Under the pieces are notes generated by a model. It saw only the letters and a list, made by a program, of their open reading frames with translations. It made no database searches and had not been told where the DNA came from. Source: Gammaproteobacteria bacterium (GTDB lineage Bacteria > Pseudomonadota > Gammaproteobacteria > SZUA-140). Taken from it: 64,000 bases of DNA. Shown piece by piece: positions 1-64,000 of the stretch. The stretch lies in the NCBI GenBank assembly GCA_026982565.1, contig JALSGV010000042.1, positions 11,956-75,955 on the forward strand, given 5' to 3'. How positions within the stretch are numbered: the stretch's first letter is position 1; the number at the start of each line of letters is the position of its first letter. The position numbers were made by a program, and so were the translations under genes.

Positions 1-1665
1 CGCAATCCGGAATACGACATCACGCGCGCCATAAAGAAAGTGTTGCTGGGCTATCAGGGGGCGGGGCAATTGTTCGATAACATTACCCGGCCCGTTGTGT
101 TCAGGGCTTATGTTTCACCGGACGACAGGCTGCCGGAGCGTCTTGTGGAGCTGAGGCAGGGGTTGCAGGAGATCCTGGACACCCTGCGCAAGGAGGCGGG
201 TGACAAGCTCCAGGTAGAGTGGTTGGATCCCGATGCCGACGGCGGTGCAGTGGCCAGGCAGATCGAGCAGGACTTCGGTTTCCGCCCCATGGCGGCGGGA
301 CTTCTCGATCCCAACACCTTCTGGTTCTACATGACCCTGGTCAGCGGTGACCAGGTGGTATCCATTCCCCTCCCCGAGTCTCTGGACAAGGCAGGTCTCA
401 AGCGTGGCATTGATGCTGGCTTGAAGCGTTTCTCGCGTGGTTTCCTCAAGACCGTGGCCCTCTATACGCCGCCGGCCAGTCCCTCCATGCCCCAGTTCGG
501 CGTGCCGGGTGGCGGCAAGCAGTTCAACTGGCTGCGTGACAAGCTGCGTGAGGAGCACAATGTGCGCATCACGGATCTGGAGAGCGGCCATGTGCCGGCA
601 GAGGCCGACCTGTTGATGGTCTTGGCGCCCGAGTCCCTGGACAAAAAGCAGGTTTTTGCAATAGACCAGTTCCTGATGGAAGGGGGAACCGTGGTTTTGG
701 CCACATCGCCGTTCGATGTGTCCATGCAAGGGGTTCTGGCGGCAAAAAGTCACGACACAGGCCTTTCCGAGTGGCTGGCGCACCATGGCCTCACCATCAA
801 GGAGACCATGGTGCTGGATCCCCAAAACAGTGCCTTCCCCATTCCCATCCAACGCAATATCGGTGGCTTCACGGTACAGGAACTGCGCATGGTGGACTAC
901 CCCTATTTCATCGATATACGCGAGGATGGGCTGGAGCGTGAAAGTGGTTTGACCGCCGGCATCGAGCAGTTGACCTTCAACTGGGCGTCGCCCGTGGTCA
1001 TCGACGTGGAGAAGAACGGCAGCCGCAAGGTGATTCCCCTGCTTTACAGCTCTTCCCGTTCATGGCTCTCCGACAGCGTCCATATCCAGCCTGATTTCCG
1101 TACCTTCGGCGCCATGGGATTCCCCGTGGGCAGCGACGCCGGGCGCCAGTTGCTGGCCGTGGTGGTGGAGGGGCATTTCGAATCCTTCTTCAAGGGGGAG
1201 GCTTCGCCTCTGCTGGAAAATAGAGGCAAGGAGGAGGATGAGGAGACGGAGCATGGAAATGGCGGCGGGGAGCAGTCTTCCACCATCATCGGGCGGGTAA
1301 TCGAGAAATCGCCCGAGTCGGGCCGCATCATTCTCTTTGCCTCCAACAGCTTTCTCAGTGACGAGGTGCTGGAGCTGGCTTCGGCCGCGCTGCGCAGCCG
1401 CTACCTCAATCCCGTTCAACTGGCCGCCAATGCCATCGATTGGTCCCTGGAAGAGCGCGGCCTGCTCAGTATCCGTGGGCGCGGGCATTTCTCCCGCACC
1501 CTGGCCCCCCTGGACCGCGACGGCCAGCGTTTCTGGGAGTATCTCAACTATGGGCTCGCCTTGTTCGGCCTGATCCTGGTGTGGCTGGTGCGCTATGTCG
1601 TGAAGCAGCACAGACAGCGTTACTTTCAGGATGTGCTGGATGGTCTGCTGGAAGGGAGGGCCTGA
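1..1665 (+). CDS. GldG-like auxiliary component of an ABC-type transport system (5' end cut by window edge)
   Basis: Frame 1 is open from base 1 (first listed start is at 40). Large soluble region followed by a C-terminal TM helix (LALFGLILVWLVRYVV). A DUF4340-type gene follows 3 nt downstream, as is usual for this family. Family call is from recollection. Confidence 0.6.
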   Translation, partial: RNPEYDITRAIKKVLLGYQGAGQLFDNITRPVVFRAYVSPDDRLPERLVELRQGLQEILDTLRKEAGDKLQVEWLDPDADGGAVARQIEQDFGFRPMAAGLLDPNTFWFYMTLVSGDQVVSIPLPESLDKAGLKRGIDAGLKRFSRGFLKTVALYTPPASPSMPQFGVPGGGKQFNWLRDKLREEHNVRITDLESGHVPAEADLLMVLAPESLDKKQVFAIDQFLMEGGTVVLATSPFDVSMQGVLAAKSHDTGLSEWLAHHGLTIKETMVLDPQNSAFPIPIQRNIGGFTVQELRMVDYPYFIDIREDGLERESGLTAGIEQLTFNWASPVVIDVEKNGSRKVIPLLYSSSRSWLSDSVHIQPDFRTFGAMGFPVGSDAGRQLLAVVVEGHFESFFKGEASPLLENRGKEEDEETEHGNGGGEQSSTIIGRVIEKSPESGRIILFASNSFLSDEVLELASAALRSRYLNPVQLAANAIDWSLEERGLLSIRGRGHFSRTLAPLDRDGQRFWEYLNYGLALFGLILVWLVRYVVKQHRQRYFQDVLDGLLEGRA

Positions 1666-1668
1666 TCG

Positions 1669-2643
1669 ATGAAAAAATGGATCGTCATTTTCAGCCTGCT
1701 GCTGGTGGTGCAGATTGGTCTGGCAGCAATGCTCAATCTGAGCCAGGAGCAGTATGCCGCCTTCGAACCGCAGGAGAAACTATTGTCCTTCGAGCCGGCG
1801 CTGGTGACCGGAGTGCGCATCGAGACCATGGACAAGGCCGTCGAACTGAAGAAGACGGAGGGAAAGTGGCGCCTGCCGCGGCTTGACAATTTTTCCGCCG
1901 ATCAGAACAAGGTTGGGAAATTGCTGGAGAAACTGGCGAAGCTGGAAAAGGGATGGCCGGTGGCGACCACCGCTGGCGCCGTGCGTCGCTTCAAAGTGGC
2001 GGCGGAGGATTTCGAGCGCCGTATCACGCTTTTCAAGGATGGGAATGAAGTCGCCCTAGTATATTTCGGCACTTCGCCCGGTTTCCGCAAGGTGCATGCG
2101 CGGGGCGCGGACGATAATGTCATCGTCGCCGTGCCCTTCTCCCTGTTCGAGGCCGATGTGAAACCGGATGACTGGATCGACAGGAATGTGCTCGAAGTGC
2201 CCGTGGCGGACCTCACCCGCGTCGAGATGCCTGAGTATACCCTGTTGTTCGAAGACGGCGCCTGGCGCCTGGCTGATCTCAAGGAAGGAGAGTCGATGCG
2301 GGAGAAGGAGGCCGATGACCTGGTCGGCAGGCTGGCCGCGCTGCAGATCGACGGTGTGCTGGCGGAGGACACCGAAGTGGAGAAAGACACGGAGGGAAAA
2401 GCGCTGTCTTTTACACTGGCGCCTGAGGCGGGTGATACACTGCGTTATGAGTTGACGCCTCTCAAGGGAGGGCAGTACCTGCTCACCCGCTCGGATCGCA
2501 AGGAGCGCTTCAAGGTGGCGGGGTGGCGCATCTCGCCCATCGAGGAGGCGTCCCGGGACAAGCTGGTGCAGGTCGCGAAGCCTGAGACGGATGAAAGCGC
2601 TTCTTCCTCCATGCCTGATCGCCAGGAGGTTGACGGCGGGTAG
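1669..2643 (+). CDS. DUF4340-like protein with N-terminal membrane anchor
   Basis: 324 aa with an N-terminal TM/signal segment (KKWIVIFSLLLVVQIGLAAML). Tightly coupled to the GldG-like gene upstream. Confidence 0.5.
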   Translation: MKKWIVIFSLLLVVQIGLAAMLNLSQEQYAAFEPQEKLLSFEPALVTGVRIETMDKAVELKKTEGKWRLPRLDNFSADQNKVGKLLEKLAKLEKGWPVATTAGAVRRFKVAAEDFERRITLFKDGNEVALVYFGTSPGFRKVHARGADDNVIVAVPFSLFEADVKPDDWIDRNVLEVPVADLTRVEMPEYTLLFEDGAWRLADLKEGESMREKEADDLVGRLAALQIDGVLAEDTEVEKDTEGKALSFTLAPEAGDTLRYELTPLKGGQYLLTRSDRKERFKVAGWRISPIEEASRDKLVQVAKPETDESASSSMPDRQEVDGG

Positions 2644-2695
2644 ACGGCGAGCTGAGGGCTGATCGGTTTTCAGTAACACCACAAGGAATGCGGGC

Positions 2696-4075
2696 ATGAA
2701 TGTGAAAAAGACAAAAATTTCGTTGCTGCTGATGATCATGGCCGTATTCCTGGCCTGGTCGCAGGGGGCGGTGGCTGCCCTGCCCCTGATGACGGACGGC
2801 GATGGCCGGCCGACCCTGGCCCCCATGCTCAAGCAGGTGACGCCGGCGGTGGTGAACATCTCCACCCGCTCCCATGTGCGCATCCAGCAGAATCCGCTGT
2901 TCAACGATCCGTTTTTCCGGCGTTTTTTCAACATTCCCGATGTGCCCCGGGAGCAGGAACGGCAATCCCTGGGTTCCGGGGTGATCGTCGATGCGCGGCG
3001 GGGCTACATCCTGACCAACAACCATGTGATACGCGATGCGGACGAGATCACCGTGACCCTGCACGACAAGCGCCAGTTCGAGGCCAGGGTGGTGGGCAAG
3101 GACCCCGCCACTGACCTGGCCGTGATCCGTATCGACGCCAAGGATTTACGGGAACTCGAGATGGCCGATTCCGATACCCTTGAGGTGGGGGATTTCGTGG
3201 TCGCCATCGGGAATCCCTTTGGCCTTGAACAGACCGTCACCTCCGGTATTGTCAGCGCCCTGGGACGCTCCGGCCTGGGCATCGAGGGTTATGAGAATTT
3301 CATCCAGACCGATGCCTCCATCAACCCCGGCAATTCCGGCGGCGCCCTGGTGGACCTGGACGGCAAACTGGTGGGGATCAACACGGCCATCGTCGGTCCC
3401 AGCGGCGGTAACGTGGGTATCGGTTTCGCCATTCCCAGCAATATGGCGCGCAGCATCATGGATCAGCTGATCGAGTACGGTGAAGTCCGTCGTGGCCAGC
3501 TCGGCGTGATGGTCCAGGACATTACGCCTGCCCTGGCCCAGGCCCTCAATATCGACTACGGTAATGGCGCCGTCGTCACCCAGGTGGTGGAAGGGTCCGC
3601 CGCCGACAAGGCCGGGCTGAAGGTGGGTGATGTGGTCGTCGCCATCAACGGCAAGGCCGTACACAGCGCGGCGCAGCTGCGAAATGCGGTGGGCCTGATG
3701 AGAGTGGGGGAAAAAGTCACGCTGGAGGTCATCCGTGATGGGCGCCAGCGCACCGTCAAGGCCCCGATCGCCGAGCCGCAGCGTACCAGTGCGGAAGCGG
3801 CCGGGCTTTCCAAGCTGCTCTCGGGCGCCATGCTGGGCATGATTGAGCCGGATCACCCCCTGGCAGGCAAGGTGGAGGGCGTCGAGGTCATCGATGTGAA
3901 GCGCGGCAGCCCCGCCGCGCGGGCGGGGCTGCGTCCGGGCGATATTATCGTCTCCGTGAACCGCCAGCCGGTAAAGACGGTCGAGGATGTGCGCCGCGCC
4001 GCCAGGAAAGGCGGACGTGGCATCCTGCTCAATATACGCCGCGGTAACAGTGCGCTCTTTTTAGTGATACAGTAG
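2696..4075 (+). CDS. periplasmic serine endoprotease, DegP/DegQ/MucD (HtrA) family
   Basis: Signal peptide; trypsin-like catalytic motifs (TNNHV, GNSGGAL); two C-terminal PDZ-like segments. Confidence 0.9.
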   Translation: MNVKKTKISLLLMIMAVFLAWSQGAVAALPLMTDGDGRPTLAPMLKQVTPAVVNISTRSHVRIQQNPLFNDPFFRRFFNIPDVPREQERQSLGSGVIVDARRGYILTNNHVIRDADEITVTLHDKRQFEARVVGKDPATDLAVIRIDAKDLRELEMADSDTLEVGDFVVAIGNPFGLEQTVTSGIVSALGRSGLGIEGYENFIQTDASINPGNSGGALVDLDGKLVGINTAIVGPSGGNVGIGFAIPSNMARSIMDQLIEYGEVRRGQLGVMVQDITPALAQALNIDYGNGAVVTQVVEGSAADKAGLKVGDVVVAINGKAVHSAAQLRNAVGLMRVGEKVTLEVIRDGRQRTVKAPIAEPQRTSAEAAGLSKLLSGAMLGMIEPDHPLAGKVEGVEVIDVKRGSPAARAGLRPGDIIVSVNRQPVKTVEDVRRAARKGGRGILLNIRRGNSALFLVIQ

Positions 4076-4104
4076 GGCTGGGTGCGTTCGACAAAGGAGA
4101 GGCG

Positions 4105-6042
4105 GTGGCGATGAAAAAATCGGATTTTGACAAGCCATCCAGGGATCCCGAGATCGACATCAACAAGCCCAGTGACTTCAAGCCCGGGCAGGGCTTCTGG
4201 CAGAGGCCCGGCCCGGTGATGTGGATCTACCTGGTTTTCATCCTCATCTCTCTCTATACCTGGCGCGGAGTCGAACACAGCCAGCAGATGGAGATTCCCT
4301 ATAGTGAATTTCTGCAATTGGTGGACAAGGGCCAGGTGACCGAGGCGGTCGTCACCGAGCGCACCATCACCGGCTCCCTGAAAGAGACCGATCCCCAGAC
4401 CGGCCAGCCGCGCCATTTCATTACCGTGCCTTTGTGGAACAATGAGCTGGCCAAGGAGCTGGAGGAGAAGGGGGTCAAGTATACCGTCCGCCAGAGCAAC
4501 AACTGGTTGAGTAATTTCATCTTCGGCTGGGTGCTGCCCTTTGGCCTGTTGTTCCTGTTGTGGGGTTGGCTGGGCCGGCGCATGGGGACGGCAGGCAAGG
4601 GTTTTCTCAACATCGGTAACCGCATCCGCATTCATGCCGAGGGCGATGTCAAGGTGACCTTCAAGGATGTGGCGGGCGCCGAAGAGGCCAAGACGGAACT
4701 CAGCGAGACCATTGCCTTTCTCAAGGACCCCTCCGTCATCCAGAAACTCGGGGGACATGCCCCCAAGGGGGTTCTGCTGGCGGGCCCGCCCGGTACGGGC
4801 AAGACCTTGCTGGCCCGCGCCGTGGCGGGAGAGGCCCACGTTCCCTTCTTCAATATCAGCGGTTCCGAATTCATAGAGATGTTCGTGGGGGTGGGCGCGG
4901 CCCGGGTGCGCGAGCTGTTCGAGCAGGCGCGGCAGAAGGCGCCCTGCATCGTCTTCATCGATGAGCTGGATGCCATTGGCGCCGCGCGCGGTATCTCACC
5001 GATGGGCGGCGGCGGGCATGACGAACGTGAGCAGACCCTCAACCAGCTGCTCACGGAGATGGATGGTTTCGACCCCTCCGTGGGCGTGGTGGTGATGGCC
5101 GCCACCAACCGCCCGGAGATCCTCGACAAGGCCCTGTTGCGCGCCGGGCGCTTCGACCGTCAAATCATCGTGGACAAGCCTGATCTGGAGGCGCGTGTCG
5201 CCATTCTCGGTATTCACACCCGCAATATGAAGCTGGCCGACGATGTCGACCTGCAAGTGGTGGCGCAGCGCACGCCCGGTTTCGTGGGCGCCGATCTGGC
5301 CAATATCGCCAATGAAGCGGCCATACTCGCCGTACGCCACGGGCATGACGCCGTCACCATGGCCGATTTCGAGGCGGCCATCGATCGCGTGATCGCCGGC
5401 CCCGAAAAGAAAAACCGCGCACTCAATGCCGCCGAGAAGCGCCGCGTGGCCTTCCATGAGTCGGGTCATACCCTGGTGGCCGAGAGCGTGCCTACGGGTG
5501 AGCCGGTGCACAAGGTGTCCATCATCCCGCGCGGCGTGGCGGCCCTGGGTTATACCCTGCAACTGCCTGTGGAAGAGAAGTTCCTGTCGACGGAGCATGA
5601 ACTGAAGGACCAGATCGCCATTCTCCTCGGAGGGCGGGTGGCCGAGGAGATCGTATTTGGCGATGTCTCCAGCGGTGCGGCCAACGACCTGGAGCGGGCC
5701 ACGGAGATCGCCCGCGGCATGGTGACCCAGCTGGGCATGAGCGGCAAGCTGGGTCCCCTCACCTGGGGTCGCCGGCAGCAATTGCGCTTTCTGGAGCAGA
5801 CGGCGGAGGAACGCAACTACAGCGAGGAGACCGCGCGCCTCATCGATGCCGAGGTGCGCGCCCTGGTTGAGGAAGGACGGCAGCGCGCGATGGGGATTCT
5901 CAGCGCCAACCGCAAGGTGCTGGATGCCCTGGCGGCCACCCTGGAGGAGAAGGAAGTGCTCAGCGGCGAAGAGGTCGAGGCTGTCATGGAAAAGCAGGGC
6001 GGCCTGGTGAAGATCCACGAAAAGCAGGCGGGTAAGGCATGA
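4105..6042 (+). CDS. ftsH: ATP-dependent zinc metalloprotease FtsH (paralog-type context)
   Basis: Two N-terminal TM helices, Walker A GPPGTGKT, Walker B IVFIDELD, zinc motif HESGH. Confidence 0.9.
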
Positions 6043-6776
6043 AGCCGGATTCGCCCTTCTTCGGGGAGGCGCTGCGCTGCCTCCAGGGCTCGCCACTTTT
6101 CGCCAACATGGACGACGCGCTGTTGATGGACATGATCGGGCGCTGCCGCCGCGAGACCTGGAAGCGCCGCCGCCTGCTGCCCATGGAGGAGACCTGGCAA
6201 CGCTTCCATATCCTGCTGTCGGGAAGGGTGCGCCTGAGCCGCAGCAATGTGGAGACGGGGCGGGTCATCACCCTGTTCCTGCTGGGCCCCGGCGATGCCT
6301 TCTGCATGTTCAGCCTCCTGGACGGCAAGCCCCATGATGTCATGCTGGAGACTCTGGACGATGTGTCGCTGCTCAGTTTGCCCATGGCGGAGGCCCGCCA
6401 GTGGGTACATGATCACCCCGAGTTCAACCGCGCCCTGTTGCCCTACCTGGGTGAACAGATGGCCAGCCTCGCCGGCCTGGCGGCGGATCTCGCCCTCCAT
6501 GATACGGAGGCGCGCCTGGCGCGTCTCATCCTGCGTCACGTGGATAGCACCGCAGCGGAAGCGCACATCACCCCCAGGCTGATCAATGACCTCTCCCACG
6601 AGTCCCTGGCCGACATGATCGGCAGTGTGCGGGTGGTGGTCAACCGCCAGCTCCAGCATTGGAAGCAGGAAGGCATCGTCGATGCACACCGGGGGCACCT
6701 GGAGGTGGAGGCCCTGCAGGAACTGGCGAAACGGGCCGCCGAGCTGCCCAGCAATCCACCCTCGACGGCGCATTGA
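6039..6776 (+). CDS. Crp/Fnr family transcriptional regulator
   Basis: 245 aa with an N-terminal cNMP-binding-like fold and a C-terminal HTH (SHESLADMIGSVRVVVNRQLQHW). The ATG overlaps the ftsH stop (ATGA at 6039-6042). Confidence 0.7.
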   Translation: MKPDSPFFGEALRCLQGSPLFANMDDALLMDMIGRCRRETWKRRRLLPMEETWQRFHILLSGRVRLSRSNVETGRVITLFLLGPGDAFCMFSLLDGKPHDVMLETLDDVSLLSLPMAEARQWVHDHPEFNRALLPYLGEQMASLAGLAADLALHDTEARLARLILRHVDSTAAEAHITPRLINDLSHESLADMIGSVRVVVNRQLQHWKQEGIVDAHRGHLEVEALQELAKRAAELPSNPPSTAH

Positions 6777-6890
6777 GCGCTCCAGCCTTTCCGCCCTTCC
6801 CTTCACCGCTTCAGGTGTAACCCAGGTTGCAGATCTGTTCCGAAAGGTACGGTTATATTGAAAAATATAGCCGAGCGGAAAAGTAGAGAG

Positions 6891-7394
6891 ATGGCCAATG
6901 AGAATTGCTGCATCGCCGTATACGATGGCCTGGACAGGGTAATGGCGGCCGCTCAGGCTTTGCAGGGCGGCATCAATAATGTTTCAGTGGTGTCCTGCTG
7001 TTCAGGGGAAAGTGGCGGCGTGGGTTATTTCTGCGCCCATGGGCGCCATGTTTTTCGTGGTGAGACGGCGGAATTCTGGAATGCCGTGTGCGGGCGCGAC
7101 CGTGCAACGGCCGTGCTATGGATGGCCACTTTGGGAATGATCATTATCGTGGGTCCTTTCGCAGGGGTTTTCCTCACAGTCATGGAGGAGGGGCAGGCAT
7201 CACCTCCGCCCAGCCCTTTGGGTGAAGCGCTCCATCGTATCAATGTCCCGCGGGACAGTATTGTGCACTATGAAGCCGCCTTGCAAAGCGCCCATTCCCT
7301 GTTGGTGGCCCTGGGCAGTGAGGACGAAGTCGCGCAGGCTCATGAGCTGCTGGCGGAGGGGAGCGCCAGAGACATGGCCATACATCTGGGATAA
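6891..7394 (+). CDS. small membrane protein with YflT/DUF1269-like stress-protein-type soluble domains (tentative)
   Basis: The ORF is listed from TTG 6858; ATG 6891 (MANENCCIAVYDG) is more plausible. Central TM segment (VLWMATLGMIIIVGPFAGVFLTVM). The stop lies 7 nt before the ATPase start. Confidence 0.35.
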   Translation: MANENCCIAVYDGLDRVMAAAQALQGGINNVSVVSCCSGESGGVGYFCAHGRHVFRGETAEFWNAVCGRDRATAVLWMATLGMIIIVGPFAGVFLTVMEEGQASPPPSPLGEALHRINVPRDSIVHYEAALQSAHSLLVALGSEDEVAQAHELLAEGSARDMAIHLG

Positions 7395-7401
7395 ATCGGG
7401 T

Positions 7402-10011
7402 ATGCAACCCATGCACAAGACAAGCGATGAATTTGCACGGCAGCCTCTCGCCACGACCATCGAGATGCTGGGCGTGGATGTCCGGCGGGGGCTGAGCAAG
7501 GACGAGGTGGCGCGGCGCCAGGCGCGGTTTGGCTACAATGAGTTAAAAGAACAGGAAGAGCCCTTATGGCACCGGATCCTGCGCCGTTTCTGGGGGCCCA
7601 TTCCCTGGATGATCGAGGTGGCCGCGCTGCTTTCGGCCATCGTGGGGAAATGGGAGGATTTCATCATCATCACCATCATGCTGCTGGTCAATGCAGGGCT
7701 GGACTTCATGCAGGAACGCCGCGCCTTGAATGCGCTCAAGGCCCTGAAGCAGCGTCTTGCCAAGACAGCCACGGTGTTGCGCGATGGGGGCTTTCAGCAT
7801 GTTCCCGTGCGTGAATTGGTGCCGGGAGACGTCGTCAAGCTCAAGATTGGTGACGTGCTGCCGGCGGATGTGCAGCTGCTGGAAGGGGATTACCTCCTGG
7901 TGGACCAGTCGGCCCTCACGGGCGAGTCGCTTCCCGCCAGCAAGCGGGCCGGGGAGGTGGCCTACGCCAATACCGTCGTCAAGCAAGGCGAGATGCTGGC
8001 CCTGGTGGTCAACACCGGTATGCGCACCAACTTTTCCACGGTGGTGTTTCTCGTCGCCCGGGCCCAGCTGGAAGAGCGCAGCCATTTCCAGAAGATGGTC
8101 ATGCAGATCGGTAATTTCCTCATCTTGATCACCCTGGCCCTGGTCTTGCTCATCGTCATGGTGGCCCTGTTCCGCCACGAACCCTTTCTCGAGATCGCCC
8201 GTTTTGCCCTGGTGCTGACCGTGGCGGCCATACCCGTGGCCCTGCCGGCCGTGTTGTCCGTGACCATGGCCGTGGGCGCGGTCAATCTGGCGCGCCGCCA
8301 GGCCATCGTGTCGAAACTGACGGCCATAGAGGAGCTGGCGGGCGTGGATGTTTTCTGCTCCGACAAGACCGGCACCCTCACCCGCAACGAGATGCGGGTC
8401 TCGGAACCCGTCCTGCTGAATGGATTCAGCGAAAGAGACCTGTTTCTGGCCGCCGCCCTGGCCTCGAAGCCCGAGAACAACGATCCCATCGAACAGCCCA
8501 TTTTCCACTATATCGATGAGCACATGCCTGATCTCGAGTGGAACGCCTATCGGCAGCTTACTTTCGTTCCCTTCGACCCGGTGCGCAAGCGCACCGAGGC
8601 CGAGCTTGAGCGTGATGGTAAACGTTTTGTGGCGGTCAAGGGGGCGGCCCAGGTGTTGATGGATATGGCGGATCTGGATGAGTCCACGGCCCAGGACCTC
8701 GGCAGTACCGTGGACCTCCTGGCGGCCAAGGGATACCGCACCCTGATGGTGGGCCGCAAGGAAGGCGATCGGCCCCTGCAATTGATAGGGCTGATCCCTT
8801 TGCATGATCCGCCACGGGAGGATTCGCGGCAGGTCATTGCCGAGATGCGCGACTTCGGCGTACAGGTCAAAATGGTGACCGGCGACAATGTCGCCATTGC
8901 CAGGGAAGTGGGGCGTCTGCTCGATCTGGAACAACGCACCATCAGTTCCGCCCAGCTCACGGGATCGGGCGCCAACGAGCTGCTGGGCCTGGTGGAGGTC
9001 CTGACCACGGCCATCTACCGGCGGCTCGAGGGCGTGCCCCTCAAGGAGGCGCGGCGTTTTGCCGCCGAGGTCATGGAGCAGGTGCGTGAACTCTACGATA
9101 CCCGGCTCCTGGAGCGCGAGTTCATCCACAGCCATGAGTCTGCCATCATCGAGATGATAGAGGAGGTGGATATCTTTGCCGAGGTGGTGCCCGAGGACAA
9201 ATACCGCATCGTCGATACCCTGCAGAAGGGCGGCCACATCGTGGCCATGACCGGCGACGGTGTCAACGATGCGCCGGCCCTGAAGAAGGCCGACTGCGGA
9301 TTTGCGGTGGCCAACGCCACGGACGCGGCCCGCGCGGCGGCCGATGTGATTCTCACCGCGCCGGGTCTATCTGTCATCAATGACGCCCTGCGCCAGGCGC
9401 GCATCACCTTTGCGCGCATGAAGAGCTATGCCACTTTCCGCATCGCCGAAACCATTCGCATCATTCTCTTCATGACCCTGTCCATCGTGATTTTCGACTT
9501 CTATCCCATTACGGCGCTGATGATCATCCTGCTCGCCCTGCTGAACGATATTCCCATCCTGGCCATCGCCTATGACAATACCCGTGTGCACAAGATGCCG
9601 GTGCGCTGGAACATGACGGAGTTGCTCACCGTTTCCACGGTGCTGGGTATTACGGGAGTGGTCTCGTCTTTCGTGCTGTTCTTCATCCTGCAGGAGCAGG
9701 GGGTGTCCGAAGAATTGATTCGCTCTCTGCTCTTTCTCAAGCTCATCGTCGCCGGTCACAGCACCCTCTATATCACCCGCTCCGAGGGGTGGTTCTGGCA
9801 GCGGCCCTGGCCGTCGCCCCTCCTGTTCGGGGCCACCTTCGGCACGGAAATCGCGGGCACCCTGATCGCGGTGTATGGTTTCATGATCACCCCCATCGGC
9901 TGGGAGTACGCCCTGTGGATCTGGCTCTACGCCCTGGTATGGTTCGTCATCAACGATGCGGTGAAGATGTGGGTCTACCGGATATTGCGGCGGCGCATGG
10001 TGTTTGCCTGA
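7402..10011 (+). CDS. P-type ATPase, plasma-membrane H+-ATPase-like (type III)
   Basis: Motifs CSDKTGTLT, LIPLHDPPREDS and MTGDGVNDAPALKKAD, with 10 TM-like segments. The listed ORF starts at 7222 and overlaps the upstream gene, so ATG 7402 (MQPMHKTSDE) is chosen. Confidence 0.85.
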   Translation: MQPMHKTSDEFARQPLATTIEMLGVDVRRGLSKDEVARRQARFGYNELKEQEEPLWHRILRRFWGPIPWMIEVAALLSAIVGKWEDFIIITIMLLVNAGLDFMQERRALNALKALKQRLAKTATVLRDGGFQHVPVRELVPGDVVKLKIGDVLPADVQLLEGDYLLVDQSALTGESLPASKRAGEVAYANTVVKQGEMLALVVNTGMRTNFSTVVFLVARAQLEERSHFQKMVMQIGNFLILITLALVLLIVMVALFRHEPFLEIARFALVLTVAAIPVALPAVLSVTMAVGAVNLARRQAIVSKLTAIEELAGVDVFCSDKTGTLTRNEMRVSEPVLLNGFSERDLFLAAALASKPENNDPIEQPIFHYIDEHMPDLEWNAYRQLTFVPFDPVRKRTEAELERDGKRFVAVKGAAQVLMDMADLDESTAQDLGSTVDLLAAKGYRTLMVGRKEGDRPLQLIGLIPLHDPPREDSRQVIAEMRDFGVQVKMVTGDNVAIAREVGRLLDLEQRTISSAQLTGSGANELLGLVEVLTTAIYRRLEGVPLKEARRFAAEVMEQVRELYDTRLLEREFIHSHESAIIEMIEEVDIFAEVVPEDKYRIVDTLQKGGHIVAMTGDGVNDAPALKKADCGFAVANATDAARAAADVILTAPGLSVINDALRQARITFARMKSYATFRIAETIRIILFMTLSIVIFDFYPITALMIILLALLNDIPILAIAYDNTRVHKMPVRWNMTELLTVSTVLGITGVVSSFVLFFILQEQGVSEELIRSLLFLKLIVAGHSTLYITRSEGWFWQRPWPSPLLFGATFGTEIAGTLIAVYGFMITPIGWEYALWIWLYALVWFVINDAVKMWVYRILRRRMVFA

Positions 10012-10019
10012 GGTGGTGT

Positions 10020-11108
10020 TCAGTCCCCTGAGGTCTTGTAGTCGATGCTGATGCGTTCGGCTGCGACGGGACGGAACAGCTTGTCGGCAAAGGCGACGTG
10101 GGCGGGATGTTCCCGGTAGCTGTCGATGACGTCGGGGTGGACGAAGGTGACCAGCCAGCAATACTGGTAGGCCGCGTTTTCCTTGACTGCCTTTCCGGTG
10201 ACCACCCTGCGCACACCGGGAATGCCGCTCAGGATGCGCCGTCCTTCCGCCATCATGCCCTCTGTCGCATGTTCGCCGATACCGCTGACATTGTAGATGA
10301 TCACGTGCTCCACGGGCTTCCAGCTGGCGCAATGGGTGAGGGCCTCCGAGGCGCGGCCCTCGCTGCCGCAGCGCCGCAGGCAGCGTTCCGCGGTTTCAAC
10401 GATGGCGCCACGCATGCCGTACAGTTGGATATGGTCTTCATCACAAGCGTTGCGCAGCCATGCGCCGGCGCCTTCCATCAGTGTCGTGTCAAAATCAACC
10501 CTGGCGATGCCCGCGGCAATGAACCGGCTCAGTAATGCATCCTCTGTTATGTTGTCGCCAGGCATGGACAGGATCACTCCTTCGGGAACATCGCCGGGCA
10601 ACCCGGCTCCGGGATCCGTATCGTCATTCACGGCCGGCAGGGAGAGGAAGTCGATGCCGGCCTGGAGCGCTTGGGCGATTGCCTCCCTGTCTTCGGGAGA
10701 GGCGATGCCGGCCGTTACGGGAACGCCGCAGCCATGGGCCATCTCGGCAATGCGCAACGCGAGTTGAAAGTCGCTGGGTGTCCAGCCTGTTGGTGCTGCG
10801 ACGCCAATGCTGTTACAGCCCAGGTTGATACCTTGAATGGCTTCAGACAGGTTGGTGCAACCCTCGAGGTGAATGGCTGTGGGGACTGAAGCGCGGCGGG
10901 CGGCGGTTTCCGCCGCCGCCGCCATTGCCTCCAGGTGTGATTCATTGTCAGGAGAGGCCGGCAGGCTCAGGATCACTGGCGCCCTGGCATTTTCGGCGGC
11001 TTCCAGGACACCCTCCAGAAATTCGAGACTGCGCACCGTGCAGGCGCCCACGGCATAGCCATGGTGCCGGGCGTGGTCGAGCATGTCTCGCACATGGACG
11101 AGCGCCAT
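10020..11108 (-). CDS. class II aldolase-like (zinc ligands missing) fused to a Dabb stress-responsive alpha/beta-barrel domain
   Basis: The N-terminus aligns by eye to GatY/FbaA-type class II aldolases (MALVHVRDMLDHARHHGYAVGA...APVILSL). It has AIHLEGC where HLDH is expected. The C-terminal ~95 aa (VEHVIIYNV...YREHPAHVAF) look like a Dabb domain. Confidence 0.7.
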   Translation of the reverse strand: MALVHVRDMLDHARHHGYAVGACTVRSLEFLEGVLEAAENARAPVILSLPASPDNESHLEAMAAAAETAARRASVPTAIHLEGCTNLSEAIQGINLGCNSIGVAAPTGWTPSDFQLALRIAEMAHGCGVPVTAGIASPEDREAIAQALQAGIDFLSLPAVNDDTDPGAGLPGDVPEGVILSMPGDNITEDALLSRFIAAGIARVDFDTTLMEGAGAWLRNACDEDHIQLYGMRGAIVETAERCLRRCGSEGRASEALTHCASWKPVEHVIIYNVSGIGEHATEGMMAEGRRILSGIPGVRRVVTGKAVKENAAYQYCWLVTFVHPDVIDSYREHPAHVAFADKLFRPVAAERISIDYKTSGD

Positions 11109-11129
11109 GGATTTCTCCTGGCCTGCCTG

Positions 11130-11807
11130 TCAGTCGTCGTTTCCGCTCATGGCCCCCAGCAGGTGCAGCAGGCTGGTGAACAGATTGAAAATGGAAACGT
11201 ACAAGGTCACTGTCGCCATAATGTAATTGGTTTCACCGCCATGAATGATTTCGCTGGTCTGATACAGAATCAGGCCTGCCATCAACAATACAAACATGGC
11301 GGAAACGGCCAGGGACAACACGGGCATTTCGAAGAATATCGCGCCCAGGCCGCCCAGAAAGGCCACCAGGATGCCGGCCATCAGGAAGCCGCCCATGAAG
11401 CTGAAGTCCTTGCGCGTGCTGAGGGCGTAGGCGGACAGGCCCAGGAAGATGGCGCCGGTGCCACCCATGGCGGTCATTACGATCTGACTGCCGTTAGGCA
11501 AGGCCAGATAGGCATTGAGGATGGGGCCCAGGGTGTACCCCATGAAGCCCGTCAGGGCAAACACAAACACCAGCCCGAGGCTGCTATTGCGGAATTTTGC
11601 CGTGGCGAACAAGAGGCCGAAATAACCGCCCAGGGTCAGCAACAGGCCGGGATGAGGCAGATTCATGACCATGGACACACCTGCCGTCAGGGCGCTGAAC
11701 AACAGCGTCATGGAGAGCAGGGTGTAGGTATTGCGTATGACCTTGTTGGTGGCGAGGACCGACGCCTGGCTGCGGGTGGTGGTGGAATTCATCAATGATG
11801 GGTTCAT
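11130..11807 (-). CDS. Bax inhibitor-1/YccA family membrane protein
   Basis: 225 aa, 7 TM segments, typical N-terminus (NKVIRNTYTLLSMTLLFSA). Confidence 0.85.
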   Translation of the reverse strand: MNPSLMNSTTTRSQASVLATNKVIRNTYTLLSMTLLFSALTAGVSMVMNLPHPGLLLTLGGYFGLLFATAKFRNSSLGLVFVFALTGFMGYTLGPILNAYLALPNGSQIVMTAMGGTGAIFLGLSAYALSTRKDFSFMGGFLMAGILVAFLGGLGAIFFEMPVLSLAVSAMFVLLMAGLILYQTSEIIHGGETNYIMATVTLYVSIFNLFTSLLHLLGAMSGNDD

Positions 11808-11837
11808 GATTATACGCTCCTGTCTTGTCTTATGTGT

Positions 11838-12188
11838 TCACTGGGTGCGGACGGTTTGGCCGTAGGTGATGCCCGAGCGCATCTTGAGGCGCTGGCGTTC
11901 CACGCGGCGCCCCACCGTGCGTCCGGCCCGATCAACGGCGCGGTCGATGGCCGCATAGAGGTCGGCCTCCGTATCCTTTATCACCACATCCGGGAGATGA
12001 TTGAGCACAACCTGGATATGACAGCATTTGTCCGCACCGCCGCGTGGGCCATTGATATCAGACAGCCGCACCACGATACGTTGGATATGTTCGTCCCGCG
12101 CGCTCAACACAAAGCCCAGGCGCCGCTTGATATGGTTGCGCAAGGCCTCCGTCAAGGGAAAACTGCGTGTCTGGATATCGATATGCAT
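11838..12188 (-). CDS. hpf: HPF/RaiA family ribosome-associated (hibernation) protein
   Basis: 116 aa; MHIDIQTRSFPLTEALRNHIKRRL...DLYAAIDRAVDRAGR matches the family pattern. SD GGGAGG lies upstream. Confidence 0.75.
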   Translation of the reverse strand: MHIDIQTRSFPLTEALRNHIKRRLGFVLSARDEHIQRIVVRLSDINGPRGGADKCCHIQVVLNHLPDVVIKDTEADLYAAIDRAVDRAGRTVGRRVERQRLKMRSGITYGQTVRTQ

Positions 12189-12251
12189 GATAGGCCTCCC
12201 ACGGATTGTTGACTGCTATTAACATAGGCTGTTTGCGAGGATGTAAAAAGT

Positions 12252-12275
12252 CGAATATTTTTATATCAATATTCG
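12252..12275. promoter_or_regulatory. 24-bp palindrome CGAATATT-N8-AATATTCG (copy 1), upstream of hpf
   Basis: Read directly from the sequence. It sits inside a ~45-bp stretch that is directly repeated at 13513-13557. Confidence 0.5.
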
Positions 12276-12311
12276 TAAATAACGATGTTGCCTGGAGTGG
12301 TCGATATGGTC

Positions 12312-12389
12312 CTATTCGACTATGGCTATATTGACTGCAACGGTAAAGGTGAGCAGTACAAGCATGACCAACCAGTATTCGTTGTTCAT
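12312..12389 (-). CDS. 25-aa hydrophobic peptide (MNNEYWLVMLVLLTFTVAVNIAIVE)
   Basis: Not in the ORF track (too short). Hand translation. Strong SD GGAGAGGAGG lies 7 nt upstream of the ATG. Located 58 nt downstream of the HCO-like gene on the same strand. Confidence 0.35.
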   Translation of the reverse strand: MNNEYWLVMLVLLTFTVAVNIAIVE

Positions 12390-12447
12390 TTCTTAACCTC
12401 CTCTCCTGATTCAGCGGCCGCTCCTCAGAGTCAGGTTTCCGGGAAGA

Positions 12448-13011
12448 TCATTTGGCGAAGATGGCCTTTGCCGTCATAAAGATATTGGCGAAGAATATCC
12501 AGAAGCCGATGCCCATCACGGTGGCCACCACGACGATGATAGGCGTGTATATTTTGTGTACTTCTTCCATCCCAGAGATATCATCTTGCAGCAGCAGATT
12601 GCCCTCGATGAACCCGAATACCATCAATGTGGTGTAGAAACCACTGATGCCCAGGGTGGTCCACCAGAACGTGTGTTGCACCAGTCTCTGAGAGAACAGC
12701 GGTGTTCCGGAAATACGCGGCAGAAGATAATAGGTGACCGCCATGCATAACAGCACCACACCACCCACGACATTGATATGGGCGTGGGCCAGGGGGTCGA
12801 TCATATGTCCTGGTCCACCATAGGGGCTGCCGATGGAATCCAGCCAGGCGCGTATCGGCGGTTGTATCTGGAGTACGCCATGGACTGTTCCGATGAAAAA
12901 CGAGGTGACGGAAACCAGTAGGAATTTGATGAGGCCGCGTTCAGCGGCTGTAGCTTCCGGTACGGTATGTGGTGAAATTTCTACTTCTTCATCTGCGCGC
13001 ATGCAGTTCAT
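12448..13011 (-). CDS. membrane protein resembling the N-terminal helices of heme-copper oxidase subunit I (CcoN/NorB-like), truncated form
   Basis: 187 aa, ~5 TM. The segment HAHINVVGGVVLLCMAVTYYLLPR...FWWTTLG resembles the helix II-IV region of cbb3/NOR subunit I. Assignment is by eye only. Confidence 0.45.
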   Translation of the reverse strand: MNCMRADEEVEISPHTVPEATAAERGLIKFLLVSVTSFFIGTVHGVLQIQPPIRAWLDSIGSPYGGPGHMIDPLAHAHINVVGGVVLLCMAVTYYLLPRISGTPLFSQRLVQHTFWWTTLGISGFYTTLMVFGFIEGNLLLQDDISGMEEVHKIYTPIIVVVATVMGIGFWIFFANIFMTAKAIFAK

Positions 13012-13430
13012 GTCTCCTCTATTTCTGCTGCGGGTTCTATACTACCCTGTACCAGCAGGGCGCCGGTGAAGATCACGAACGCCCTGATGATCAGAATGGC
13101 CTTGCCCTGGGCGTGGTGATCCTGCCTGATGCGGCCTTTGCCTTCTCCGCGTAGCAGCGCACGCCCCGCCTGGATTTGCACAGCATACAATACGAAGAGC
13201 GATACAACCGCCCCCAAGTGCATCCAAACGCCAAAGGTGAGTATATCCTCTTGCACGATGAGGCGCTCGTACCAGTCGTGTGTTGCGACCAGATAGAATG
13301 GGAACAGCAGGTCACTTATCATGATGAAGATCATCACAGGCACATGAAATCTTCTCACGCGCGCATGGTAGAAGGCAGCCACCATGAGCAGATACGTCGC
13401 CGTGGCATAGAGTACCGTTCCCGCTATCAT
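13008..13430 (-). CDS. 4-TM membrane protein (possibly DUF420-like)
   Basis: 140 aa and hydrophobic. Its stop overlaps the downstream start (ATGA). Confidence 0.45.
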   Translation of the reverse strand: MIAGTVLYATATYLLMVAAFYHARVRRFHVPVMIFIMISDLLFPFYLVATHDWYERLIVQEDILTFGVWMHLGAVVSLFVLYAVQIQAGRALLRGEGKGRIRQDHHAQGKAILIIRAFVIFTGALLVQGSIEPAAEIEET

Positions 13431-13519
13431 GGTGATTCTTCCGTACTCTCTCCCGAGGCTTGATGCATCATCAATTACTCAGTTGAAAAGGATAGATTTA
13501 TTTATAAATAAGAAAAAGT

Positions 13520-13543
13520 CGATTATTATTGGTAGAATATTCG
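13520..13543. promoter_or_regulatory. 24-bp palindrome CGATTATT-N8-AATATTCG (copy 2), in the divergent region between the HCO-like operon and nhaR
   Basis: Read directly from the sequence. Same arms and spacing as 12252-12275. Confidence 0.5.
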
Positions 13544-13565
13544 TATTTAACGAAGTGGCCGTGAC

Positions 13566-14510
13566 ATGATCAACTATAAGCATCTGCACTATTTCTGGGT
13601 CGTGGCAAAAGAAGGCAGTATAGCCCGCGCCAGTGAGCGCCTCCATTTGACTCCTCAAACCATCAGTGGGCAACTCAGTCTGCTGGAAGATAACCTGGGA
13701 GAGGCCCTGTTCACCCGTGTCGGGCGCAGCCTGGAACTCACGGAAACAGGACGTCTGGCACTCAGCTATGCCGATGAGATTTTCTCATTGGGCGGGGAGC
13801 TGGAGGAAATGGTGCGCAGTCTGCCTGGCGGCCGTCCCCTCCTGTTCAAGGTGGGCGTGGCGGATGTGGTGCCCAAGTCCATCGCCTATCGCCTGCTGGC
13901 GCCGGCCTTACAGTTGCAGGAGCAGGTGCGTATCGTATGCCGCGAAGGCGCTATCGACGCTCTCCTGGCTGAACTGGCGGTTCACCATGTCGATCTGGTG
14001 ATCGCCGACGGGCCGATTCCACCCGGTGTGAATGTGCGTGGATTCAATCACCCCCTGGGTGATTGTGGAATCACCTTTTTTGCCCTGCCGGACCTGGCGC
14101 GTCGCTTGCGCAAAGGGTTTCCACACAGCCTCAGTGGCGCTCCCTTTCTCATGCCGGGTGAAAGCACCGTGGTGCGCGGTCATCTTCTGCAATGGTTTGA
14201 CAAGCTCCATATCCATCCCCACATTGTAGGTGAGTTCGACGACAGCGCTCTGATGAAGGCGTTTGGCCGGGCCGGGGCCGGCGTCTTCGTGGCCCCGACG
14301 CCCATTGCGGACGAAGTGGAGAAACAATACGACGTGGTGCCCCTTGGCCAGACAGAGGAAGTGCGTGAGCAATTCTATGCCATTTCCGTGGAGCGCAAGA
14401 TTTCTCATCCTGCGGTATCGGCCATTACGACTGTTGCCCGTGAATGGCTGTTTAGGGACTCGAATGGGAATCAGCGGCGGAGTAAAAGACGTGGCAGGAA
14501 GCCGTCTTGA
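13566..14510 (+). CDS. nhaR: LysR-family transcriptional activator, NhaR-like
   Basis: MINYKHLHYFWVVAKEGSIARASERLHLTPQTISGQL is closely similar to the E. coli NhaR N-terminus. A cation/proton antiporter gene follows. Confidence 0.8.
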   Translation: MINYKHLHYFWVVAKEGSIARASERLHLTPQTISGQLSLLEDNLGEALFTRVGRSLELTETGRLALSYADEIFSLGGELEEMVRSLPGGRPLLFKVGVADVVPKSIAYRLLAPALQLQEQVRIVCREGAIDALLAELAVHHVDLVIADGPIPPGVNVRGFNHPLGDCGITFFALPDLARRLRKGFPHSLSGAPFLMPGESTVVRGHLLQWFDKLHIHPHIVGEFDDSALMKAFGRAGAGVFVAPTPIADEVEKQYDVVPLGQTEEVREQFYAISVERKISHPAVSAITTVAREWLFRDSNGNQRRSKRRGRKPS

Positions 14511-14579
14511 GGTTTCCTGGTGTCCTGAAAACTACAGCTTCCCGGGGTAGGCAGGCCAATTAAAGAAGGAGTGGAGTAG

Positions 14580-15791
14580 ATGGAGACCCATGATTTTTTT
14601 CTGTATCTACTGATTATTCTTCTTACCGCCCGCATCTTTGCGGAACTCGCGGTACGCATGCAGGCGCCCTCTGTCATCGGTGAATTACTGGCGGGGGTTG
14701 TTCTGGGGCCGAGCCTGTTGGGCTGGATCGAGCCTCTCGAAACCATCAAGCTGATGGCGGAGATCGGCATCATCCTGTTGTTGTTCGAGGTTGGCCTGGG
14801 GACGGATATCAAACGCCTGGTGCGCACCGGCGCCAAGTCCATAGTCGTCGCCTTGTTGGGTTTTGTACTGCCCCTGGCGCTGGGGTTTGCCTTGGGGTAT
14901 TGGGTTTTCAAGCTTCCCTTGCTGGTTTCCCTGTTCATCGGCGGCACCTTGACGGCGACCAGTATCGGCATAACGGTGCGTGTGCTATCGGATCTCAAAC
15001 GCCAGCATGCACCCGAGGGACAGATCGTGCTGGGCGCGGCCGTATTGGACGACGTGATGGGGGTGGTGCTGCTGGCGCTGCTCTATGAGTTCTCCCTGGG
15101 TGGCGGCGTCAGCCTGATCAGCGCCGGCAAGGTCCTGGTTTTCGTGGGGGCCTTCTTCATTCTGGCGCCCATCGCGGCCAAGATGATTTCCCTGATTATC
15201 AAGCGCTTCGACGAAGTGAGCGAGATCCCCGGCCTGCTGCCCACCACCATCGTATCGCTGGTGCTGTTTTTCGCCTGGCTGGCCAACGCCCTGGGGGCGC
15301 CGGAGTTGCTGGGAGGATTCGCCGCCGGGCTGGCGCTGTCACGGCGCTTTTTTCTCCCCCTGGGGATTGCGCTGCATGCGGATGAGCAGTTTGCGGGACG
15401 TATCGAGGAGCAGATGCGTCCCATCGTGCATTTGTTCACGCCCATATTCTTCGTCTTCGTCGGTCTCTCGCTCAGTCTGCGTGAAATCGACTGGGGTTCC
15501 CCTTTCATCTGGTGGTTTTCCCTGTCCTTGCTGGCCGCTGCAGTCATCGGCAAGCTGGTGGGGGCCTTTATCATCAAGGAGCCATGGCCCGCCCGGTGGG
15601 CCATCGGTCTTGCGATGACGCCACGAGGCGAGGTGGGGCTGATCTTTGCCGAGCTGGGCAGGGTGAGTGGTATATTCAGCAACGAAGTTCATGCAGGCAT
15701 GGTGATAGTGATCGCCCTGACCACGCTTTTACCCCCCTTCATCATGAAATGGTTCTATGGGCGTTACGCCGGCCGGATGAGTGGCTATTAA
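14580..15791 (+). CDS. cation:proton antiporter (Na+/H+ exchanger, CPA family)
   Basis: 403 aa, ~12 TM; the N-terminus (FFLYLLIILLTARIFAELAVRMQAPSVIGELLAGVVLGPS) is typical of the family. Confidence 0.8.
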   Translation: METHDFFLYLLIILLTARIFAELAVRMQAPSVIGELLAGVVLGPSLLGWIEPLETIKLMAEIGIILLLFEVGLGTDIKRLVRTGAKSIVVALLGFVLPLALGFALGYWVFKLPLLVSLFIGGTLTATSIGITVRVLSDLKRQHAPEGQIVLGAAVLDDVMGVVLLALLYEFSLGGGVSLISAGKVLVFVGAFFILAPIAAKMISLIIKRFDEVSEIPGLLPTTIVSLVLFFAWLANALGAPELLGGFAAGLALSRRFFLPLGIALHADEQFAGRIEEQMRPIVHLFTPIFFVFVGLSLSLREIDWGSPFIWWFSLSLLAAAVIGKLVGAFIIKEPWPARWAIGLAMTPRGEVGLIFAELGRVSGIFSNEVHAGMVIVIALTTLLPPFIMKWFYGRYAGRMSGY

Positions 15792-15792
15792 C

Positions 15793-15818
15793 CCGGCAAC
15801 GATATATATCGTTACCGG
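15793..15818 (+). terminator. hairpin after the antiporter gene
   Basis: CCGGCAACGATA-TA-TATCGTTACCGG (11/12 pairs) directly after the stop codon. The T tract is weak. Confidence 0.35.
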
Positions 15819-15932
15819 CTTGATAAGCCTGTCCCACTCATGGGTTGCACTGCAATCACATGAAACCGGGGCTGGTCAATCCGCCCGTGAGGTGTACCAT
15901 ATAGGGAAGATCACGACTACAGGAGGTGCGTC

Positions 15933-16958
15933 ATGACGGTTGCAGACGAACTTCAGGCAACCATCGAACTGATGGTACAAAGGGGCAAGGGGGTTCTTGC
16001 CGCCGACGAGAGTCTTCCCACCATTGCCAAGCGCTTCGCCCCCATCGATGTGGAGTCCACCGAAGAGAACCGGCGCGCCTACCGGGCCCTGCTGTTGACG
16101 GCGCCGGGTATCGAGGATTACATCAGTGGCGTCATCGAGTTCGAGGAAACCCTCGCCCAGGCCAGCGACGACGGCACGCCTTTGCCCGAGGTGCTGACAG
16201 CGCGCCATATCGTACCCGGTGTCAAGGTGGACAAAGGCAAGGGGCCGCTGGCCCTGTCACCCGGCGACCTCATCACCTATGGCCTGGATGGTCTGGCCGA
16301 GCGATTGCAGACCTACAAGTCGCAGGGGGCGCGTTTTGCCAAGTGGCGCGAGGTCTATCAGATCGGTGAGCGCAACCCCAGCCCGCTGGGCATCACGGCC
16401 AATGCCGAGATGCTGGCCCGCTATGCGGCGGTCTGCCAGGAACAGGGCGTGGTGCCCATCGTCGAACCGGAGGTGCTGATCGATGGCGATCACAGCCTGG
16501 CGCGCTGCGCCGAGGTGACGGAAGCCGTGCAGAAGGAGATCTTTCATGCCCTGCACCGCCATCACGTGGCCTTGGAGCACATGGTGCTCAAGCCCAACAT
16601 GGTGCTGCCCGGCAAGGACCATCCACACCGCGCCAGCGCCGAGGAGATCGCTGTGGCCACGGTGAAGGTGTTGCGCCGTTGTGTGCCCGCGGCGGTGCCC
16701 AGCATCAACTTTCTTTCCGGTGGTCTCACCCCCGAGGAGGCCACGGCCAATCTTAATGCCATGAATGCCTCCTTTCCCCACGAGCCCTGGCTGCTCTCCT
16801 TTTCCTACGGGCGGGCATTGCAGCAGCCGGTACTGGAGGCCTGGCAGGGCAGGGCGGCCAATATTTCCCTGGCCCAGCAGGCCCTGTTGAAGCGGGCGCG
16901 CCTCAACGGGGCCGCGCAGCGGGGTGAATACCATGCTGATATGGAGTATGAAGACTGA
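15933..16958 (+). CDS. fba: fructose-bisphosphate aldolase, class I
   Basis: GKGVLAADES near the N-terminus and the Schiff-base lysine context LKPNMV. Confidence 0.85.
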   Translation: MTVADELQATIELMVQRGKGVLAADESLPTIAKRFAPIDVESTEENRRAYRALLLTAPGIEDYISGVIEFEETLAQASDDGTPLPEVLTARHIVPGVKVDKGKGPLALSPGDLITYGLDGLAERLQTYKSQGARFAKWREVYQIGERNPSPLGITANAEMLARYAAVCQEQGVVPIVEPEVLIDGDHSLARCAEVTEAVQKEIFHALHRHHVALEHMVLKPNMVLPGKDHPHRASAEEIAVATVKVLRRCVPAAVPSINFLSGGLTPEEATANLNAMNASFPHEPWLLSFSYGRALQQPVLEAWQGRAANISLAQQALLKRARLNGAAQRGEYHADMEYED

Positions 16959-17036
16959 CGCGCGGTATTTTCTGTAACCTGGGTTGCGGATGCCGGTTCA
17001 GGCCGGTGTTATGGTGCGGGCAAAGAAGGAGAGCGG

Positions 17037-18080
17037 ATGTCTGACCTGTTGAAAAAAATGCTGCGCGACATGCTGCTGGCGCGCGCCTTCGAGGAGCGCG
17101 CCGCGGAGGAATATACCCAGGGGAATATCGGTGGTTTCCTGCATCTCTATCCCGGTGAAGAGGCGGTTGGGGTGGGGGTGTTGCATGCCGCGGAACCGGC
17201 GGACTATATCGTCTCCACCTACCGCGAGCACGTCCACGCCCTGGTGCGCGGTGTGCCGCCCGGCGCCGTCATGGCGGAACTGTTCGGCAGGAAGGGCGGC
17301 TGCAGCGGGGGCATGGGCGGCTCCATGCATCTGTTCGACCGGGAGCGGCGTTTCATGGGCGGCTACGCCATCGTCGGCGAGACCTTCCCTGTCGCCATAG
17401 GCATTGCCTATGCCATTGCCCTGCGCGAGCTGCCCGAGGCCGTGATCTGCTTTTTCGGCGACGGCGCCGTCAACCAGGGCACTTTTCATGAAAGCCTCAA
17501 CATGGCGGCCCTGTGGAAGCTGCCGGTGCTGTTCGTGTGCGAGAACAATCACTATCAGATCGGCACCGAGATTCACCGCCACTCGGCCGTTGCCGAGGTC
17601 TACAAGCGTGCCTGCGCCTACCGCATGCCGGCGCGCCGCATCGACGGCATGGACGTGCTGGCCGTTCACCAGGCCAGCCGCGAGGCGCTGGCGCAGGTGC
17701 GCGCTGGCAACGGGCCCCAACTCCTCGAATTCGAAACCTACCGTTTCCGCGGGCACTCCATGGCCGATTCCGGCAACTACCGTCCCCGGGTGGAAGTCAG
17801 GGCCTACGAAGACAAGGGGGATCCCCTCGATGTGGCCATGGCCGAGGCGGGGATGGACTATCCCGCCGCGGCGCGCCAAAGTGGCGATCACATCGGCCGC
17901 CTGGCGGAACAACTGGGCCGGGACGGGCATCTCAGCGCAGAAGGCCTGGCGGCCATGAAGGTGGAGGTCGCGGATACGGTGGCAAAGGCGGTGGCCTTCG
18001 CCGCCGACAGTCCACAACCCGTGATGGCGGATGCCGAGGCGGCGCTGGACTGCAATCGCAACCGGGAGGTCTTGATATGA
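17037..18080 (+). CDS. 2-oxoacid (pyruvate/acetoin-type) dehydrogenase E1 component, alpha subunit
   Basis: TPP-binding motif FFGDGAVNQG...ENNHY; 347 aa. Confidence 0.85.
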   Translation: MSDLLKKMLRDMLLARAFEERAAEEYTQGNIGGFLHLYPGEEAVGVGVLHAAEPADYIVSTYREHVHALVRGVPPGAVMAELFGRKGGCSGGMGGSMHLFDRERRFMGGYAIVGETFPVAIGIAYAIALRELPEAVICFFGDGAVNQGTFHESLNMAALWKLPVLFVCENNHYQIGTEIHRHSAVAEVYKRACAYRMPARRIDGMDVLAVHQASREALAQVRAGNGPQLLEFETYRFRGHSMADSGNYRPRVEVRAYEDKGDPLDVAMAEAGMDYPAAARQSGDHIGRLAEQLGRDGHLSAEGLAAMKVEVADTVAKAVAFAADSPQPVMADAEAALDCNRNREVLI

Positions 18081-19075
18081 AGAGCGGGGAATGCCTGTAC
18101 TGGCAGGCCCTCAACCGCGCCCTGGATGCCGAGATGGTCGCCGACGGCGATGTGATCGTACTGGGTGAGGATGTGGGCTTGTATGGCGGCAGCTACCGCG
18201 TCACCGAGGGCCTGTACGCCAAGTATGGAGAATGGCGGGTGCGCGACACGCCCATTTCGGAGGGCAGTTTCACCGGCCTCGGCGTGGGGGCGGCGCTGGT
18301 GGGGTTGCGCCCGGTGGTGGAGATCATGACCATCAATTTCGCCCTCCTGGCCCTGGACGCCATCATCAACATGGCGGCCAAGATTCCCTTCATGTCCGGC
18401 GGGCAGTTTCCCATGCCCCTGGTGGTGCGCATGCCCGGCGGGGTGGCCAGGCAGCTTGCCGCCCAGCATTCCCAGCGCCTGGAACAGACCCTCATGAACG
18501 TGCCGGGTCTGCGGATCGCCGTGCCGGCCACGCCCCAGGATGCCTGGTGGCAGCTGCGTCAGGCGATCCGCAGCGATGAGCCCATCGTGGTGCTGGAGCA
18601 CGAACTGCTCTATTTCGGCAAGGGGCCGCTGGATGAACACGCGGAGGCGCCGCCCATGCACCGCGCCCGGGTCTGCCGGCCGGGTGATGATCTCACCATC
18701 GTCACTTATTCACGCATGCGCGACCTGTCCCTGCAGGCTGCTGAGCAATTGGCGGAGAAGGGTATCGAGGCGGAGGTCATCGACTTGCGCAGCCTGCGTC
18801 CCATCGACTGGGACACCTGTATCCGCTCCCTCGGCAAGACCCATCGCCTGCTGGTGGTGGAAGAGGACTCCTGTTTTGCCGGGGCCGGGGCCGAGATAGT
18901 CGCCACCCTCGCCGAACGTTGTTTCTTCACCCTGGACCAGGCGCCACGGCGGGTCGCGGGCCGGGAACTGCCCATTGCCTACAATGCCCGCCTGGAGGCG
19001 GCCAGCATCCCCTCGGTGTCAACCATCGTGGCGGTGGCCGGGGCAATGTGTGAGAACAAGGGAGATCTGCCATGA
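18077..19075 (+). CDS. 2-oxoacid dehydrogenase E1 component, beta subunit
   Basis: Start MKSGECLYWQALNRALDAEM at 18077 overlaps the alpha-subunit stop (ATGA). The listed 520-aa ORF from 17513 is an out-of-frame upstream extension. Confidence 0.85.
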   Translation: MKSGECLYWQALNRALDAEMVADGDVIVLGEDVGLYGGSYRVTEGLYAKYGEWRVRDTPISEGSFTGLGVGAALVGLRPVVEIMTINFALLALDAIINMAAKIPFMSGGQFPMPLVVRMPGGVARQLAAQHSQRLEQTLMNVPGLRIAVPATPQDAWWQLRQAIRSDEPIVVLEHELLYFGKGPLDEHAEAPPMHRARVCRPGDDLTIVTYSRMRDLSLQAAEQLAEKGIEAEVIDLRSLRPIDWDTCIRSLGKTHRLLVVEEDSCFAGAGAEIVATLAERCFFTLDQAPRRVAGRELPIAYNARLEAASIPSVSTIVAVAGAMCENKGDLP

Positions 19076-21471
19076 ACGAGAGTCCCTATATCCGCTGGTT
19101 CTCCCAGTTGGGAATGGACGATGTTTCCCTGGTGGGCGGCAAGAATGCCTCGCTGGGAGAAATGTACCGTGAACTGACGCCCCAGGGCGTGAAAGTGCCC
19201 AATGGCTTTGCCATCACCGCCCAGGCCTATCGCCATGTCCTCGACGAGGCGCAAGCCTGGGGCGCCTTGCATGAGGCCCTGGACGGACTCGACGGCGATG
19301 ACGTGGAAGACCTGGCGGGGCGCGCGGCGATGGCGCGGGAGATCGTCTACGGCGCCGGCCTCCCCCGGGATCTCCAGGATGCCATTCTGGCCGCCTACAG
19401 GCGTTTGCAGGAAGAATACGGGGCCGGCCTGAGCCTGGCCGTGCGATCCTCGGCCACGGCGGAGGACCTGCCCACCGCCAGTTTTGCCGGACAACAGGAG
19501 ACCTATCTCAATATCAGTGGCGACGCCCGCCTGCTGGAGAGCTGCCGGCGTTGCTTCGCCAGCCTCTTTACCGACCGCGCCATCCACTACCGCATGGATC
19601 ATGGTTTCGACCACTTCAAGGTTTTTCTTTCCATCGGCGTGATGAAAATGGTGCGCTCCGACCTGTCCGCTTCCGGGGTCATGTTCTCACTGGATACGGA
19701 GAGTGGTTTTCGCGACGTGGTATTCATCACCGCCGCCTATGGCCTGGGTGAGAACGTGGTGCAGGGGGCGGTGGATCCCGACGAGTTCTATGTCCACAAA
19801 CCGACCTTCGAACAGGGTCGCCGCACCGTGCTGCGCCGCACCCTGGGCAGCAAGAAAATCAAGATGATATACGCCAGCGCCCGCAGCCGCGAGCAGACCC
19901 GCAATATCCCCACCACGGCCCGTGAACGGGCGCGCTTCTGCATCAGCGACGGGGATGTGCTGACCCTGGCCGATTACGCCATCAAGGTGGAGAAGCATTA
20001 TACCTCCCGTGCGGGCGAGGACCGCCCCATGGATATGGAGTGGGCGCGGGATGGCCTCGATGGGCAGCTCTACCTGGTGCAGGCGCGCCCTGAGACCGTG
20101 GCCTCACAGCAGCGGGGCACGGTGCTGGAGCGCTTTTTGCTCAAGGGGACGGGCGAGGTGCTGTGCCAGGGGCGCGCCGTGGGCGCCCGCATCGCCAGCG
20201 GGCGGGCGCGGGTCATCGAGGGCGTGGAGTATCTGGCCGCTTTCCAGCCCGGCGAGGTGCTGATCTCCGATACCACCACGCCGGACTGGGAGCCGGTCAT
20301 GAAAACCGCCGCCGCCATCGTCACCAACCGCGGCGGGCGCACCTGCCACGCGGCCATCATCGCCCGTGAACTGGGCATTCCCGCCGTGGTGGGCTGCGGC
20401 GACGCCACCGCCCGCATCGCCGATGGCGCGGAAGTCACCGTCTCCTGCGCCGAGGGCGACGTGGGGCGGGTCTACGCGGGAACAGTGCCCTTTGAAGTGG
20501 AACAGACCGATCTCTCGGCCATGCCACGTCCCCGCACCAGGATCATGATCAATCTGGGCAATCCCGAGATCGCCTTCAAGACCAGCTTTCTGCCCAATGA
20601 CGGCGTGGGCCTGGCGCGCATGGAGTTCATCATCAATGAATACATCAAGGCCCATCCCATGGCCCTCCTTCACCCGGAACGGGTGGAGGATGAGGGGGAG
20701 AGGGCAAGGCTGGCCAGCCTGACCCAGGGTTACGCACGGCCCGCCGATTTCTTCATCGAGCGCCTCTCTGAGGGCGTGGGCACCATCGCCGCCGCTTTCT
20801 ATCCCAAGCCGGTGGTGGTGCGCCTGTCGGATTTCAAGAGCAATGAATACGCGGCCCTGTTGGGCGGGCGATGGTTCGAGCCCAGGGAAGAGAACCCCAT
20901 GCTGGGATTCCGCGGCGCCTCGCGCTATACCCATCCCGCCTATGCCGAGGGCTTTGCCCTGGAGTGTGCGGCCCTGAAGCGGGTGCGCGACGACATGGGG
21001 CTGGTGAACGTCAAGCTGATGATTCCCTTCTGCCGTCGCGTAGAGGAAGGCGAGCAAGTGCTGGCCTGCATGGCGGAACACGGGCTGGCGCGGGGCGTGA
21101 ATGGCCTGGAGGTCTATGTGATGTGCGAGATTCCCAACAACGTCATTCTCATCGATGCCTTCTCCCGCCTCTTCGACGGTTTCTCCATCGGTTCCAACGA
21201 CCTGACCCAGCTCACGCTGGGGGTGGATCGTGATTCCGAGATCGTGGCCAGCGATTTCGACGAGCGCGACCCCGGCGTCATGGAGATGATCCGCCTGGCG
21301 GTGGAGGGCGCGCGCCGCAACGGCCGTCATTCAGGCATGTGTGGACAGGCTCCGTCCGATTATCCGGAGATTGCCGAATATCTGGTGAAGATCGGTATTG
21401 ATTCCATGAGCCTCAATCCTGATGCCGTGCTCGAGACCACGCGCCATGTATTGAAGGTGGAGCAGGCCTAA
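19072..21471 (+). CDS. ppsA: phosphoenolpyruvate synthase
   Basis: 799 aa; N-terminus IRWFSQLGMDDVSLVGGKNASLGEMY; phosphohistidine region GGRTCHAAIIARELG. The ATG overlaps the E1 beta stop. Confidence 0.95.
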   Translation: MNESPYIRWFSQLGMDDVSLVGGKNASLGEMYRELTPQGVKVPNGFAITAQAYRHVLDEAQAWGALHEALDGLDGDDVEDLAGRAAMAREIVYGAGLPRDLQDAILAAYRRLQEEYGAGLSLAVRSSATAEDLPTASFAGQQETYLNISGDARLLESCRRCFASLFTDRAIHYRMDHGFDHFKVFLSIGVMKMVRSDLSASGVMFSLDTESGFRDVVFITAAYGLGENVVQGAVDPDEFYVHKPTFEQGRRTVLRRTLGSKKIKMIYASARSREQTRNIPTTARERARFCISDGDVLTLADYAIKVEKHYTSRAGEDRPMDMEWARDGLDGQLYLVQARPETVASQQRGTVLERFLLKGTGEVLCQGRAVGARIASGRARVIEGVEYLAAFQPGEVLISDTTTPDWEPVMKTAAAIVTNRGGRTCHAAIIARELGIPAVVGCGDATARIADGAEVTVSCAEGDVGRVYAGTVPFEVEQTDLSAMPRPRTRIMINLGNPEIAFKTSFLPNDGVGLARMEFIINEYIKAHPMALLHPERVEDEGERARLASLTQGYARPADFFIERLSEGVGTIAAAFYPKPVVVRLSDFKSNEYAALLGGRWFEPREENPMLGFRGASRYTHPAYAEGFALECAALKRVRDDMGLVNVKLMIPFCRRVEEGEQVLACMAEHGLARGVNGLEVYVMCEIPNNVILIDAFSRLFDGFSIGSNDLTQLTLGVDRDSEIVASDFDERDPGVMEMIRLAVEGARRNGRHSGMCGQAPSDYPEIAEYLVKIGIDSMSLNPDAVLETTRHVLKVEQA

Positions 21472-21632
21472 CCCGCATTTCTCACCAGGTGGCGAGATGA
21501 TCGCGCAGAGATTTGGATTCATAAGGCATTTTACGAAGGAGCGGAATAACAGTGTGTATTTCCGACTGAGTAAAATGCCTTATGGATTCAAAGATCAAGC
21601 GAGGGCTCGTCAACCTGGTGAGAAATGCGGGC
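21471..21632. mobile_element. MITE-like 162-bp imperfect palindrome flanked by TA/TA
   Basis: Terminal inverted repeats are ACCCGCATTTCTCACCAGGT and ACCTGGTGAGAAATGCGGGC (19/20). An inner arm pair surrounds GGATTCATAAGGCATTTTAC. The element fills the whole gap between the convergent ppsA and hppA stop codons. Confidence 0.5.
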
Positions 21633-23692
21633 TAAAGAAAGGGCACCATCAGCAGGGCCATCAGGCTCAACACCTTGCGCATGGGGTTGATGGCGGGTCC
21701 CGCGGTATCCTTTGCGGGGTCGCCTACGGTATCGCCAGTGATGGCGGCGAGATGGGCGGGTGAGCCCTTGCCGCCAAAGTGACCAGCCTCGATGTACTTC
21801 TTGGCATTATCCCAGGCGGCGCCACCGGTACTCAGCATGAGGGCGAGAATAAACCCTGTCGTAACGGCACCCATCAAAATGCCTCCCATCAATTGCGCAC
21901 CGCTGCCATCGGGACCAAAGGGGGATGCCAGTGCAACCAATATGGGTACGGCCACCGGCAGAGTGCCCGGTAAAATCATGCCCCGGATGGAGGCCAAGGT
22001 CAGTATATGCACGGCCCTGGTATAGTCCGGGCGGTACTGGCCTGTCAGGATTTCGGGGTGATTTCTGAACTGAGTGCGTACCTCTTCAACGACGGTGGAG
22101 GCCGCCTTGCCCACGGCCTTGAAAATGATGCCGCTGAAATAAAAGGGCAGAAGGGCGCCGATAAAAAGGCCCGCAAGCACATAGGGGGCGTCGATGGCAA
22201 AGGAGACCTGGTCCAGGCGGTCGCCGAACTCCAGCTTGAAGGCCACGAACAAGGCCAGGGAGGCCAATGCGGCGGAACCGATGGAGAAGATCTTGGTCAG
22301 GGATTTGGTGGAGTTGCCTGCCGCATCGAGTTCATCGGTAACCTCGCGTACGCTCTCCGGGAGATGGGCCATTTCAGCAATACCTCCCGCGTTGTCGGTT
22401 ACCGGGCCATAGGCATCGATGGTGACCACCACCGGTGTGAGGGCCAGCAGGGCGGTGGTCGCAATGGCGATGCCATACACGCCCCCAAAGGAATAGGCCG
22501 TTACCACTCCGGCCGCGATTACCAGGGTGGGGACCACGGTGGACTCCATGCCTACGGCCAGGCCCGTGATAATATTGGTGGCATGTCCGGAGCGGGAGGC
22601 ACGGGCAATTTCTTGCACGGGCCGGCGGTGAATTCCCGTGAAGTAGGTCGTCGTCGCCACCATGCCAATGCCCACGGCCAGCCCCGTAAGCGCGCTGATG
22701 AAGAGGTCGTTGGCGTTATATGACGTGGTATCGCCCATCAACCACTGGCTGGCCAGATAGAAACCTCCAGCACTGAGCACGATGGTTGCCAGGACAATGC
22801 GGGTCAGAGTGGCGAGAATGGCGCCCTTACCCCTGTAATGGATGGTGTGGATACAGATAATGCCTGCCAGCAGGGAAACTGCGCCCAATATCAGGGGATA
22901 GATCTGGCCTGCCGCGGTTCCTGTTCCTGAGATGGAGGCCACCAGCATCGCGGCCACCAGTGTAACGGCGTAGCTTTCAAAGACATCAGCCGCCATGCCG
23001 GCGCAATCACCCACATTGTCGCCCACATTGTCGGCGATGACGGCTGGGTTGCGTGGGTCATCCTCGGCTATCCCCTGTTCAATCTTGCCCACCAGGTCGG
23101 CGCCTATATCGGCGGCCTTGGTGAAAATACCGCCGCCCAGGCGGGCGAAGATGCTGACCAGGGAGGCGCCAAAACCAAGGCCCACCAGTGGCCCCATATC
23201 GACAGGACCCGATTCGTTCAGCATGAGTAGCAGCAGGTAGAATCCGCTCACACTGGCCAGCGCCAGCGCCCCTACCAGAAACCCGGTGACAGAGCCGGCG
23301 CGCAGGCTGGTCTTCAGTGCCAACGGCAGCCCTTTCGCCGCGGCAGCCGTGGTGCGGACATTGGCGTGAACGGCGACCCACATGCCCATGATTCCCGCAA
23401 TCGCGGAGCACACCCCGCCAATGACGAAACCCAAGGCGGTGAGAAACCCATATTGGGGCGTTGCCCATAACAACAGGGTCAATACCACGCCGACCGCGAG
23501 GATGGTCAGATATTGGGTGCGCATAAAAGCGTTCGCACCTTCCCGGATGGCCAGGTAGGGTTTGCGCATGGCCTTGCTCCCCGTATCCTGGCGCATAACC
23601 CACCTCCCACACCAGGCGGCATAGACCACGCCCAGCGCGGCTGCGCCCAGGCTCAGAGACAGGGCTATGGTCATGGGGGCGGAATATGACAT
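21632..23692 (-). CDS. hppA: membrane-bound proton/sodium-translocating pyrophosphatase
   Basis: 686 aa, ~16 TM; motifs GDNVGDCAGMAADVFESY and GDTVGDPAKDTAGPA. Confidence 0.95.
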   Translation of the reverse strand: MSYSAPMTIALSLSLGAAALGVVYAAWCGRWVMRQDTGSKAMRKPYLAIREGANAFMRTQYLTILAVGVVLTLLLWATPQYGFLTALGFVIGGVCSAIAGIMGMWVAVHANVRTTAAAAKGLPLALKTSLRAGSVTGFLVGALALASVSGFYLLLLMLNESGPVDMGPLVGLGFGASLVSIFARLGGGIFTKAADIGADLVGKIEQGIAEDDPRNPAVIADNVGDNVGDCAGMAADVFESYAVTLVAAMLVASISGTGTAAGQIYPLILGAVSLLAGIICIHTIHYRGKGAILATLTRIVLATIVLSAGGFYLASQWLMGDTTSYNANDLFISALTGLAVGIGMVATTTYFTGIHRRPVQEIARASRSGHATNIITGLAVGMESTVVPTLVIAAGVVTAYSFGGVYGIAIATTALLALTPVVVTIDAYGPVTDNAGGIAEMAHLPESVREVTDELDAAGNSTKSLTKIFSIGSAALASLALFVAFKLEFGDRLDQVSFAIDAPYVLAGLFIGALLPFYFSGIIFKAVGKAASTVVEEVRTQFRNHPEILTGQYRPDYTRAVHILTLASIRGMILPGTLPVAVPILVALASPFGPDGSGAQLMGGILMGAVTTGFILALMLSTGGAAWDNAKKYIEAGHFGGKGSPAHLAAITGDTVGDPAKDTAGPAINPMRKVLSLMALLMVPFL

Positions 23693-23701
23693 CGTTCGGT
23701 A

Positions 23702-23887
23702 TTATGAAGCCGGCGCTTTCTCGGCCGCTGCCAGGATGTTCTGCAGTGCATCCCGCCTGGCCTTCAATTGGTCACGAAAACCCTTGTTGTCAGTGTTCGC
23801 TATTTCATAACTCAGGTCGGAGAGCTGGGTTTTCAGGACATCGCATAATACCTGTCGCTCATGTTCGCTGATCTCCAGGTGGATCAT
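23702..23887 (-). CDS. 61-aa helical protein of unknown function, cotranscribed with hppA
   Basis: Strong SD (GAGGAGGA) 6 nt upstream of the ATG. The stop lies 9 nt before the hppA start. Confidence 0.45.
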   Translation of the reverse strand: MIHLEISEHERQVLCDVLKTQLSDLSYEIANTDNKGFRDQLKARRDALQNILAAAEKAPAS

Positions 23888-24076
23888 TTTTTCTTCCTCC
23901 TCATTGTCGTCATTGGAAATTGATGCATCCCGTTCAAGAGCATGTGCGTCATAAATAACACAGGAGAGATGCGGGAAATGTAACCTAAGTTACAGCAGTA
24001 TCACCGATTCTGATTTTTAATATGAGCACCAGGGAAGGAAGGGGATGCGATGTAGGAGCCTGGGATGCCAAAGGTG

Positions 24077-24104
24077 TTGAAAACAGTATTTCTCATCCCT
24101 ATAG
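24077..24104 (+). promoter_or_regulatory. sigma-32-type heat-shock promoter
   Basis: TTGAAA (24077-24082), 14-nt spacer, CCCTATAG (24097-24104), compared with the consensus CTTGAAA-N13-15-CCCCATNT. Located ~117 nt upstream of the first hsp20 start. Confidence 0.55.
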
Positions 24105-24220
24105 AAAAATACATGAAGCAGCAAGAAAATCGTTGGTGAGAGAGAAGGGAAGCTCTTGAGCAGTCGACAGGGTAGGGTTCATGGAGGACTGTAAAGCAAG
24201 CGAAAAAGGAGGTGATGACG

Positions 24221-24733
24221 ATGAACACGGAAACCAAGTCAGCAACAACGACTCCCACCAGAGGCAATGCCCTGCAAAGTCGGCAGCGTGCCGCATTGAA
24301 CCCATTCGAGGAGATGGAGCGTCTCTTTCAAGGGCTGTTTCCCCGTGGCTGGGGGGGTCCGGCGCGTTGGGAATGGCCAGCGTGGGCCGATGTGGAAATG
24401 CCCTTCGAGGGGCGCATGCCCAAGGTGGATGTCGTGGATCGCGATGAAGAGATTCTGGTGCGTGCAGAACTGCCGGGAGTCAACAAGGACGACCTGGATA
24501 TTACACTGGCTGAAGACACGCTGACCATCAAGGCCAGCACCCGGCAGGAGAGCAAGGAAGAAAAGGGTGATTACCTGCGCCGTGAAATCACCCAGGGGTC
24601 TTTTGCCCGTACCATTCCGCTGCCCGCTGCAGTGCAGGGGGACGAGGCCAGGGCCAGCTTCAAGGATGGCGTGCTGGAGCTGACACTGCCCAAGGCCGCG
24701 CCCGCCAAGCGGCACAGCGTGAAGGTGGAATAG
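24221..24733 (+). CDS. Hsp20/alpha-crystallin family small heat-shock protein
   Basis: Alpha-crystallin domain (PKVDVVDRDEEILVRAELPGV...GVLELTLPK). ATG 24221 is chosen for its spacing from SD GGAGG at 24208-24212. Confidence 0.85.
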   Translation: MNTETKSATTTPTRGNALQSRQRAALNPFEEMERLFQGLFPRGWGGPARWEWPAWADVEMPFEGRMPKVDVVDRDEEILVRAELPGVNKDDLDITLAEDTLTIKASTRQESKEEKGDYLRREITQGSFARTIPLPAAVQGDEARASFKDGVLELTLPKAAPAKRHSVKVE

Positions 24734-24744
24734 GGCCGTTGGGG

Positions 24745-24772
24745 CGTGCCGCACCTCGGCAGGTGCGGCACG
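24745..24772 (+). other. perfect 12-bp stem / 4-nt loop hairpin between the two hsp20 genes
   Basis: CGTGCCGCACCT-CGGC-AGGTGCGGCACG. There is no T tract, so it may be an intercistronic stabiliser, processing site or attenuator. Confidence 0.5.
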
Positions 24773-24806
24773 AGGTTGCATCAAACGATGAATGAGGAGG
24801 GGAATC

Positions 24807-25295
24807 ATGTCGACACTGGAAGAACTGCGTGGAGGTCTGGGTCGCCTGTGGGACTCAATGGCGGAGGGGTGGCGTTATCTGGTGTCACGTGCTTCGGGCG
24901 CCTTGACTCGCTTCAAGCCCGCAAGGGAGCAGGATGATGACAATGTCCCTGTTGTCATCGGCAGTGGTTGGGGGTTGCTCACGGCAGAACTTTACGAGGA
25001 CGACGAGAGCGTCGAAATCCGCCTGGAAGCGCCCGGCATGGAGCCGGAAGAGTTCGATGTGACTATCTGCGACGACGTGTTGGTGGTGCGGGGCGAGAAA
25101 CGTTATCAGCAACAGCGTGACGTGGACGGATACCGTATCGCGGAATGCGCCTATGGCGCCTTCGAACGCGCCATACCATTGCCAGTGGGCGTGGATGCCG
25201 ATCATGTCAAGGCCAGGTATCGCCGCGGCGTCCTGCACATCAAGATGCCCAAGTCAGCGGTGAACCGCCCGCGACGCATCAGGATTTCTGGCTGA
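24807..25295 (+). CDS. Hsp20/alpha-crystallin family small heat-shock protein
   Basis: Alpha-crystallin domain (SVEIRLEAPGMEPEEFDV...GVLHIKMPK). ATG 24807 follows SD GGAGGGG. Confidence 0.85.
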   Translation: MSTLEELRGGLGRLWDSMAEGWRYLVSRASGALTRFKPAREQDDDNVPVVIGSGWGLLTAELYEDDESVEIRLEAPGMEPEEFDVTICDDVLVVRGEKRYQQQRDVDGYRIAECAYGAFERAIPLPVGVDADHVKARYRRGVLHIKMPKSAVNRPRRIRISG

Positions 25296-25375
25296 GGCCG
25301 GCCAGGGGATGGTCTGAATACTTACCACGCGTTTCAACCCGGTTAGTCAGGCAGTGGGTCGCAACAGTCAATACG

Positions 25376-26332
25376 ATGGAATTCAAGGACTATTACAAGA
25401 TCATGGGCGTCGCGCGCGACGCCACCCAGGACGAGATCAAGCGTGCGTATCGCAAACTGGCGCGCAAGTTTCATCCCGATGTCAGCAAGGAGGCCGATGC
25501 CGAGCAGCGCTTCAAGGAACTGGGTGAGGCCTATGAGGTGCTCAAGGACCCCGAGAAGCGGGCGGCCTATGACCGCCTGGGTGCTGACTGGAAGGCAGGT
25601 CAGGAATTCCATCCCCCGCCGGACTGGGATACGGGCTTTGAATTCAGCGGTGGTGGTTTTACGTCAGGTGATGCCCCCTTCAGTGATTTCTTTGAGTCAC
25701 TGTTCGGTCGGCGGGCAGGCATATATGGAGGCGCCCGGCGCCATGAGTACCGGACCCGTGGAGAGGATCACTTCGCCAGGATCCAGATCGATATGGAAGA
25801 TGCCTTTCACGGCGGCACTCGCACCGTGACCCTGCAGGCGCCTGAGACTACCCGCGATGGCCATGTGCGTTTGCGCCAGCGCAGCCTCAAGGTCAGGATT
25901 CCCAAAGGCATCATGCCGGGGCAGCAGATCCGCCTCAGAGGGCAGGGCGGCCATGGGGTCAATGGTCCTGAAGGCGACCTCTATCTCGAAGTCCATTTTC
26001 GCCCTCACCCGCTCTATCGGGTTGAGGGACGGGACATCTACATGGATGTGCCGGTGACGCCCACGGAGGCTGTGCTGGGGGCGCAGATTACTATTCCCAC
26101 CCCTTCGGGACTTGTCGATCTCAAGATTCCCCCGGGTTCGGGTGCGCGCCGCAAGTTGCGTCTCAAAGGCAAGGGGTTGCCCGGGAGGCCGCCTGGTGAT
26201 CTCTATGCCGTGCTCCAGATCGCCTTGCCACCGGCAGACAGTGAGGCGGCCAGGGCCGCTTACCGTCATTTGGCGGAGGTCATCCCGTTCAATCCCCGGC
26301 GTCATATGGGGGGGCATGATGAAAGAAGATAA
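25376..26332 (+). CDS. cbpA: curved-DNA-binding DnaJ-like co-chaperone
   Basis: J-domain from MEFKDYYKIMGVARDATQDEIKRAYRKLARKFHPD. No zinc-finger region, and cbpM follows. Confidence 0.85.
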   Translation: MEFKDYYKIMGVARDATQDEIKRAYRKLARKFHPDVSKEADAEQRFKELGEAYEVLKDPEKRAAYDRLGADWKAGQEFHPPPDWDTGFEFSGGGFTSGDAPFSDFFESLFGRRAGIYGGARRHEYRTRGEDHFARIQIDMEDAFHGGTRTVTLQAPETTRDGHVRLRQRSLKVRIPKGIMPGQQIRLRGQGGHGVNGPEGDLYLEVHFRPHPLYRVEGRDIYMDVPVTPTEAVLGAQITIPTPSGLVDLKIPPGSGARRKLRLKGKGLPGRPPGDLYAVLQIALPPADSEAARAAYRHLAEVIPFNPRRHMGGHDERR

Positions 26333-26642
26333 GAGCTTGCCCTTGCTGACAGGCGATGTCCTGGATGACTCAGTCTGGTTGAGTTTCGGCGAGCTGGCGC
26401 GCATCTGTTCCCTGGACGCCGAGTGTCTCATCGCAATGGTCGATGAGGGCGTATTGGAGCCGCGCGGCATGGAATTGCAGGCGTGGCGCTTTCACCCTGC
26501 CTCCATTACACGCGTCCAGGTGGTGTTGCGCCTGCGGCGTGACCTGGGCGTCAATCTTGCCGGTGCGGCACTGGTCCTCGATCTTCTCGATGAGATTGAG
26601 GGGCTGCAGGCCCGTCTGCGCCACCTGAATATAGAAGACTGA
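26316..26642 (+). CDS. cbpM: chaperone modulatory protein CbpM (MerR-like fold)
   Basis: ~108 aa; overlaps the cbpA 3' end by 17 nt, which is the typical cbpAM arrangement. Confidence 0.7.
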   Translation: MMKEDKSLPLLTGDVLDDSVWLSFGELARICSLDAECLIAMVDEGVLEPRGMELQAWRFHPASITRVQVVLRLRRDLGVNLAGAALVLDLLDEIEGLQARLRHLNIED

Positions 26643-26783
26643 ATTGGCAAGGGTATAAATCCTGATTCCCGCAAACCATGGCAGGCGGGCCCGCCATGCT
26701 TTGCCTGGAACAGATGTGACGTTTTTCATTCCCGTTTTAATGTATTACAATTTGTGTAGTTATTAAGGGTGAGGTTTAATGAA

Positions 26784-27968
26784 ATGATTGATGGTATTTT
26801 GGGGTTGTCCGGGTGGGAGAAGGTCGTCGCGGTGCTCGTGATGACCCATATCACCATTATCAGTGTCACGGTGTTTCTGCACCGCCATCAGGCCCATCGC
26901 GCGCTTGATCTGCATCCAGTGCTCAGCCATTTTTTCCGCTTCTGGCTGTGGTTGACCACCGGCATTCAGACCAAGGCCTGGGTTGCCATCCACAGAAAGC
27001 ACCATGCCAAGTGCGAAACGGAGGATGACCCCCACAGTCCCCAGGTACTGGGCATCAAGAAAGTACTGTGGGAAGGAGCGGAGCTCTACCGGGAAGCGTC
27101 CAGGAACGAGAAGACTCTGGAACAATATGGACGCGGCACACCCGCTGACTGGCTGGAACGTCATATCTATGACGCGCACAGTTATTGCGGCCTGGTTCTG
27201 ATGTTCATCGTGGATATCCTCTTGTTTGGCATTGCCGGTATCTCCGTATGGGCCGTGCAGATGCTGTGGATACCCCTGTTTGCTGCAGGTGTCATCAATG
27301 GCATTGGGCATTGGTGGGGCTACCGAAACTATGAAGTGCCCGATGCCTCGACCAATATCGTTCCCTGGGGGATTCTCATCGGTGGGGAGGAGCTGCACAA
27401 CAACCATCATACCTTTGCCACCTCGGCCAAATTGTCCGCCAAGTGGTGGGAGCTGGATATCGGTTGGATGTACATCCGCCTGTTTCAGGCATTGGGATTG
27501 GCCTCTGTCAACAAGCGCCTGACCCGGCCACGCATCGATCCGGCCAAGACCACTGTGGATATGGATACGGTGCGCGCTGTGGTCAATCACCGCTTTCAGG
27601 TCATGGCCCATTATTGCCGCGACGTATTGCACCAGGTGCACCGCGACGAGTTGAGCAAGGCGGATGATGCCTCTGACCGTGAACGCCTGAAAAAAGTGCG
27701 CCGCCTGCTGGTCAGGGAGGCATCTCTTATCGACGAATCCGCCCAGGTAAAGCTCCATGCGGTGCTGAGTGACAACGATCGCCTGGAGACCGTCTATCGC
27801 TTCAAGCTGGAGCTGCAGGAGTTGTGGAAGCGCTCTGCTGAATCCAATGAAAAAATGCTCCAGGCCTTGCAGGAGTGGTGTCGGCGGGCTGAAGCCAGCG
27901 GCATTCGTACCCTGGAGGAGTTTGCGCAGGTTCTGCAGGGTTATTCCCTGCGTACAGCAGCATCCTGA
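26784..27968 (+). CDS. membrane fatty-acid (acyl-CoA/acyl-lipid delta-9-type) desaturase with ~100-aa helical C-terminal extension
   Basis: Histidine boxes HRHQAH, HRKHH and HNNHH. The ORF is listed from GTG 26769; ATG 26784 has the better SD spacing. Confidence 0.85.
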   Translation: MIDGILGLSGWEKVVAVLVMTHITIISVTVFLHRHQAHRALDLHPVLSHFFRFWLWLTTGIQTKAWVAIHRKHHAKCETEDDPHSPQVLGIKKVLWEGAELYREASRNEKTLEQYGRGTPADWLERHIYDAHSYCGLVLMFIVDILLFGIAGISVWAVQMLWIPLFAAGVINGIGHWWGYRNYEVPDASTNIVPWGILIGGEELHNNHHTFATSAKLSAKWWELDIGWMYIRLFQALGLASVNKRLTRPRIDPAKTTVDMDTVRAVVNHRFQVMAHYCRDVLHQVHRDELSKADDASDRERLKKVRRLLVREASLIDESAQVKLHAVLSDNDRLETVYRFKLELQELWKRSAESNEKMLQALQEWCRRAEASGIRTLEEFAQVLQGYSLRTAAS

Positions 27969-28079
27969 AACTGTCACAAACCCCTCTGTTACACCTTGTT
28001 GTTATTGTGTGATTATGTATGTCATTGTTAAATAGTGATAATTTCTTACTAAATCACTTAGTTTTTGTGATGAAAAGGC

Positions 28080-28108
28080 TTGACCTTAATCCTTCCATTT
28101 TGTAATGT
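28080..28108 (+). promoter_or_regulatory. sigma-70-type promoter of small ORF 1
   Basis: TTGACC (28080-28085), 17 nt, TAATGT (28103-28108). The -35 and its flanks are conserved in copy 2. Confidence 0.5.
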
Positions 28109-28175
28109 TTTAGATGTAGTCCAAAACTGTGACTTGATCAAAACAACACATATTGCTAAATACAGGAGGGTAAAC

Positions 28176-28289
28176 ATGAGCAATGACAACTGGATTGATA
28201 TCAGTAAAACGGACACAATCATCTGCGTAGGCAGCCTGGGTACGTGGGCAGTGCTGATGTATCTCGCATCGACAGTGCTGGCCCTCTAG
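28176..28289 (+). CDS. 37-aa hydrophobic peptide (MSNDNWIDISKTDTIICVGSLGTWAVLMYLASTVLAL)
   Basis: SD AGGAGGG lies 5 nt upstream. It has its own promoter and terminator, and a paralog lies 591 bp downstream. The listed 69-aa ORF from TTG 28080 starts in the -35 box. Confidence 0.5.
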   Translation: MSNDNWIDISKTDTIICVGSLGTWAVLMYLASTVLAL

Positions 28290-28340
28290 ACTGAAGGATC
28301 AGTCAGCTGCTTCGTGTGTTGAAGCAGGGTATCCAACATA

Positions 28341-28370
28341 AAAAGGCCAGATGACTCATCTGGCCTTTTT
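28341..28370 (+). terminator. intrinsic terminator after small ORF 1
   Basis: AAAA-GGCCAGATGA-C-TCATCTGGCC-TTTTT. Confidence 0.8.
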
Positions 28371-28423
28371 GGTAATGCACATTACAGGGTTGCGCAGCAG
28401 CAATGGGGGGTGCGCTTCACGGT

Positions 28424-28550
28424 ATCCAATGAAAAAATGCTCCGTGCATTGCAGAAATGATGTTGTTGGGAAAAGTCCAGGGGTATCCCCGCTCCGAAGG
28501 AAATGTCTCGCGTCCTATATGGTTATTCCCAATGGACGGCAGCATCCTGA
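28424..28550 (+). pseudogene. decayed relic of the desaturase 3' end
   Basis: Aligns without gaps to 27842-27968. In the ancestral frame it reads SNEKMLRALQK-stop, then GYS..TAAS-stop. The middle part is roughly half identical. Confidence 0.55.
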
Positions 28551-28662
28551 AATTGTCGCATGCCCCTTTATAACCACTTAATTTCTATAAGGTATTTGGT
28601 ATCTTATTGTTAAATATTATAAATTCCTGACTAAATTCCTTAGTTATTGTGATGAAAAAGGC

Positions 28663-28691
28663 TTGACCTTAAGCCCTTGCTTTCGTAGTGT
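28663..28691 (+). promoter_or_regulatory. sigma-70-type promoter of small ORF 2
   Basis: TTGACC (28663-28668), 17 nt, TAGTGT (28686-28691). Confidence 0.45.
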
Positions 28692-28766
28692 CTAAGGCGT
28701 AGTCCAAAACGTGTACTCGTCAGAACGACATTTCTTGCCATTAAATATAAGAGGGGGAGGGTAATC

Positions 28767-28877
28767 ATGAGCAACAACTGGATCGATATCAGTAAAACGG
28801 ACGGAATCATCTGCATCGTAAGCCTGGGTGTGTGGGCGGTACTGTGGTATCTGGCTGCGACGGCCCTGGCTTTGTAG
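28767..28877 (+). CDS. 36-aa hydrophobic peptide (MSNNWIDISKTDGIICIVSLGVWAVLWYLAATALAL)
   Basis: SD GGGGGAGGG. 29/36 residues are identical to small ORF 1 by hand alignment. Not in the ORF track (under 60 aa). Confidence 0.5.
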   Translation: MSNNWIDISKTDGIICIVSLGVWAVLWYLAATALAL

Positions 28878-28922
28878 GGAATGAGACAGTCACTGCTCGC
28901 AGTTCGAAGCAGGGCACCCAAT

Positions 28923-28955
28923 AAAAAAGGCCAGATGAAATATCTGGCCTTTTTT
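28923..28955. terminator. bidirectional intrinsic terminator (small ORF 2 / rpmG)
   Basis: AAAAAA-GGCCAGAT-GAAAT-ATCTGGCC-TTTTTT. Confidence 0.8.
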
Positions 28956-28983
28956 CGGTTTGGCGTTTTGGGTTCGCGCGAAA

Positions 28984-29139
28984 CTATTTGATCTTGGCCT
29001 CCTTATAGAGGACATGCTTGCGTACGACTGGATCGAATTTCTTGATTTCCATCTTTCCCGGCATGGTGCGCTTGTTTTTGTCGGTGGTATAGAAATGTCC
29101 GGTTCCGGCGCTCGATACTAATCTGATTTTTTCACGCAT
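28984..29139 (-). CDS. rpmG: 50S ribosomal protein L33
   Basis: Hand translation: [51 protein letters not shown] (51 aa). Confidence 0.9.
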
Positions 29140-29150
29140 GGTCAGGCTCC

Positions 29151-29387
29151 TTAGACTTTTTCGCCACGCTTGCGCATGTCGGCCAGCACCTGGTCGATGC
29201 CCAGCTTGTCGATGATGCGCATGCCCTTGGAGCTGACGCGCAGGCGCACCCAGCGGTTTTCGCTCTCCACCCAGAAGCGGTGGGTGTTGAGGTTGGGCAG
29301 AAAGCGCCGTTTGGTTTTGTTGTTGGCATGGGAGACGTTATTGCCGACCATGGGCCGCTTACCCGTTACCTGACATACCCTAGACAT
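29151..29387 (-). CDS. rpmB: 50S ribosomal protein L28
   Basis: [33 protein letters not shown]... (78 aa), within the listed ORF 29151..29567. Confidence 0.95.
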
Positions 29388-29475
29388 CTTGACTATCCTC
29401 CAGCAGGACTCCACAAAGCAGGCTTTTATACCAGAATCGGGTTCTGCTGGCAAGTGATCCCGCGCTTTCGGTCGT

Positions 29476-30168
29476 CTACAAGAGTCCGCGCTGCGCAAAG
29501 GAGACCACTTCGCCATCGCCGACGACAAGGTGGTCCAGCACCCGGATCTCCACCAGGGCGAGGGCATCCCGCAAGTGACGGGTCAGGGAATGGTCCGCCT
29601 GGCTGGGTTCCGCCACCCCCGAGGGGTGATTGTGCACCAGGATCACGGCGGCTGCGTTGATATGGAGGGCCTGTTTGACGACCTCCCGCGGATGGACGCT
29701 GGCGCCGTTGATGGTGCCGCGGAACATCTCCTCGAAACCCAGCACGCGATGGCGGTTGTCGAGAAACAGGCAGGCAAACACCTCGTAGGGCCGGTCTCGC
29801 AGCAGGCTGACCAGGTAATCCCTCGAATCTTCAGGGCTTGTCAGGGTGGCGTCGTGTTGCAGGGTTTCCCACAAATGGCGCCGGCTCATTTCCAGGACCG
29901 CCTGCAACTGGGCGTATTTGGCCGTTCCCAGGCCGGGGCTGCTGCAGAAACGTTGCTGGTCGGCCTTGAAAAGCGCGCGCAGGCCGCCGTATTCGTGTAA
30001 TAATTGCCGCGCAAGATCCACGGCGGTCTTCCCCTTGCAGCCGGTTCTGAGAAAAATGGCCAGCAGCTCGGCGTCGGAAAGGGCCTGCGCGCCCCTCAGC
30101 AGCAGCCGTTCGCGGGGACGTTCCTCCTTGGGCCAACTGGTAATCGGCATGTTTGACCTCCCTGTCAA
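29476..30168 (-). CDS. radC: RadC-family JAMM-domain protein
   Basis: Motifs HNHPSG and ERLL..G...LSDAELLAI. The start could be 30168 or 30150. Confidence 0.85.
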
Positions 30169-30236
30169 ATGATCATGGCAGGCGATATCTTACACTGGAA
30201 CCCTGTCTCCGGGTACACGATGAACGGACAGAGACA

Positions 30237-31439
30237 ATGACACTGGCAAATAAACGCATTCTCCTGGGGGTGACCGGCAGTATTGCCGCTTACAAGAGTG
30301 CGGAACTCGCGAGGCGGCTGCGCGAGGCGGGTGCGGAGGTGCAGGTGGTGATGACCCGGGGCGGCGCCGAGTTCATCACGCCCCTGACCCTGCAGGCCCT
30401 GTCGGGGCGGCCCGTGTTTCTCCACCACCTGGATGCGGAAACCGAGGCGGCCATGGGGCACATCAGCCTGGCGCGCTGGGCGGACCTGGTGCTGATCGCC
30501 CCCGCCAGCGCCGATTTTCTCGCCCGCCTTGCCCAGGGGCGGGCCGATGATCTGCTGGCCACCCTCTGCCTGGCCTGTGACGGGCCCCTGGCCGTGGCGC
30601 CGGCCATGAACCGGCAGATGTGGGCGCAGGCGTCCACACAGGACAATATGCGACTTCTCCGGGAGCGGGGAGTGCATGTCTTTGGGCCGGGGAGCGGCGA
30701 CCAGGCCTGCGGGGAGAACGGGCCGGGCCGCATGCTGGAGCCGCGGGAGATCGCGGAGCAGAGCGCCGCCCTGTTCGATAGCGGCTTGTTGCAGGGGCGG
30801 CGGGTGCTCATCAGCGCCGGACCCACCCGGGAAGACATCGATGCCGTGCGCTACATTTCCAACCGCAGTTCCGGCAAGATGGGCTTCGCCATTGCGCAAG
30901 CCGCCGTGGAGGCGGGCGCCCGGGTCACTCTGGTGGCCGGGCCGGTGGCCCTGCAGGCCCCGGAGCGGGTGAGGCGCATCGACGTGCGCAGCGCGGCCGA
31001 GATGCGCGAGGCGGTGCTCGGCCGGATGGAGGGGCAGGATATTTTCATTGCCGCCGCCGCCGTGGCCGACTACCGGGTGGCGCGGCCGGCGGCCGGCAAG
31101 GTCAAGAAGCAGGCGCGGCTGATACTGGAACTGGAGCGCAATCCTGATATCCTGCGTGCCGTGACGGCCCTGCCGGTCCCGCCTTTCACCGTGGGTTTCG
31201 CCGCCGAGACGGAGAATGTGGCGGCTTACGCGCGCGCCAAGCTGCGCGACAAGGCCCTGGACATGATCGTGGCCAACGAGGTGGGGCGCCATGACCGGGG
31301 CTTCGACAGCGACGACAATGAACTGCTGGTGCTCTGGAAAGGGGGGGAGAAAAGCCTGCCCCTGGGGCCCAAGGGCCGCCTGGCCCGCGAGCTGATTACC
31401 TTGATAGCGGAGAGATATGGTGCAAAAGATACAGCTTAA
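30237..31439 (+). CDS. coaBC: bifunctional phosphopantothenoylcysteine decarboxylase / phosphopantothenate-cysteine ligase
   Basis: [21 protein letters not shown]...; ~400 aa. The listed ORF starts earlier, at 30153. Confidence 0.9.
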
Positions 31440-31875
31440 GATACTGGACCCGCGGCTCGGCAGGGATCTGCCCTTGCCGGACTACGCCACTTCGGGATCG
31501 GCGGGCATGGACCTGCGTGCCTGCCTGGACGAGCCCCTGGAGATCCGCCCCGGGGAGACGCAGCTGATCCCCACAGGGCTGGCCATCCATATTGCCGATG
31601 AATCACTGGCCGCGGTCCTGTTGCCGCGTTCCGGCCTGGGACACAAGCATGGTATCGTGTTGGGCAATCTGGTCGGCCTCATCGACTCCGACTACCAGGG
31701 GCAGGTCTATGTTTCCTGCTGGAACCGGGGCGATCAGCCCTTCACCATCAACATCGGTGAGCGCATCGCGCAGATGGTATTCGTGCCGGTGGTGCAGGCG
31801 GCCTTCGAGATCGTTGGGGAATTCAGCGACAGCGAGCGCGGAGCAGGCGGCTTTGGTCATACAGGGCGGCATTGA
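31417..31875 (+). CDS. dut: dUTP diphosphatase
   Basis: 152 aa; [29 protein letters not shown]. Confidence 0.95.
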
Positions 31876-31941
31876 CGATACGGCCGGGACAACAATGCCT
31901 GAACTCACGGGTTCAGGCAATAATCAATCTGAGGTGGCAAG

Positions 31942-33342
31942 GTGGCACGGGAACAACAAAACATCATGCAGGACGTCCCTGCATCCATTTTCAAGGCCTA
32001 CGATATCCGCGGCATCGTCGGCGGGACACTGACCGACGACATGGTCTATCACATCGGCCGCGCCATCGCCAGCGAGGCCGGCGCCCGTGGCCAGCAAGGC
32101 ATCGTGGTGGGGCGCGACGGGCGCCTCTCCGGCCCTGCCTTCATCGCGGCCCTGAGCCGGGGCATACAGGATGCCGGAGTGGACGTCGTCGATATCGGCA
32201 TGGTGCCTTCCCCGGTTCTCTATTATGCCACCCACGCTCTGGGTACCCGCTCGGGCATCATGGTGACGGGGAGCCACAACCCGCCTGACTACAACGGTTT
32301 CAAGATCGTCATCGATGGCGAGGCCGTCTCCGGCGCGGGCATCCAGGCCCTCAAGGACAGGATAGAGCGGCGGGACTACCGCAGTGGCGCGGGCAGCCGC
32401 AGCGAAAAAGCCATCATCTCCGATTATATCCAGCGCATCGTGGCGGACGTGCGCCCCGCCCGCCCTTTCAAGCTGGTGGTGGACTGCGGCAACGGCGTGG
32501 CCGGCGTGGCGGCGCCGCAATTGCTGCGCGAGCTGGGCTGCGAGGTGAGCGAGCTGTTCTGCGAAGTGGATGGCAATTTCCCCAATCACCACCCCGACCC
32601 GGGCCAGCCCGAAAACCTGGTGGATGTGATCGAGGCGGTGAAAAAAGAGGGCGCCGACCTGGGCCTGGCCTTTGACGGCGACGGCGACCGCCTGGGGGTG
32701 ATCGACGCCGCCGGCAATGTCATCTGGCCCGACCGGCAGATGATGCTGTACGCGGCCGACATCCTCTCGCGCCACCCCGGCGCCACCATCATCTACGACA
32801 TCAAATGCACCAGACACCTGGGCGAGGTCATCGCGGCCCACGGCGGCAACCCCCTCATGTGGAAGACGGGGCATTCCCTCGTCAAGGCCAAGATGAAAGA
32901 AACGGGCGCCCTGCTGGCGGGTGAGATGAGCGGGCATATCTTTTTCAAGGAGCGCTGGTATGGTTTCGACGACGCCCTCTATACGGCGGCGCGCCTGCTG
33001 GAGATCCTGGCGCGGGATGGTCGCAGCGTCACGGAGATCTTCGCCGCCCTGCCGGATGCGGTGAGTACGCCCGAACTGCGCGTGGATATGCAAGAGGGTG
33101 AGCATTTCAAATTCATGGAGCGCTTCATCGGGCAGGCCAGGTTTCCCGGCGCGGAGATCACCACCATCGACGGCATCCGCGCCGATTTCAACGATGGCTG
33201 GGGGCTGATCCGTCCCTCCAATACCACCCCTTCGCTGATCATCCGCTTCGAGGCCGACAATACGGAAGCACTGGCGCGCATTCAGGAGGCGTTCAGGGAG
33301 GCTATTCTGGCTGTCAATGGCGACCTGACCTTGCCTTTCTGA
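31942..33342 (+). CDS. algC: phosphomannomutase/phosphoglucomutase
   Basis: IFKAYDIRG, TGSHNPPDYNGFK, FDGDGDR, GEMSGH. Confidence 0.85.
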   Translation: MAREQQNIMQDVPASIFKAYDIRGIVGGTLTDDMVYHIGRAIASEAGARGQQGIVVGRDGRLSGPAFIAALSRGIQDAGVDVVDIGMVPSPVLYYATHALGTRSGIMVTGSHNPPDYNGFKIVIDGEAVSGAGIQALKDRIERRDYRSGAGSRSEKAIISDYIQRIVADVRPARPFKLVVDCGNGVAGVAAPQLLRELGCEVSELFCEVDGNFPNHHPDPGQPENLVDVIEAVKKEGADLGLAFDGDGDRLGVIDAAGNVIWPDRQMMLYAADILSRHPGATIIYDIKCTRHLGEVIAAHGGNPLMWKTGHSLVKAKMKETGALLAGEMSGHIFFKERWYGFDDALYTAARLLEILARDGRSVTEIFAALPDAVSTPELRVDMQEGEHFKFMERFIGQARFPGAEITTIDGIRADFNDGWGLIRPSNTTPSLIIRFEADNTEALARIQEAFREAILAVNGDLTLPF

Positions 33343-33420
33343 ATCGACTGGGTTTGCATTGCCTGCGCCCGGGCCGTAAGCTTTGACGTGAGGCGTTTAT
33401 AAACCCGATCGTTGCATATA

Positions 33421-33581
33421 TCCTCTCTCCCTCCGGAGGGTGTTGTAAAAGTCATTCGTAGGTTGGGCTGAGGAACGAAGCCCAACAGTAACAGCTTGAA
33501 AAGCCAAACATGTTGGGCTTCGTTCCTCAGCCCAACCTACAGAAAAACCGGCTTTTGCGACACCCTCCAAAGGGAGAGGGG
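33421..33581. repeat. nested palindromic REP/MITE-like element
   Basis: Inner perfect 30-bp arms at 33458-33487 and 33511-33540 (GTAGGTTGGGCTGAGGAACGAAGCCCAACA and its reverse complement). Outer arms CCTCTCTCCCTCCGGAGGGTGT / ACACCCTCCAAAGGGAGAGGGG pair at 19/22. Confidence 0.8.
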
Positions 33582-33623
33582 TTGTAAGCATCTGATCCAG
33601 ATTTTTTTATTATCAAAAATTAA

Positions 33624-34529
<906 letters not shown>

Positions 34530-34581
34530 ATGGGGTTGAAAACCCGTAAGCGCATGCCAAGCTCACGACCGGGCCCGCACG

Positions 34582-35337
34582 ATGGACTGGCTTGATCAGA
34601 CGATTCTCTTTGTGGCGGCCCTGCTGGCCAATACCTTCTCGGCCTTGTCGGGCGGCGGCGCCGGGCTGATCCAGTTGCCGGTGCTGATCTTCCTCGGCCT
34701 GCCTTTCGGCATCGCCCTGGCCACCCACAAGGTGGCCTCCGTGGCCCTGGGCGTGGGCGCGACCCTGCGCTATCTCAAGGCGGATATCATCGAGCGCAGG
34801 TTTGCCCTGTTCATGCTGCTGGCGGGCCTTCCCGGCGTGGTGCTGGGGGCCAGCCTTATTCTGGCGGTGCCTGACCGCGTGGCCCAGGCGGCCCTGGGGA
34901 TGCTCACCATGGGCCTGGGTGTCTATTCATGGTTCAAGAAGGATCTGGGCCATCACCATGCCCCCAGCCACCGCGACCGGCGCGGCTATGTGCTGGGCGG
35001 GCTGGGGCTGTTTCTCATCGGCATCATCAACGGTTCCCTGACCTCCGGCACCGGCCTGTTCGTCACCCTGTGGCTGGTGGGCTGGTTCGGGCTGGACTAC
35101 AAGCGGGCCGTGGCCTACACCCTGATCCTGGTGGGCATGTTCTGGAACGGCAGCGGCGCCCTGACCCTGGGCCTGCAGAGCGCCATTCAGTGGAGCTGGC
35201 TGCCGGCCCTGTTGCTGGGGTCGGTCCTGGGGGGCTTCGCCGGGGCGCACCTCGCCATCGTCAAGGGCAACAGCTTCATCAAACGGGCCTTCGAGATCAT
35301 CACCATCCTGGTGGGCGCCAAACTGGTGTTTGGCTAA
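34582..35337 (+). CDS. TauE/SafE (DUF81) family anion exporter
   Basis: 251 aa, ~8 TM, internally duplicated glycine-rich TM pattern. Confidence 0.75.
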   Translation: MDWLDQTILFVAALLANTFSALSGGGAGLIQLPVLIFLGLPFGIALATHKVASVALGVGATLRYLKADIIERRFALFMLLAGLPGVVLGASLILAVPDRVAQAALGMLTMGLGVYSWFKKDLGHHHAPSHRDRRGYVLGGLGLFLIGIINGSLTSGTGLFVTLWLVGWFGLDYKRAVAYTLILVGMFWNGSGALTLGLQSAIQWSWLPALLLGSVLGGFAGAHLAIVKGNSFIKRAFEIITILVGAKLVFG

Positions 35338-35375
35338 TACCGCGTCAAAGTTATAACCTTGACGCGGTATTAGCC
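35332..35375. terminator. perfect 17-bp-stem hairpin shared by the convergent TauE-like gene and pyrE
   Basis: GGCTAATACCGCGTCAA-(10 nt)-TTGACGCGGTATTAGCC. Both stop codons lie inside it. Confidence 0.6.
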
Positions 35376-36016
35376 TTGCTGCCGTATTGGGCCTGGTAGG
35401 CGCGGATGCGTTCCAGCACCGCGGCCATCTCCGGCTTCTCCTCCAGATAGCGGATGAGGATTTCCAGGCTGGCGATGTTTGCCACCTCGACCCCATAGTC
35501 GTTTTCGATTTCCTCGATGGCCGAGGTGTCCCCCGTGCCGCGTTCCTGGCGGTCCAGGGAGATCACAACCCCCGCCAGCGTTGCGCCCTCGTGGGCAATG
35601 ATGGCGCTGGACTCGCGCACCGAGGTGCCCGCGGAGATAACGTCGTCGATGACCAGTACGCGCCCTTGCAGGGGCGCGCCGACGATGACGCCGCCTTCGC
35701 CGTGGGTCTTGGCCTCCTTACGGTTGAAGGCATAGGGCACGCTGCGCTGGTGTTTGTCATAGAGGCCGATGGAGGCGGCCACGGCCAGGGGGATGCCCTT
35801 GTAGGCCGGTCCGAACAACATGTCGAACTCGATGCCGGAGGCCATGATGGCGTCGGCATAGTAACGCCCCAGGCGGGCGATGGCCTCTCCCGTGTTGAAC
35901 AGGCCGCTGTTGAAGAAATAGGGGCTGTTGCGGCCCGATTTCAGCGTGAACTCGCCAAAGCGCAATACGCCGTTGGCAATGGCGAAGTCAAGAAATTCCC
36001 GCTGGTAGTCCTGCAT
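35351..36016 (-). CDS. pyrE: orotate phosphoribosyltransferase
   Basis: [13 protein letters not shown]...[13 protein letters not shown]. Confidence 0.95.
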
Positions 36017-36217
36017 GGCTGGGTGATCCTGTGATTGAAAAGGCCCCCATTCTAGCGATTCGCGGATGGGAGGGGAATATTGTCAAGGGAATAAAGGCGC
36101 AAGGGCGCCAGGTACACAAATGACCCCGGGGGGAGTGTGTGAGGGGGTGTGCTTCATGTGTACCCGATGCCCTTGCGAAGGGGGGGAGTGGATGTGTGGA
36201 AATCATTTCCCATCATT

Positions 36218-36790
36218 TCAGCCGCGCAGGAATGCCTCTTCTTCCTCGCTCAAGGCCGGCGTGGCTTCCCTGAAGGGGTTGATGGTCGTGGTATCCAGGG
36301 CGGTATCACCGAGTTCACCCTCTTTCTGGCTTTCCAGGAAGAGGCCGATTTCCCCGTTGACCTCCAGCGCCCTTACCAGGAAATATGTCAGGGATGGGCA
36401 GATGCGCTTGAGATAGGCGCCTCCCGGCGGCGGCGTCGGCGCAAGGATCATGAGACGGATGTTTTCCATCTGGAAGCCGCCGCGGTTGTTGCCATTTTCC
36501 TTGAACAGGGCGGGATAGAGCCGGTAGAACCAGGCGCGGTTGCCGCTCAGGCCTTCCATGACGTTGAGCCCGTTCATCAGGGCGCGGCCGCCGTCACGGC
36601 TGTCGCAGCACAGCAGGGCCGGCTTGCCGGTCGCGTCCAGGGCCAGGATGTGATTGCCCTCATAGGGCAGATCGTTGCTGACGACCGTATGAGGCTTTCC
36701 CAGAAACTGGTCCAGGGACTCGTAGACGAGTTCGAACAATACCTGGTTGGATGACAAAGGGATCTGTCTGATATGCATGTGCCGGGTCAT
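36218..36790 (-). CDS. 190-aa protein of unknown function, acidic C-terminal tail
   Basis: Start MTRHMHIRQIPL at 36790 overlaps the upstream stop (ATGA). GC3-rich codon usage. The listed 381-aa ORF (to 37363) carries an Arg-rich out-of-frame artefact as its N-terminal half. Confidence 0.55.
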   Translation of the reverse strand: MTRHMHIRQIPLSSNQVLFELVYESLDQFLGKPHTVVSNDLPYEGNHILALDATGKPALLCCDSRDGGRALMNGLNVMEGLSGNRAWFYRLYPALFKENGNNRGGFQMENIRLMILAPTPPPGGAYLKRICPSLTYFLVRALEVNGEIGLFLESQKEGELGDTALDTTTINPFREATPALSEEEEAFLRG

Positions 36791-37524
36791 GTTGGGGTCC
36801 TTTCCTCTGTGAGGGACTGTTGATAATCCTGCCAGTCCTGGATGATCATCCTGGCAATATGATGAATAGCGTCTGTCTGAAACCCGGCCTGGTCCTCCGT
36901 GGCGCCCCAGGACGGTGGCGGCAATGGCAGGGCGCCGTAGCTGGTGACGTGCAGGCTGAGAAACCGTTGCGCGGCAGTGGCCAGCTTGGTGTAGTGATAG
37001 CGCGCCGACCTGGACGAGGCAGCGCCGGTAATGGCGACTCCAATGGGCGCATGAAGGTCTCGTTCTGTCAGTGCCTTGAGGCGCGCATAGGCTTTGCGCA
37101 ATCCCTCGTGATTGGCCTGGACCAGCATCAGGCACTGCGCGCCGTCCGCCAGGGGGGATGCCTCCACGCAGGTGGTGGCGTACAGGAGATAGGGATAGGG
37201 CGGGCTGCCCCGCTCTTTCAGACCGTTGCGCAAGGTTGCGAATACCCTGCCTGATTCCATGTTTCTCTCCGCTGCGCCGTGCGCATCCCAGGGAACATGG
37301 AGAGAAACGCTGTTTGCAGTCGGCCCCGGCATGATGGCTACGCCTGGAGCGCCATGTCGGCAAAGCGCTTCCGCCAGCAAGGATAGCGGCAGGTGGGCTT
37401 CATGCCCGGGTGCATGGGACAGGATCAGGCTGACGACGGGGCAGGCGGGTGGCGCTGCTGACTCATCGTCATCACTGAGAAAGTGATGGCTGATCTGCGC
37501 CAGGCGCTCCCGGGCGCTGCCCAC
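36787..37524 (-). CDS. MinD/ParA-like fold protein lacking the Walker A P-loop (putative pseudo-ATPase)
   Basis: 245 aa, GTG start 13 nt after the ParA stop. VVSLILSHAPGHEAH sits where KGGxGKT would be. The later pattern (CLMLVQANHEGLRKAYARLKAL...IGVAITGA...RFLSLHVTSYGALP) mirrors MinD/FlhG strand-helix motifs. Confidence 0.5.
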   Translation of the reverse strand: MGSARERLAQISHHFLSDDDESAAPPACPVVSLILSHAPGHEAHLPLSLLAEALCRHGAPGVAIMPGPTANSVSLHVPWDAHGAAERNMESGRVFATLRNGLKERGSPPYPYLLYATTCVEASPLADGAQCLMLVQANHEGLRKAYARLKALTERDLHAPIGVAITGAASSRSARYHYTKLATAAQRFLSLHVTSYGALPLPPPSWGATEDQAGFQTDAIHHIARMIIQDWQDYQQSLTEERTPT

Positions 37525-37537
37525 CGGTGTCTCTTGT

Positions 37538-38734
37538 TCAGACAGTGGCCGGCACCTCGTTTTCCGTCACCTTCAGCAAGGAGTTGATCTCTCCAAACAG
37601 GTTGCTGATGCGGTTGGGGTTGTTGGGGTCCTCCTGCCACTTGCCGTCGATGATGAGGCGGTACTGATAGGTGCCGGGCTTGATCCTCATCGTCTTGACG
37701 ATAGCCTCGTGGTCGACGCGTGTTTCGACATTGTGGTCGGGTATCCAGTTGTTAAAATCACCGGCGATTTTCAGGTCTCTGGTGGGGATATCTGAAAATC
37801 TCAGTGTCACTGTGGTCAGGTCTTTATCACATTGGTCCCCGTCGTCACGGGAGACTCGTATGATACTGGGCTCCTGCATAAAGATCGCGGTCGCTTCATC
37901 CTCATCCTTGATGACCTGTACATGCAGTTCCCGCGTGATGTGCTCTTCCAGAAGGGCAAGATCACGGCTGAACTGCACAGTCGCTGTGCGGTGCATGATT
38001 TCATCCGCCAGGCGCTGGTAGTCGGCTGCTCCCAGGGTCTTGGGTGCATAGACAGTGATCGGTTTCCCCTGCCAGGCGGCTTCTTTCAGGCGGACGGTGT
38101 AGTGTATGCAGACTTTCAGGATCTCCTCTGCGAAGTGATCCTGTATCTCATGCAGGACATTGCGTGTGAAGCGTGTGCGATAGTCCACCATGGTGGGGAG
38201 TATGGCAAGGGGGATGTCCAGGTGGTATTTCTCCGCCACCAGGTTGACGGTTTCCTGCAGGCGCTCGATGCCATCCAGTGAAAACCGACTCATTTCGATG
38301 GGCACCAGCACCATGTCGGCGCAGCGCAGGGCATTGAAGGCCAGCAGGCTCAGCGCCGGCGGGCAGTCGATGATGATGTAGTCATAGTTGTTCTTGAGCG
38401 GCTCGAGGTGCATGTCCAGCTGCCGCTCGCGTTTCGCCAGGTCGGCGAGCAGGTGCTCGACGGCCGCCAGAGAGATCGTGGCGGGGACAAGGTCGACGCC
38501 TTCGGCGACATTGTTGAGAATCACTTCATCCAGTTCCATATCCTGGGTAAAGACCTCGTAGAGCCCTGCCACGTCCTCGCAACGCCGTCCCAGGCCCAGC
38601 GAGGCATGCCCCTGGGGGTCCATGTCGATGAGCAGGATGCGGTGTTGCATCTCCCCAAGACTTGCCGCCAGGTTGATCGCTGTCGTCGTCTTCCCGCAGC
38701 CGCCCTTCTGATTGGCAATCGCAATTACTGTCAT
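37538..38734 (-). CDS. ParA/MinD-family ATPase fused to a C-terminal CBM48 (AMPK-beta glycogen-binding-type) domain
   Basis: Deviant Walker A NQKGGCGKTTTAINLA, then LLIDMDPQG and IIIDCPP. The C-terminal ~85 aa read TVTLRF...LKIAGDFNNW...IKPGTYQYRLIIDGKWQEDPNNP. ATG 38734 is chosen because of SD AAGGAGGA; the ORF is listed from GTG 38818. Confidence 0.85.
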   Translation of the reverse strand: MTVIAIANQKGGCGKTTTAINLAASLGEMQHRILLIDMDPQGHASLGLGRRCEDVAGLYEVFTQDMELDEVILNNVAEGVDLVPATISLAAVEHLLADLAKRERQLDMHLEPLKNNYDYIIIDCPPALSLLAFNALRCADMVLVPIEMSRFSLDGIERLQETVNLVAEKYHLDIPLAILPTMVDYRTRFTRNVLHEIQDHFAEEILKVCIHYTVRLKEAAWQGKPITVYAPKTLGAADYQRLADEIMHRTATVQFSRDLALLEEHITRELHVQVIKDEDEATAIFMQEPSIIRVSRDDGDQCDKDLTTVTLRFSDIPTRDLKIAGDFNNWIPDHNVETRVDHEAIVKTMRIKPGTYQYRLIIDGKWQEDPNNPNRISNLFGEINSLLKVTENEVPATV

Positions 38735-38835
38735 ACCTGTGTTCCTCCTTTTGTCGAGCCTCCTGTTGAGGGAGTCTCTCTGCCCGAGATTTCCCGTCCC
38801 GAACTGCATGGGCGCCACTGTTCTTTCGCTATATG

Positions 38836-39303
38836 CTATATCCCTTGTTCATGGCATTGTGCTGGGTTTGCTTCCGGGAACAATTCCCCTTGGCCGCTTG
38901 CCAGGCCCTGCTGTTTCTGTTGTTGCGTCACTTCGCGTTGGAACTGTGCAATGGGCAGTATCCATTCCTGTCCTGTCAATGTTTCGAAGACGGCCCCTTC
39001 ATGAAAAACCAGGATGACATCGCCAGTGGCCAGCAGCGACAGCTCGGACAAGGGCTGCCGGAGATGGGGGAGGGTCCTGGTCAGGGCGGTGATGCTTTTG
39101 CGGAGTTTCTGCAGGGAAACACCGGCGTCGATGAGGCGTTTGGCGGTTTTGAGTGCGATGAGGTCGGGGAAGGTGTAGCGCGCATGGCCGCCGGGTGTCT
39201 GTTGCGAGGGGATAATCAGCCCGATCTTGCGCCAATAGGCAAGTTGGCGTTGGCTGACTCCCGTGATTTGAATAGCTTGCCGGCTTGTGAATACCGTTGC
39301 CAT
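38836..39303 (-). CDS. MerR-family HTH protein
   Basis: MATVFTSRQAIQITGVSQRQLAYWRKIGLIIPS...GHARYTFPDLIALKTAKRL is a MerR-type N-terminal HTH. The C-terminal ~80 aa are unassigned. Confidence 0.75.
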   Translation of the reverse strand: MATVFTSRQAIQITGVSQRQLAYWRKIGLIIPSQQTPGGHARYTFPDLIALKTAKRLIDAGVSLQKLRKSITALTRTLPHLRQPLSELSLLATGDVILVFHEGAVFETLTGQEWILPIAQFQREVTQQQKQQGLASGQGELFPEANPAQCHEQGI

Positions 39304-39604
39304 CAAATTGTTCCCGCCCTTCTGCGAGTGATAACACATAATTCTGGTAGGAAAAAGAAAAATGTCAAGGAAAAATGACAAAAAAACGAAAAATTGTCTA
39401 TGTCAGTATTATTTTTTCAGGATTATTCATAATATTTGATGCGGTCATGATGGTTTTTGCAAAGTAAGCCCATGCAAGAGCTTCAGGGCGGGAGTTTGTG
39501 GTGTCCATTCCGGAAACATTGCATTTTCAGCAATTACTGTTATAACTATGCACTTTCGCTATCTTGGAAAATGGGAATCAATAACAATTAGGGGGAGTTG
39601 TCAC

Positions 39605-40642
39605 GTGAAAAAGAGTCTGATCACCTTTGCCGTCGCCGCTGCCATCGCCGCGCCGATGACCGCCAATGCCGCTGAAGCCAAGGCGAAATCAAAGTTTTTT
39701 GGTTATACCCAAATCACTGCAGCCTATGGTAAAGGCCAATACGACAATAATGATGCTGATGGGCTGCGCTTCGGCGCCGACAGCGTCCGTCTGGGATACA
39801 AGCTCAAGTACGACAAGATCTGGGGCATGCTGCAGATCGATGTCAACAAGACCGACAAGGCTGACAATATCGGGATACCGGAGATCATCAAGGACGCGGT
39901 AGTGGGTTACAAATTCAAGGATGTCGCCAAGGTCAGTGCAGGTGTCTTCAAGACACCCGTCGGCATGGATTTCAGCAATCCCAGCAAGCAACTGGATATT
40001 ACCAAGCGCGGCATGGAAACGGGTCTGGTGCTGGAACGTGCTGCCGGTCTCATGCTCAGCGGCCGGAGTTCAGGCGGATTTGGTTACGACTTGGGTGTGT
40101 TCAATCCTGCCCAGCGTTCTGCCGCAGTGGACTACGGCAGTGCCGGTGATGGCATCGCCTATGCCGGTCGTCTGCTGTACGACATGGGGGAGACGTTTCA
40201 CGCCGAGGCATCCTATGGCACCAGCACCCAGGATTCCAGCGCAACCGGAGAGGACTACACTGTTTGGGGGCTGGGAAGCACCTTCAAGACAGGAGCCATG
40301 GTCTTCAAGGCGGAATATGTTGCCGGTACCGATGTCAAAGGTAAAAAAGGCTACGAGGAAAGCGTCTGGTTTCTGCATGCTGGATACGCCATCAACAAAA
40401 AGAACGAAGTTGTTATCCGTCACTACGCAGCCAACAGCAAGAAGGGTGATGGCAGTGAAACCGATCTGGGCAACACCTATATCGGATGGAATATTTTTCT
40501 TGCCGAAAACAAAAAGAATGCCCGTGTCCAGCTGAACTACGTGGTGGCCACCGGGGATGACAAGACCTTCAGCGGCGCGGCTACCAAGAAGTATGCCTAC
40601 ACCGACGATGTCTTCCTGGCACAGTTTCAGGTGGGTTTCTGA
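39605..40642 (+). CDS. outer-membrane porin (OprO/P-like)
   Basis: GTG start after SD AGGGGGAG. Signal peptide KKSLITFAVAAAIAAPMTANA, beta-strand alternation, C-terminal F. Confidence 0.7.
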   Translation: MKKSLITFAVAAAIAAPMTANAAEAKAKSKFFGYTQITAAYGKGQYDNNDADGLRFGADSVRLGYKLKYDKIWGMLQIDVNKTDKADNIGIPEIIKDAVVGYKFKDVAKVSAGVFKTPVGMDFSNPSKQLDITKRGMETGLVLERAAGLMLSGRSSGGFGYDLGVFNPAQRSAAVDYGSAGDGIAYAGRLLYDMGETFHAEASYGTSTQDSSATGEDYTVWGLGSTFKTGAMVFKAEYVAGTDVKGKKGYEESVWFLHAGYAINKKNEVVIRHYAANSKKGDGSETDLGNTYIGWNIFLAENKKNARVQLNYVVATGDDKTFSGAATKKYAYTDDVFLAQFQVGF

Positions 40643-40664
40643 GCCTGGCCCGGACGGCCATTTG

Positions 40665-40689
40665 ATCCCCCGGCGTTGCCGGGGGATTT
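40665..40689 (+). terminator. intrinsic terminator after the porin gene
   Basis: ATCCCCCGGC-GTT-GCCGGGGGAT followed by TT. Confidence 0.65.
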
Positions 40690-40853
40690 CATAGAGTGTT
40701 GCCGGTCATCCTGGAAGCTCAATATTTGCATTTTCTCTCCGGATTTTCACTTATACCTGCCGCCTGATTTCAGAAAGCGTTTCACCTTGAGGGCCAGGGG
40801 CGCCCGGCTTCTTCGTGCGCGTTGCAGGGATCGGATACTCACAGGGCAATTTC

Positions 40854-41627
40854 ATGCGCGTAATCAGCTTGAATATAAATGGCATACGTGCCGGCGCCCG
40901 TAAGGGCTTTTTTGACTGGCTGGCCACTCAAAATGCCGATATTGTCTGTATCCAGGAGACCAAGGCCCAGGAACATCAACTGTCCGATGGAGTCTTCCGC
41001 CCCGACGGTTATCATGCCTATTACTTTGATGCCCGGAAGCCCGGCTACAGTGGTGTTGCAATTTTCAGCCGTCACAAGCCGCTGCGGGTGATCAAAGGAT
41101 TGGGCTGGGTGGACATGGATGCCGAAGGGCGCTATATCCAATTGGACTTCAAAGTCCTGAGTGTCAGCTCCCTGTATCTGCCCTCCGGTTCCAGCAGTGA
41201 GCAGCGCCAGGCCGTGAAGTTCGATTTTCTGGAGCGCTTGCTACCGTTGCTAGAGGCGTTCCGGCGCAAGCGCCGGGAGTACATCCTGTGTGGTGACTGG
41301 AACATTGCTCACAAAAAAATCGATATCAAGAATTGGCGTGGCAACCAGAAGCACTCCGGGTTCTTGCCTGAGGAACGGGCATGGATGGATGAACTGTTTG
41401 GCTCCCTGGGTTATGTAGATGCTTTCCGTGTCGTCAATCAGGAGCCTGACCAGTATACGTGGTGGTCCAACCGTGGCCAGGCCTGGGCCAAGAATGTGGG
41501 TTGGCGCATCGATTATCAGGTGATCACACCTGGGCTCAGGAGCAAGGTCAGTGCTGTGTCGATCTACAAGGAACAGCGCTTCTCCGACCATGCGCCATTG
41601 ATTGTGGACTACGATCTCGAGCTGTGA
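40854..41627 (+). CDS. xthA: exodeoxyribonuclease III
   Basis: MRVISLNINGIRA...IVCIQETK...SDHAPLIVDY. Confidence 0.9.
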   Translation: MRVISLNINGIRAGARKGFFDWLATQNADIVCIQETKAQEHQLSDGVFRPDGYHAYYFDARKPGYSGVAIFSRHKPLRVIKGLGWVDMDAEGRYIQLDFKVLSVSSLYLPSGSSSEQRQAVKFDFLERLLPLLEAFRRKRREYILCGDWNIAHKKIDIKNWRGNQKHSGFLPEERAWMDELFGSLGYVDAFRVVNQEPDQYTWWSNRGQAWAKNVGWRIDYQVITPGLRSKVSAVSIYKEQRFSDHAPLIVDYDLEL

Positions 41628-41940
41628 ATTCTTTGCTGGGACCAGGCGCCACTGATCGTCGAATAACTCTCATGCGGTGCGATCCGCCTCCATAATTTGG
41701 CTCAAATGCTCATTTTCTGCTGCGGGTAAATCCTGTTTTTCGCCAGATCATGCTTTATTGTGCCCTTGCCTGGGGCTTTCTCAACAGCGGGCTAAGACTA
41801 TTGCTTTTGCCGGCATACAACTTATCATGTTGGGCTGCTTTGTCCGGGAGGGACAAGACGCGGAGAGTCCCTTAACATAAATCTGAAGGAGCCTCTGATC
41901 AATCAGAGGCAGCCTAGTTCAAACTTTTGGGGAGGACCTT

Positions 41941-43095
41941 ATGAGAAAGGATACGTTGGCGCTGGCCGTGGCGGCAGTGATAGGGGCCGGTGTGTACACG
42001 CCGGCAGGCCATGCAGGAGGGGTAAGCTACAAGGATGGAGACAAATTTATCACCATTGGTGGACGAGTCCAGGTGCAATATTACAATTCCGATCCTGACA
42101 ATGGCAGCAGCACGGACAAGGTGTTTTTCCGCCGCCTGCGCCCCTACATTTCCGGCAGCCTCTATCCCGACTGGGTGGCCAAGTTTCAGTGGGACATGGG
42201 CGGTGCGATAGGCGACAACGAAATATCCGTCAAGGATGCCTACATCAAGTACTCAGGCTTCAAGAATACCAGGATTCTACTCGGCAACGTGGTTTTCCCG
42301 TTTTCCCGCGAGTTCGTCACCTCGTCCAAGTTCCAGCAGTTCGTGGAACGTGAGTTCGTCGGCGACAGCAAGTATGGCACGCCGGAGTGGAACATGGGCA
42401 TCCATGCCAATGGCAGCAATGCCAGCAAGAATGTGACCTGGGGCGCGGCCATTGCCGAGGCCAGCATCGACCCCGACAACTCGCGCATCGATTTCGATAC
42501 CCCAGCGAACAAACAGAAGGACTTCAACCAGGGCTGGATCATCGGTGGCCGCATCGACTATCACCCCTTCGGCAATCTGAAATTTTCCCAGGGTGATTTC
42601 AAGCGTGAGCAGAAAGCTACAATCGGTATCGCTGCGTACACCTGGAGTAATGATGGCGATGTGCAGAATAATAAATTGCCACCGCCGGATACAAAGGATA
42701 CCGACGTGGACTCAGTCGCCGGTTTTGAAATCAGTGCTGCCTACCGCAACAAGGGCTTCTCTGCGGATGCCCAATATAACCGGTTCGATTCGGAACTCAA
42801 GGACAGCACGGTTACAGGTGGCCTGTATAAAAATGGGGAAACAACCCTGGAGAACCGGATGATCAAGGGCGGCTATATGGTCATGCCCAGCACCCTGGAG
42901 CTGGTGGCCGGTTATGCCAGCCAGGATGCCGACGGTTACAAGGAAACCTGGAACCGTATCACCTTCGGCGCCAACTGGTACATCCATCAGCACAATCTCA
43001 AGTACCAGTTGACCTACCGCATGAACGAAAACAAGGGCGGCGCCAAGGGGAATGACGAGAACGAGCTGTACCTGCAGGCACAGTTCGTGTTTTAA
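41941..43095 (+). CDS. phosphate-selective porin O/P family outer-membrane protein
   Basis: Signal peptide; FFRRLRPYISG...VKDAYIKY...FPFSREF..S.KFQQFVERE matches the family pattern; C-terminal QFVF. Confidence 0.75.
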   Translation: MRKDTLALAVAAVIGAGVYTPAGHAGGVSYKDGDKFITIGGRVQVQYYNSDPDNGSSTDKVFFRRLRPYISGSLYPDWVAKFQWDMGGAIGDNEISVKDAYIKYSGFKNTRILLGNVVFPFSREFVTSSKFQQFVEREFVGDSKYGTPEWNMGIHANGSNASKNVTWGAAIAEASIDPDNSRIDFDTPANKQKDFNQGWIIGGRIDYHPFGNLKFSQGDFKREQKATIGIAAYTWSNDGDVQNNKLPPPDTKDTDVDSVAGFEISAAYRNKGFSADAQYNRFDSELKDSTVTGGLYKNGETTLENRMIKGGYMVMPSTLELVAGYASQDADGYKETWNRITFGANWYIHQHNLKYQLTYRMNENKGGAKGNDENELYLQAQFVF

Positions 43096-43123
43096 AGCCT
43101 CTTCCGGATAAAGCGGCAACATG

Positions 43124-43150
43124 AAAAACGGGGCCAAAGGCCCCGTTTTT
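43124..43150. terminator. bidirectional intrinsic terminator (porin / ggt)
   Basis: AAAAA-CGGGGCC-AAA-GGCCCCG-TTTTT. Confidence 0.8.
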
Positions 43151-44868
43151 CATTGGGCAGGCCTTGCCGGAATCACGGTTGCCAGGCCATTGCCGCGCGG
43201 ATCGCTGGCCGCGGCGACCCGGTTTTTTCCCTGATCCCACAGTATGGCCTGCATGTTCCCGTAAGGCCTGCCGCGCGCCTTCAGCCGATGTCCCAGCCTT
43301 TTCAGGGTGGCTATTTCGTCAGGGTCGAGCGCGCCAGGTTCATAGGTGATGGTATCCGGCAGATACTGGTGATGAAAGCGTCCGGTGGCGACCCAGGAGC
43401 GCGGGCCGTTGCCCTGGGCGAAGTCCAGGATGCCCAGCAACACCATGGTGATGATGCGGCTGCCGCCCGGCGTTCCAAGGATGGCCACGCCGCGCCCGGG
43501 GGCTTCCACGAAGGTGGGGCTCATGCTGGACAGGGGACGCTTGCCCGGGGCGATGGCGTTACTGGCCGCGCCCACCAGTCCGTAGACATTGGGCGTGCCC
43601 GGCTTGGCTGAGAAGTCGTCCATTTCATCGTTGAGCAGTACGCCGCTGCCAGGCGGCACAAAGGCAGCGCCGAAAGGGAAGTTGATGGAGAGGGTGGCCG
43701 CCACCCGGTTTCCTTCACTGTCCAGAATGGAGAAATGCGTGGTATCGGCGCCCGCCGATACGATTGTGAAGCCCGGCAGGCTGCGGCTGGGGGTGGCGCG
43801 GTCCAGGCGAATGGACTGGCTGAGGCCGGCGCCGTAGTAAGGGTGGATGAGCCGCGTGACGGGGATGTCCACGAAGTCCGGGTCGCCGAGGTACTCGGCG
43901 CGGTCGCGGTAGGCGCGGCGCATGGCCTCGACGATGAGATGCTTGCGCGTGGCGGTGGGCAGCGCTTCCAGCTCATAGTTGGCCAGAATGTTGAGCATGG
44001 TCAGCAGGGCGATGCCGCCTGAGGAGGGGGGGGCGGCGGAGACGATTTTCATGCCGCGGTAGGCGCCCGTGATGGGCTCGCGCTCCACCACGCGATATTG
44101 TTGCAAGTCTTCCAGTGTCCAGATACCGCCTGCTTCACGCACTCCCGCCACCAGGCGCCTGGCGACGGGGCCCTGGTAGAATCCTGCCGCCCCTCGTGTG
44201 GCGATGGCCTCCAGGGTCCGCGCCAGGTCGGGCTGCCTGATGACATGCCCGGTCTGCGGCACCTCATTGTCCTGCAGGAAGATGGCTGCGGCGGCCGGAG
44301 ACTGACGCAGGGCCTCTAGGCGGAAGCGGGCCATCCTGAGATAGTGTTCATCGACTGGAAAACCTTCCCCAGCCAGACGGATGGCCGGTGCGAGGCTGGT
44401 GGCGAGCGGCAGCCTGCCATAGGCGTTGGCCAGATGGTCCAGGGCCGCAGCCGTGCCGGGGATGGCGGCAGCCAGGGGGCCGTCCACCGACAGGCGGGGA
44501 ACGACCTCGCCCTTGTCATCAAGGTACATGTCCCGGGTGGCCGCCAGGGGCGCCCGCTCTCTGCCGTCGATCATGACATCATGGGCATCACGGCTGCGAT
44601 GCAGCAGCCAGAAGCCACCGCCGCCCAGGCCGGAACCCGTGGGTTCCACCACCGCCAGCGCGGCGGTCACGGCGATGGCGGCATCGAAGGCATTGCCGCC
44701 GGCGTCCAGAATCTCCACTCCGGCGCGGGTGGCCAGGGGGTGGGCGCTGGCGACGGCGCTGGCCGGCGGCGTCTGGGCGTGGAGGGAGGAAAAGGCGAGG
44801 AACAGGACGATGCCCAGTACGGCGCCATGCCGATGGATCGGTTGCCGCATGGTGAAGGTCCTGTTCAT
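43150..44868 (-). CDS. ggt: gamma-glutamyltransferase
   Basis: 572 aa, signal peptide, autoprocessing/nucleophile context GADTTHFSILD. Confidence 0.9.
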   Translation of the reverse strand: MNRTFTMRQPIHRHGAVLGIVLFLAFSSLHAQTPPASAVASAHPLATRAGVEILDAGGNAFDAAIAVTAALAVVEPTGSGLGGGGFWLLHRSRDAHDVMIDGRERAPLAATRDMYLDDKGEVVPRLSVDGPLAAAIPGTAAALDHLANAYGRLPLATSLAPAIRLAGEGFPVDEHYLRMARFRLEALRQSPAAAAIFLQDNEVPQTGHVIRQPDLARTLEAIATRGAAGFYQGPVARRLVAGVREAGGIWTLEDLQQYRVVEREPITGAYRGMKIVSAAPPSSGGIALLTMLNILANYELEALPTATRKHLIVEAMRRAYRDRAEYLGDPDFVDIPVTRLIHPYYGAGLSQSIRLDRATPSRSLPGFTIVSAGADTTHFSILDSEGNRVAATLSINFPFGAAFVPPGSGVLLNDEMDDFSAKPGTPNVYGLVGAASNAIAPGKRPLSSMSPTFVEAPGRGVAILGTPGGSRIITMVLLGILDFAQGNGPRSWVATGRFHHQYLPDTITYEPGALDPDEIATLKRLGHRLKARGRPYGNMQAILWDQGKNRVAAASDPRGNGLATVIPARPAQ

Positions 44869-44878
44869 GATATGAACA

Positions 44879-45148
<270 letters not shown>

Positions 45149-45241
45149 TTACTTCTCTGGATCGATAGATCAGGCTGTTGATTAAACTATATTATTGCCG
45201 GGTTAATACTGTGTGATCCCGCTGCAAGCGGCTTAATTTAC

Positions 45242-45758
<517 letters not shown>

Positions 45759-45802
45759 TCAGTATGTACACAGGCGAACAGTTTAACAAAAACAAGGGCG
45801 TA

Positions 45803-46366
45803 TCACGCCGCTGAATCACGCCTGCGGGCGAGATGGTACCCGACATCGCCCGCATGTTTGCTGCGCTGCAGCTCCCAGCCAGGGGGCAGCTGCAGCGTGG
45901 TCCGGCTGCTGGCCTCCACGTAGATCCAGGCCGATGCGCCCAACAAGGGGCTGTCTGCCAGTCTGCGGGCCCAATCGTTGATGTCGTCGCGGTAGGGGGG
46001 GTCGAGAAAGACGATATCGAAAGGTTTCTCGCGGCTAGTGGCAAGAAATTGCCTGGCATCCATCCATTGGACGTGGACATTGTCGGTCTGCAGCAGTTCC
46101 ACATTCTTCTGCAGGGTCTGCACGACCCGCAGGTCCTCTTCAACCAGGATTGCCGCGGCGGCGCCCCGTGAAACGGCCTCGAAGCCGAAGGCGCCGCTGC
46201 CCGCGAACAGGTCCAGGCAGCGCGCCCCCGCGATGACGGGTTGCAGCCAGTTGAATGCCGTCTCACGCACCCGGTCAGGGGTGGGGCGGACGCCGGCGGA
46301 TGCGGCAAAGGGCAGCTTGCGGCTGCGCCACTCGCCGCCGATGATGCGCAGATGACTAACCGTCAC
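45803..46366 (-). CDS. rsmD: 16S rRNA (guanine966-N2)-methyltransferase
   Basis: LRIIGGEWRSRKL...DLFAGSGAFGFEAVSRGA...FLDPPY. The GTG start at 46366 is inferred and overlaps the upstream gene by 11 nt. Confidence 0.8.
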   Translation of the reverse strand: MTVSHLRIIGGEWRSRKLPFAASAGVRPTPDRVRETAFNWLQPVIAGARCLDLFAGSGAFGFEAVSRGAAAAILVEEDLRVVQTLQKNVELLQTDNVHVQWMDARQFLATSREKPFDIVFLDPPYRDDINDWARRLADSPLLGASAWIYVEASSRTTLQLPPGWELQRSKHAGDVGYHLARRRDSAA

Positions 46367-47714
46367 CGGGCTCTTCTGGAGCCGCGGCGCCACCCACCGT
46401 GACGGTGACCATTTTATCGGGGTGGATGCGCTTTTGAAAGGCAGTACGGATCTGCTCCATGGTAACGGCCTCCACTTTATCGTTGAAAGTGTCCAGGTAG
46501 TCCAATGGCAGCCTGTAGAAGCCGATGACGGCCAGGTTGTTGGCGATCTTGCCGTTACTGGAGATGCGCAGGGGAAAGCCGCCGGTGATGTTCTGTTTGG
46601 AGGCCTTGAGTTCATGCGCGGTGGGTCCCTTGTCGATGAAGGTCTTCAGCGTGGCGCGCAACACCGTCAGGGCCTCGTCCCTCTGGTCGTTGCGGGTCTG
46701 CAGGCCCAGGGTATAAGGGCCGGCCTGGCGCATGGGTGAAAAATAACTGTAGGCGCTATAGGCCAGGCCACGCTTCTCACGCACTTCCTCGCTGATGCGC
46801 GACACCAGCCCGCTGCCGCCCAATACATGGTTGCCCACATAGAGAGAAAAATAATCGGGATCGCCGCGCCACATGCCGGGCTGCCCCATGAGAACGTGCG
46901 TTTGGGAGGAGGGAAAATCGATGTGGATTTCCCTGCCCTCTTGCAGGGCAGGCACCTCCGCCAGGGGAGGCGCCGGCTGGCCTTCCGGCAGCATGGCGCT
47001 GAGGCGCGCCACCACTGCCTCCGTTGTCGCGCGGTCCAGGGCGCCGACCACGGCAATGACCGCATTGCGCGCCACGTAGTATTGCTGGTAGTGGGCGATG
47101 AGATCCTCGCGCGTCAATGCCTTTACACTTTTCTCCGTGCCCAGCGTCAGGGAGGCATAGGGGTGGTCGCCATACAAGGCCTCGAAAAAGGTTTTGCTGG
47201 CGATCTTGCCGGGAGACTGGCTCTGACCCTGCAGGGCAATGAGTACACGCTTGCGTTCCCGTTCGATGCTGTCGGGCGGGAAGACCGGCTTGCCTAGGAT
47301 CAAGGCCATGACATCAAGAGCCGGCTGCAGCAGGGTTTCATCGCTGAGGCTGCGCAGGCTGACGACAGCCATGTCGCGGTGGGAACTGGTGCTGAGCTGG
47401 GCGCCCACGTCTTCGAGGCGCGAGGCGATGGCGTCGGCATCCAGGTCACCGGCGCCCTGATCCAGCAGCGCGCTGGTCAGCAGGGCCGCGCCCTTGTTGC
47501 CCCCGTCGCGTGCGCTGCCACCATCGAAAATAAACTGGATGTCCACCATGGGCAGTTCCGGGGCATGCACATAGTAAACGCGCGCCCCGTTGTCCGTGGT
47601 CCAGTGCTCGATGCGCGGGGTGGCCTGGGCTGAGGTAAAGGCTGCGAGGGCCAGGGCGCAGGCCACGATGCCTGCCAACACGGGGGACTTGAGTTTTTGG
47701 TTGTTCACTGACAT
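46356..47714 (-). CDS. M16-family peptidase-like protein without the HxxEH motif (non-catalytic partner)
   Basis: Signal peptide from MSVNNQKLKSPVLAGIVACALALAAFTSAQA. The M16 fold pattern is present, but no HxxEH was seen. Confidence 0.75.
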   Translation of the reverse strand: MSVNNQKLKSPVLAGIVACALALAAFTSAQATPRIEHWTTDNGARVYYVHAPELPMVDIQFIFDGGSARDGGNKGAALLTSALLDQGAGDLDADAIASRLEDVGAQLSTSSHRDMAVVSLRSLSDETLLQPALDVMALILGKPVFPPDSIERERKRVLIALQGQSQSPGKIASKTFFEALYGDHPYASLTLGTEKSVKALTREDLIAHYQQYYVARNAVIAVVGALDRATTEAVVARLSAMLPEGQPAPPLAEVPALQEGREIHIDFPSSQTHVLMGQPGMWRGDPDYFSLYVGNHVLGGSGLVSRISEEVREKRGLAYSAYSYFSPMRQAGPYTLGLQTRNDQRDEALTVLRATLKTFIDKGPTAHELKASKQNITGGFPLRISSNGKIANNLAVIGFYRLPLDYLDTFNDKVEAVTMEQIRTAFQKRIHPDKMVTVTVGGAAAPEEPGDG

Positions 47715-47766
47715 GGCGGTTCTTTCTCCATTGCTGCCGGGCGCGCGTTCCTTGATATGTGGTGTC

Positions 47767-49146
47767 TTAATGTCCATGGCTGCCTCCCATGGGGACGGCC
47801 GGTCGCCGTGGCTTGCCGTCCATGGGCAGTGGAACCAGTTCCGCAATGGTCAGGCGGTCCTCGATGAGATATTTTTGCGCCACCGCCTGGACCTGCTCCG
47901 CGGTCACCGCGCGAATGCGGTCGACGTATTCATCCAGCAGGCGCCAGTCCAGACCGACGGTCTCCAGGGCGCCGATCTGCATGGCCTGGTAGAACACGGA
48001 GTCGAGCTGGTAGACATTGCTGGCGACCACCTGGGCCTTGATACGGGCCAGTTCCTCCGCGCTGACCGGTTCCTCGCGCAGACGCCGGATCTGTCCCCGC
48101 AGGGCCGCCTCCAGGTCCGCCGCGGAATACCCCTGGGCCGGGGTGCCATCGAGAATGAACAGGGATTCGAGGCGGGCTGTCATGTTATAGCCCGCGCCTG
48201 CGCTGGCGGCCACCTGCTGGCCACGGATCAGCTCGCGGGCGATTCTGGCGCTGGCGCCGCCATCCAGAATGCCGGCCAGCACATCCAGGGCATAGGGTTC
48301 CCATGTTTCCTGACTGGTCTTGAGGGTCGGGACCTTGTAACCCATGATGAGGTAGGGTAATTGGGCCGGGGCTTTGACTACCGCACGGCGCAGTCCCTTT
48401 TGCGCTGCCTCCAGACGCGGTTTGGGTGGCGTCAGCTTGCTGGGCTTGAGGCGCCCGAAATATTTCCTGGCCAGGCGGTAGACCTTGTCGGGCTCCACGT
48501 CGCCCACGACGACCACCGTGGCGTTGTTGGGCGCATACCACTGGCGGTACCAGTCCTTGAGATCCTCGATGCGGAGATTCTCCAGGTCGTTCATCCAGCC
48601 GATGATAGGGTTATGGTAGGGGCTGTTGACATAGGCCGTTGCATTGAACTGCTCATAGGTGAGGGCCTGGGGGTTGTCTTCGGTGCGCAGGCGGCGCTCT
48701 TCCATGACCACCTGCACTTCCTTGAGAAATTCATCCTGGGGCAGGGTGAGGTTGCGCATGCGGTCGGCCTCCAGCTTGAAACTCACTTCGAGGCGGCTCT
48801 GTTCCAGCTGCTGGAAATAGGCCGTGTAGTCGTTACCGGTGAAGGCGTTCTCGCGCCCGCCGTTGGCGCTGATGATGCGCGAGAACTCGCCGCTGGGATA
48901 CTTTTTCGTGCCCTTGAACATCATGTGCTCCAGGACGTGGGAAATACCGGTGATGCCGCTGTATTCATAGCTGCTGCCGATCTTGTACCACACCTGGGAC
49001 ACCACCACCGGCGCGCGGTGGTCTTCCTTGACGATGAGTTTCAGACCGTTCTTGAGCCGGTATTCATGGGTCGTCACCGTCTGCTCTGTGGCAAACAGGG
49101 TAAAGGGGAGGAATAACAGTGATATAGTCAATATCCATCGGCGCAT
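47767..49146 (-). CDS. M16-family zinc peptidase (pitrilysin-like)
   Basis: Signal peptide; zinc motif HVLEHMMFKGT. Confidence 0.85.
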   Translation of the reverse strand: MRRWILTISLLFLPFTLFATEQTVTTHEYRLKNGLKLIVKEDHRAPVVVSQVWYKIGSSYEYSGITGISHVLEHMMFKGTKKYPSGEFSRIISANGGRENAFTGNDYTAYFQQLEQSRLEVSFKLEADRMRNLTLPQDEFLKEVQVVMEERRLRTEDNPQALTYEQFNATAYVNSPYHNPIIGWMNDLENLRIEDLKDWYRQWYAPNNATVVVVGDVEPDKVYRLARKYFGRLKPSKLTPPKPRLEAAQKGLRRAVVKAPAQLPYLIMGYKVPTLKTSQETWEPYALDVLAGILDGGASARIARELIRGQQVAASAGAGYNMTARLESLFILDGTPAQGYSAADLEAALRGQIRRLREEPVSAEELARIKAQVVASNVYQLDSVFYQAMQIGALETVGLDWRLLDEYVDRIRAVTAEQVQAVAQKYLIEDRLTIAELVPLPMDGKPRRPAVPMGGSHGH

Positions 49147-49299
49147 TGCGGGAAATATCCTTATGTTGATTTTTGTTTCCAGTATCAGACCGTATAATGT
49201 CGATTGCCTTTAGACATCGTGAGTGTCTGATAGTTTACCTGTCCCGGAAGCGACAGATGGTTAGATTACTTTATAAATCGGATAGAGCTCAAATCTATT

Positions 49300-50271
49300 A
49301 TGTTCGGATTCGGCAAGAAAAAAGACCGTGACAAGGCGCGGGATGAAACGGCGGAAACTTCCTTTTTCGGGCGCCTTAAGAATGGCCTGGCCCGCACCCG
49401 CGCCGGCCTCTTCGGCGGCCTGGGTGACCTTTTGCGTGGCGGGAAGGGCATCGACGATGAAATCCTGGAGGAGATCGAGATGCATCTGCTGTCCGCCGAT
49501 GTGGGCGTGGAGGCCACTCGCGGCATCATCGAGGATCTCACGGCGCGCCTGTCACGACGCGAACTCAGCGACAGCGAGACCCTGTTCGCCGCCCTCCGCG
49601 AGGATATGCTGAAGATACTTGAACCCTGCGGCCGGCGCCTGGAAATCACGGATCACCAGCCTTTCGTGATACTCATGGTGGGGGTCAACGGGGTGGGCAA
49701 GACCACCACCATCGGCAAGCTGGCGCGGCGTTTCCAGCAGGAGGGGCGCAGTGTGATGCTGGCGGCCGGCGACACCTTCCGCGCCGCGGCGGTGGAACAA
49801 CTGCTTGCCTGGGGCGAGCGCAACGGCGTGCCCGTCATCGCCCAGCCCAGGGCCTCGGATCCAGCCTCGGTGATCTTCGATGCCCTTCAGTCGGCGCGGG
49901 CGCGCAAGGTGGATGTGCTGATTGCCGATACCGCGGGGCGCCTGCACACCCAGTCCAATCTCATGGAGGAACTCAAGAAGGTCAAGCGCGTCATGGCCAA
50001 GATCGATGAAACCGCGCCCCACGAGATCATGTTGGTGGTGGACGCCGGCACCGGCCAGAACGCCCTCTCCCAGGCAGTCCAGTTCGACCAAGCCGTGGGC
50101 CTGACCGGCATCACCCTCACCAAGCTGGACGGCACCGCCAAGGGGGGCGTCATCTTCGCCATCGCCAAAAAGACCGGCCTCCCCATCCGCTACATCGGCG
50201 TCGGCGAGCAGGCGGAAGACCTGCGCGTCTTCGATGCGCAGGAGTTCGTGCAGGCCTTGTTCGAAGACTGA
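49300..50271 (+). CDS. ftsY: signal recognition particle receptor
   Basis: GVNGVGKTTTIGKLA, DTAGRL, TKLDGTAKGG. Confidence 0.9.
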   Translation: MFGFGKKKDRDKARDETAETSFFGRLKNGLARTRAGLFGGLGDLLRGGKGIDDEILEEIEMHLLSADVGVEATRGIIEDLTARLSRRELSDSETLFAALREDMLKILEPCGRRLEITDHQPFVILMVGVNGVGKTTTIGKLARRFQQEGRSVMLAAGDTFRAAAVEQLLAWGERNGVPVIAQPRASDPASVIFDALQSARARKVDVLIADTAGRLHTQSNLMEELKKVKRVMAKIDETAPHEIMLVVDAGTGQNALSQAVQFDQAVGLTGITLTKLDGTAKGGVIFAIAKKTGLPIRYIGVGEQAEDLRVFDAQEFVQALFED

Positions 50272-50287
50272 TGGAGGGGGGATTTTT

Positions 50288-50320
50288 CCTTGTATCTTTT
50301 CCCTTGTATCTTGTATCTTC
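50288..50320 (+). repeat. CCTTGTAY-type repeat cluster, locus 1 (ftsY-ftsE spacer)
   Basis: CCTTGTATCTTTT-CCCTTGTATCTTGTATCTTC. Confidence 0.7.
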
Positions 50321-50326
50321 ACCTCC

Positions 50327-51000
<674 letters not shown>

Positions 51001-51004
<4 letters not shown>

Positions 51005-52026
51005 GGGGAGTGGAACGTTTTGCTTCGGCGCGTCGAGACCGCCATGGCGACGGTGCGCCACGGCGCCAGGAAAAACGCCGCCCTGCCGCGCGGGGTTCCT
51101 TGAAGGGCAAAGGCGCAGCCTACGTGGCGGGACATATGCAGGCACTGTTGCACAGTCTGGGGCGCATGGCGCAGCGGCCTCTGTCCAGCGCCATGACCGT
51201 GGCGGTGATCGGCATCGCCCTGGCCCTGCCCACGGGCTTGCACGTGATTCTCCAGAACCTGCAGGGGGTCAGCGCCGGCTGGGAGAACACGGCCCAGATG
51301 TCCTTGTTCCTCAAACAGGATGTCCCGCAGGAGGCGGCGGAACGCCTGCGCGCCCGCCTGGAGGGCATGACTGAAATTGCCGAGGTGGTCCATATCTCAC
51401 CGCAGCAGGCCCTGGACGAGTTCCGCACTACATCCGGCTTCGGCACCGCCCTCGATTCGTTGCAGGAGAACCCCTTGCCCACAGTGCTGGTGGTGCAACC
51501 CAGGCTGGAGTTCAACGATCCCCGGTTACTGCAGAGCTTGCGGGAGCGAATGCAGGCCCTGCCTGAAGTGGATATGGCGCAACTCGACATGGAGTGGATA
51601 GAGCGCCTCTTCGCCATCATGGAGATCGGCCGCCGTGGTGTGCTGATTCTGGGGGTGTTGTTGTCCCTGGCCGTACTGCTCATCGTGGGTAATACCATCC
51701 GCCTCGCCATCCAGAACCGCCGTGAGGAAATCGAGGTGCAGAAACTCATCGGCGCCACTGACGCATTCATCCGCCGCCCCTTTCTCTACAACGGCTTCTG
51801 GCACGGCCTGTTTGGCGCGATGACTGCATGGTTACTGGTCAGTATTTCCATGGCGCTGCTCAACGGGCCGGTAAGCCGCCTCTCCCTGCTCTATGACAGT
51901 AGCCGTACACTGAGCGGTCTGGGCATCGCCGCCAGCTTGTCCCTGCTGCTGGCCGGTATCCTGTTGGGGCTGGTGGGCGCCTGGGTGGCGGTGGGGCGCA
52001 ACCTGCGTGAGATAGAGCCTGGTTGA
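51001..52026 (+). CDS. ftsX: cell-division ABC transporter permease
   Basis: ATGA overlap with ftsE; basic N-terminal tail and 4 TM. Confidence 0.85.
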
Positions 52027-52200
52027 GGCTGGCAGGTGTCGAGTGCGCAGTATTTTTGTATGTTGTTGTTTGTTAAGTAATATCAATAGATTAATGGTTT
52101 TCCGCAAGGTGGGGGCTATCGGGTAAGGGAACTTTTACACGTGCTGGCACTCATATGGTGAGAGTGCTAACATTGGTTTGTAAGGCACGGAAGATCCATT

Positions 52201-53070
52201 TTGGGAGGAACAACCTTGATCCAGAATATTGAAAACAGCTTGATACCATCGACGGGTAGCCTGGAAGCCTACATCCAGGCCGTCGGCAGTCAGCCTGTAT
52301 TGGATGCGGAAGAGGAACGCCGCCTGGCCCGCCTGTATCGCGATGAAAACAACCTGGCGGCGGCGCGCAAGCTGATCGTTTCCAATCTGCGTTTCGTGGT
52401 ACACATCGCCCGCGGCTACGCCGGCTATGGCCTGCCCCAGGCGGACCTCATCCAGGAAGGCAATGTGGGCCTGATGAAGGCCGTCAAGCGTTTCGATCCG
52501 GAGATGAACGTGCGCCTGGTGTCCTATGCCGTGCACTGGATCCGCGCCGAGATCCACGAATACATCCTGCGCAACTGGCGCATCGTCAAGGTGGCCACCA
52601 CCAAGGCCCAGCGCAAGCTGTTCTTCAATCTGCGTTCCGCCAAGAAACGCCTCGGCTGGTTGGGCAAGGACGAGGTGGAAGCCGTGGCCCGCGACCTGGG
52701 CGTCAAGCCCGACGAGGTGCGCGAGATGGAGGCCCGCCTGAGCAGTCACGACGCCTCTTTCGATCCCTGTTTGGACCGCGATGAAGACGAGGAACGCGCC
52801 CATGCGCCAGCGGCTTACCTGCAGGACCTGCGCATGGATCCCACCACTCAGGTGGAAGAGGATGACTGGCAGAGCAGCAACGAGACGCGCCTGCACGAGG
52901 CCATGGCGGACCTGGATGAGCGCAGCCAGGAGATTCTCAAGGCGCGCTGGATGAGCGACGACAAGGCCACCTTGCAGGAACTGGCCTCGCGTTACCGGGT
53001 CTCGGCCGAGCGCATCCGTCAGCTGGAGAAGAACGCCATGAAAAAACTCAGGTACGCCCTGGAGGCCTGA
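52201..53070 (+). CDS. rpoH: RNA polymerase sigma-32 factor
   Basis: RpoH box ([33 protein letters not shown]). There is no ATG start: the candidates are TTG 52201 or, more likely, TTG 52216 (GGAGG lies 7 nt upstream). Confidence 0.9.
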
Positions 53071-53185
53071 GTTCCACCATCACCGCGGGGCGGCGGTCTT
53101 GCCGTTCCGTCATATCCTCCACTTTTATCACGAAGTACACGAAAATCACGAAGAAGAAAAATTCTTTGTGACGCTTGCCTTATCG

Positions 53186-53207
53186 CCTGAAGCCGCAGAT
53201 TCAGGTT
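53186..53207 (-). repeat. short hairpin CCTGAA-N8-TTCAGGT, copy 2 (just downstream of bioD)
   Basis: CCTGAAGCCGCAGATTCAGGTT. Confidence 0.5.
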
Positions 53208-53219
53208 CTCAGTCTTGCA

Positions 53220-53900
53220 TCATCGGCTGAGCAGGGCGGCCACATTCAGATGGTTGGCAATAAGGCCGGCATCCAGGCTTGTCATATTCGGTATTACGCC
53301 CAAGCAGGGGATGTCCAGATTGTCGCGCAGGGTGGCGATGACGGCCTCCTGCATGAGACACCGGGGATCGACCACATTGGCCACCCAGCCAGCCACATCG
53401 ACTTCTTCCTGCATGACCCGGTAGCTCAGCAAGGCGTGACTCAAACAACCGAGGCGGATGCCCACGACCAGGATGACAGGCAGTTCGAGCGCATGGGCCA
53501 GGTCCGCCACGGTGTGCCGGGGACTCAGGGGGGCCAGCCAGCCTCCCACACCTTCGACGAGATAGACATCAGCCTGTTCCCCGGTGGAGAGGCAGTGAGC
53601 GGCCAGTCTGTCGATTTCAACGGCGGCGCCTTGGGCCTCGGCCGCCAAGTGAGGCGAGACGGGCAGTTCCAGGGCGCAGGGATTGACTTGACGATAATCC
53701 AGGGACTCCGTGCCGTGCGCCATCAATATGAGGGCATCCTCGTTGCGCAGCTCCCCCGCCACCATCTCGCACCCCGAGGCGACAGGCTTCAGGCCCAGGG
53801 TGCGGTAACCCTGGCGGGCAAAGGCCCGCAGCAGGCCGGCCGTGATCCAGGTCTTGCCGATGCCCGTATCCGTGCCGGTGATGAAGAAGCCTGTACTCAT
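53220..53900 (-). CDS. bioD: dethiobiotin synthase
   Basis: FFITGTDTGIGKT. Confidence 0.9.
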   Translation of the reverse strand: MSTGFFITGTDTGIGKTWITAGLLRAFARQGYRTLGLKPVASGCEMVAGELRNEDALILMAHGTESLDYRQVNPCALELPVSPHLAAEAQGAAVEIDRLAAHCLSTGEQADVYLVEGVGGWLAPLSPRHTVADLAHALELPVILVVGIRLGCLSHALLSYRVMQEEVDVAGWVANVVDPRCLMQEAVIATLRDNLDIPCLGVIPNMTSLDAGLIANHLNVAALLSR

Positions 53901-54802
53901 GGCTTGTCACCAGGACGTTTCAACGACGACAGGGGAACGGTTGCCGCTCCTCCATCCCGCCGTGGGCGGTCCGCGGCGGGTTTCCAGCAGTGGCCGTAGA
54001 CGATCTCATAGGTGGCCGGCAGGACGCCGTTCTCCCGCAGGCGCTCGTAGGCTGACAGCATTTTTTTCAGGCGGGCCTTGCCCGTGAGGCCACGCGCCCG
54101 CCCCGCGGTGAAGTTCTGCGCGCCGATGGCCTTGAGGTCGTTCATGAGGCGACGGACGTCGGGGTAGGTCACGGTAATGGTTTCCATGTCCATCACGGGG
54201 TCGGCAAAGCCGCAGCGCAGCAGGGCATCGCCGATATCGTGCATGTCCGTGAAGGCATTGACGTGGGTGAAGCCGTCCGCGGCCCGCCAGCTGGCGCGCA
54301 GTTCCTTGAGGGTGTCCGGGCCGAAAGTAGTGAACATCAGCAGGCCACTGGGGCGCAGAATACGCCGCAGTTCATGGAATGTGTGATCCAGGTCGTCACA
54401 CCACTGCAGAGTGAGGCCCGAGATCGCCATGTCCATGCAGCCGCCCCGCAATGGTAACTGGTCGACGTCGCCACAGACATAATCCTGCCTGGGGAAGAGC
54501 CGCCTGAGCAGGGGTTGTCGCTGCCGCGCATGGCGCAGCATGGCATGGGCGAAATCCAGGGAGAGAAGGCGGGCCTGTGGATAGCGTTGCTGGATCTGCC
54601 TGCCGATGTGCCCGGTGCCGGCGCCGATATCGACGATGTTCCGCGGCGTCAGGCGGATATAGTCCAGGCGCTCCACCATCCTGTCGCCCACCTCGCGTTG
54701 CAGCAGCGCGGCCTCATCGTAGCTGCGCGCCGCGCGCTCGAAGGCGTGGCGGGCGCGGCGCTTGTCCAGCCGGTAGGCGGAGAATCGGGGCTCAGTGTTC
54801 AT
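53897..54802 (-). CDS. bioC: malonyl-ACP O-methyltransferase
   Basis: SAM motif DIGAGTG and position in the bio operon. Start 54802 (MNTEPRF) is chosen; the ORF is listed from 54835. Confidence 0.8.
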   Translation of the reverse strand: MNTEPRFSAYRLDKRRARHAFERAARSYDEAALLQREVGDRMVERLDYIRLTPRNIVDIGAGTGHIGRQIQQRYPQARLLSLDFAHAMLRHARQRQPLLRRLFPRQDYVCGDVDQLPLRGGCMDMAISGLTLQWCDDLDHTFHELRRILRPSGLLMFTTFGPDTLKELRASWRAADGFTHVNAFTDMHDIGDALLRCGFADPVMDMETITVTYPDVRRLMNDLKAIGAQNFTAGRARGLTGKARLKKMLSAYERLRENGVLPATYEIVYGHCWKPAADRPRRDGGAATVPLSSLKRPGDKP

Positions 54803-55562
54803 GGCAGAAGGCCCGCACGGCATGGACGAATTCATGGTGGTGCGTCAGAAAGGGGGCATGGCCGGCGCCGTCGAAGAGGCGGATGCGGGTATCCGGCAGT
54901 TGCCGTCCGCAGGTCTCGGCGGCCTGACAGGGAATGATGGCGTCACGCTTTCCATGGATAAGCAGTGTTGGACAGCCCACATGCGCCAGGGTGGGGCGCA
55001 GGTCGGTGTCCCGCAACAGCGCCAGACTCTCGCGCAGCGCCGGGGACCGTGCCGTGGGGCGGGACGCCAGCAGGGTCTGCAGCCTTCGCGTGGCGCCGCG
55101 CGGGTCAAGGGAGCCATGGGCCTGCAGGGCAAGGAAGCGTTGCAGGGCGCGCCGGCTGTCCCGTTCGACAAGCTTTGCGAAAGACGCGAAGCTGTCCTCT
55201 GACATGGCATGGGACCAGTCCGGGGCGGCGCGGAAGCGGGGCGTGCCGCCCACCAGGATGAGGCGCGCGACTTGGTGTGGAAAACGGCGCGCCAGTTCCA
55301 GGGCGATCATTCCCCCCAGGGACCAGCCGATGAGTGTGGTTCTCTCCCTGATGAGGCGCGCGGCGCCGGACGTCAGCGCCGCGAGGGAAAAGGCCTTGCT
55401 GGCGTATGGACTGTAGCCATGGCCCGGCAGGTCCAGCAGGGTAGTGGTGAAATTGTGCCGCAGGTCTTGCGCGCAGGCGTTCCAGAAGCCGCCATGCATG
55501 CCCCAGCCATGAATGAACAACAGCTGCGGGCCGTGACCCGCTGTCTCGGCGTGGAGTGTCAT
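54792..55562 (-). CDS. bioH: pimeloyl-ACP methyl ester carboxylesterase
   Basis: Alpha/beta hydrolase with FIHGWG and GWSLGG. The ATG at 55562 overlaps the bioF stop; the listed 350-aa ORF is an upstream extension. Confidence 0.8.
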   Translation of the reverse strand: MTLHAETAGHGPQLLFIHGWGMHGGFWNACAQDLRHNFTTTLLDLPGHGYSPYASKAFSLAALTSGAARLIRERTTLIGWSLGGMIALELARRFPHQVARLILVGGTPRFRAAPDWSHAMSEDSFASFAKLVERDSRRALQRFLALQAHGSLDPRGATRRLQTLLASRPTARSPALRESLALLRDTDLRPTLAHVGCPTLLIHGKRDAIIPCQAAETCGRQLPDTRIRLFDGAGHAPFLTHHHEFVHAVRAFCHEH

Positions 55563-56782
55563 ATCACCGAGGACAGGGCTTCCAGGAGTTGGTCGACCTG
55601 GGTTTTCGTGTGATTGGCGCACAGGGTGATGCGCAGGCGGGCGCTGCCCGCAGGGACGGTAGGGGGGCGTATGGCCGTCACCAGGATGCCGCGATCCTCC
55701 AGCGCCTTGCTGGCGGCCAGGGTGCGCTGGTTGTCGCCGAGGATGAGGGGAATGATGGGGACGCAGGCGGCCTGGCCTGCCCCCGTCAGGTGAGTCGCCA
55801 GGGGCAGTCCCAGTTGCTTTGCGCCCTCGATGAAACGCCGGCACAGGCCATGCAGCCGTTCACGGCGCTCATGCCCATCCCGCACCAGGCGCAGGGCGGC
55901 GAGGCTGGCGTGGGCGATGGCCGGTGGCAGGGCCGTGGTGTATATATAGGTGCGGGCGAACTGAATCAGATATTCGATGAGTTCATCACTGCCCGCCACG
56001 AAGGCGCCAAAGGTGCCGAAGGCCTTGCCCAGGGTGCCCATCAACACCGGCGCTTGGTCTTCACCCAGGTTGTAGTATTCCAGTGTCCCCCGGCCTTCCC
56101 GGCCGATGACGCCCAGGCCGTGCGCATCGTCGATCATTAGCAGGGCATCCTTTTCCCGGGCCAGCGCAGCCAGCCCTGGCAAAGGCGCCAGGTCACCGTC
56201 CATGCTGAAGACGCCGTCGCTGGCGATCAGCGCCGGTTTGTCGGCGAGCTTTTCCAGGCGCCGCGCCAGGGCCTGCGGGTCGCCGTGGCGATAGCGCTGC
56301 AGGCGCGCGCGTGACAGCAGGGCGGCGTCTATGAGGGAGGCATGGTTGAGGCGGTCCTCGAAGACAGGGTCGCCGGGCGAGACCAGGGCGCTGATGACGC
56401 CCAGGTTGGCCAGGTAGCCGGAGGAAAACAGCAGCGCCCTGCTGCGACCCGTGAAGGCCGCCAGCGCCGTTTCCAGTTCATGATGGACCGCGCTGTGGCC
56501 GGAGACAAGATGGGAGGCGCCGCTGCCCACTCCATACCGCCTGGCGCCCTCCTGCAGGGCTGTGACCAGGGCCGGGTCATTGGCGAGGCCGAGGTAGTCG
56601 TTGCTGCAGAAGGTGATGCAGTGTTTGCCATCGATGGTGACAGTGGTGTCCTGGGGGCCTTGCCGAACCTTGCGCGTTCGATAGAGGTGGGATTGGCGCT
56701 GCCGGACAAGGCGGGCCGATATCGGGCTCGCCGCCCCGCCCGTCGTCTTCCAGGCTTCAAGCATGTTCCGCTCTGTGTACAA
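55559..56782 (-). CDS. bioF: 8-amino-7-oxononanoate synthase
   Basis: PLP-dependent; the SNDYLGL-type motif reads CSNDYLGLA, and TLGKAFG carries the lysine. Confidence 0.9.
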   Translation of the reverse strand: MYTERNMLEAWKTTGGAASPISARLVRQRQSHLYRTRKVRQGPQDTTVTIDGKHCITFCSNDYLGLANDPALVTALQEGARRYGVGSGASHLVSGHSAVHHELETALAAFTGRSRALLFSSGYLANLGVISALVSPGDPVFEDRLNHASLIDAALLSRARLQRYRHGDPQALARRLEKLADKPALIASDGVFSMDGDLAPLPGLAALAREKDALLMIDDAHGLGVIGREGRGTLEYYNLGEDQAPVLMGTLGKAFGTFGAFVAGSDELIEYLIQFARTYIYTTALPPAIAHASLAALRLVRDGHERRERLHGLCRRFIEGAKQLGLPLATHLTGAGQAACVPIIPLILGDNQRTLAASKALEDRGILVTAIRPPTVPAGSARLRITLCANHTKTQVDQLLEALSSVI

Positions 56783-56817
56783 CAGCTGAAAACGGCATAT
56801 AAAACGACCAGGCTGTA

Positions 56818-57855
56818 TTATGCGGATACAAGTTCCCGCCGTACCGCCGCGCGGCGCTGCTGGGTGTCGCCGCGCACCTTGAGATTGAGGTCGGCCAGCA
56901 TCCGCAGGTCGTCTTCCACCTGGCGGCCCTGGGTGGTGAGATAGTCGCCGATCATGACGCCGGAGGCGCCGGCCATGAAGATCATGGCCTGCAGGTCGCG
57001 CAGGAATTGCCTGCCGCCGGCGATACGGATCTCGGCGCGGGGCAGCATGTAACGGAATGTCGCGATATTTTTGAGTATCTCCAGGGGCTGCATGGGCGCC
57101 TGGTCGCCGAATGGCGTACCTTCCTGGGGCGACAGAAAATTCAGGGGGACGGATTCCACCCCCAGTTTTCTCAGCGTGGCGGCCAGCTCGATACGTTGAT
57201 CCAGGCTTTCACCCATGCCGAGAATGCCCCCGGCGCATACCCGCAGGCCTGCATCCACGGCATTTTTGATGGTATCGATATTCTCCTGGTAGCTGTGTGT
57301 GGTGCATACCTGGTCGAAGTAGCTCTCCGCCGCTTCCAGGTTGTGGTGATAGTTTTCCAGTCCGGCCTCCTTGAGCATATGGGCCGTTTCCCCGTCGAGG
57401 ACGCCCAGGCTGGCGCAGCGCCCGATGTCCGAATCCTTCTCCATGGCTTCGAAATAGCGCCGCAGTTGCTCCCGCTCCCGTTCCGAGCGTACCCCCCAGC
57501 CCTTGGAGACCACGCCGAAGTCGCTGGCGCCCCATTCCCGGGCGCGTTTCGCCTGGCGGGCCAGGTCTTGCGCGGGGATATAATCATAGACCGGAGAGCG
57601 GGTCTGGTAGTGGCCGCTCTGGGCGCAGAAGCCACAGTTTTCCGAGCAATTGCCAGAGCGCACATTGGCAATGGCGCACACCTCGATTTCCTCGCCCCGG
57701 AAATGGCGCCGGATGCGGTCGGCGCCGGCCATCAGGTGGGGGAGGAGGGCATCGTCCAGGCGGATCATCCAGCGCCCTTCCCCGCTGGTCATTTCACCGC
57801 CCGCCAGGATACGCGCTGTAATCTCGTCCAGACGTTGGTATATTGAGTCTGTCAT
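56818..57855 (-). CDS. bioB: biotin synthase
   Basis: Radical-SAM motif CSENCGFCAQ. Confidence 0.95.
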   Translation of the reverse strand: MTDSIYQRLDEITARILAGGEMTSGEGRWMIRLDDALLPHLMAGADRIRRHFRGEEIEVCAIANVRSGNCSENCGFCAQSGHYQTRSPVYDYIPAQDLARQAKRAREWGASDFGVVSKGWGVRSEREREQLRRYFEAMEKDSDIGRCASLGVLDGETAHMLKEAGLENYHHNLEAAESYFDQVCTTHSYQENIDTIKNAVDAGLRVCAGGILGMGESLDQRIELAATLRKLGVESVPLNFLSPQEGTPFGDQAPMQPLEILKNIATFRYMLPRAEIRIAGGRQFLRDLQAMIFMAGASGVMIGDYLTTQGRQVEDDLRMLADLNLKVRGDTQQRRAAVRRELVSA

Positions 57856-57942
57856 CGGGCCGGTTCTCCTCCGAAATGAGGAAATATGAATCGTGACTGG
57901 TCTGATGTCAACTATTCATAGGCAAGGAAAGTTGACAATTGC

Positions 57943-58668
57943 ATGGAAAGCATACAGTTCTCCTGTTTTCCCGGTGTCTGTACCCTGTGTGGCGATGCCT
58001 GCGGGGCGGCAATGGATCTGTGTGAGCCCTGCCGGGCGGATCTGCCATTTCAGGTTCACGGTTGTCCTGGTTGTGGCGTCACCCTGCCAGCTTGCGGCCT
58101 GTGCGGCCGGTGTCTCGGCAGGAGGCCCGCTTATCATGGCGTGGTGAGCCTGTTTGAATATGTTCCTCCGGTAGATGGGTTGATCACGGGGCTTAAATAT
58201 CACGGTAAATTGGGCCATGCCCGCCTGTTGGGGCAGCTATTGACACAAAGGCTGCTTCGGCACGATGGAGAACGTCCGGAGGTGATTCTCCCTGTTCCCC
58301 TCCATGGGAAGCGTCTGCACGAGCGCGGTTTCAACCAGGCCGTGGAAATCGCCCGGCCCGTGGCCCATGCATTACAGGTTCCCATCGAATTGCACGCCTG
58401 CCGGCGCCGGCGCATGACCTCACCCCAGTCCACCCTGCCGGCGGCGCAGCGGCAAAAAAATGTCCGGAACGCCTTTGCCATGACAAGGGATTGCCAGTGG
58501 CGCCGCGTGGCCATTGTCGATGATGTCATGACCACCGGTCACACGGTCGCGGCGCTGGCGCAGTGTCTGCGCCATCATGGGGTGGAGGAAGTTCAAGTCT
58601 GGGTCTGCGCCAGGGCCGCACCGCTGGTGGGATCCGGTGATGTTGGGATGTCTGGCAAACTGTGTTAG
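57943..58668 (+). CDS. ComF-family phosphoribosyltransferase-domain protein
   Basis: N-terminal Cys-rich zinc-ribbon region; PRTase motif VAIVDDVMTTGHT. Confidence 0.8.
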   Translation: MESIQFSCFPGVCTLCGDACGAAMDLCEPCRADLPFQVHGCPGCGVTLPACGLCGRCLGRRPAYHGVVSLFEYVPPVDGLITGLKYHGKLGHARLLGQLLTQRLLRHDGERPEVILPVPLHGKRLHERGFNQAVEIARPVAHALQVPIELHACRRRRMTSPQSTLPAAQRQKNVRNAFAMTRDCQWRRVAIVDDVMTTGHTVAALAQCLRHHGVEEVQVWVCARAAPLVGSGDVGMSGKLC

Positions 58669-58737
58669 ATTCACCGCCTTGACGCGGCGGGAGATGCCGG
58701 GGGTTTTTGTGATGAACGATCATTAAGGAAGGGGTGG

Positions 58738-59310
58738 ATGATGATATTGAGGGTTTTACTGGTCACTGCTCTGGCAGTCTGCAGTCACTTGGCGATGGCG
58801 CGCACGATGGATGTGAATCTGAGCAGTGACACGGCGGAGTTCAGATTCAGCATGAACCCTTCCGGCCAGGGCCGCTTTGGCAACTCTGAACTGGATCTGG
58901 GCATGATCTACACCACGGATGATGATTACATTGGCGTGGCGGGCATCCAGGTCATCGGCGATACCGGCAGCCGCTCGCCGGGACTCAAGGCCGGCGTCGG
59001 GGTCAAGCTGTTTGGCGGCAGTACGGACAGGAACAATGACTTCCTTGCGATTACCCTTGGCGGTTCATTGCGTTACAACCCGCCCTTTCTTGACAGGTTC
59101 GATATCCGCGCCTATATTAACTACGCGCCCAAAATCGTCAGCTTCGTGGATGCCGACAATTTCAGTTACTACGGTATTCGTGCAGGCTATGAAATCATGC
59201 AGGAGGCGCTGGTCTATGTCGGCTACCGCAGGATAGAGCTGGGGCCTGCGAAAGGCTCTGATGAAACCATAGACAGCGGCATGAATATCGGCGTCGAATT
59301 CTATTTCTGA
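58738..59310 (+). CDS. YfaZ-like small outer-membrane beta-barrel protein
   Basis: Signal peptide, alternating beta pattern, C-terminal GVEFYF. By eye it is similar to E. coli YfaZ. Confidence 0.55.
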   Translation: MMILRVLLVTALAVCSHLAMARTMDVNLSSDTAEFRFSMNPSGQGRFGNSELDLGMIYTTDDDYIGVAGIQVIGDTGSRSPGLKAGVGVKLFGGSTDRNNDFLAITLGGSLRYNPPFLDRFDIRAYINYAPKIVSFVDADNFSYYGIRAGYEIMQEALVYVGYRRIELGPAKGSDETIDSGMNIGVEFYF

Positions 59311-59322
59311 GGAGGGGCTGTC

Positions 59323-59667
59323 ATGGCCGTCCAGTCCATTACTTCGCCGGCTTCGTTCTTTCCCTACCGCAAGGGAAATACGGAAAGCACACAGTATAAC
59401 AATGCTGCGGCACGAACCGAGGCGCCCCGGACAGCGGTCAATCTGCCTGTGGAAAGGGTGGTCGAGGGTGAAGTGCTGGAAAGGGGTGGCAGGGCCGCCG
59501 GCGCGAGTGGGGGCGATTTCCTTGAACGTTTTCTCAGTGCAGGAAGGATGGGCGGTGGTGAGTCTGCAGTGCCGTCCAGCGCGGCCATCGGCGCTTACAT
59601 GAGCAACCGCAACCTGGGTGATGGCTTTTCCCGCCAGCCGGACAGCCGCATCGATTTTTACGTCTGA
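59323..59667 (+). CDS. hypothetical protein, 114 aa, low complexity
   Basis: SD GGAGGGG lies 5 nt upstream, and the gene starts 12 nt after the yfaZ-like stop. I recall no recognisable domain. Confidence 0.35.
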   Translation: MAVQSITSPASFFPYRKGNTESTQYNNAAARTEAPRTAVNLPVERVVEGEVLERGGRAAGASGGDFLERFLSAGRMGGGESAVPSSAAIGAYMSNRNLGDGFSRQPDSRIDFYV

Positions 59668-59686
59668 CCTGATAGCTCTTCCCTCT

Positions 59687-60640
59687 TTGGAAAATCCGAT
59701 CCGACTGCATGTCGCCGTCGCCGTGATTCAAGGCGATGACGACAGGGTATTGCTGTCCCGCCGCCCCGATCACCTTCATCAGGGTGGTTTGTGGGAGTTT
59801 CCCGGCGGCAAGGTGGAGGCGGGCGAGTCAGTGATACAGGCCCTGGCCCGGGAACTGTGGGAGGAACTGGGGATTACACCAAGCATGTTCCGCCCCCTTA
59901 TTCGGGTTCATCACGACTACGGTGACCGCGCCGTGCTGCTCGATGTATGGCGCGTCGGCCGTTATCAGGGCGCCCCCCGTGGCCGTGAAGGGCAGGTCAC
60001 CGAGTGGGTCAGCGTGGCGCAATTGTCGCAGCGAAACTTCCCGCCGGCCAACGCGCCCGTTATCAAAGCGTTGCAACTGCCTTCCTGCTATCTGATTACT
60101 CCTGAGCCCGGCGATCCGGGCCGGTTCCTCGGCCGTTTGCAGCGCGCCATCGACCAGGGGGTGACGCTGGTTCAGTTGCGCGCCAAGACCCTCGATGACA
60201 AGGCCTATGGCGACCTCGCCCGGCAGGTGATTCCCCTGTGCCGGTCCTCAGGCGCCCGTGTACTTCTCAATGGCGCCACGGCATTGGCCATGGACCTGGG
60301 GGCGGATGGCGTACACCTGGACAGCCGGCGTCTGAGGTTGGCCCGGGCCGGTGATCTGCCCAGGGGCCTGCTGCTGGCCGCCTCTTGCCACGACTGCGAG
60401 GAAGTCCGGCAGGCCAACCGTCTGGGGGTGGATTTCATGGTGGCGTCGCCCGTATTGCCTACCAGGAGTCATCCGCAGGCGCGACCGCTGGGCTGGGAGG
60501 GATTCAGGACCCTGTCGGAACTGGCGCTGGCGCCTGTCTATGCCCTCGGTGGCATGACCCGCATGCATCTCAAGCAAGCCTATGCCCATGGCGCCCAGGG
60601 GATTGCAGGCATTCGGACTTTTTGGGGGGAAAAGGACTGA
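59687..60640 (+). CDS. Nudix (MutT-like) hydrolase fused to a ThiE/TenI-like domain
   Basis: Nudix box GGKVEAGESVIQALARELWEELG. The C-terminal TMP-synthase-like fold has the same architecture as the Pseudomonas gene next to yacG. The start is uncertain (TTG 59687; the ORF is listed from 59618). Confidence 0.75.
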   Translation: MENPIRLHVAVAVIQGDDDRVLLSRRPDHLHQGGLWEFPGGKVEAGESVIQALARELWEELGITPSMFRPLIRVHHDYGDRAVLLDVWRVGRYQGAPRGREGQVTEWVSVAQLSQRNFPPANAPVIKALQLPSCYLITPEPGDPGRFLGRLQRAIDQGVTLVQLRAKTLDDKAYGDLARQVIPLCRSSGARVLLNGATALAMDLGADGVHLDSRRLRLARAGDLPRGLLLAASCHDCEEVRQANRLGVDFMVASPVLPTRSHPQARPLGWEGFRTLSELALAPVYALGGMTRMHLKQAYAHGAQGIAGIRTFWGEKD

Positions 60641-60657
60641 AAAGGAGCCGGATTGGT

Positions 60658-60849
60658 TCATGAGTGGAGCTTGGTGTATTCGCCTTGGGGTTCAGAGGCC
60701 TCCGTCGGCTCGCCGGGGATGCGGTGTGATTCGCTGGCCCATTGCCCCAGATCGATGAGGCGGCAGCGTTCGGAGCAGAAAGGACGCCAGCGCTGTTTCT
60801 CCGTCCAGGTGACGGATGCTCCACAGGTGGGACACTTGACGATGGTCAC
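60658..60849 (-). CDS. yacG: DNA gyrase inhibitor YacG (zinc ribbon)
   Basis: [34 protein letters not shown]. The GTG start overlaps the zapD stop (GTGA). Confidence 0.85.
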
Positions 60850-61610
60850 AGGGCGCAGCAGGCGAGGGAGAATTCCACGTCGTGATTGGTCTGCGTGGGG
60901 CGCTCCTTCATTTGCATGGTCATGAAACGGATGGAGAAACGATGCTTCCCGCCGCTGATCTCGGCGAACAGGCCTGCCTCGATGGGCAGCGAGACCCGGA
61001 TCAGCTGAAAAGGCGTTCCGGCATCCAGGTTCTGTTGATAGAAACCGTTTTCGGCGATCTGGTTGTCCGTGATGGCGCTCTCCCGGATCTGGCGCAGGAT
61101 AAGCTCGATGGCGCTGCGGATGGTGTCGAATTCCGCCATCCAGCCACGCATGTCGGCCATGCGCTGCGCAGGGTCCTGCTGCAGCCAATAGTGATAGGCA
61201 GGCAGGTCGAAGTCACAGGTCCCTCCGGGGATGCTGCTGCGCTGTTTTACATTGCTGATGAATTCATTGTCGCGCAGGGACTGCCCGATCTGTCCTTGCT
61301 TGAGGTGCAGCTTGTCGTTGAGCAGATCCATGTCGTCCAGGGTCTTGCTGAGTCGTTGTTTATCGATGCCCGGCAACTGTTCCAGAGGTGCGAGATTGGC
61401 CGTCTCCCGCTCCAGTTCCTTGATGACTTCGGTTTTGATATCGCTGCGCACGAATATGTTGTGAATATCGAGCAGACTGGCCAGCGCGGCGCGGCTGTCC
61501 CACGGGGATGTCCCTTTCAGGGCATGGTCTGTCTGCTGAAAGAGAAACTCGAGACGCAGAAAGGTGCGGACTCTCTCGTTGAGCGGTTGTTCATAGGTGA
61601 TTTTTTCCAT
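60846..61610 (-). CDS. zapD: cell-division protein ZapD
   Basis: [24 protein letters not shown]...; position between coaE and yacG. Confidence 0.85.
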
Positions 61611-61706
61611 ACACAGGGCCCGATTTGGTTGGAGCAGCCACACGAAATAACCCGCACATTGTCCATTACCTGTTGGCGGATGGCAAATATTTGGGGTCGG
61701 GATTTT

Positions 61707-61770
61707 AAGGTACAAGGTACAAGGGGGAAAGGTACAAGATACAAGGTACAAGGGGTGGGTGCCTTTCCCC
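61707..61770 (-). repeat. CCTTGTAY-type repeat cluster, locus 2 (coaE-zapD spacer)
   Basis: The minus strand reads GGGGAAAGGCACCCACCCCTTGTACCTTGTATCTTGTACCTTTCCCCCTTGTACCTTGTACCTT. Confidence 0.75.
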
Positions 61771-61771
61771 T

Positions 61772-62368
61772 TTATCGGGTGGTAAGCGTCAGATATTTCT
61801 GGTGTAGTGCGATGACCTGTCGTTGCAGTGCATCGAGGTCGTTATCGTTGGTGATGACGTCATCGGCGACCGCGAGGCGTTCTTCGCGGCTGGCCTGGGC
61901 CAGGGCGATGGCCTTGAATGCGCGGGCCGAGAGATTGTCGCGCTGCATGGCGCGCTGCCTCTGTATGTCTTCGGGTACATCGATGACCAGTACCCTGTCC
62001 ACGATGCCCGTATTGCCGGTCTCCACCAGCAAGGGGATGCTCATGATGCAATAAGGAGCGGACAATCGGGCTGTTTGCTTGCGCATCTCATCCAATATTT
62101 TCGGATGCAGGATGCCTTCGAGGAGATGGCGTTTTTGAGGGTCGGAGAAGATGATTGCCCGCAAGCGCGCCCGATCCAGTGCGCCCTGTTGGTTGAGTAC
62201 ATCCGGGCCGAACGTGGAGATGATCTCGGAGAGCGCTTCGCTGCCGGGTTGGACGATCTGGCGCGCTACTTCGTCGGCGTCGATGACCGGCGTTTCCAGC
62301 TCCCTGAAAAAACGGGCGACGGTCGATTTGCCTACACCGATTCCCCCCGTCATGCCTATCAACAGCAT
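61772..62368 (-). CDS. coaE: dephospho-CoA kinase
   Basis: MLLIGMTGGIGVGKST. Confidence 0.95.
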   Translation of the reverse strand: MLLIGMTGGIGVGKSTVARFFRELETPVIDADEVARQIVQPGSEALSEIISTFGPDVLNQQGALDRARLRAIIFSDPQKRHLLEGILHPKILDEMRKQTARLSAPYCIMSIPLLVETGNTGIVDRVLVIDVPEDIQRQRAMQRDNLSARAFKAIALAQASREERLAVADDVITNDNDLDALQRQVIALHQKYLTLTTR

Positions 62369-62417
62369 CGTACCATCGGTCAGTTACAATGTGGTTAGAC
62401 TTTGCGGGAATCTCAAT

Positions 62418-63299
62418 TCAGATCCCCATCCATGTCAGGTAGGTGGCGGTGATTTCCTGGCCCCACAACAGGGCTATCCAGCCGGCGATGGCGAGATAAG
62501 GCCCGAAGGGGATCGGGATGCTTTTGTCCCGCCCCCTCGCAACGATCAGGATAATACCGATCACTGCACCCACCACGGAGGATAATAACACAATCAGGAG
62601 GATATATTGCCAGCCAATCCAGGCGCCCAAGGCGGCCAGCAGTTTGAAGTCGCCAAAGCCCATTCCTTCCTTGCCTGTCAGCAGCCTGAACAATTGGTAG
62701 ATACTCCACAGGCTGAGATAACCCACTGCTGCCCCGATGACGGCATCGTCCAGGGAGGTGAACCCCCCATACAGATTGACCAGCAGGCCCAGCCACAGCA
62801 GGGGCAGGGTGATGGAGTCCGGCAGCAGTTGTCGATCGAAATCAATGATGCTCAGGGCAATGAGGGACCAGGTGAAGACCAGGGCCGCCAGGCACTCCCA
62901 GGTGAACCCGAGGCGCCAGGCCACGGCGATGGAAAGCAGGGCGGTGAGCGCTTCGGTAACGGGATAGCGCAGGGGAATGGCTGTGCCACAGCCTTTGCAT
63001 TTTCCACGCAACACGAGGTAACTGACAATGGGGATGTTTTCGAGGGCGGCGATTCGGTGCCGGCACTGGGGGCAGTGGGACGCCGGCGTCAGCAGATTGA
63101 AAGGGCGGTTGTGCTCCTTGTCGCCGGGTTTCTCAGGGAGTTCGAGCACCTCGCGGCATTGAGCCCGCCACTGCCTTTCCATCATAACGGGCAGGCGCAG
63201 GATGACCACATTGAGAAAACTGCCCACCAGCAGGCCAAGAATGCCCGCAAGGCCCATTTCGGCAACGGGGTTGCCCTGCAGATACGATATCAGTTCCAT
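62418..63299 (-). CDS. pilD: type IV prepilin peptidase / N-methyltransferase
   Basis: CPQC..C cysteine motifs and GFGDFKLLAALGAW. Confidence 0.95.
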   Translation of the reverse strand: MELISYLQGNPVAEMGLAGILGLLVGSFLNVVILRLPVMMERQWRAQCREVLELPEKPGDKEHNRPFNLLTPASHCPQCRHRIAALENIPIVSYLVLRGKCKGCGTAIPLRYPVTEALTALLSIAVAWRLGFTWECLAALVFTWSLIALSIIDFDRQLLPDSITLPLLWLGLLVNLYGGFTSLDDAVIGAAVGYLSLWSIYQLFRLLTGKEGMGFGDFKLLAALGAWIGWQYILLIVLLSSVVGAVIGIILIVARGRDKSIPIPFGPYLAIAGWIALLWGQEITATYLTWMGI

Positions 63300-63309
63300 A
63301 TTGTTTTAT

Positions 63310-63378
63310 AAGGTACAAGGGGAAAGGTGCAAGATACAAGGGACAAAGCGCCCTTCCTTGTACCTTGTATCTTTCCCC
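63310..63378 (-). repeat. CCTTGTAY-type repeat cluster, locus 3 (pilC-pilD spacer), forms an imperfect ~23-bp hairpin
   Basis: GGGGAAAG + RTACAAGG units pair with CCTTGTAY units + CTTTCCCC at 20/23 positions by hand. Confidence 0.75.
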
Positions 63379-63383
63379 TGTTC

Positions 63384-64000
63384 TTAAACCACCTGCCCCA
63401 TCTTGAAGATAGGCAGGTACATGGCGATCACCAAGCCACCAATCACCACGCCGAGGAAGGCCATGATGATGGGTTCCAGCAGGCTGCTCAGACCATCCAC
63501 GGCATCGTCCACTTCGGCTTCATAGAAGTCGGCAACCTTGGCCAGCATGGAGTCGATGGAGCCTGCTTCCTCACCGATGGCGACCATTTGCACCACCATG
63601 TTGGGGAACAGGCCGGTATTGCGCATGGCGTGATTGAGGGGTGAACCGGTGGAGATCTCATCACGCATTTGCAGGATGCCATTGCAGTACAGGATGTTGC
63701 CGGCCGCGCCGGCCACTGTGGTCATGGCCTCCACCAAAGGTACGCCGGCGGCGAACATGGTGGAGAGGGTGCGCGCAAAGCGGGCAATGGTGGCCTTTCT
63801 GATGATTTCTCCGAAGATGGGCATCTTGAGGACGATCCTGTCCAGGAAATGGTTGAATTTGTGAGAGCGTCGCTTGGCTTGGAGAAAGGAATAGATCCCG
63901 ATTCCGATGCCACCAAAGATGGCCCACCACCATTCCTGGAAAATCTGGGAGAGGCCGATGACGAACAGGGTCATGGCGGGCAGATCGGCGCCGAAGCCGC
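63384..64000 (-). CDS. pilC: type IV pilus assembly platform protein PilC (GspF family), C-terminal part; the gene continues beyond the window
   Basis: The frame is open to base 64000. The typical C-terminus is present (LLEPIIMAFLGVVIGGLVIAMYLPIFKMGQVV). Confidence 0.9.
   Translation of the reverse strand, partial: GFGADLPAMTLFVIGLSQIFQEWWWAIFGGIGIGIYSFLQAKRRSHKFNHFLDRIVLKMPIFGEIIRKATIARFARTLSTMFAAGVPLVEAMTTVAGAAGNILYCNGILQMRDEISTGSPLNHAMRNTGLFPNMVVQMVAIGEEAGSIDSMLAKVADFYEAEVDDAVDGLSSLLEPIIMAFLGVVIGGLVIAMYLPIFKMGQVV

Follow-up and report, generated by a model that had tools for sequence, protein, structure and literature searches.

The stretch of DNA analyzed here (64,000 nucleotides of an uncultured hydrothermal-vent gammaproteobacterium, referred to as the window) carries two tandem copies of a peptide gene, each with a terminator and a predicted promoter of its own, and the pair is flanked by a lipid desaturase gene on one side and by ribosomal protein genes on the other. 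The features are as follows.

26784-27968, plus strand: desA, DesA-family membrane fatty-acid (phospholipid) desaturase with an ISL3-like alpha-bundle tail; upstream neighbor
28015-28079, plus strand: upstream block A, 65 nt, with half-repeats TTTCTTA and CACTTAG (consensus TTCCTGA / CCCTTAG)
28080-28108, plus strand: putative promoter A, −35 TTGACC (28080-28085), 17-nt spacer, −10 TAATGT (28103-28108), predicted transcription start ~28114-28116
28114-28175, plus strand: leader A, ~60 nt, box GTAGTCCAAAAC at 28116-28127, Shine-Dalgarno (SD) sequence AGGAGGG at 28164-28170, 5 nt ahead of the ATG
28176-28289, plus strand: peptide gene A, 37 amino acids, MSNDNWIDISKTDTIICVGSLGTWAVLMYLASTVLAL, the only stop-free forward frame
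28292-28327, plus strand: 3′UTR stem-loops of copy A, ACTGAaggaTCAGT and CTGCTTC...GAAGCAG
28340-28370, strand not assigned: terminator A, A5-GGCCAGATG-act-CATCTGGCC-T5, hairpin and T run at 28345-28370
28385-28550, plus strand: desA relic, the 3′ end of desA copied by duplication
28598-28662, plus strand: upstream block B, 65 nt, 79% identical to block A
28663-28691, plus strand: putative promoter B, −35 TTGACC (28663-28668), 17-nt spacer, −10 TAGTGT (28686-28691), predicted transcription start ~28697-28699
28697-28766, plus strand: leader B, ~68 nt, box GTAGTCCAAAAC at 28699-28710, SD GAGGGGGAGGG at 28751-28761
28767-28877, plus strand: peptide gene B, 36 amino acids, MSNNWIDISKTDGIICIVSLGVWAVLWYLAATALAL
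28924-28955, strand not assigned: terminator B, A6-GGCCAGATG-aaat-ATCTGGCC-T6, hairpin and T run at 28929-28955
28984-29139, minus strand: rpmG (ribosomal protein L33), convergent downstream neighbor and old syntenic partner of desA

Both open reading frames (ORFs) had been proposed in an earlier, sequence-only reading of the window and are found as described there, with 29 of 36 columns invariant between the two peptides; a listed 69-amino-acid ORF indeed begins at the TTG of the −35 box. Gene A has already been called as a gene in public collections. Across the copies, pN/pS is 0.19 in the frame of the ORF and above 1.3 in the other frames, variable sites are distributed 16/11/29 over the codon positions (a third-position bias), and pairwise dN/dS ranges from 0.03 to 0.31 with dS near saturation. 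A comparison of synonymous and nonsynonymous change had been suggested as a way to refute the genes; selection on the ORF is clearly present, with pairwise Fisher p values of 6e-3 to 6e-10. Only the +0 frame and its mirror are free of stops across the copies. Two antisense ORFs of 93 amino acids (28640-28921) and 54 amino acids (28058-28222) were considered and rejected as artefacts of the mirror frame, their extent being unequal and selection on them weaker than on the sense strand. The peptide ORFs are real protein-coding genes under purifying selection, and our data show that the ORF itself is the selected feature and that it encodes one long helix.

AlphaFold2 models peptide A as a single helix spanning residues 3-36 (pLDDT 84). 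The conserved head, residues 1-13, is polar and acidic (D-N-W-I-D-I-S-x-x-D), with W6, D8, I9, S10, and D13 invariant, and residues 14-37 are hydrophobic and make up a transmembrane helix in which W24 is invariant and small residues line one face, in line with the original description of a small hydrophobic single-helix peptide. The peptide would be expected to insert into the inner membrane, probably in an N-out/C-in orientation as judged by charge alone, since the head is acidic and K/R residues are present near the C terminus in the distant copies at loci L089 and L091. A lipoprotein was also considered and rejected (no lipobox, Cys17 not conserved). That the product is instead the precursor of a secreted or modified peptide (RiPP, bacteriocin, or signaling peptide) is scarcely credible: the size would fit, and the peptide, with its N-terminal segment conserved and its C-terminal one more variable, superficially resembles leader and core, but the "core" is a plain transmembrane helix whose Cys17 varies, neither a double-glycine nor another cleavage motif is present, and genes for modification, export, or immunity are missing from the surroundings in both genomic contexts in which the gene occurs.

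The sequence-only reading spoke of two paralogous mini-genes. Both are there, with a start-to-start distance of 591 bp, but they are rather the halves of a tandem duplication with a unit of ~582 bp (27803-28384 and 28385-28966) that also took along the 3′ end of desA (the last ~165 nt). The last 126 nt of the resulting relic (28425-28550) are colinear with the desA codons at 69% nucleotide identity, without indels and with an in-frame TGA, and the relic translates as SNEKMLRALQK*CCWEK...TAAS*. The relic provides an internal control: it has gained a stop, and 20 of its 41 residues have changed, whereas the peptide has kept 29 of 36. The tandem arrangement is supported by independent spanning contigs from three sequencing runs, and the motif upstream of the promoter and the terminator motif common to both copies (GGCCAGAT/ATCTGGCC) each occur exactly twice in the 64 kb, with zero expected, so the repeat is not due to chance. 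B-type copies (window, L001, and L087) have in common the −10 hexamer TAGTGT, a longer leader, and V23, and gene B differs from its orthologue L001B by a dN of 0.06 with dS saturated. Judging from these sequence comparisons, both paralogues have been retained long-term, and the tandem pair is ancient. The locus had also been described as an AT-rich island; the drop in GC content is real (0.38 to 0.43 versus 0.60 for the window), but the locus is not a foreign island, since the GC3 values of ORFs A and B (0.68 and 0.72) are host-like (0.70 in desA). The low GC content is a property of the noncoding regulatory DNA.

The −35 hexamer TTGACC with its 17-nt spacer was found at both copies, as had been pointed out, and the arrangement TTGACC-17-TA(A/G)TGT is seen in the 11 desA-linked copies whose contigs include the promoter region; L089 deviates at −10. 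The −10 hexamers match TATAAT at only 3 of 6 positions, for which reason a generic promoter scan missed both, yet T-12, A-11, and T-7 are all there, and we regard the promoters as putatively sigma-70 type. A sigma-32 promoter, checked by hand, was rejected because a CCAT-type −10 would lie only ~8 nt from CTTGAC, where 13 to 15 nt are needed. Mean pairwise identity over nine copies is 72% for the upstream block, 76% for the promoter, and 74% for the ORF, compared to 55% for the leader, 51% further upstream, and 44% for the 3′UTR, the lowest of all segments. The upstream block is therefore a candidate regulator-binding region and probably a transcription factor site. The leader box and the strong SD noted earlier are seen in each of the two copies, and AGGAGG is present in every copy of the family. 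Over 11 transcripts, RNAalifold yielded no conserved secondary structure in the leader; outside the terminator, the only conserved helix was one of 4 bp inside the ORF.

Both genes end, as described before, in textbook intrinsic terminators consisting of a GC-rich hairpin and a U run. In RNAfold, a 9-bp GC-rich stem is extended by A/U pairs to 15 bp and followed by T5 or T6. A consensus terminator scan listed neither of them, probably because the flanking A/T runs pair, lengthen the stem, and leave no free T run. The convergent rpmG-rpmB operon, whose rpmG ends on the minus strand at 28984, shares the bidirectional terminator B, and the symmetric terminator A is potentially bidirectional as well. 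The core stem GGCCAGA/TCTGGCC (7 bp) is invariant in 11 of 11 aligned copies, and the eighth pair covaries from U-A to C-G; the U run is gone in L001A-type copies. Hairpins of differing sequence occupy the same place in the 3′UTR of most desA-linked copies. An invariant terminator core, kept even where the peptides are only 46 to 49% identical, together with a second, recurring 3′UTR hairpin, might point to a small RNA or a dual-function mRNA that acts through the terminator hairpin and the 3′UTR stem-loop, the ORF being secondary. However, substitutions in the ORF follow the pattern of a translated gene, conserved structure is found only at the terminator, the 3′UTR is the least conserved segment and lacks the hairpin at L089 and L091, and Rfam, searched with permissive E values over 27500-29500, gave only terminator-like noise below the gathering scores. 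We therefore consider an RNA as the functional product very improbable.

Fourteen copies of the gene, including the two in the window, were recovered from vent metagenomes and metagenome-assembled genomes. Twelve of them lie between desA and rpmG, all within a narrow clade, and this junction predates the gene. The copies at L089 and L091 lie away from desA, next to genes for a dynamin-like GTPase and a MotA/ExbB-like protein, and have the same terminator with its core unchanged. A phmmer search of 1.84 billion representatives returned only two clusters, the window's own and one further 37-amino-acid peptide (the remaining matches were repeat-protein artefacts), and with the 69-amino-acid ORF as the query only the window's own peptide was found. 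In 80 loci with DesA orthologues (52 to 62% identity), the peptide HMM found no homologue among six-frame ORFs, nor was there an SD-preceded small transmembrane ORF downstream of desA. The earlier remark that the peptide belongs to no known family stands: neither the peptides nor their alignment had a significant match in Pfam, NCBIfam, PADLOC, or PDB, and Rfam gave no match. A sub-threshold noise match to DUF6405 was seen for 3 of 11 members. Phage origin is not supported, as a scan of viral contigs contained no relative. In sum, the peptides constitute a new, lineage-restricted family of predicted small single-pass membrane proteins, so tiny that co-occurrence statistics are impossible.

The neighbor desA is well assigned (NCBIfam NF049918, E = 1e-187; tail NF049919, E = 1e-36; Pfam FA_desaturase). 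Its start is most plausibly ATG 26784, by comparison with the L001 orthologue, which begins MIDGILG; the ORF list puts it at GTG 26769. The genes around the desA-linked locus are two HSP20 genes, cbpA, cbpM, desA, rpmG, rpmB, and radC. The desA/rpmG junction is ancient and usually contains nothing but a terminator gap of 46 to 85 nt, and the peptide gene is therefore a lineage-specific addition. Between desA and copy A, no terminator-like site was seen by sequence reading or by the consensus scan, so read-through from desA into copy A is also possible; independent transcription of the peptide genes is plausible. A search for RNA sequencing runs carrying this sequence turned up none.

The sequence-only reading had likened the genes to type I toxins, i.e., peptides that depolarize or permeabilize the membrane and are held in check by an RNA antitoxin or another form of posttranscriptional control. 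The peptides are indeed small, hydrophobic, stand-alone, tandemly duplicated, narrow in range, and without a family match, and the whole transcript of copy A folds better than shuffled sequences (z = −4.5). The transcript of copy B, however, does not (z = −1.0), and no minus-strand sigma-70-like site is conserved in position over 12 copies, 4 of which have none at threshold, as far as sequence can tell. The leader, the usual pairing site of type I antitoxins, is poorly conserved (55%) and has no conserved structure, the strong SD is left free in the consensus, and the promoter is good. Furthermore, the head is acidic and highly conserved, most copies lack a basic tail, no match to a toxin family (Hok, Ldr, Ibs, TisB, ShoB, Fst, and others; Pfam, NCBIfam, PADLOC) or in Rfam was found, the syntenic position is stable, and both paralogues are kept under purifying selection. 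Judged by these features, the genes do not look like a toxin-antitoxin pair, and the analogy is not supported; we consider a toxin improbable and less likely than an accessory protein.

Another alternative is a small membrane protein that targets the bilayer directly or serves generally in membrane or temperature stress, with no dedicated partner and no relation to DesA, its position being an accident of insertion into a permissive convergent gap. The great age of the desA-rpmG gap, which otherwise holds only a terminator, would agree with this, as would a module that supplies both promoter and terminator itself and is found at an unrelated locus with that same terminator, as well as the stress- or membrane-remodeling neighbors in both contexts (two HSP20 genes, cbpA, and cbpM in one; the dynamin-like GTPase and the MotA/ExbB-like protein in the other). 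On the other hand, the best-conserved part of the peptide is a specific polar motif (W6, D8, I9, S10, D13), a pattern seen more often with a specific contact than with bulk action on the membrane, and linkage to desA is seen in 12 of 14 copies. We consider a protein of this kind rather unlikely, but to be kept in mind.

Our preferred explanation, which we put forward tentatively, is that the genes encode a regulated small single-pass inner-membrane protein that assists or modulates a larger membrane protein, with DesA as the first candidate partner. Each copy would form a module of a ~65-nt upstream block, a sigma-70-type promoter, an unstructured leader of ~60 to 68 nt with a strong SD, the ORF, and an intrinsic terminator. 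A regulator binding to the upstream block may set expression, plausibly as part of a membrane or temperature stress response, and the peptide may then dock on the larger membrane protein via its helix and acidic head, along the lines of AcrZ, MgtS, PmrR, CydX, and KdpF. DesA comes first because its gene is the direct upstream neighbor, with no terminator in between, and because this is where 12 of the 14 copies were found. It is a candidate by position alone, and the link is weakened because the junction is ancient and the gene was added later and because distant family members reside elsewhere, without desA. A stricter version, in which the DesA phospholipid desaturase would have the peptide as its dedicated subunit or regulator and the paralogues, with their slightly different promoters, tune unsaturation to swings of temperature and oxygen at the vent, seems doubtful to us. 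If true, this would be the first case of a bacterial membrane desaturase controlled by a small protein; a literature search on small proteins tied to bacterial desaturases found nothing relevant.

The distribution is very narrow, with copies known only from uncultured vent Gammaproteobacteria, which limits the significance of the family. Within this limit, the locus offers a clean, selection-validated new family with an internal neutral control, the decayed desA fragment, and an origin that can be dated as an addition to the ancient desA/rpmG junction. The conserved upstream block could lead to the regulator. Should the peptide modulate DesA, a new layer of membrane-fluidity control would come to light; should DesA be unaffected, the locus would remain a good example of how a young orphan gene becomes fixed.

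The peptides resemble the products of ldrABCD/rdl, ibs/sib, zorO/orzO, and tisB/istR in being stand-alone, small, and hydrophobic, in their tandem arrangement with flanking regulatory DNA, and in their narrow distribution. Unlike in those systems, there is neither a conserved antisense or divergent RNA signal nor an SD-sequestering leader, the head is acidic instead of basic, the leader is poorly conserved, and there is no family match. With regard to insertion, the Pf3 coat protein offers an analogy: a single hydrophobic helix preceded by a short acidic N-terminal tail, a design that can insert N-out without a signal peptide. The analogy is limited to insertion, since there is no homology and no phage context, most copies lack a basic C-terminal anchor, and the topology proposed here is a prediction. 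Small membrane proteins are underannotated, and few have known partners. AcrZ, MgtS, MgrB, PmrR, CydX, and KdpF are small regulatory or accessory proteins of the proteobacterial (Escherichia coli/Salmonella) inner membrane, a class defined by function and not by homology; such proteins are often encoded beside or cotranscribed with the membrane enzyme they serve, as with CydX and KdpF, or are separately stress regulated, as with MgtS and AcrZ. The peptides described here have no sequence similarity to these six, have an N-terminal head that is acidic, lack a charged C-terminal tail, are known only from uncultured vent Gammaproteobacteria, have a partner that is only a candidate, and come as two long-retained paralogues. 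They share with them a length of less than 50 residues, one transmembrane helix, a short stretch of conserved polar residues, a strong SD, and a narrow range.

The junction between desA, which encodes a DesA-family membrane fatty-acid (phospholipid) desaturase, and the convergent rpmG (ribosomal protein L33) holds genuine genes, maintained by selection, whose product is a hydrophobic peptide of one helix with a conserved acidic head. Each of the two copies, A and B, combines a conserved promoter region with a strong Shine-Dalgarno site (SD) and a strong terminator, and the features named in the sequence-only reading are all present in the sequence:

Features of the two peptide genes (window coordinates)
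28080-85 (A) and 28663-68 (B): -35 box TTGACC, followed by a 17-nt spacer
28103-08 (A) and 28686-91 (B): -10 box, TAATGT in A and TAGTGT in B
28116-27 (A) and 28699-710 (B): leader box GTAGTCCAAAAC
28164-70 (A) and 28751-61 (B): very strong SD, AGGAGGG in A and GAGGGGGAGGG in B
28176-28289: ORF A, 37 aa, MSNDNWIDISKTDTIICVGSLGTWAVLMYLASTVLAL
28767-28877: ORF B, 36 aa, MSNNWIDISKTDGIICIVSLGVWAVLWYLAATALAL
28340-70 (A) and 28924-55 (B): terminator, A-run/GGCCAGATG...CATCTGGCC/T-run

The ORFs start 591 bp apart and their peptides are identical at 29/36 aligned positions, the same count as claimed before. The terminator hairpins of both copies have 15 bp (RNAfold). A generic consensus scan listed neither the promoters nor the terminators of the two copies, the former because the -10 fits TATAAT at only 3/6 positions (the three key ones), the latter probably because the A and T runs lengthen the stem so that no T run remains free. 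In the whole 64 kb there are exactly two occurrences of the promoter-upstream motif and two of the terminator motif (0 expected for each), and the interval from desA to copy A contains no terminator. The locus had also been described as an AT-rich island. Indeed, its GC is 0.38-0.43 compared to 0.60 for the window, but the GC3 of the ORFs (0.68 and 0.72) is host-like (0.70 for desA), and the AT-richness resides in the non-coding parts; the GC3 comparison gave no sign of recent foreign DNA.

Alignment of the two halves revealed a tandem duplication of ~582 bp, with 27803-28384 copied to 28385-28966. The unit begins within desA, ~165 nt ahead of the stop codon, and ends right past the terminator; a relic of the desA tail (28385-28550), a pseudogene fragment lying between the two peptide genes, opens the second unit. 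Over the last 126 nt (28425-28550), the relic is colinear with the codons of desA, free of indels and 69% identical; this stretch has an in-frame TGA and changes in 20/41 residues. The fragment can be used to date the duplication as a neutral clock. It is also an internal control: it decayed while the peptide ORF, over equal time, retained 29 of 36 residues. Contigs of three independent vent-metagenome sequencing runs cross the tandem arrangement, which is therefore no assembly artefact. In run X3, from another sample, a related strain has the same arrangement (28168-28671; 34 substitutions and 7 gaps); its peptide A differs by M28W and S32A, residues also seen elsewhere in the family, and apparently by G19F.

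The peptide had been said to fall outside any familiar family, and searches of Pfam, NCBIfam, PADLOC, PDB sequences and Rfam found no described family that matches it. When 1.84 billion representative proteins were searched exhaustively with phmmer, a single further 37-aa peptide came up besides the window's own cluster. Cluster look-ups, together with pattern scans across collections of genomes and metagenomes, brought the total to 14 copies: A and B of the window, of L001 (Gammaproteobacteria MAG S146_68) and of L087, one each in L086 (L086A), L002, L003, L004, L085 and L088, and two distant ones, 46-49% identical, in L089 and L091 (MAG SZUA-140). All belong to uncultured bacteria, and several bear the label of a hydrothermal-vent metagenome; the viral contigs scanned held no relative.

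The peptide gene is protein coding and under selection. Among seven copies, variable sites per codon position number 16/11/29, and dN/dS between pairs ranges from 0.03 to 0.31, dS being close to saturation. With all pairs summed, the annotated frame shows 0 stops and a pN/pS of 0.19, compared to 3-17 stops and pN/pS >1.3 in four other frames; Fisher tests on single pairs gave p values of 6e-3 to 6e-10. The purifying selection on which the sequence-only reading had staked its proposal is thus present, and the codon pattern contradicts the alternative that the RNA alone carries the function. The mirror antisense frame, which has its third positions in common with the sense frame, scored 0.38, as expected of a mirror artefact. 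The same sharing accounts for two open antisense frames of unequal extent that overlap the peptide genes, 28640-28921 (-) with 93 aa and 28058-28222 (-) with 54 aa, which are probably not genes. Invariant residues are M1, W6, D8, I9, S10, D13, I16, W24, L27 and A36, and the polar head is the best-conserved part; between L089 and L091, residues 1-19 are identical and the transmembrane halves differ. AlphaFold2 predicts a single helix (residues 3-36, pLDDT 84).

Conservation extends beyond the ORF. Mean pairwise identity over nine copies is 79% for the terminator, 76% for the promoter, 74% for the ORF, 72% for the 65 nt upstream of the -35, 55% for the leader, 51% for the DNA further upstream and 44% for the 3'UTR. 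The upstream block (consensus ..ATTGTTAAATA..TAATTCCTGACTAAATCCCTTAGTTTTTGTGATGAAAAAGGC) behaves like a putative regulator-binding region. The terminator core stem GGCCAGA/TCTGGCC (window 28345-28365 and 28929-28949) is invariant in every copy, only its innermost pair covarying, despite saturated synonymous ORF sites and peptide identities <50%, and its conservation exceeds the need of a generic terminator. In the L001 lineage, the loci with two copies retain the hairpin of the copy A terminator but have lost its T run (GGCCTTCAA; L001 4174-4200, L086 3174-3200, L087 215-240), so that A and B may share a transcript there; copy A of the window, by contrast, still has T5. A second 3'UTR stem-loop, between stop codon and terminator, was seen in the window (28292-28327 and 28895-28915) and related loci; its sequence varies by lineage (CTGCTTC/GAAGCAG, GCCTGG/CCAGGC, CCTGC/GCAGG), and L089 and L091 have none.

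These duplicated hydrophobic peptide genes had been likened to type I toxins, an analogy that gained no support. RNAalifold on 11 transcripts recovered the terminator and no leader structure, and scanning the minus strand of 12 copies for promoters turned up nothing position-conserved, and nothing whatever in four; hence, as far as sequence shows, the locus lacks the hallmarks of a type I toxin-antitoxin system. Compared with shuffles, copy A folds better (z -4.5); copy B does not (z -1.0). The genes depart from type I toxins in three of the four testable features, and a strongly translated, apparently unrepressed gene held in two copies would be hard to reconcile with toxicity. We consider a toxin improbable.

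The order desA, then convergent rpmG-rpmB, is an ancient synteny of many Gamma- and Betaproteobacteria. In 80 loci from both classes (L005-L084; DesA orthologues 52-62% identical), rpmG-rpmB very often follows directly, after a gap of 46-85 nt with a bidirectional terminator of variable sequence (e.g., L005 4188-4243, L049 4167-4232), and neither a peptide homologue nor an analogous small TM ORF was found. The gap in the window's clade measures ~430 nt where it contains one peptide gene (L002, L003, L085, L088) and ~1 kb where it contains two (window, L001/L087). Thus, the peptide gene is a lineage-specific addition to this junction. Derived characters (TAGTGT -10, longer leader, V23) unite the B-type copies of the window, L001 and L087, and the L001 spacer retains a faint remnant of the desA tail; the duplication is therefore older than the divergence of these lineages, which have retained both copies ever since. 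The distant member (MSGDNWIDISKMDGLIIVG...; L089 1171-1349, L091 5002-5180) lies elsewhere, after a 179-aa protein and before a MotA/ExbB-like gene, with a dynamin-like GTPase and vWA-like genes nearby. Its similar promoter layout and identical terminator stem indicate an autonomous module not strictly tied to desA. The GC of L085, L088, L089 and L091 is ~0.485 throughout, and their metagenomes are the same or sister ones; a single organism may therefore have both a desA-linked and a dispersed copy.

Directly upstream of desA lies a heat-shock-type cluster (24222-26642) of two HSP20 genes, cbpA (DnaJ-like) and cbpM (MerR_2); L002 and L003 have the same order plus a thioredoxin gene ahead of desA, which the window lacks. 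The mechanical desA ORF begins at GTG 26769; comparison with L001, whose counterpart begins MIDGILG..., suggests ATG 26784 as the true start (26769-26786). The DesA C-terminal tail (27580-27965, residues ~270-393) gave matches to PF01610, the model of ISL3 transposases (E 6e-14), and to the NCBIfam 'DesA/ISL3 alpha bundle tail' (NF049919); judging from these matches, the desaturase has a domain in common with a transposase family.

In sum, we propose that this peptide is a small protein of the inner membrane and is subject to regulation. It would probably be oriented N-out/C-in, given the head net charge of -2 and K/R34 in distant copies, and may dock onto a larger membrane protein. DesA, singled out purely by its position, would be the leading candidate partner, although this specific link is rather unlikely; the connection to membrane-lipid desaturation is attractive but a candidate only. 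The locus offers a clean, well-controlled example of a new family within an already known class, the small membrane proteins: functionally, the peptide genes resemble accessory and regulatory members such as AcrZ, MgtS, PmrR, CydX and KdpF, but they have no homology to any of them.

Follow-up and report, generated by a model that had tools for sequence, protein, structure and literature searches.

A conserved four-gene chromosomal operon with a ParA-carbohydrate-binding module fusion may tie a stored sugar polymer to the chromosome

A conserved but uncharacterised operon of four genes, referred to as g1 to g4, was found in the window (the whole 64-kb stretch of DNA analysed) and may tie a stored sugar polymer to the chromosome. 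The reading we prefer, with a probability of roughly 40%, is that the module tethers alpha-glucan to the nucleoid and distributes it; the module itself is proposed to be chromosomal and self-regulated. The locus extends from 36218 to 39303, and its ORFs, like all features described below, lie on the minus strand. An earlier sequence-only reading had noted the linkage of the four genes on one strand as well as their spacing, and both were reproduced: 101 nt separate g1 and g2 (about 100 nt had been given), 13 nt separate g2 and g3, and g3 and g4 overlap by ATGA. The g1-g2 spacer (38735..38835) carries the ribosome-binding site AAGGAGG. No paper and no Pfam, NCBIfam or PADLOC entry describing the system was found, and a glycogen system is missing from reviews of ParA/MinD systems and organelle positioning. 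No characterised homolog was found, in line with the earlier statement that no ParA system is characterised for a glucan cargo.

Gene g2 (37538..38734; 398 aa plus stop codon) comprises a ParA domain, a linker and a carbohydrate-binding module (CBM). Judged by its sequence, the ATPase (residues 1-250; 37985..38734) is a complete ParA of the Soj type. It matched the Pfam families AAA_31 (E = 1.5e-54, 185 bits, cut-off 27) and CbiA (E = 4.8e-20, 72 bits, cut-off 25). All motifs of the canonical ParA/MinD ATPase called previously are in place, namely a deviant Walker A box with the signature lysine (NQKGGCGKTT, containing KGGCGKT), Walker A' (DMDPQG) and Walker B (IIIDCPP). Residues K10, K15, D37, D39, D123, R186 and R188 are invariant in 36 g2 homologs. 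The best matches among solved structures are chromosomal ParA/Soj proteins (8ray, 1.7e-54; 1wcv, 8.9e-43; 6iub, 1.2e-41; also 2bej), which align over residues 3-250 with E values between 1e-41 and 1e-54, whereas McdA (6non/6noo) matches far more weakly. Like Soj, g2 possesses all nucleotide-binding motifs, and in the alignment its R186 (motif TM.D.RT) falls on the arginine with which Soj binds DNA. Unlike Soj, it has no adjacent ParB/Spo0J, is located away from the origin, and carries an extra 150-aa linker plus CBM. With the CBM in the C-terminal position, no C-terminal amphipathic helix is evident.

The linker (residues ~251-307; 37814..37984) is poorly conserved, and its length ranges from 50 to ~320 aa among ParA-CBM homologs. 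It is basic with AKP repeats in homolog P0109 and acidic in homolog P0103; in one Nitrospirota-type ParA-CBM homolog the AKP repeats are histone-H1-like. This variability is counted in favour of the tethering reading.

The C-terminal part of g2 (residues ~308-393; 37556..37813) had been read as an AMPK-beta/CBM48-type module, and it does score as such: AMPK1_CBM (PF16561) was matched with E = 7.9e-10 and 39.3 bits against a cut-off of 26.8, and the module aligns to CBM structures of AMPK beta1 and beta2 with E = 4e-9. ParA and PF16561 domains occur together in all 120 best g2 homologs. Residues W330, R359, W366 and N384 correspond to W100, K126, W133 and N150 of AMPK-beta1, for which a role in sugar binding is documented (PMC4032982). 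The first three are invariant in the 120 homologs, and N384 is present in 113 of them. The module thus shares with the AMPK beta-subunit the Pfam family, the stacking tryptophans and the asparagine, with lysine replaced by arginine. It differs in being bacterial, in lacking a kinase partner, in being a putative sugar binder by sequence, and in occurring either fused to ParA or as a separate protein of ~100 aa encoded within the operon. Plant CBM48 targeting proteins such as PTST represent a related case. The g2 CBM would accordingly bind alpha-glucan, and it is the sole basis for a putative cargo of the glycogen type. Neither the window nor any locus examined has a linked glg or other alpha-glucan gene, which counts against the tethering reading.

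The first gene, g1 (38836..39303), encodes a MerR-type winged-helix DNA-binding protein of 155 aa. The MerR-type HTH recognised earlier was borne out by Pfam matches above the gathering scores to both MerR_1 (E = 1.4e-13, 51 bits, cut-off 21.6) and MerR (E = 1.6e-8, 34.6 bits, cut-off 28.2). On plain reading of the sequence, the C-terminal half consists mostly of hydrophobic stretches resembling beta-strands, and in a profile of 69 sequences both this beta-rich domain and a QGELFP tail are conserved. Profile and structure-database matches revealed no MerR effector domain in this half, which departs from the family pattern of a long coiled-coil dimer helix with an effector pocket. The nearest solved relative is CvkR/Alr3614 (7xn2, E = 1.5e-8), a MerR-type repressor of CAST systems which has a non-canonical C-terminal part and targets a short palindrome. 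The two proteins have the MerR-type winged helix and a non-canonical C-terminal domain in common, but sequence similarity is confined to the N-terminal domain (residues 4-81), and the operators are unlike in both sequence and position.

Upstream of g1, a scan located a sigma-70-type promoter (TTGACA, 16 nt, CAGAAT; 10/12 matches; 39341..39368), the TTGACA box of which keeps its position across the aligned loci. Adjoining the -35 box on its upstream side is an operator-like inverted repeat, GACAA-N12-TTGTC (39377..39398), and a third GACA half-site lies within the -35 box. This architecture was common to 12 of 12 loci aligned by eye. The operator was present upstream of g1 at 32 of 55 loci and at none of 14 loci with a solo ParA-CBM gene; in the 64-kb window it occurs once, at the g1 site, with 0.13 matches expected. 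MerR-activated promoters typically have a spacer of 19-20 nt, as opposed to 16 nt here with the operator upstream of the -35 box. Operators at the promoter are likewise conserved in autoregulated par operons. From these data g1 looks like an autoregulator, and its conserved operator, a candidate target, is counted in favour of the tethering reading.

Gene g3 (36787..37524) encodes an alpha/beta protein of 245 aa starting with GTG. The automatic call (157 aa) left out part of the protein, and a start at the GTG at 37524 gives back its N-terminal motif RERLAQISHHFLS; this motif is kept across the aligned g3 family, and the family alignment placed the N-terminal motif RERLAQISHHFLSD at 37471-37512. 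No Pfam or NCBIfam family matched g3, and its own family numbers 126 representatives in a set of 1.84 billion proteins. A MinD/ParA fold devoid of Walker A had been proposed for this protein. The latter part holds, as Walker A is missing from all 124 family members checked, and g3 of the window lacks Walker A' and Walker B as well, the ParA-aligned positions bearing neither DxD nor the Walker B aspartate. The fold itself depends on an AF2 model of low confidence (pLDDT 53), in which the order of strands and helices is that of ParA, and on a marginal profile match: hhalign of g3 with ParA/MinD gave scores of 22.6-23.5 (probability 2.3%, P ~0.02), above 30 of 30 shuffled controls as well as the reversed and the unrelated-family ones, and aligned the equivalent helix-strand following the P-loop. 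Foldseek searches with the same pLDDT 53 model placed FlhG/FleN at ranks 2-7 (probability 0.9-1.0, TM 0.25-0.31), FleN-FleQ complexes being among the matches. Together these data weakly suggest that g3 is a candidate degenerate ParA/MinD-like protein.

The properties of g1 and g3 bear on the main alternative, which we regard as somewhat unlikely, namely that the module is a sensor or switch for glucan status. The AMPK-like CBM would report glycogen or oligosaccharide and, together with g3 and g4, control g1 in the way FleN controls FleQ, ParA adding sequestration on the nucleoid; the output would be transcription of the operon itself and perhaps of a wider regulon. The FleN-FleQ pair, in which a MinD-like ATPase restrains a transcription factor, offers a possible parallel for action of g3 or ParA on g1, but g3 has no nucleotide-binding motifs and g1 is unrelated to FleQ. 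A role of this kind would suit the constant leading position of g1 in the operon, its identity of 58-85% across loci (the best conservation among the proteins, at least equal to that of ParA), its non-canonical C-terminal domain and conserved operator, and the rank of FlhG/FleN among the g3 matches. It would also suit the loci described below in which ParA is dispensed with. Yet plain autoregulation would lead one to expect just what was seen, a single operator in 64 kb at the promoter of the operon itself; for self-regulation, four proteins including an intact ATPase are much machinery; and the similarity of g3 to FleN stems from the low-confidence model.

For g4 (36218..36790; 190 aa) the earlier reading had found no recognisable domain. 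This agrees with the lack of any Pfam or NCBIfam match, but not with the AF2 model (pLDDT 81) and an alignment of 33 homologs, on the basis of which the protein was confidently modelled as a catalytically degenerate, NucS-like member of the PD-(D/E)xK fold. Foldseek ranked the NucS/EndoMS structures 5gkj, 5gke and 2vld at the top (E = 4e-4 to 1e-3); next came other proteins of the PD-(D/E)xK fold, namely XisH, Card1, SfsA, Cap4 and HamA. With NucS, g4 shares the alpha-beta-beta-beta-alpha-beta core of the PD-(D/E)xK fold and a C-terminus in which a flexible linker precedes a short conserved tail; in NucS this tail serves to bind the sliding clamp. In g4 the C-terminal motif, FRxx...LSxEEExYF (36221-36277), follows a disordered linker. 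Unlike NucS, g4 is ~40-50 residues shorter (190 aa versus chains of 226-239 aa), with a TM score of ~0.4 and 14-16% identity, and the catalytic D...(D/E)xK is not conserved in the 33 homologs: D52 is D or N, and the position equivalent to the lysine is occupied by R, Q, T, A or C. Conservation in this region is restricted to D63, D66 and the GGRA segment, with an invariant DGGRA helix cap. In the window g3 and g4 are translationally coupled through the ATGA, and on contig JAJDNP010000153 they are fused into one ORF of 462 aa. Coupling and fusion are counted in favour of the tethering reading.

The ancestry of these proteins could also point to a role directed at DNA, such as chromosome organisation, positioning of a locus or repair, although we consider this quite improbable. 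In such a system g1 would mark a DNA site at which ParA acts, g4 would bind DNA, and the CBM-like beta-sandwich would be a module for protein interaction. Three of the four proteins are indeed of DNA-related descent (MerR winged helix, Soj-type ParA, NucS-like fold), MerR-like proteins of the RacA type anchor chromosomes and RacA is a weak match to g1, and the upstream site is reminiscent of a type-Ib centromere/operator arrangement. However, the invariance of the sugar-contact residues in 120 homologs would be difficult to account for if there were no glycan ligand, the catalytic motif of g4 is not conserved, and the upstream site is one short operator and no repeat array. Furthermore, no ParB-family gene was detected in the window or at the loci examined.

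Whether the four genes co-occur in related genomes had been put forward as a check, and they do. Among 80 species-level genomes with loci fetched by the CBM alone, 45 have the four-gene order, which was also found at all nine loci retrieved via g4, the MerR gene being missing from one. Since the order recurs to this extent, the arrangement is far beyond chance. Proteins of syntenic loci are 25-85% identical, and flanking genes vary while the four-gene order stays, a further point in favour of the tethering reading. The carriers found are MAGs or SAGs, mainly of uncultured sulfur-oxidising bacteria. In a Thiogranum/Thiohalobacter-type clade, 13 of 32 loci have lost the ParA domain and kept g1, the CBM, g3 and g4. 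One of these 13 lies on a closed chromosome, and it is the only copy of the CBM subtype there; g1 and the CBM are adjacent in all of them. The core of the module therefore consists of the MerR-type protein, the CBM48 and the two new proteins, ParA being optional, and ATP-driven positioning is not the indispensable activity. Conversely, ParA-CBM stands alone, with the other three genes missing, at ~14 of 80 loci. These solo loci are counted against the tethering reading, as is the finding that the N-terminal motif of g3 is identical in operons with and without ParA.

It is very improbable that the locus serves anti-phage defence or the ordinary partition of a plasmid or chromosome. The ParA domain of g2 is closest to chromosomal Soj/ParA, and the combination of a nuclease-like fold with an ATPase and an HTH protein bears a superficial likeness to defence operons. 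However, g4 had no match in 72,556 plasmids, and the CBM had only two weak ones there, on large (1.2-1.3 Mb) Pseudoalteromonas replicons. The window represents core chromosome (radC-coaBC-dut-algC-argB...pyrE, ftsYEX-rpoH, bioBFCD), and the only PADLOC matches were generic ones to an HTH (mad1) and, weakly, to P-loop models, with nothing for g3 and g4. The promoter is conserved and, in hundreds of species, the proteins are under strong purifying selection, in contrast to patchy defence islands. A ParABS partition system was rejected for the missing ParB, the near-absence from plasmids and the single operator found in the 64-kb window in place of a parS-type repeat array.

Of the claim that the operon tethers or distributes granules, the complete ParA, the CBM residues and the synteny stood, while the optional ParA and the glycogen genes not being adjacent speak against it. 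We infer the binding of glucan and of DNA, every contact among the proteins and the part that the module plays in the cell as follows. An ATP-bound ParA dimer would bind nucleoid DNA non-specifically, and the CBM, hanging from the Soj-type ParA by a flexible linker here and in most carriers, would hold glycogen-like alpha-glucan particles. In this way the polymer would be distributed along the chromosome and passed on with it, and would not coalesce at the poles. Such a tether would have a plausible benefit because in E. coli glycogen undergoes phase separation at the poles and pushes the nucleoid aside (PMC11042326). The P-loop-less g3, possibly derived from ParA/MinD, and its catalytically degenerate NucS-like partner g4 may act as a pair that tunes ATP turnover or provides a second contact; that g3 stimulates ParA and g4 binds DNA are guesses. 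Binding of g1 to the GACAA-N12-TTGTC operator would autoregulate the operon. In the usual ParA scheme the cargo carries an activator of the ATPase; a ParA covalently bound to its cargo departs from this scheme, and this counts against the tethering reading.

ParA-family ATPases encoded apart from parB are known from McdA-McdB and from PpfA, ParC, MipZ and PomZ (PMC10241942, PMC11407121). As with McdA and the orphan ParA/MinD proteins, small lineage-specific partner genes adjoin g2 and the nucleoid is the presumed surface. Unlike these systems, g2 itself bears a putative cargo-binding domain, and ParA is lost from many carriers of the module while the rest persists. In contrast to McdAB, moreover, a MerR-type gene leads the operon, and g3 and g4 are unrelated to McdB. 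A carboxysome McdAB system was rejected, as g3 and g4 match no family and the neighbours are variable housekeeping genes. Closer in proposed function are PhaF, PhaM and AlgP, in which AKP-type repeats attach PHB and polyP granules to the nucleoid (PMC13052382); histone-like AKP repeats also occur in some ParA-CBM homologs. Together with PhaH these proteins are bifunctional, with a storage polymer at one end and non-specific DNA binding at the other, as is proposed here; they differ in having no ATPase (PMC13052382) and no sequence relationship to the module, of which the polymer would be glucan. In lineages without ParA the same core might act as a passive tether of the PhaF/PhaM kind.

Downstream of g4, an inverted repeat with 21-nt arms (36098..36177) lies between g4 and the pyrE promoter, and a scan placed a terminator-like hairpin at 36096-36109; the inverted repeat possibly marks the end of the operon.

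The operon consists of four closely spaced genes on the minus strand, in agreement with the sequence-only reading: a MerR-type gene (g1; 38836-39303; 155 aa), a gene for a ParA protein with a carbohydrate-binding module (g2, ParA-CBM; 37538-38734; 398 aa), and two further genes, g3 (36787-37524; 245 aa) and g4 (36218-36790). The spacings given in that reading were recovered from the sequence, with 101 nt between g1 and g2 including an AAGGAGG ribosome-binding site, 13 nt between g2 and g3, and an ATGA overlap of g3 and g4. The MerR-type helix-turn-helix of g1 was matched by MerR_1 (E = 1.4e-13) and MerR, both above gathering scores. The g2 product matched AAA_31 (1.5e-54) and CbiA and contains all three motifs that had marked it as a canonical ParA (KGGCGKT, DMDPQG, IIIDCPP); its C-terminal AMPK-beta/CBM48-type module (CBM) matched AMPK1_CBM in Pfam with 39.3 bits at a cut-off of 26.8. 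Neither g3 nor g4 matched any family profile in Pfam or NCBIfam. The automatic gene call for g3 was 157 aa long; a start at the GTG codon at 37524 regains RERLAQISHHFLS, the best-conserved feature among g3 homologs, and the 245-aa reading is therefore taken as correct.

Chromosomal ParA/Soj proteins were the best solved matches of the ParA part (8ray, 1.7e-54; T. thermophilus Soj, 8.9e-43; H. pylori Soj, 1.2e-41), whereas McdA, MinD and FleN scored far lower. Both Walker A lysines, the DxD motif, the Walker B aspartate and R186/R188 were invariant in 36 ParA homologs. R186 aligns to the arginine of the Soj TM.D.RT motif, on which DNA binding by B. subtilis Soj depends. The CBM aligned with structures of the AMPK beta1/beta2 CBMs (E = 4e-9). 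According to the structure alignment and rat beta1 numbering, W330, R359, W366 and N384 are the equivalents of W100, K126, W133 and N150, which are critical for carbohydrate binding (PMC4032982). Among 120 homologs W330, R359 and W366 were invariant, and N384 was present in 113. A role directed at DNA only, with a 'CBM' that binds no glycan, appears improbable. ParA and CBM are joined by an unconserved linker, whose length varies between about 50 and about 320 aa. Long proteins with a low-complexity linker of 200-320 aa are the ParA-CBM homologs P0109 (666 aa) and P0103 (534 aa) and those of the Nitrospirota-type loci L034, L036, L045 and L068; the linker of P0109 has basic, histone-H1-like AKP/AKTA repeats, and that of P0103 is acidic and rich in D, E, A and P.

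ParA/MinD ATPases are the main known bacterial means of positioning large cargos. To our knowledge, every characterised case relies on a separate adaptor and none handles carbohydrate; we also know of no nucleoid tether for glycogen, which among bacterial carbon stores is the most widespread, unlike for PHB and polyphosphate. The literature searched, including ParA/MinD reviews and a 2025 review of organelle positioning, links no ParA to glycogen, a CBM or a MerR partner and describes neither a ParA-CBM fusion nor the four-gene operon nor the g3 and g4 families. In databases, homologs are named only 'AAA family ATPase', 'chromosome partitioning protein' or 'hypothetical protein', and the operon is outside ParABS, McdAB and any defined subsystem. 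The closest functional precedent is provided by PhaF, PhaM, PhaH and AlgP rather than by any classic ParA system. These proteins contact PHB or polyphosphate at one end and DNA at the other; according to the review concerned, which is silent on glycogen, no ATP-driven layer is known so far for storage granules (PMC13052382). Untethered glycogen in E. coli phase-separates at the poles, displaces the nucleoid and skews division (PMC11042326). Based on the domain facts, the storage-granule tethers and the polar glycogen of E. coli, our preferred reading, with a probability of roughly 0.4, is a system that tethers alpha-glucan to the nucleoid and distributes it. Within such a tether, ParA would contribute ATP-switchable DNA binding; glycogen or alpha-glucan is the proposed, unproven cargo, and all protein-protein contacts in the operon are ones that we infer. 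A ParA with a built-in, predicted glycogen-binding module in many species-level genomes of chemolithoautotrophs (at least 533 CBM-related stretches) would open a directly testable route to the placement and inheritance of cellular glycogen.

The g3 protein evolves fast, with four matches in a word-indexed search and about 30% identity between loci. Its family comprised 126 representatives (E ≤ 1e-3) among 1.84 billion proteins, and Pfam searches with 50 homologs returned only noise. The AF2 model showed the strand/helix order of ParA, and among the Foldseek matches FlhG and FleN took ranks 2-7, with TM values of 0.25-0.31 despite high probabilities. As only four sequences were available for the alignment, the model is poor (pLDDT 53), and these matches are hints only. 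Comparison with a ParA profile in hhalign gave a probability of 2.3% (P about 0.02), the matched stretch being precisely the helix and strand located after the P-loop. A greedy alignment of g3 and ParA was collinear across the entire fold. The g3-ParA score (22.6-23.5) exceeded those of all 30 column-shuffled controls (maximum 21.2), of reversed controls (12-13) and of unrelated families (10-16). Of the earlier description of g3 as a MinD/ParA fold devoid of Walker A, the missing P-loop was upheld (0 of 124 members checked), and a P-loop-less ParA/MinD-like fold is plausible, not established.

At least 33 homologs of g4 were found in a word-indexed search. The statement that g4 has no recognisable domain holds for family profiles but not for structure: the AF2 model built with a homolog alignment was confident (pLDDT 81) and adopts a NucS-like PD-(D/E)xK fold. 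Foldseek ranked NucS/EndoMS first (E = 4e-4 to 1e-3, TM about 0.4), followed by XisH, Card1, SfsA, Cap4 and HamA, all of which are likewise PD-(D/E)xK proteins. The catalytic pattern is not conserved in the g4 alignment, where residue 52 can be D or N, and R, Q, T, A or C takes the place of the lysine. A motif at the N-terminus of a helix, D-x-x-D-G-G-R-A, hardly varies, and a C-terminal tail, F-R-x-x...L-S-x-E-E-E-x-Y-F (36221-36277), is conserved after a disordered linker. We take g4 to be a putative protein of nuclease fold that lacks catalytic activity and carries a docking tail. On contig JAJDNP010000153.1 (loci L009/L012/L023), g3 and g4 form a single ORF of 462 aa (about 5185-6573 in L009), with no MerR gene upstream; this natural fusion suggests that g3 and g4 function as a complex.

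The winged helix-turn-helix of g1 was closest to that of CvkR (7xn2, E = 1.5e-8), with a match confined to residues 4-81. CvkR, a repressor of the MerR type, is atypical in its C-terminal half (PMC9938897). In g1, strong conservation extends over both the C-terminal half, which has conserved hydrophobic stretches, and the QGELFP tail. In g1 (38836-38905) as in g4 the conserved tail follows a low-complexity linker and is docking-peptide-like; QGELF loosely resembles a beta-clamp-binding pentapeptide, and beta-clamp binding by the g1 or the g4 tail would be speculative. A promoter, TTGACA-16-CAGAAT, is located at 39341-39368, with the inverted repeat GACAA-N12-TTGTC directly upstream (39377-39398). 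This arrangement, with 7-8 nt between the palindrome and CTTGACA, preceded g1 in each of 12 loci compared by eye, and no second copy of the palindrome occurs in the 64-kb window (0.13 matches expected). In relaxed form it was correctly placed in 32 of 55 g1-containing loci, as opposed to 0 of 14 loci with ParA-CBM alone. Since the palindrome travels with g1, this protein would most simply be an autoregulator acting there, with a promoter/operator geometry that differs from the classic long-spacer type of MerR.

Taken as a whole, the operon had its closest relative in the Gammaproteobacteria MAG WGFB01 (85-87% protein identity for g1, g2 and g4; 53% for g3). Searches via g4 led to nine species-level genomes, all of which have the order ParA-CBM, g3, g4; g1 is in front in eight of them, the exception being L009. 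Three further metagenomic contigs with differing flanks showed the same layout. A search with the CBM returned at least 533 related stretches, the best 80 of which were classified with HMMs. Co-occurrence of the four genes proposed as one system was evident: the full layout was present in 45 of these 80 loci, and several others, interrupted by contig ends, were compatible with it. ParA-CBM stood alone in about 14 loci, and in 6-8 loci g1, a stand-alone CBM of about 100 aa, g3 and g4 occurred without ParA. Carriers among the best 80 were mostly Gammaproteobacteria MAGs (Thiogranum, Thiohalobacter, Sulfuricaulis, Acidiferrobacteraceae, Sulfurifustaceae, Ectothiorhodospiraceae, Chromatiaceae), together with Nitrospirota and single MAGs of Myxococcota, Burkholderiales and Bacteroidota. 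The full-length Thiohalobacter ParA-CBM as query detected the module in a Spirochaetaceae MAG, its other matches being mostly generic ParA. MAGs or SAGs account for every carrier detected. Loci with ParA-CBM alone (L021, L024, L035, L037, L044, L046-L048, L051, L062, L063, L066, L070 and L083; Sulfuricaulis, Acidiferrobacteraceae and others) had no g1, g3, g4 or operator within 5 kb and no conserved neighbour.

In Thiohalobacter, the stand-alone CBM and the C-terminal end of the fused protein are almost identical, including the linker segment TEDMTMKE(H/Y)AEQ, and the stand-alone gene starts inside the ParA-CBM linker of sister genomes; thus, the ParA-coding part was cleanly deleted. An exact-pattern scan for this CBM subtype gave a complete listing of 45 sites: (i) 19 were ParA-fused; (ii) 13 were ParA-less (L177, L178, L183, L190, L194, L198, L199, L202, L205, L211, L216, L218, L219); (iii) one was incomplete and unclassifiable; (iv) 12 were unrelated stand-alone CBM ORFs in other phyla. 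No second copy of the subtype was present in 12 of the 13 ParA-less assemblies, including the closed chromosome CP070738.1 (L190), and one MAG holds both forms. In ParA-less operons, g3 and g4 scored as in ParA-containing ones, with an identical g3 N-terminal motif. This frequent loss of ParA while g1, CBM, g3 and g4 remain is the main argument against the ParA-centred wording of the sequence-only reading. It is also the main support for a rival explanation, by analogy with AMPK and FleN-FleQ, in which the CBM would sense glucan status and, together with g3 and g4, control g1; we regard this as rather unlikely. In the favoured tether and distribution system, ParA-less operons would be passive versions of the tether, and the natural ParA-plus and ParA-minus operons offer a ready comparison of active positioning with passive tethering. 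Tentatively, the operon might even encode the first dedicated organiser of a polysaccharide store in bacteria. There, a ParA with its own CBM, a pair formed by a ParA-derived pseudo-ATPase and a dead NucS-like protein, and a MerR anchor/repressor would set number, spacing and inheritance of glycogen particles, with a passive tether where ParA is missing. Two new protein families, g3 (126 representatives) and g4 (at least 33), would gain context. The remaining probability belongs to some other function.

Short stand-alone AMPK-type CBM ORFs outside the operon (L180, L188, L189, L191, L192, L196, L197, L200, L201, L207, L212, L214) occur in MAGs of Syntrophorhabdus, Verrucomicrobiota, Planctomycetota and Latescibacterota and carry the signature G-x-Y-E-Y-R...D-G-x-W-Q.

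Clustering of flanking ORFs in the 80 loci revealed clade-specific housekeeping genes (xth and pyrE, or hrpA, cytochrome c4, DsrE-like, ferritin-like and macro-domain genes) and none related to glycogen. The flanks are conserved only within subclades, and the module is therefore self-contained. The window represents core chromosome of a gammaproteobacterium (about 60% G+C). Upstream of the operon are ftsH, ppsA, an H+-pyrophosphatase gene and the block radC-coaBC-dut-algC-argB-TauE-pyrE, and downstream are two porin genes, an exonuclease-III-like gene, ggt, coaD, ftsYEX-rpoH, bioBFCD and zapD. No glg gene was among the annotated ORFs, which cover most of the window apart from nine ORFs of 112-241 aa outside the scan, and no mobile-element signature surrounds the operon. 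An ordinary partition or defence system is very unlikely: PADLOC found no defence system, and plasmid partition was rejected on plasmid searches. In keeping with the sequence-only reading, no homolog with an unrelated characterised role is described in the literature searched.

Rfam and tRNA scans detected no RNA element in the operon, and the window had no Rfam match. ARAGORN reported a 'tRNA-???' with a two-base anticodon at 6392-6487 (minus strand) within a Crp-like gene (6039-6776), which is very likely a false positive. Between g4 and the pyrE promoter (TTGACA-17-TAGAAT), an inverted repeat with 21-nt arms and a GC-rich hairpin with a T-run (36020-36180, minus strand) could serve as operon terminator or pyrE attenuator. 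A single ORF at 26769-27968 (plus strand) joins the N-terminal part of a fatty-acid desaturase to the C-terminal part of an ISL3 transposase; the sequence behind it has few ORFs and low G+C (0.51; 28000-29470), and the region is probably an IS insertion or remnant. At 12448-13430 (minus strand), in a patch of low G+C (0.52), a 187-aa ORF whose match to cytochrome oxidase subunit I is confined to positions 309-413, and which may be a gene remnant, adjoins a 140-aa ORF of no assigned function. An ORF of 362 aa at 10020-11108 (minus strand) combines the N-terminal half of a class-II fructose-bisphosphate aldolase with a Dabb domain (stress-responsive A/B barrel), an unusual architecture.
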